This document shows positions 1 through 15,766 of a stretch of DNA of 15,766 bases, one piece after another. Location: the NCBI GenBank assembly GCA_048885525.1, contig JBHLLP010000060.1, positions 1-15,766 on the forward strand, written 5' to 3'. Each line of letters begins with the position of its first letter. The first letter of the stretch is position 1. The translations under genes were made by a program, and so were the position numbers. Source of the stretch: Candidatus Hermodarchaeota archaeon (lineage in GTDB: Archaea; Asgardarchaeota; Lokiarchaeia; Sigyniarchaeales; SOKP01). The notes beneath the pieces are model-generated. The model saw only the letters and a list, made by a program, of their open reading frames with translations, was not told the DNA's origin and did no database searches.

Positions 1-688
1 AAGTAAACGGACCTAAATAAATCGTAAGATCAATGATCATTTCCTCGATATTAGAATAGTAATCAGGATCCCACGCAATAACTGGCGCATAAATATATGG
101 TGCTACTATTTGAGAAATGACAACACTCATACCCATGGAAAGGAACAATACATTCAACACCCGCTTGATGAAAATCTTTATACTAGCTAATCCACTCCCC
201 AAATTTAAATCCATGGGATATGTTTCAAGATAATAAATATCTTTGGTTCTTAGAGGATATCCTAAAACAATTTCAGCAGCTTTCGGTCTTTTTTTCGATA
301 CTGTTTTTCTTAAATATTTTACCATACTTGAAGAGGCAAATCGGGCCCCAATTTGACCCCATGCTAATATAGGAATAATTGCAATTCCGATAAAAACTAA
401 AGGCGCCCACCAATAGAACTCCCCAGGATTATAAGGTTCCTCTGGAAATAATAGCTTATAATAAAGTCCGCTAAAGTATATAAATTGGATAAAGAAGAGT
501 GCTACAAAAATTGCAATTAGAGCTATAAGATTCTTTTTTGGTACGACTACATCAAATTTATCGTCTGAACTTTCTATATTCAAATGTACAGGTTTCCTTC
601 GATAAAGAAAAGAGATTTTTCCATTCTTTTCCGAAATATCATCATTTGTTTCATTTTTATTTGATTTTATTTCACTCATTTTGACCAT
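1..688 (-). CDS. Multi-pass membrane protein of unknown function, partial (runs off the window's left edge; not in the supplied ORF track)
   Basis: Manual translation from ATG at 688 (alternative ATG at 679) is open to position 1: MVKMSEIKSNKNETNDDISEKNGKISFLYRRKPVHLNIESSDDKFDVVVPKKNLIALIAIFVALFFIQFIYFSGLYY...EFYWWAPLVFIGIAIIPILAWGQ...VLNVLFLSMGMSVVISQIVAPYIY...MIIDLTIYLGPFT. It contains at least 3 hydrophobic segments. Confidence 0.85.
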   Translation of the reverse strand, partial: MVKMSEIKSNKNETNDDISEKNGKISFLYRRKPVHLNIESSDDKFDVVVPKKNLIALIAIFVALFFIQFIYFSGLYYKLLFPEEPYNPGEFYWWAPLVFIGIAIIPILAWGQIGARFASSSMVKYLRKTVSKKRPKAAEIVLGYPLRTKDIYYLETYPMDLNLGSGLASIKIFIKRVLNVLFLSMGMSVVISQIVAPYIYAPVIAWDPDYYSNIEEMIIDLTIYLGPFT

Positions 689-788
689 TTGAATTTGTGT
701 TAAAAATATAATATATTAAGAAAAATAAGTTATATTTAAATAATAATAAATTCAAACACAAGAACAAACTAGTTTTACTGAGGATAAT
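689..788. promoter_or_regulatory. Divergent promoter region with archaeal BRE/TATA-like elements
   Basis: 100-bp very AT-rich gap between divergent starts. Purine-rich gaaaaataag (720-729) is followed by ttatatttaaa (730-740). Confidence 0.45.
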
Positions 789-1280
789 ATGGTAGTAAAA
801 GTAGAGTCAGATGAGAAAAAGAAGAAGAAATTTGTTTTAAATGAAGATGAGATTTTTAAATCTTTAAGTCATAAAGTAAGAAGGGATATTGTCAAATTTT
901 TAGGAGAGAATACTCTAACTTTTACAGAAATTAAAAATAATTTAGAACCTGTTGATAGTCCAACTCTTTCTTATCATCTTAAAAGCTTAGAACCATTATT
1001 AATACAAAAAGAAAACAAATATGAGCTCTCTGAGATTGGAGAAGCCGCTTTTAATTTATTGAGTAAAACCGATGAGTCAGTTAGGATTTCTCGGTATAAA
1101 AGAAAGTTCTTATATGCATATTATGTAACAGTAATTTGCTGGATCAGTGCTACGACTGTTATTCCTTTTATCATAAGTGCAAATCTTGGTTTTTGGACAA
1201 TCACCTATATTAATATTGTGATTACTATTATTTCAACTATAAATTATGTGATAGTCTGGACTTTAAGAAAGAAATATTAA
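789..1280 (+). CDS. ArsR-like winged-helix transcriptional regulator with two C-terminal transmembrane helices
   Basis: IFKSLSHKVRRDIVKFL...LTFTEIKNNL...SPTLSYHLKSL...YELSEIG is a typical ArsR/HTH_20 pattern, followed by two hydrophobic segments (FLYAYYVTVICWISATTVIPFII; FWTITYINIVITIISTINYVIVW). Confidence 0.85.
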   Translation: MVVKVESDEKKKKKFVLNEDEIFKSLSHKVRRDIVKFLGENTLTFTEIKNNLEPVDSPTLSYHLKSLEPLLIQKENKYELSEIGEAAFNLLSKTDESVRISRYKRKFLYAYYVTVICWISATTVIPFIISANLGFWTITYINIVITIISTINYVIVWTLRKKY

Positions 1281-1566
1281 AATTTATAGTTAGATTTTGA
1301 TAATATTACAAATTTAGATAATTTCTCGCTTTTTATGGAAAAATTAACTAAGTAGTTTAAAGTTAGATTTAGTAAATAAATCTCTACTAAAACTCCTTTT
1401 ACTAATGTATTAAAATTATAGGACTGATGCTTATCAATTAAAGAAATGGTGTACAAAATATTGAGATTATTAAAATTTGGACTCCTATTCTTTTAAAACA
1501 TTATTATTTATCAATAAAAGAGTTATATTGAGAAGGAATAACAAGAAAATTTTGTGATTTAAGGTT

Positions 1567-2538
1567 ATGAGTATAAGTAAAGATTCTGTTGTTATCGAAA
1601 TTAGAAATCTTAAAAAACATTTTAAAGAAGTTAAAGCAGTGGATGGTGTGTCCTTGAAAATTAAAAAAGGTGAATTGTTCAGCATTTTAGGTCCTAATGG
1701 TGCTGGAAAAACGACACTAATAAAAATGCTTACAACAGTTCTCACTCCGACTTCTGGTGATGCTTTAATTAAAGGAAATAGTATTTTAACTGAAAAAGAA
1801 GTGATAAAAAATTTTATTGGTGTATGTCCACAGGATATTACAATTTATGAGGTTTTAAGAGCAGAGGAAAATGTTGAGTTTGTAGCAGCAATGCATGGCA
1901 TTCATCGAAAAGAAGCAAAAGAGAAAGCCAAAAAAATTTTAGGAAATTTTGGGATAGCAGGAAGAAAAGATTGGGCTAAACATTTCTCAGGTGGTATGCA
2001 ACGCCGTTTAAATCTTGCAATGGCTTTAGTTTTCGAACCTGAAATTCTTTTTCTTGATGAACCCACAGCCGGTCTTGATCCTCAAGCACGGCGCCTTGTT
2101 TGGGATTTTATTAAGGATCTAAAAAATCAGGATATAACAATTATTCTTATGACTCATGATATGGTTGAGGCTGATTCTTTAAGTGATCGTATTGCAATTA
2201 TAGATCATGGTAAGATCATTGCTGAAGGAACCCCTATAGAACTAAAAGAGAAATACGGCAGTGATAATGCTTTAGAAGTTTCCTTTATTGAGCAGGATGA
2301 CCTTGAATTAGTAAAAAATAACATACAACACTTACCATTTGTTGCTAATTGGAATGAGATTGATAAAAATGAAATAAAAAAGCTTTTGATATCTTTTCAA
2401 GGTGGTTTAAAAAACCTTGTTAAAATTCTTCAACAAGGGCTTATTGAAAATTTTGATGAAGTTGAGAATATGAAGTTTAGGCAAAACTCGTTAGAAGATG
2501 TATTTCTAAATTTAACAGGAAGGAGGTTAAGAGATTAA
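1567..2538 (+). CDS. ABC transporter ATP-binding subunit (DrrA/NodI-like exporter family)
   Basis: Walker A GPNGAGKTT, signature FSGGMQRR, Walker B ILFLDEPTAGLDP, H-loop MTHDM, C-terminal SLEDVFLNLTG. Confidence 0.96.
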   Translation: MSISKDSVVIEIRNLKKHFKEVKAVDGVSLKIKKGELFSILGPNGAGKTTLIKMLTTVLTPTSGDALIKGNSILTEKEVIKNFIGVCPQDITIYEVLRAEENVEFVAAMHGIHRKEAKEKAKKILGNFGIAGRKDWAKHFSGGMQRRLNLAMALVFEPEILFLDEPTAGLDPQARRLVWDFIKDLKNQDITIILMTHDMVEADSLSDRIAIIDHGKIIAEGTPIELKEKYGSDNALEVSFIEQDDLELVKNNIQHLPFVANWNEIDKNEIKKLLISFQGGLKNLVKILQQGLIENFDEVENMKFRQNSLEDVFLNLTGRRLRD

Positions 2539-2539
2539 A

Positions 2540-3340
2540 ATGATTATCATAGAAAATAGGGCTGTTCAAATAGCGATTAAGAACCTTAAAGATAAGGTGC
2601 GGCACTGGCAATATTTATTTTTTTCACTCTTACTACCCATTATGTTCACCATCATGTTTTACTTTATGCTTGGTACTGAAAAAGATCCTACTGGTAGAAG
2701 TAATTTTGATTACGGTTTTCCAGGGATGATTATTTATGCCATAGGTATAGGAACTATGAATGCGGCTATTATGTTTGCTAATGATAAAAGATCAGGGATG
2801 CTAACTCGCTTAGATACAATGCCAACTGGTAGGAAGAATATATTTTTAGGAGCATTAATTTCTGAATCACTTTTCTTAATGCTTCAAATTATAATAATGT
2901 TTATTTTTGGTTACGTTATATTAGGTTTATATTTAGAGGGTTCATTAGAACTATTCTTTGGATTCTTAATTGCTGTTTTATTTGGGATATCTGCAGTTGG
3001 TTTAGGGATAATAATAGCAAGTATATCGAAAACTGTTGAAATAGCTAATGCTTTTTCGCTATTAATTTTTATGGTCCTACTTTTTCTTTCAGGAAGTTTA
3101 ATGCCATTTGAAAGTCCTATTGTATATTTTATGCCCCCCTTTTGGGCTAAACAAATATTTCTGCAGCTTACTGTGTTAGGACATGGATTAAATGAAAACT
3201 TATATAGTAGTTCATTAATAGGAGTAAGTGCTGAAGCGCTTCCAATTACTTTATTGGGTGGAATTCTAATTGTTGTCGCATTTTCGGTTGGGTTTATATT
3301 TTTAGGTATTTTAATTTTCCAGAAAAAAACCAAATTTTAA
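2540..3340 (+). CDS. ABC-2 type transporter permease
   Basis: About 6 TM helices and the motif DKRSGMLTRLDTMP. Starts 1 bp after the ATPase stop. Confidence 0.93.
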   Translation: MIIIENRAVQIAIKNLKDKVRHWQYLFFSLLLPIMFTIMFYFMLGTEKDPTGRSNFDYGFPGMIIYAIGIGTMNAAIMFANDKRSGMLTRLDTMPTGRKNIFLGALISESLFLMLQIIIMFIFGYVILGLYLEGSLELFFGFLIAVLFGISAVGLGIIIASISKTVEIANAFSLLIFMVLLFLSGSLMPFESPIVYFMPPFWAKQIFLQLTVLGHGLNENLYSSSLIGVSAEALPITLLGGILIVVAFSVGFIFLGILIFQKKTKF

Positions 3341-3382
3341 CCTTTTTATCTTTTTTTTCTTAAAAAAGAATTTTAAAAAGAT
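3341..3382. terminator. Bidirectional oligo-T terminator region between convergent genes
   Basis: cctttttatcttttttttct on + immediately after the permease stop. The A-tracts aaaaaa and aaaaag are T-tracts on - after the GNAT stop. Confidence 0.55.
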
Positions 3383-4003
3383 TTAACTCTCACTTTGTCT
3401 AATCATGAAAAAATTTACTATATTTGTATTGGGAATAATTAATTCTTCTCGGATTGTAAATTCAAAATGCTCATAAAATAATAAATTCCTTTCTAAATTA
3501 GTTTCTAGCCAAGTTGGTAAATTTTCATTATCTATACGTCGTAACATTGGTTTTAAGAGCTTTCTCGCAAATCCTTTTCCTTGATATTTAGGATCTACAC
3601 CAATTACTTCCAAGTACCAATGGGGGTTTTTCATATAGATATTTCGAATGGATTGGTTAAGGGCTTGAACAAATGTTATTCTTTTCGTAGTTTTTATCCC
3701 AAATTTAAAAGGAAATTTATATCCCCCATTTACTATATATTTCCAATATGAAATATTAACATTTTCAGGAGGCCGCCAGATCGCAATACCCTCTAAATTT
3801 TCAGATGTCCCGTATACTTCACCATATTTTGTTCCAATCCGAAGAATAAGTTCCCAGAAATAATGTAATTTTGCTAGTCTTTTATTTGCATCGGGTATTT
3901 GCCACCGAAGCACTGGATCGTTTTGAAAAGCTCTTGATAACACTAAAATAGCTGGTTGTATATGTTTTTTTGAAAGTTTGATTAGTTCATTCAATTCTAA
4001 CAT
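3383..4003 (-). CDS. GNAT family N-acetyltransferase
   Basis: HWYLEVIGVDPKYQGKGFARKLL (acetyl-CoA motif A), WLET, NLLFYEHFEF, and N-terminal AFQNDP. Confidence 0.92.
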   Translation of the reverse strand: MLELNELIKLSKKHIQPAILVLSRAFQNDPVLRWQIPDANKRLAKLHYFWELILRIGTKYGEVYGTSENLEGIAIWRPPENVNISYWKYIVNGGYKFPFKFGIKTTKRITFVQALNQSIRNIYMKNPHWYLEVIGVDPKYQGKGFARKLLKPMLRRIDNENLPTWLETNLERNLLFYEHFEFTIREELIIPNTNIVNFFMIRQSES

Positions 4004-4170
4004 TATTTTCCTAATTGATTTAATCTAACTTTATTACTGATAAATATATTTCTTAGATTATAATTTTTAATTTCATATATAAGACAAAGAAGAGTTTTTT
4101 TAATCATAGAAAAATAGGAAATTAAAAATTCATAGATTAATTTTCATAAATATCAATTTTAAGGGTTTTT

Positions 4171-5205
4171 TTGGCATTGTATGTAGACAAATTGAACTAC
4201 GAAGTAAAAAATATTGAAGGTATCTCTCAAATTAAAATTGATGTTCCTTTCGCAGTAAAATTTGTATCCCTTTATGTTTTTAAGCTCGATGGGTTAAATA
4301 TCCTAATTGATACAGGTTTGAATATTGGAACTTGGAAAAAGAAATTATTTTCAGCACTTAAAGATATAAATCTTTCCATTCAGGATATTGATTATTGTAT
4401 CATTACGCATCTTCATACTGACCATATAGGCTTAGCTCGTGTTCTTAAGCAAAAGAACCCTGAACTAAAGATTTTAATGCATGATATCACTCATGAATTA
4501 TTGAAATGGGAAACTAATGGTGAGAATCTAAAAGAATTAGAACAAGGAGCCATGGAAATAGCAAAGCAATTAAAAAAGTATGGAATGAGTGAAGAGCAAG
4601 GAAATAGAATTGTTCAATTTTTTACATATTGGCCTAGATTCTTACAATATCAGAAACCAGATATTATTATACATGATGGAGACACTGTATTGGAGAGATT
4701 AGAAATTATCTGGACTCCAGGGCATAGTTTTGGACATATATGTGTTTTTGATAAGCAGAAAAAATATCTCTTTTCAGGAGATCATATTCTTTCTAGGATA
4801 ACCCCCCACATAGGAAATTTCGTTGTTCCTGAATATTTGGCAGAAAAATATAAAGATTATGATTTTGATAATATTTTAAAACATTATTTGACTTCGTTAG
4901 ATAAAATTGATAAGTTAAACCCTAAAATTATTTTTCCCGGCCATCAAGAAATTATTTATAATCCCCATGAGCGAATTTTACAAATTAAAGAACATCATCG
5001 AAATAGATTAGCTGAAATTTCAAGTGTAATTAAAAATAATCCTTTGACTGCCTATAGAATTTCTCAAATCCACTTTGGAGAGGATCTAGATGAGATGAAT
5101 TCATATATGGCATTAAGCGAAGTTTTAGGTCACCTCTTATTTCTTGAAGCAGAAGATAAAGTAAAGACAATTGAAAAGAATGGAAAAATTTTATATTATT
5201 GCTAG
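4171..5205 (+). CDS. Metallo-beta-lactamase-fold hydrolase with C-terminal winged-helix-like tail
   Basis: LIDTG, THLHTDHIG (HxHxDH), TPGHSFGH, FSGDH, PGH. TTG start. Confidence 0.9.
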   Translation: MALYVDKLNYEVKNIEGISQIKIDVPFAVKFVSLYVFKLDGLNILIDTGLNIGTWKKKLFSALKDINLSIQDIDYCIITHLHTDHIGLARVLKQKNPELKILMHDITHELLKWETNGENLKELEQGAMEIAKQLKKYGMSEEQGNRIVQFFTYWPRFLQYQKPDIIIHDGDTVLERLEIIWTPGHSFGHICVFDKQKKYLFSGDHILSRITPHIGNFVVPEYLAEKYKDYDFDNILKHYLTSLDKIDKLNPKIIFPGHQEIIYNPHERILQIKEHHRNRLAEISSVIKNNPLTAYRISQIHFGEDLDEMNSYMALSEVLGHLLFLEAEDKVKTIEKNGKILYYC

Positions 5206-5220
5206 TTTCAAGTAAATAAT

Positions 5221-5811
5221 ATGATAGAATGGATCAATTTTTCAATCCTAATTATCGCAACTATATTAATGGCATTTTTTTACATTAAAAGTGTAGGTCC
5301 CGCACAGTTGGAAAAAAGTATAGGAGAAAAAGCTTATGTTAGATGCGGAAATTATCGAATCATCGCCAGTTTTTTTGAACTGATTACTGCTGTTAATTAT
5401 ATTCTATATTTCTTTTTTCCTCTACCAATTTCTTTTCCTCGATATTTTATTTGGGATTATTGGATTTCCGTTATTAGTAGTTTTCTTATTCTAATTCCAT
5501 GCTTGTATATTATGCTAAAGGGAGTTAAAGATGCTGGAAGAGAGGCTCTTTTTCCAGATAAAAAACATACTTTATATGGAGGAATATATCAAAAAATTCG
5601 ACATCCTCAAGCACTTGGAGAAGTGTTTATTTGGTGGGTAGTTGCATTGCTTTTAAATTCTCCATTTCTGTTTCTATATTCTATTATTTGGTTTCCAATA
5701 TTTTACTGGTTTTGTAAAGCAGAAGAAAAAGATTTAGAGACTCGATATGGAGAACCATATATTAATTATAAAGAACGAACAGGAATGTTTTTTCCTAAGA
5801 AAAAAAGATAA
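5221..5811 (+). CDS. Isoprenylcysteine carboxyl methyltransferase / PEMT-like membrane methyltransferase
   Basis: Multiple TM helices, GGIYQKIRHPQALG, EEKDLETRYGEPYINYKERTGMFFP. Confidence 0.85.
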   Translation: MIEWINFSILIIATILMAFFYIKSVGPAQLEKSIGEKAYVRCGNYRIIASFFELITAVNYILYFFFPLPISFPRYFIWDYWISVISSFLILIPCLYIMLKGVKDAGREALFPDKKHTLYGGIYQKIRHPQALGEVFIWWVVALLLNSPFLFLYSIIWFPIFYWFCKAEEKDLETRYGEPYINYKERTGMFFPKKKR

Positions 5812-5827
5812 AATGATTTGAAATAAT

Positions 5828-7603
5828 ATGAAAGAGAGCAATTATTCTTTCTGGAAACCTGTAGAGGGTCAGATAATGACTCGATGGGTAAGTGATATAG
5901 ATCCTAAAACACCACTTCCGAAGTATCCAAGACCCCAACTTAAACGTGAAGAATGGTTAAACTTGAATGGTCTTTGGGATTATGCTATTTGCCCAAAAGA
6001 GATAAGTGATGTTGATAATTTTGAAGGGAAGATCCTTGTACCTTATCCTATAGAATCTGCTCTATCTGGAGTTAGGAGAAAATTAAATCCAAACCAGAAA
6101 TTATGGTATCATCGAAAGTTTACTATCCCTGAATCATGGAATAAGAAGAAAAAACTCTTACACTTTGGTGCTGTTGATTGGGAAACTACTATTTGGATTA
6201 ATAAAAAGTTAGTGGGTGTTCACAAAGGAGGATATACTCCTTTTTATTTCGAAATTTCAGATTTTCTAAATAACTCAAAAGAAAATGAAATAACTTTATC
6301 TGTTTGGGATCCTACAGATAAAGGTCATCAAGAACATGGTAAGCAATCTTTAAAGCCGAAAGTAATACTTTATACAGCTGTTTCAGGAATCTGGCAGACA
6401 GTTTGGTTAGAACCTGTTTCAAATACATATATTAAAAGTTTGAAGATGGTTCCAAATATCAATAAGGAATGTTTAAACCTTAAAGTAAATGTAAATGATT
6501 TAAAACCGAATGATATCACACACATTATTATTTTTGAGAAAAATCATCAAAGTATAGTTGATTTCGAAACAAACGAAAACGAGAACGTAATTAAGATTCA
6601 TTCCCCTAAACTTTGGAGCCCAGATTCCCCCTATTTGTATAAGATCATAATCGAAATCAAAAGAAATGAATCTATAATAGATAAAGTAAAAAGTTATTTT
6701 GGTATGCGAAAAATTTCATTTAGTAAGAATAAAAAGGGTATTAAACGTATAAAATTAAACGGCAAACCACTTTTCCAATATGGAACTCTAGATCAAGGAT
6801 ATTGGCCTGATGGCTTATACACAGCACCAACTGATGATGCACTTCGATATGATATTGAGATTACGAAAGAACTTGGCTTCAATATGATCCGAAAACATGT
6901 TAAGGTAGAACCTGTACGCTGGTACTATTATTGTGATAAATTGGGTATCTTAGTTTGGCAAGATATGCCCAATGGAGGTAAATTGGGATTATTTCAGTTA
7001 TTATTAAACATTCTGAGAAGCAAAAAGAGGAAGAGGGACTGGAAAAGGAGCGAAACTGATAAGAAACAATTTTACCAAGAATTTGAGGGAATTATTAATA
7101 ACCTATATAATCATCCTTCTATTATTACTTGGGTAATTTTTAACGAAAATTGGGGGCAATTTGATACCAAAAGAGCTGTAAATTTTGTGAGGGAATTAGA
7201 TTCTTCCCGATTAATTGATGAAGCAAGTGGTTGGGTTGACTATAATATAGGTGATATTGCAGATTGCCATAAATATGTTAGTCCTGCAATGCCAAAAAAT
7301 GTAGAAGATAGAGTCGCAGTCTGTGGGGAATTTGGTGGATTAGGTCTTGAAATTAAAAAACATACTTGGCAAAAGAAAATCAAGTTTGCTTATAAGAAAT
7401 TAGAAGACTCTATTGATCTATTTGAATTTTATGCCAAGTTAATCGATAAATTAAATCTATTGAAGAAAAAAGGTTTGAGTGGGGCAGTTTATACTCAGAT
7501 CACAGATGTTGAAGGAGAAATAAATGGTCTTCTTACTTATGATCGAGAAGTGATAAAATTAAACAAAAAAAAGCTTAGAGAATTGAATCTGAGTTTATAC
7601 TAA
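5828..7603 (+). CDS. Glycoside hydrolase family 2 (beta-galactosidase-like), no obvious signal peptide
   Basis: EYPRPQ-like KYPRPQL, LNGLWDY, LHFGAVDW, HKGGYTPF, SGIWQTVWLE, GFNMIRKHVK, putative acid/base FNENWG, putative nucleophile GEFGG. Confidence 0.92.
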   Translation: MKESNYSFWKPVEGQIMTRWVSDIDPKTPLPKYPRPQLKREEWLNLNGLWDYAICPKEISDVDNFEGKILVPYPIESALSGVRRKLNPNQKLWYHRKFTIPESWNKKKKLLHFGAVDWETTIWINKKLVGVHKGGYTPFYFEISDFLNNSKENEITLSVWDPTDKGHQEHGKQSLKPKVILYTAVSGIWQTVWLEPVSNTYIKSLKMVPNINKECLNLKVNVNDLKPNDITHIIIFEKNHQSIVDFETNENENVIKIHSPKLWSPDSPYLYKIIIEIKRNESIIDKVKSYFGMRKISFSKNKKGIKRIKLNGKPLFQYGTLDQGYWPDGLYTAPTDDALRYDIEITKELGFNMIRKHVKVEPVRWYYYCDKLGILVWQDMPNGGKLGLFQLLLNILRSKKRKRDWKRSETDKKQFYQEFEGIINNLYNHPSIITWVIFNENWGQFDTKRAVNFVRELDSSRLIDEASGWVDYNIGDIADCHKYVSPAMPKNVEDRVAVCGEFGGLGLEIKKHTWQKKIKFAYKKLEDSIDLFEFYAKLIDKLNLLKKKGLSGAVYTQITDVEGEINGLLTYDREVIKLNKKKLRELNLSLY

Positions 7604-7691
7604 AATTAGTTCTTTATAAAAAAAGGAGAATAAAAATATGAAAAGGATTACTAAAATAATTTAAAATTTAAAATTAAACCAACTGACATTT

Positions 7692-8750
7692 ATGAATCAA
7701 AGACCAACAGTCAAAGATCCGAAACAGCAAAAAAGTGAATTATTTGCCAAATTAGCAATTGCGGCAAAACGAGCAAAAGATAGTGGAGGCAAACCGTTCA
7801 TTTTTCATTTTCTTATGACATTACGATGCAACTGTGATTGCGAATCTTGTTTTTGGAAAGATAATTTAGTTAAAAATGAATTAACATTAGAAGAAATTAA
7901 GCGTATTTATTTGGAAGCCAAAGAAGAAGGCTTTTTATTAACTATTCTTTGGGGTGGTGAGCCTACACTTCGTAAAGATATTACAGATATTATAAAATTT
8001 GTCAAACATAAAGCTGAATTTGCTTTTATAGGAATGGTAACCAATGGCTTTCTTATTCCTAAACGAATATCTGAATTCGGGGATGATCTTAACCTTATTC
8101 TTATATCTCTTGATTCTCCTATACGAGAAGAACATGATAAGATTAGATCATTACCCGGACTGTATGATAATATAATGAAGTCAGTAGAAATAATAAAAAA
8201 GGATTATCCTCTTATTTCTCTTCAGTTTAGCTTTTCTATCAGTAAATATAATATTCATCGTGTGGATGAGATGATTGCGCTTGGAGATAAAGTAGAGGTT
8301 CCCATAGCATTTAATGTGATAAATACTATACGCCATTATTCAAAAGGAAATGTTGATGAAAAAGGTATGCTTTCCGCAACAAATCAAGAAATAAGTGATG
8401 CTTTTTCAAGAATTTTAACAGCAAAAAGAAATGGTTCCCATGTATTAAATTCAGAAATGTATTTAAAACATTTTATTGGAGGAAAGAAATCATATCGATG
8501 CCATGCAAGAAAAGTCTTTATGTTTGTTAATTCCAATGGTGATATTGAGGATTGTCTTAGATTAGATAAGCCAATAGCAAATTTACGAGAAATTTCAGTT
8601 AAAGAAGCCTTGAATCTACCACGATTCCAACAGTATTTAAAAGATACAGAAAAATGTGATAGCTGTAATTCTCCTACTATGATCGATACAAGCTATGTTT
8701 GGGAAGATTGGAGTTTAATTACTAAATCGGGTGGAATTTCCTTTGGTTAA
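7692..8750 (+). CDS. Radical SAM enzyme with C-terminal SPASM/twitch-like Cys domain
   Basis: CNCDCESC (CxxxCxxC), GGEPTLR, TNG, ISLDS, then YRC...VNSNGDIEDC...CDSC. Confidence 0.9.
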   Translation: MNQRPTVKDPKQQKSELFAKLAIAAKRAKDSGGKPFIFHFLMTLRCNCDCESCFWKDNLVKNELTLEEIKRIYLEAKEEGFLLTILWGGEPTLRKDITDIIKFVKHKAEFAFIGMVTNGFLIPKRISEFGDDLNLILISLDSPIREEHDKIRSLPGLYDNIMKSVEIIKKDYPLISLQFSFSISKYNIHRVDEMIALGDKVEVPIAFNVINTIRHYSKGNVDEKGMLSATNQEISDAFSRILTAKRNGSHVLNSEMYLKHFIGGKKSYRCHARKVFMFVNSNGDIEDCLRLDKPIANLREISVKEALNLPRFQQYLKDTEKCDSCNSPTMIDTSYVWEDWSLITKSGGISFG

Positions 8751-8826
8751 AATGTAAATAGATCGCTTAATATAATAAGATATAAAAAAAATTGTAAATT
8801 GAAAGAAAATATCAAGAAATCAAACA

Positions 8827-9930
8827 TTGGTTTTCGAAATGAGTGATTTAAGTTTAGAAGAAATCAAGAAGCTCCTTAAAAAATATCCTTTAAGAAAGGA
8901 TCGAGAGATAGTATCTAAAATTTTAGAGGGTGAAAAACTTTCTAAGAGTGAATTAGAACGAGCTTTTCATAGGTCGCTGTCTCTCTTTACACTAATGGTA
9001 TTGAATAAGAGATTTGAAAAGAATAAACAAGTGGCTGAGAAGGAGTGGTTAAGTACCAAGGTTGAAAAATTAGATAATATGGGTGCTATTGAACATTTGG
9101 AAATTATCCCTCTCATTGATTTTCATGCTGAAGGTGAATTCTTTACTGAAGAAGGTGTTTCTTATTACATTAAAGCTGATGATACTGGCATTCTATTTGA
9201 TACTGGTTTAAATGATAAACAGAATCATCCTTCTCCACTTCTTAAAAATATGGAGTCTTTAGGTGTTGCCTTAGAAGATTTCAAATACGTTTTTATATCC
9301 CATCTACACGGAGATCATGTAGGAGGCTCTAAATGGGCTGGTATTAGTACATTCTCTCTTTCGGGAACTCAACTTGATTTAAATCATGTGAAAGCATTTA
9401 CTCCAGTACCAATGAATCACCCTACAGCTAAAATACATCACGTGGAAAAACCAATGGTTATTATGAAAGGTATAGCTTCTATAGGTTCAATACGGAATCC
9501 TATGTTCTTCTTTGGAGATACCTCCGAACAAGCTCTTGCTATAAATGTCAAAGGAAAAGGGATTGTGATAATTATAGGCTGCGGACATCAAGGAATCCAT
9601 AAGATAATAGACCGTGTTGAAGCTTTGTTTGATACTCCTATTTATGGAATTATTGGCGGTTTACACTTACCTATCCCAGAATTCCCCGGAGAGGATATAA
9701 CTTGGGAAGGACTGCCCATATATAAATTTATTGTAACAAGAAGACCACCTTGGGAACCATGGCATAAGAATGATCGAGATGATACATTAGATTATCTTAA
9801 AGCACGAAAACCTAAAATAGTTGCACTTTCACCTCATGATAGCAGTATGGAAAGTATAAATGCGTTTAAAGAGACATTTAAAGAGGCTTATATCGATTTA
9901 AAGGTTGGTAAAAATATTAAAGTCGCTTAA
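8827..9930 (+). CDS. MBL-fold metallohydrolase, COG1237-like (family annotated as dihydropterin-RFAP synthase-like)
   Basis: ILFDTG, ISHLHGDHVGG, EQAL, GCGHQG, IIGGLHL. The start may be the ATG at 8839 rather than TTG at 8827. Confidence 0.8.
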   Translation: MVFEMSDLSLEEIKKLLKKYPLRKDREIVSKILEGEKLSKSELERAFHRSLSLFTLMVLNKRFEKNKQVAEKEWLSTKVEKLDNMGAIEHLEIIPLIDFHAEGEFFTEEGVSYYIKADDTGILFDTGLNDKQNHPSPLLKNMESLGVALEDFKYVFISHLHGDHVGGSKWAGISTFSLSGTQLDLNHVKAFTPVPMNHPTAKIHHVEKPMVIMKGIASIGSIRNPMFFFGDTSEQALAINVKGKGIVIIIGCGHQGIHKIIDRVEALFDTPIYGIIGGLHLPIPEFPGEDITWEGLPIYKFIVTRRPPWEPWHKNDRDDTLDYLKARKPKIVALSPHDSSMESINAFKETFKEAYIDLKVGKNIKVA

Positions 9931-10041
9931 TTGAAATTAACTATTTTGTTGTTTGTGGAAAATTTAAAAAAAAATTGAAAATCCTGAACTAAACTACTGG
10001 GTTTATATATTATCTCTATTGTGATTCAGAGTTTTTCCTTA

Positions 10042-10467
10042 TTATCTTTCACGATCTATTACTTTAAGCTCCATAACAATATTGCCCCAGCCACCACATT
10101 TTAAACCTACATCAGGACAACCTGTCCTGACAGGGAATAACTTTTCATTTGGATCTTGACCAGTATACATTAATGCAGAAGCAGCATATATTAATTTTTC
10201 CACAGCACCTAAAGCAGAAATGCAAATTCTACTGGGACTAAGTTTAGTTAATAAATTCCCAAAACCATCAAAGTAAAATTTATCTCCAACTTTATGCTGA
10301 CTATTACAACCATGCGACTCAACCACTTCTATTACAACTGTCTTATTCATTAAATATGGAGCTCTCCTAAGAACCTCAATATTCTTTGGATCTTTCAAAA
10401 ATAATTTCATTTCTTCGTCAGTATACCCTAAATGACTTTTAATATTGTCTAGAATTTCTTTAGACAT
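10042..10467 (-). CDS. TIGR04076-like Cys-containing protein (paralog 1)
   Basis: IEVVESHGCNSQHKVGDKFYF...RICISAL...GCPDVGLKCGGWG...ELKV matches the family pattern C..HKVGD, C..A, CPD. Confidence 0.7.
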   Translation of the reverse strand: MSKEILDNIKSHLGYTDEEMKLFLKDPKNIEVLRRAPYLMNKTVVIEVVESHGCNSQHKVGDKFYFDGFGNLLTKLSPSRICISALGAVEKLIYAASALMYTGQDPNEKLFPVRTGCPDVGLKCGGWGNIVMELKVIDRER

Positions 10468-10578
10468 GATTATTTCTTCCCTCTAAGTATTGTATTATTT
10501 CTTTTTATATTTAATGTCTTATTAATTATTTCAACACTTATATTATTTTTCGATGAAGTAAACTATATCAAGATAGTC

Positions 10579-10597
10579 AAAATTTTAAAAAAAAGAT
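10579..10597 (-). repeat. 19-bp direct repeat (second copy at 11120..11138), probable oligo-T terminator on the - strand
   Basis: aaaattttaaaaaaaagat is identical at both positions, each in the gap upstream of a TIGR04076-like paralog. Confidence 0.55.
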
Positions 10598-10609
10598 GTA
10601 AAAACTGTA

Positions 10610-11059
10610 TTAATCTCCTTCCTTTATATCTTTAATAACTTTATCCTTGTCTTCAACTTTAAGTTCAAGTATTATTTTACCCCACCCTCCGCATTTTAAT
10701 CCTATATCAAAACAGCCAACCCTTTTAATTCTCATTTCATTAGGATCAACACCTGCATAAAATAGTTCTTGAGCCGCAAAGATTAACCGTTCCATCTGAC
10801 TCAATGCATATATGCAAATTCGCTTAGGATTTAATTTAGTAAGAAGATTTCCTGGACCATCAAAATAAAATTTATCTCCAACTTTATGTAGACTGCTACA
10901 TCCATGTGATTCTACAACTTCAATTATGATTGTTTTTTGTAATAAACCTGGCACCTTAAAGAGTGCTTCTTGATTTCTTGGGTTTTGGAGCCATAACTCC
11001 ATCTCCTCATCTGTATAACCTAAATGGCTTTTCAAGAATTCTTGTATTTTTTTTGACAT
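10610..11059 (-). CDS. TIGR04076-like Cys-containing protein (paralog 2)
   Basis: Clear paralog of 10042..10467, sharing KSHLGYTDEEM, IEVVESHGC, HKVGDKFYFDG, GNLLTKL and GLKCGGWG. Confidence 0.7.
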   Translation of the reverse strand: MSKKIQEFLKSHLGYTDEEMELWLQNPRNQEALFKVPGLLQKTIIIEVVESHGCSSLHKVGDKFYFDGPGNLLTKLNPKRICIYALSQMERLIFAAQELFYAGVDPNEMRIKRVGCFDIGLKCGGWGKIILELKVEDKDKVIKDIKEGD

Positions 11060-11214
11060 GATTTTTTCTTTCTCGTTCTAAAATTTTTTTTTATATCATA
11101 TTTTACATTTAACTCTTAAAAAATTTTAAAAAAAAGATTTTCAAATTAAGAACAAAGATAAAGCAATTATTATATGAAAAAAATAAAAAAAGAGAATTGG
11201 TTTGCTTAAATCCT

Positions 11215-12147
11215 TTAAGCCTGAATTACTTCCATCAATTTAGGAAAAATTCGTGGATAGTGGACAGCCATACAATGTACTCCTGCTAAGAGGTCTTTTC
11301 TTTTTAGCTCAGAAATAAAGGGCTTAAAAAATTCATAATTTGCTTGATCATACAATCTTTTTTGTTCCTTTTTATCATCTTTAAACTCCGTCTTTATATT
11401 TTTCCACTTAGCTAAAATATCTTTTGGAACATCAACTCCAGGAACAAATGTATCAAAACCCTTCGCCATAGCGTAACTTTTCATTGGAAAAATTCCAAGC
11501 AAGACAGGGACTTTATATCTTTTAATTTCACTCAAGAACTCAATTGTTCTATCTAAATCATAAACCACTTGAGTCTGTATGAACTCGCAGCCTGCTTGAG
11601 CTTTCCTCCCAATTTTTAAAATTTCAGATTCCATTGGATCTGCATTTGGATTTGCAGCTGCACCAACATGTAAAGTCGGAGGATTTTCAATTTCATGGCC
11701 ATTGATAGTTCCTGAATCGACCATTTCTCTTACTAATTTAATTAATGTTGCTGAATCAAGATCAAATACGGGTTTAGATTCTGGCATGTCTCCTAGATTT
11801 GGATGATCACCAGTGAGAGATAAAACGTTTCTTAACCCTAAAGCTTGACCTCCCATTATCATCCCAGCTATTCCTAATTTATTTACATCTCTTACTGTAA
11901 GTTGCCAAATGACTTCTAAACCAGCTTCTTTCTGGATTATGTGGGAAGCTGCCATGCTATTAATTGTTACTATCCCTAAGGGACTATCAGTAACATTTGC
12001 AGCAACCACGTAGGGAGCCATTTCTCTAGCTTCTTGGATAGTATGGGAAAGATCACATGTTTTTTCTGGTTCAAGCTCCCCAGTTAAAATGAATTCTCCA
12101 TTCGAGAGCATCTCACCTAATTTTGAATATACTTTTTTTTCTTCCAC
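11215..12147 (-). CDS. metF: Methylenetetrahydrofolate reductase, flavin-binding subunit
   Basis: GELEP, NVTDSP, QLTVRDVN, NVLSLTGD, VFDLDS, KAQAGCEFIQTQVVYD, AGVHCM. GTG start, 7 bp after the metV stop. Confidence 0.9.
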   Translation of the reverse strand: MEEKKVYSKLGEMLSNGEFILTGELEPEKTCDLSHTIQEAREMAPYVVAANVTDSPLGIVTINSMAASHIIQKEAGLEVIWQLTVRDVNKLGIAGMIMGGQALGLRNVLSLTGDHPNLGDMPESKPVFDLDSATLIKLVREMVDSGTINGHEIENPPTLHVGAAANPNADPMESEILKIGRKAQAGCEFIQTQVVYDLDRTIEFLSEIKRYKVPVLLGIFPMKSYAMAKGFDTFVPGVDVPKDILAKWKNIKTEFKDDKKEQKRLYDQANYEFFKPFISELKRKDLLAGVHCMAVHYPRIFPKLMEVIQA

Positions 12148-12154
12148 GTTTGGT

Positions 12155-12820
12155 CTACCTCCATACTACTTCTCTTTGATGACCAGATTGACTCCAGTCT
12201 ACTGGATCTCTTAATTTACTGAAAAGATCTAATCTACCTAGTTCCTTTAACCTTTCATATATCAAGACCCAACCACAATCTTTTTCATAATTCCCTACTT
12301 CACATTTACCCTTAACCATTCCACCACATGGACCATTCATCAGTGATTTTGCACAAGTAGTAATTGGACAAATTCCTCCCGTTTCGTTTAATAAACAGTC
12401 CCCACAACCGCGACATCGCATATAGAAGCGACCAATTCTCTCTGTCATGCCCATAAATTCTGTATTGGTGGCAATAAAAACGGGGATGTGTGGATATTTT
12501 CGTTCTAAAACTTTAGTAATACTAGCAACTCCCAATCCACAACTTAATGTCAAAATAGCATCTATGTTCTTTAAGTCTTCATCAATTTCTCGGAAATCCT
12601 TCATCATAACTCGATTATCACAAACCTCTTCAGGAACACGCGTGACAACAACTTCAAACCCTTCCTGCTCCAATTTGTCCGCCATTTCCTTTGCACCCTC
12701 TTCTCCACCTGTTTGGCACATTGCAGCACAACTACCGCAAGATACGAGACCAATCTTTTTTACGTCTCGTAAAGTACCTAAAACTTCTTCAAAGGGCTTT
12801 TTTGTGGTTATTACTGTCAT
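12155..12820 (-). CDS. metV: MetV-like Zn/Fe-S subunit of methylenetetrahydrofolate reductase
   Basis: CGSCAAMC, SCGLG, CRGCGDC, GGICPITTCAKSLMNGPCGG, CEV, CGWVLIYERL. Lies directly upstream of metF. Confidence 0.9.
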   Translation of the reverse strand: MTVITTKKPFEEVLGTLRDVKKIGLVSCGSCAAMCQTGGEEGAKEMADKLEQEGFEVVVTRVPEEVCDNRVMMKDFREIDEDLKNIDAILTLSCGLGVASITKVLERKYPHIPVFIATNTEFMGMTERIGRFYMRCRGCGDCLLNETGGICPITTCAKSLMNGPCGGMVKGKCEVGNYEKDCGWVLIYERLKELGRLDLFSKLRDPVDWSQSGHQREVVWR

Positions 12821-12949
12821 TTTTTAATTTATCCCTTCCTAATAATTTTTGATTATATTCAATAATTATTGAAATTAATCATAATATTTATTGTTTTGAA
12901 TTATAAAATGTGACATTTTCATAAAGAAAAATATTAAAAATAAAAACAA

Positions 12950-13102
12950 TTATAAAAAAAACACTTTTTCGGCTTCCTTCTCGTCAAACTCGAGCTCTCG
13001 TAATCTCATTCGAATTTCACGAGGTGTAAAAGAAGTTTTTAAAACTTCCAAAACATTATCATCTAAGGCTTTCAAATTATTTATCGCAGCTTGATGATAG
13101 AA
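12950..13102 (-). repeat. 5'-truncated copy of the 3' end of the 89-aa gene (copy 1; 50 codons plus stop); candidate attR-like displaced fragment
   Basis: Aligns without gaps to 15398..15550 with 23/153 mismatches by manual count. Translates as FYHQAAINNLKALDDNVLEVLKTSFTPREIRMRLRELEFDEKEAEKVFFL* (42/50 aa identical). There is an in-frame stop 7 codons upstream and no matching N-terminus. Confidence 0.93.
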
Positions 13103-13151
13103 AATATATTTCTTAATGATTTATTTTATTCCATGTTTCTGGATCATCTTA

Positions 13152-14141
13152 TTAATAATTTATGGAAAAGAATATAGCTAGCGGTAAGGAAAGAATTAAT
13201 AAAAGTAATCCACTTATACATACTACTTTAAGGACATCTCGTTTTGTTTCTGGAAAATCTTTTTTTATTACATATCGTATAAAGCGAGTTATTATTGGTT
13301 TTAATCTATTCGGGATTTTGATTAAAAAGGGAGTATTTTTGCGATATTCCTTGTATTCTTCTGGATATTTCTCTGATAATTTGATGTCTTCAAAAAAAGC
13401 TACAGTTACAACTATTAATGCAAAAATTACCCATGGTAAACTAGCATTTAGTCCACTTTTAGGCACTACTCCACCTAAATTAAATTCCTCATAAGCCAAA
13501 TATTGAATAGATACACCATAACTCCAAATAAGAAATCCTAAATATTGAGGATGTCTGGAATATTGATATATAGAAAAATCAATTATTTCTTTTCCCTGAT
13601 GTTTACCATAAAGCCAATTGATTACTCCTGAAGTGAAGATATAAAGCCCAATGGCCATAATAATTCCTGGAATAATCGCTATGGGTCCAAACGGAACAGA
13701 AGCAATGCAGAGAGGTAGTGCAGGAATAAAAACAATATTACCAAGTGTTAAAAAATTAAAGTAAGGTGTATCGAAAGGTAGCCAAATTACTTGTAGAATA
13801 CCAAATCCTGCTAAAAAAAACATATATATCGCAAAATTTCCGAACGTCGGTAAGAATAATAAAAATGAGCTTGTTACAGAAATCTTCTCGTACTTTATTA
13901 GAAAACCAAAAATAATCAATATGATAACGATTATAAGATTGAAATAACCAATTGGTCTAACAGTATCAATAACTGTCTCAACTACCTCGGGATTAAAATA
14001 AGGATCTATCGCTGGAATGATTTGAATTAGATAAGAGTTAATGAGATAAGGAATTTCAAAGGTTAAAAATACTAGAACAGCTGTAAAAAATATTGCCAAT
14101 GAACGAATTTTCTTAGGTTTATATGAGTTTTTATCTTTCAT
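13152..14141 (-). CDS. Multi-pass membrane protein, ICMT/PEMT/DUF1295-like methyltransferase superfamily
   Basis: About 8 TM segments, IYQYSRHPQYLGFLIW, EDIKLSEKYPEEYKEYRKNTPFLI. Confidence 0.8.
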   Translation of the reverse strand: MKDKNSYKPKKIRSLAIFFTAVLVFLTFEIPYLINSYLIQIIPAIDPYFNPEVVETVIDTVRPIGYFNLIIVIILIIFGFLIKYEKISVTSSFLLFLPTFGNFAIYMFFLAGFGILQVIWLPFDTPYFNFLTLGNIVFIPALPLCIASVPFGPIAIIPGIIMAIGLYIFTSGVINWLYGKHQGKEIIDFSIYQYSRHPQYLGFLIWSYGVSIQYLAYEEFNLGGVVPKSGLNASLPWVIFALIVVTVAFFEDIKLSEKYPEEYKEYRKNTPFLIKIPNRLKPIITRFIRYVIKKDFPETKRDVLKVVCISGLLLLILSLPLAIFFSINY

Positions 14142-14292
14142 TAAAACTTTTTATTTAAAAGGATACATGATTTCTATGTATTAGAAATACCATTATCTAA
14201 TATATATTTATTATTTAATAGCATTGAACTTACTTAGATATTAAATAGAAATTGAAAAACTAAAAATAAATTAAAATTAGAATATAAAAAAT

Positions 14293-14385
14293 CTATAAAG
14301 GAAAGGTTTTCTCGGCTTCCTTCTCGTCAAACTCGAGCTCTCGTAATCGTATACGGATTTCTCGAGGTGTAAAAGAAGCTTCTAA
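14293..14385 (-). repeat. 5'-truncated copy of the 3' end of the 89-aa gene (copy 2; 30 codons plus stop)
   Basis: Aligns without gaps to 15398..15490 with 6/93 mismatches. Translates as LEASFTPREIRIRLRELEFDEKEAEKTFPL*. Confidence 0.93.
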
Positions 14386-14519
14386 CACTTTGATTATTTA
14401 TATATAAAACTCTTCAAATTTTAAAAATTTTATAAATAAAAAGGAAAAATTGAAAGTGCCTAAAGAAATAAATACATGTAGAATTCTTATTATAGTATCA
14501 GTCTAATACAAAAATTCAC

Positions 14520-15353
14520 ATGGCAAAAAAATATTCTAAGGAAGAAGTTTTCGAAATCTTTCAATCAAAAGATATCGATTTAATGAGATCTCTTATAAAT
14601 AAAGAGTTTGTGAAAGATCTTGAGTTTTCAGAACAAGAGAAAAGAGAACTAGTCCGAAATTTAAATGTACTATTAGTAGAACTTATTGATGAGCCTGATG
14701 ATTTTCATGGATACAATTTTAAACCATTGTATTATAATCTTTTTGGAGATGAATATGTAAAAGCTCTTTTGGAACTAGTAGGTGTGGAGTTTAAAGGATT
14801 TGAATACCACTATATGTGGATCTGGAACCTAAATAAGTATTCAATGCCGATTTTGAGGGCTAAAATTCACGGATCGTTAACTGAATTAGAGTTTAATAAC
14901 GAAAATGAATTTTGTCTAATTGTAATTACTATTGGTACATATTTTGGAAGTAGAGAATTACTCCACTATCTAGATAATACCAACCATTTTAAGTTGCTTT
15001 ATAATGTGCCAACTCTAGAACATAAAGAAGTGAATTATTTATTAGAGGTTACATTATTTCAAGTAATTTATGCAATATTAGAGCATATTGAAAGCAGTAA
15101 TTTGGATGATAAAAGTGCAGCTGAAAAACTCCACCAAAAATTTACAGAGTTATTTAAATATTATTTTATGGAAGAAAAAAGAATTGATCATGCGGAGATA
15201 ATTTACTCTCTCCTTAATTACTTAAACAAACGTAATGAATTATCATTAATCTCATCAGTAATTAATTCCATCCCCCAAAATATTCTTAATGAATTCTTTA
15301 ATAACCCTCAAATGTTAAACTTAAATGAATTCATTAAAAAAGTTTTAAGATAA
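14520..15353 (+). CDS. Hypothetical soluble protein, probably helical, no recognised family
   Basis: 277-codon ORF with ATG start in AT-rich DNA; rich in Glu, Leu, Asn and Phe; no catalytic motif recognised. Confidence 0.75.
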   Translation: MAKKYSKEEVFEIFQSKDIDLMRSLINKEFVKDLEFSEQEKRELVRNLNVLLVELIDEPDDFHGYNFKPLYYNLFGDEYVKALLELVGVEFKGFEYHYMWIWNLNKYSMPILRAKIHGSLTELEFNNENEFCLIVITIGTYFGSRELLHYLDNTNHFKLLYNVPTLEHKEVNYLLEVTLFQVIYAILEHIESSNLDDKSAAEKLHQKFTELFKYYFMEEKRIDHAEIIYSLLNYLNKRNELSLISSVINSIPQNILNEFFNNPQMLNLNEFIKKVLR

Positions 15354-15397
15354 CTATTTTAACACAATAAATAATTTAAAAATATAATTTAGAAATT

Positions 15398-15667
15398 TTA
15401 TAAAGGAAAGACTTTCTCGGCTTCCTTCTCGTCAAACTCGAGCTCTCGTAATCGTATACGGATTACTCGAGGTGTAAAAGAAGTTTTTAACATTTCTAGC
15501 ACATTATCATGTAAAGCTTTCAAATTATCGACCGCTACTTGATGATAAAAATCTTTTTCATTAAAATTTATCTTGATTATTTCAGTTAGGCCGCCCAGAG
15601 CTTCCCGAATGTTCTTATAATAGGCCATCACATCATCCAACTTTTCTTCCTTCTCTATAGGACCCAT
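15398..15667 (-). CDS. Small helical hypothetical protein (89 aa); intact source or target of the repeated 3' fragments
   Basis: ATG preceded by gaggga, an SD-like sequence on the - strand. Comparison with copy 1 shows 10 synonymous codon changes and no indels in this frame, which supports real coding function. Confidence 0.85.
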   Translation of the reverse strand: MGPIEKEEKLDDVMAYYKNIREALGGLTEIIKINFNEKDFYHQVAVDNLKALHDNVLEMLKTSFTPRVIRIRLRELEFDEKEAEKVFPL

Positions 15668-15766
15668 CTTATTCCCTCAATCATTTTTTTGTTTTACAAT
15701 TAATGATAATAAATTTCAATATATAAAGATGTCGGTTTCCGATCATGATGTTGCGATATAACGATC

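Follow-up and report, generated by a model that had tools for sequence, protein, structure and literature searches.

In a genus of Asgard archaea, the interval between a gene encoding an 89-amino-acid protein (g89) and the metV gene serves as a hotspot of insertion. Accessory genes have been captured there directly behind g89, each bounded on its far side by an in-frame fragment of the g89 3' end. It is moderately likely that the interval represents an additive island that arose through homologous crossover within the 3' end of g89 together with one illegitimate junction, and not an integron. How genes are gained is debated for Asgard archaea, the closest known relatives of eukaryotes. The g89 locus is one specific place at which accessory genes have entered these archaea again and again. 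Its scars let the order of arrivals be read, and neither an integrase nor a known mobile element nor, in the five genomes checked, a reverse transcriptase was found to be involved.

Architecture of the g89-metV Interval

The window, i.e., the entire stretch of DNA that was analyzed (15,766 nt; contig JBHLLP010000060.1 of Candidatus Hermodarchaeota archaeon assembly GCA_048885525.1), contained the following features, listed in the reading direction of g89:

15668-15766, - strand: promoter region of g89 and start of an ~590-bp spacer with iterated boxes (aligned with the spacers of relatives)
15398-15667, - strand: intact 89-aa gene, g89, anchor of the array (ORF list)
15365-15397, - strand: tail 1, AT-rich, ~33 nt with T-runs, after the g89 stop codon (alignment)
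14520-15353, + strand: cargo 1, orphan ORF of 277 aa, convergent with g89
14293-14424, - strand: fragment f1, displaced g89 3' end (alignment, BLAST)
14260-14292, - strand: tail 2, AT-rich, after f1 (alignment)
13152-14141, - strand: cargo 2, multi-pass membrane protein of 329 aa (ORF list, Pfam)
12950-13127, - strand: fragment f2, older displaced g89 3' end, residues ~37-89 (alignment, BLAST)
12821-12949, - strand: conserved metV upstream block, ~125 bp (alignment of 14 genomes)
12155-12820, - strand: metV (Pfam PF12225)
11215-12147, - strand: metF (Pfam PF02219)

Starting from g89, cargo 1, f1, cargo 2, f2, metV, and metF followed each other with a single ORF per interval. Conserved synteny in relatives placed metV and metF at the right edge of the hotspot. 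No Rfam family was matched in the window or in L082.

Three direct copies of the g89 3' end, including that of the intact gene, were detected by within-genome BLAST (E-values of 7e-37 and 8e-47), and no further copies were found in the 3.58-Mb assembly. This result, together with alignment and ORF analysis, confirmed the preliminary description of this DNA, which had reported three direct copies with one cargo gene in each interval, followed by metV. The repeat distances of 1105 and 1343 bp, from start to start, and the 37-nt core also proved correct, the latter being a block that was identical in the three copies (15417-15453, 14312-14348, and 12969-13005). Both fragments were in frame and had the TFPL and VFFL endings that had been read from the DNA (...KTFPL for f1 and ...KVFFL for f2, each before the stop codon). 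Fragment f1 reads ...VLEASFTPREIRIRLRELEFDEKEAEKTFPL up to its stop codon at 14293-14295. Three other statements required correction. The 277-aa gene, previously listed in an order read along the - strand, is located on the + strand; the 3' copies, given as 93 and 153 bp, measured ~130 and ~177 nt when their decayed 5' extensions were included; and similarity between the repeats, said to end at the stop codon, continued for ~20-35 nt beyond it, into an AT-rich tail with T-runs. In f1, a well-kept block extended to ~14393 and the decayed extension to ~14424; ~86 nt showed only 3 differences with intact g89, and the 5' 30-50 nt were decayed.

Tail 2 was ~77% identical to tail 1, and a tail was kept after most g89 copies across the genus. 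Tail 1, which is probably the g89 terminator, delimited the repeat unit on its right side, and metagenome unitigs showed a loose end at 15367, where other contexts diverge. At the opposite end of the array, f2 was joined directly to ancestral downstream sequence and abutted the metV block within 2-3 nt of the point where intact g89 does so in G018, a genome with an empty site. Folding of the DNA of five core-plus-tail units yielded z-scores of -2.05 to +1.19 and no shared or conserved attC-like hairpin among these units.

Cargo Genes

Cargo 1 was a single-copy orphan gene in this genome, with sporadic homologs at other loci (6 of 54 genus genomes; best identity, 67%), and an exact look-up of the 277-aa protein matched only unitigs of a sediment study. 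Cargo 2 showed weak matches, at or just under the Pfam cut-offs, with ICMT/PEMT-type methyltransferases, and its homologs (41-67% identity) were found at other loci in other species. No repeats flanked the cargo homologs in the four contexts that were checked (L087 for cargo 1 and three for cargo 2).

Across the genus, array cargo consisted mostly of singletons that were unique to a species, occurred in both orientations, and had ordinary functions; one relative carried a Sec23/24-like gene. Successive intervals held unrelated genes, and the gene in first position shared the strand of g89 in ~8 genomes and lay opposite to it in ~12. Shared cargo clusters (c20, c23, and c53/54) followed species relatedness and therefore gave no evidence of recent cassette transfer.

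The Hotspot Across the Genus

The genus-wide search covered 54 genomes. In 14 species, the distance from the g89 stop codon to the metV start was 126, 277, 480, 638, 747, 1421, 1775, 2080, 2577, 3151, 3181, 4941, 6006, and 8647 bp, and the outer limit of this variable region was the same ~125-bp metV block in every genome compared (14 genomes). The gap of 126 bp belonged to G018, in which intact g89 abutted the metV block, i.e., an empty site. Arrays of relatives contained at least 25 displaced g89 3' fragments, all but one in direct orientation, with up to 5-6 in a single genome (G066). The empty site, the variable number and identity of genes, and the bounding 3' fragments in relatives substantiated the earlier proposal of sequential gene capture at the g89 3' end.

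All fragments shared ~45 coding nt plus the tail, and their 5' ends clustered at gene positions 217-232 (~11 of 25). Mean identity with the intact g89 of the same genome was ~83%, a difference approximately equal to the divergence of g89 between species. The conservation gradient along the fragments was mild (88-90% in the core and 82-85% upstream), and when the divergence of tails was compared with that of coding parts, the test reached significance for some fragments but not for f1 over its full length. The ~12-15 nt past the proposed insertion point were alike among unrelated cassettes. Flanking genes had incongruent histories, and metV occurred in two allele classes.

G031 and G065 are closely related, with a downstream spacer that was 95.5% identical. 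Compared with G065, G031 carried one extra gene, luciferase-like, together with a duplication of 64 bp. Its fragment side was orthologous to the gene end of G065, and the intact g89 side was only 88% identical. At the level of these identities, the comparison showed a foreign origin of one of the two g89 copies in this pair, the sole close species pair examined.

A 3'-end scar resembling that of g89 was also present elsewhere in the genome studied here, at a 314-aa gene on contig C10, for which G031 and G027 had empty sites, and another was found on contig C17. The C33 repeat family was considered as a further scar and rejected, as it consisted of ordinary tandem paralogs of a GTPase and TPR gene.

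g89 and Its Divergent Partner

The g89 product was predicted to be a small, all-helical, four-helix protein (AlphaFold model, pLDDT 81), for which no match was found in Pfam, NCBIfam, a PDB profile search, or Foldseek. It matched only 65 clusters among 1.84 billion proteins and is, as judged from sequence searches, limited to the lineage of the window; orthologs occurred in 33 of the 36 sampled genomes of the genus. At third codon positions, the 3' end of g89 was no more conserved than the remainder of the gene.

In relatives, the divergent partner of g89 was a 113-aa gene, from which it was separated by the ~590-bp spacer with iterated boxes. This partner was missing from the assembly that contains the window (tblastn against the genome, no match below E = 0.02). 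The 113-aa gene bears a similar array on its own 3' side, a mirror image composed of its own 3' fragments (16 fragments in relatives), so that the pair constitutes a hub flanked by a variable array on either side. The g89-side array of G006 included one fragment derived from the 113-aa gene. The tails of g89 and of the 113-aa gene had only generic T-runs in common.

Recombinases and Mobile-Element Machinery

The preliminary description had proposed a search for a recombinase near g89, but none of the 54 genomes had a tyrosine recombinase (PF00589) at a distance of 70 kb or less from a g89 array. The genome containing the window (G000, 99% complete) encoded one tyrosine recombinase, a single conserved copy on contig C54, which we infer to be XerA-like, and in many array-bearing genomes a XerA-like enzyme was the only tyrosine recombinase. 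Serine recombinases were not found in four of five genomes checked, G000 among the four, and reverse transcriptase (RVT_1) was matched in none of five. Pfam scans of ~45 cargo proteins revealed no recombinase, and a degenerate 25-nt core pattern matched no viral contigs in IMG/VR.

These searches of arrays and cargo agreed with the earlier view of the cassettes as integrase-less. Its extension to an integron-like locus with a defined att site was not supported, in view of the absence of an adjacent integrase and of an attC-like hairpin and the mixed orientation of cargo. The idea that the coding 3' end itself is the att site was likewise unsupported, given third codon positions without special conservation and similar scars at the 113-aa and C10 genes.

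Proposed Mechanism

In an additive island of the proposed type, new DNA would enter right downstream of g89, ~21-33 nt past its stop codon. Each incoming piece would carry its own g89 3' end and tail, which would then complete the gene, and the resident 3' end would be displaced outward and kept as a decaying in-frame fragment, so that the oldest scar would adjoin metV. Every insertion would involve one homologous crossover within the 3' part of the gene and one non-homologous junction. The latter may precede integration, if the incoming DNA is circularized (Campbell-type insertion), or form during it, by homology-facilitated illegitimate recombination. Neither a donor sequence nor an excised or circular unit was encountered. 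Host recombination enzymes would be the agents, with no dedicated integrase. Short repeats are proposed to persist because long repeats recombine out quickly. Should host recombination alone account for the arrays, scars of this kind would offer a means of charting recent gene acquisition in Asgard genomes. For genetic tools, the hub would moreover offer a natural landing site in those few relatives that are in culture.

A more far-reaching proposal, which must be regarded as speculative and rather unlikely, is that the hub (113-aa gene, 590-bp spacer, and g89) is a dedicated, integrase-free capture platform. Cassettes with a short hub-gene 3' end would circulate between species as circles and enter either hub gene by host recombination, the hub would be a functional integron analog based on coding 3' ends, and the 3'-end scar would mark a general route of gene gain in these archaea.

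Alternative Explanations

Site-specific integration, with the last ~45 nt of g89 and the tail as attB, would make the locus an integron-like platform for integrase-less satellites or remnants mobilized in trans by a recombinase of a new family, a XerA-like host enzyme, or an enzyme from a virus or plasmid. We consider this improbable, even though some of the evidence for it also weighs against the additive island. The coding segment and tail common to all fragments, the start of many fragments at nearly one position (the 217-232 cluster), and the 37-nt block shared without differences by the three copies of the window are also compatible with a defined att core. Unrelated cassettes have similar tails, and the 12-15 similar nucleotides beyond the insertion point could be a conserved element end. 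The topology, with newcomers displacing older insertions, is classical for elements that replace the 3' end of their target, such as tycheposons (bioRxiv 10.1101/2020.12.28.424599). Three further points count against the additive island: it does not explain the proximity of such diverse cargo to the tail, a recombinase of a new family or from an unbinned virus or plasmid may be involved, and illegitimate recombination is rare in bacteria where measured (PMC5361080). Site-specific integration is, however, difficult to reconcile with the absence of tyrosine recombinases in or near the arrays of 54 genomes, many of them with a XerA-like enzyme only, and with the absence of serine recombinases in four of five genomes, of the core on IMG/VR viral contigs, and of a conserved hairpin. 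Synonymous sites in the g89 3' end showed no special conservation, three or four genes, unrelated to one another also in sequence, carried similar scars, and the clustering of short fragments may stem from the detection limit of BLAST and from short repeats being more stable. A single process could account for the arrays flanking the hub if a circular element with the full hub and cargo recombined anywhere in the hub, yielding tandem hubs from which deletions took the second spacer and the 5' parts. The loss of the gene 5' end and of any spacer from all fragments (retained in 0 of 41) and the 113-aa-gene fragment within the g89-side array of G006 are consistent with such a process. Nevertheless, it is quite unlikely: ~30 genomes contained neither a tandem hub nor a partial copy of the spacer, no g89 fragment lay directly beside a fragment of the 113-aa gene, as random deletion endpoints should sometimes give, and C10 and C17 bear a scar without a hub.

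Formation of the repeats in situ, either by tandem duplication and decay of g89 or as long target-site duplications (from staggered breaks or target-primed reverse transcription), would be in line with direct repeats whose 3' boundary is fixed in the T-rich tail and whose 5' boundaries vary, and with the 86-nt block of the proximal window fragment that differs from the intact gene at only three positions. In situ duplication was nevertheless rejected, since it is contradicted by G031/G065, in which the two copies differ by ~19% and neutral flanks by ~5%. Full-length tandem paralogs, absent in all relatives, and fixed synteny of the intervening genes, two patterns that the preliminary description had set against gene capture, were not seen, and cargo of successive intervals was unrelated. 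Retro-insertion with a fixed T-rich nick and a variable second nick was rejected as well, in view of the negative RVT_1 searches in five genomes and of the 329-aa cargo gene, which has no transcript-like 3' end: it lacks a T-run of its own ahead of the fragment and is therefore not a transcript-sized retrocopy. An origin in situ is thus very unlikely. Fusion of strain variants with a common 37-nt core into a chimeric contig was considered because the contig was assembled from a metagenome and ends 99 bp upstream of g89. Logan unitigs (k = 31) from four runs of one sediment study (X1-X4), the sole runs holding the locus, covered each cassette from core to core, but broke inside the core, showed alternative contexts at repeat boundaries, and gave a cassette depth of ~0.6-0.7 of that of metVF; two low-support unitig joints (side 21-27 nt) were disregarded. 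Both cassette unitigs, however, recurred in X1-X3 (X4 covered the region partly), and a 37-nt core is short enough to be spanned by ordinary 150-nt reads. At least 14 further assemblies, among them the closed, one-contig genome G006 and contigs of >80 kb, show a similar architecture, which argues against a chimera and renders an assembly artefact extremely improbable.

Comparison With Known Systems

As in integrons, cassettes in the g89 arrays mostly contain a single gene, a repeat element follows each of them, and insertion occurs at the proximal end. In contrast to integrons, the arrays have no intI, attC hairpin, common orientation, or cassette promoter logic, and the repeat is a coding 3' end that differs between hotspot genes. 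With site-specific integrative elements, the locus shares direct repeats of the target 3' end flanking the insert, restoration of the target ORF, and an empty site in a relative (G018) whose outer junction matches that of f2, whereas no recombinase gene was found among the ~45 cargo proteins scanned. The e14 element and phage 21, which integrate in icd of Escherichia coli, also target the 3' end of a gene.

Tycheposons of Prochlorococcus target tRNA genes, whose 3' end is restored by the incoming DNA, and newcomers push older elements outward (bioRxiv 10.1101/2020.12.28.424599). The g89 arrays resemble such additive islands in restoration of the target 3' end, punctuation by partial target copies, empty sites in relatives, and diverse accessory cargo. 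They differ in that a protein-coding gene of an Asgard archaeon serves as target, that the units, often single genes, have no integrase, excisionase, or replication module (54 genomes), and that a mirror-image array occurs at a second, divergent gene.

For orphan arrays of Rhs, CDI, and T6SS effector-immunity genes, C-terminal displacement by homology-facilitated illegitimate recombination has been proposed (Kirchberger et al., 2017, PMC5361080). Displacement in those systems affects divergent toxin tips, which are accompanied by immunity genes and retained because of selection for immunity, whereas g89 fragments encode the same conserved C-terminus and are separated by unrelated cargo in either orientation. 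Common to both are integrase-free sequential displacement with a conserved gene part as homology anchor, the accumulation of displaced 3' ends downstream in direct orientation, and a mosaic structure that is exchanged between lineages. The mosaic flanks and foreign incoming copy known from Rhs and T6SS displacement have a counterpart in G031 and G065, which were 88% identical to the left of the scar and 95.5% identical to its right.

Repeated 3' ends of g89 in the window

The window, the entire 15.8-kb contig C60 of a metagenome-assembled genome (G000; 3.58 Mb, 99% complete, approximately 30% G+C), contained three copies of the 3' end of the 89-aa gene g89. These copies were direct repeats with highly significant similarity, spaced 1105 and 1343 bp apart, as the preliminary description had reported, and its "metV" was the gene for the MetV protein. 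Sequencing runs containing the locus were sediment metagenomes. Going from g89 towards metF, the features were:

15398-15667, - strand: intact g89, followed by a 33-nt AT-rich tail
14520-15353, + strand: 277-aa orphan ORF, opposite to and convergent with g89
Stop at 14293, - strand: g89 3'-end copy f1, with its own tail
13152-14141, - strand: 329-aa membrane protein; its ICMT/PEMT matches are borderline
12950-13127, - strand: longer g89 3'-end copy f2
Beyond f2, - strand: 129-bp spacer, then metV, then metF

Both f1 and f2 ended in frame (TFPL* and VFFL*, respectively), and a 37-nt block was identical across the three copies. The similarity, previously thought to stop at the stop codon, extended approximately 20-35 nt beyond it, and the 277-aa gene, previously listed along the - strand, was convergent with g89. 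No tRNA gene was found in the window. Downstream of metF, two tandem, Cys-rich paralogs of 141 and 149 aa (10042-11059; 64% identical) had no Pfam match; one or two copies were kept at this position in relatives.

An insertion hotspot between g89 and metV

Of 36 genomes sampled from the genus, 33 carried a g89 ortholog (56-87% identity); the other genera searched had none. The g89 product, a predicted four-helix protein (pLDDT 81) of very narrow distribution, had neither a family nor a structural neighbour. In approximately 30 loci, gene order was constant: a divergent 113-116-aa gene, a spacer of approximately 590 bp, g89 (together, the hub), a variable region, a 125-bp block, metV and metF. 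The window contig stops within the conserved spacer, 99 bp upstream of g89 (15668-15766); in relatives, the spacer carried a TATA box and iterated boxes of the GATC/TGATCG type (e.g., locus L054, oriented positions -973 to 0). The divergent partner gene, present in all relatives, was missing from the 99%-complete window assembly.

The variable region was shortest in G018, whose 126 bp constitute an empty site, and longest in G024, at 8.6 kb. Because f2 abuts the conserved 125-bp block within 2-3 nt of the junction formed by intact g89 in G018, f2 represents the ancestral end of the gene, still at the site it first occupied. Direct g89 3' fragments occurred in the variable regions of G008, G006 (a closed genome), G031, G036, G007, G024, G066, G061, G062, G065, G071 and G072, with up to 5-6 fragments in G066 and 4 in G061. 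Cargo genes between the copies were in both orientations and mostly restricted to one species; they encoded NosD-like, luciferase-like, YdjM, Elf1-type zinc ribbon, Sec23/24-like, ABC ATPase, peptidase, TPR and ferredoxin oxidoreductase proteins, and included no recombinase. The Sec23/24-like genes of relatives included one for a 555-aa protein with trunk and beta-sandwich domains, between two g89 fragments (G007:C183, L062:4999-6666).

Arrays at the 113-aa gene mirrored those of g89: 16 direct 3' fragments lay past its own 3' end in 12 genomes, with a maximum of 4 in G061 (loci L080 [G061:C6], L074 [G066:C62], L059, L060, L066, L067 and L078). None of the 41 fragments of the two genes included a gene 5' end or spacer sequence. 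In locus L058 (G031:C97), approximately 4.4-4.6 kb upstream of g89 and left of the hub, an inverted g89 3' fragment (positions ~66-270 plus tail) was joined to an internal segment of the 113-aa gene, a complex rearrangement product. A second locus, syntenic in two species (L072 [G020:C24] and L081 [G017:C51]), carried an orphan g89 3' fragment at a great distance from the intact gene. In the closed genome (G006:C1, region around 558.5-560.5 kb, L071, versus 3.012-3.018 Mb, L056), metVF was inverted and flanked the hub on its opposite side, and two g89 fragments were located 2.45 Mb away beside HdrA-like genes, one being a near-identical duplicate including its flanks. This layout points to a large rearrangement that broke within the array.

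Two metV allele classes were distinguished (window 12155-12820 and relatives), with approximately 70% nucleotide identity between and 75-94% within classes, and these were out of step with metF and g89 relationships. Histories of the 113-aa gene, g89, metV and metF were mutually discordant, which together with the two metV classes indicates frequent recombination at the locus. Contig C12 carried a second, distant metVF pair (~40-49% amino acid identity); several relatives had such a pair upstream of the hub.

Origin of the copies and mechanism of insertion

In the distal fragment of G065, the tail is directly continuous with the metV block, which shows that the initial ~21 nt of the tail belong to the ancestral sequence following g89. 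Filled sites left this ancestral sequence 21-33 nt past the g89 stop, and metagenome unitigs from other contexts split off at these positions as well (12930 and 15367). The G031-G065 pair is close (95.5% identity in the non-coding spacer, 97% in MetV); G031 additionally contains a luciferase-like gene and a duplicated stretch of 64 bp (41 coding and 23 tail nt). From the G031 fragment outwards, all sequence was orthologous to the G065 gene end, while intact g89 and its upstream DNA in G031 were just 88% identical to G065. Incoming DNA therefore brought its own g89 sequence and displaced the resident end, and this comparison rules out in-situ duplication for the G031 insertion. Fragments shared approximately 83% identity with the intact g89 of their own genome, about the divergence of g89 between species.

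We infer that one homologous crossover in the 3' part of the gene, combined with one non-homologous junction, fits these data best. Circularised DNA might enter by Campbell-type integration, or the event might be homology-facilitated illegitimate recombination, the proposed origin of Rhs and T6SS orphan arrays (PMC5361080). Short repeats would outlast long ones because long repeats would recombine out. Fragment starts cluster near position 217-232, the window copies share an identical 37-nt block and the tails resemble one another; on these grounds, a site-specific enzyme acting in trans stands as a rival explanation of low probability. The single tyrosine recombinase of G000, a putative XerA, was conserved in one copy in almost all genomes of the genus, and among 54 genomes no tyrosine recombinase was found within 70 kb of a g89 array. 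Serine recombinases were absent from G000, G061, G062 and G006, reverse transcriptases from five genomes checked and the g89 repeat core from IMG/VR. The repeat unit had no conserved hairpin, and synonymous positions at the g89 3' end were not conserved above the rest of the gene.

The locus is not an integron; it belongs to the known additive or displacement islands. New in form are its protein-coding target, the absence of an integrase, the arrays on both sides of a two-gene hub and its occurrence in Asgard archaea.

Similar scars at other genes

Self-comparison of G000 revealed the same type of scar on contigs C10 and C17:

C10:52286-54576 (L098): 314-aa gene, last ~110 nt plus ~45-nt tail repeated 1.3 kb downstream
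C17:24718-26041 (L099): DUF3303 gene; the insert is a 101-aa gene on the opposite strand

The C10 insert consisted of a single oligopeptide-permease (OppC/DppC-like) gene; the corresponding site was empty in G031 and G027 and held different cargo in G065. The C17 scar adjoins a putative tRNA gene, as judged by eye.
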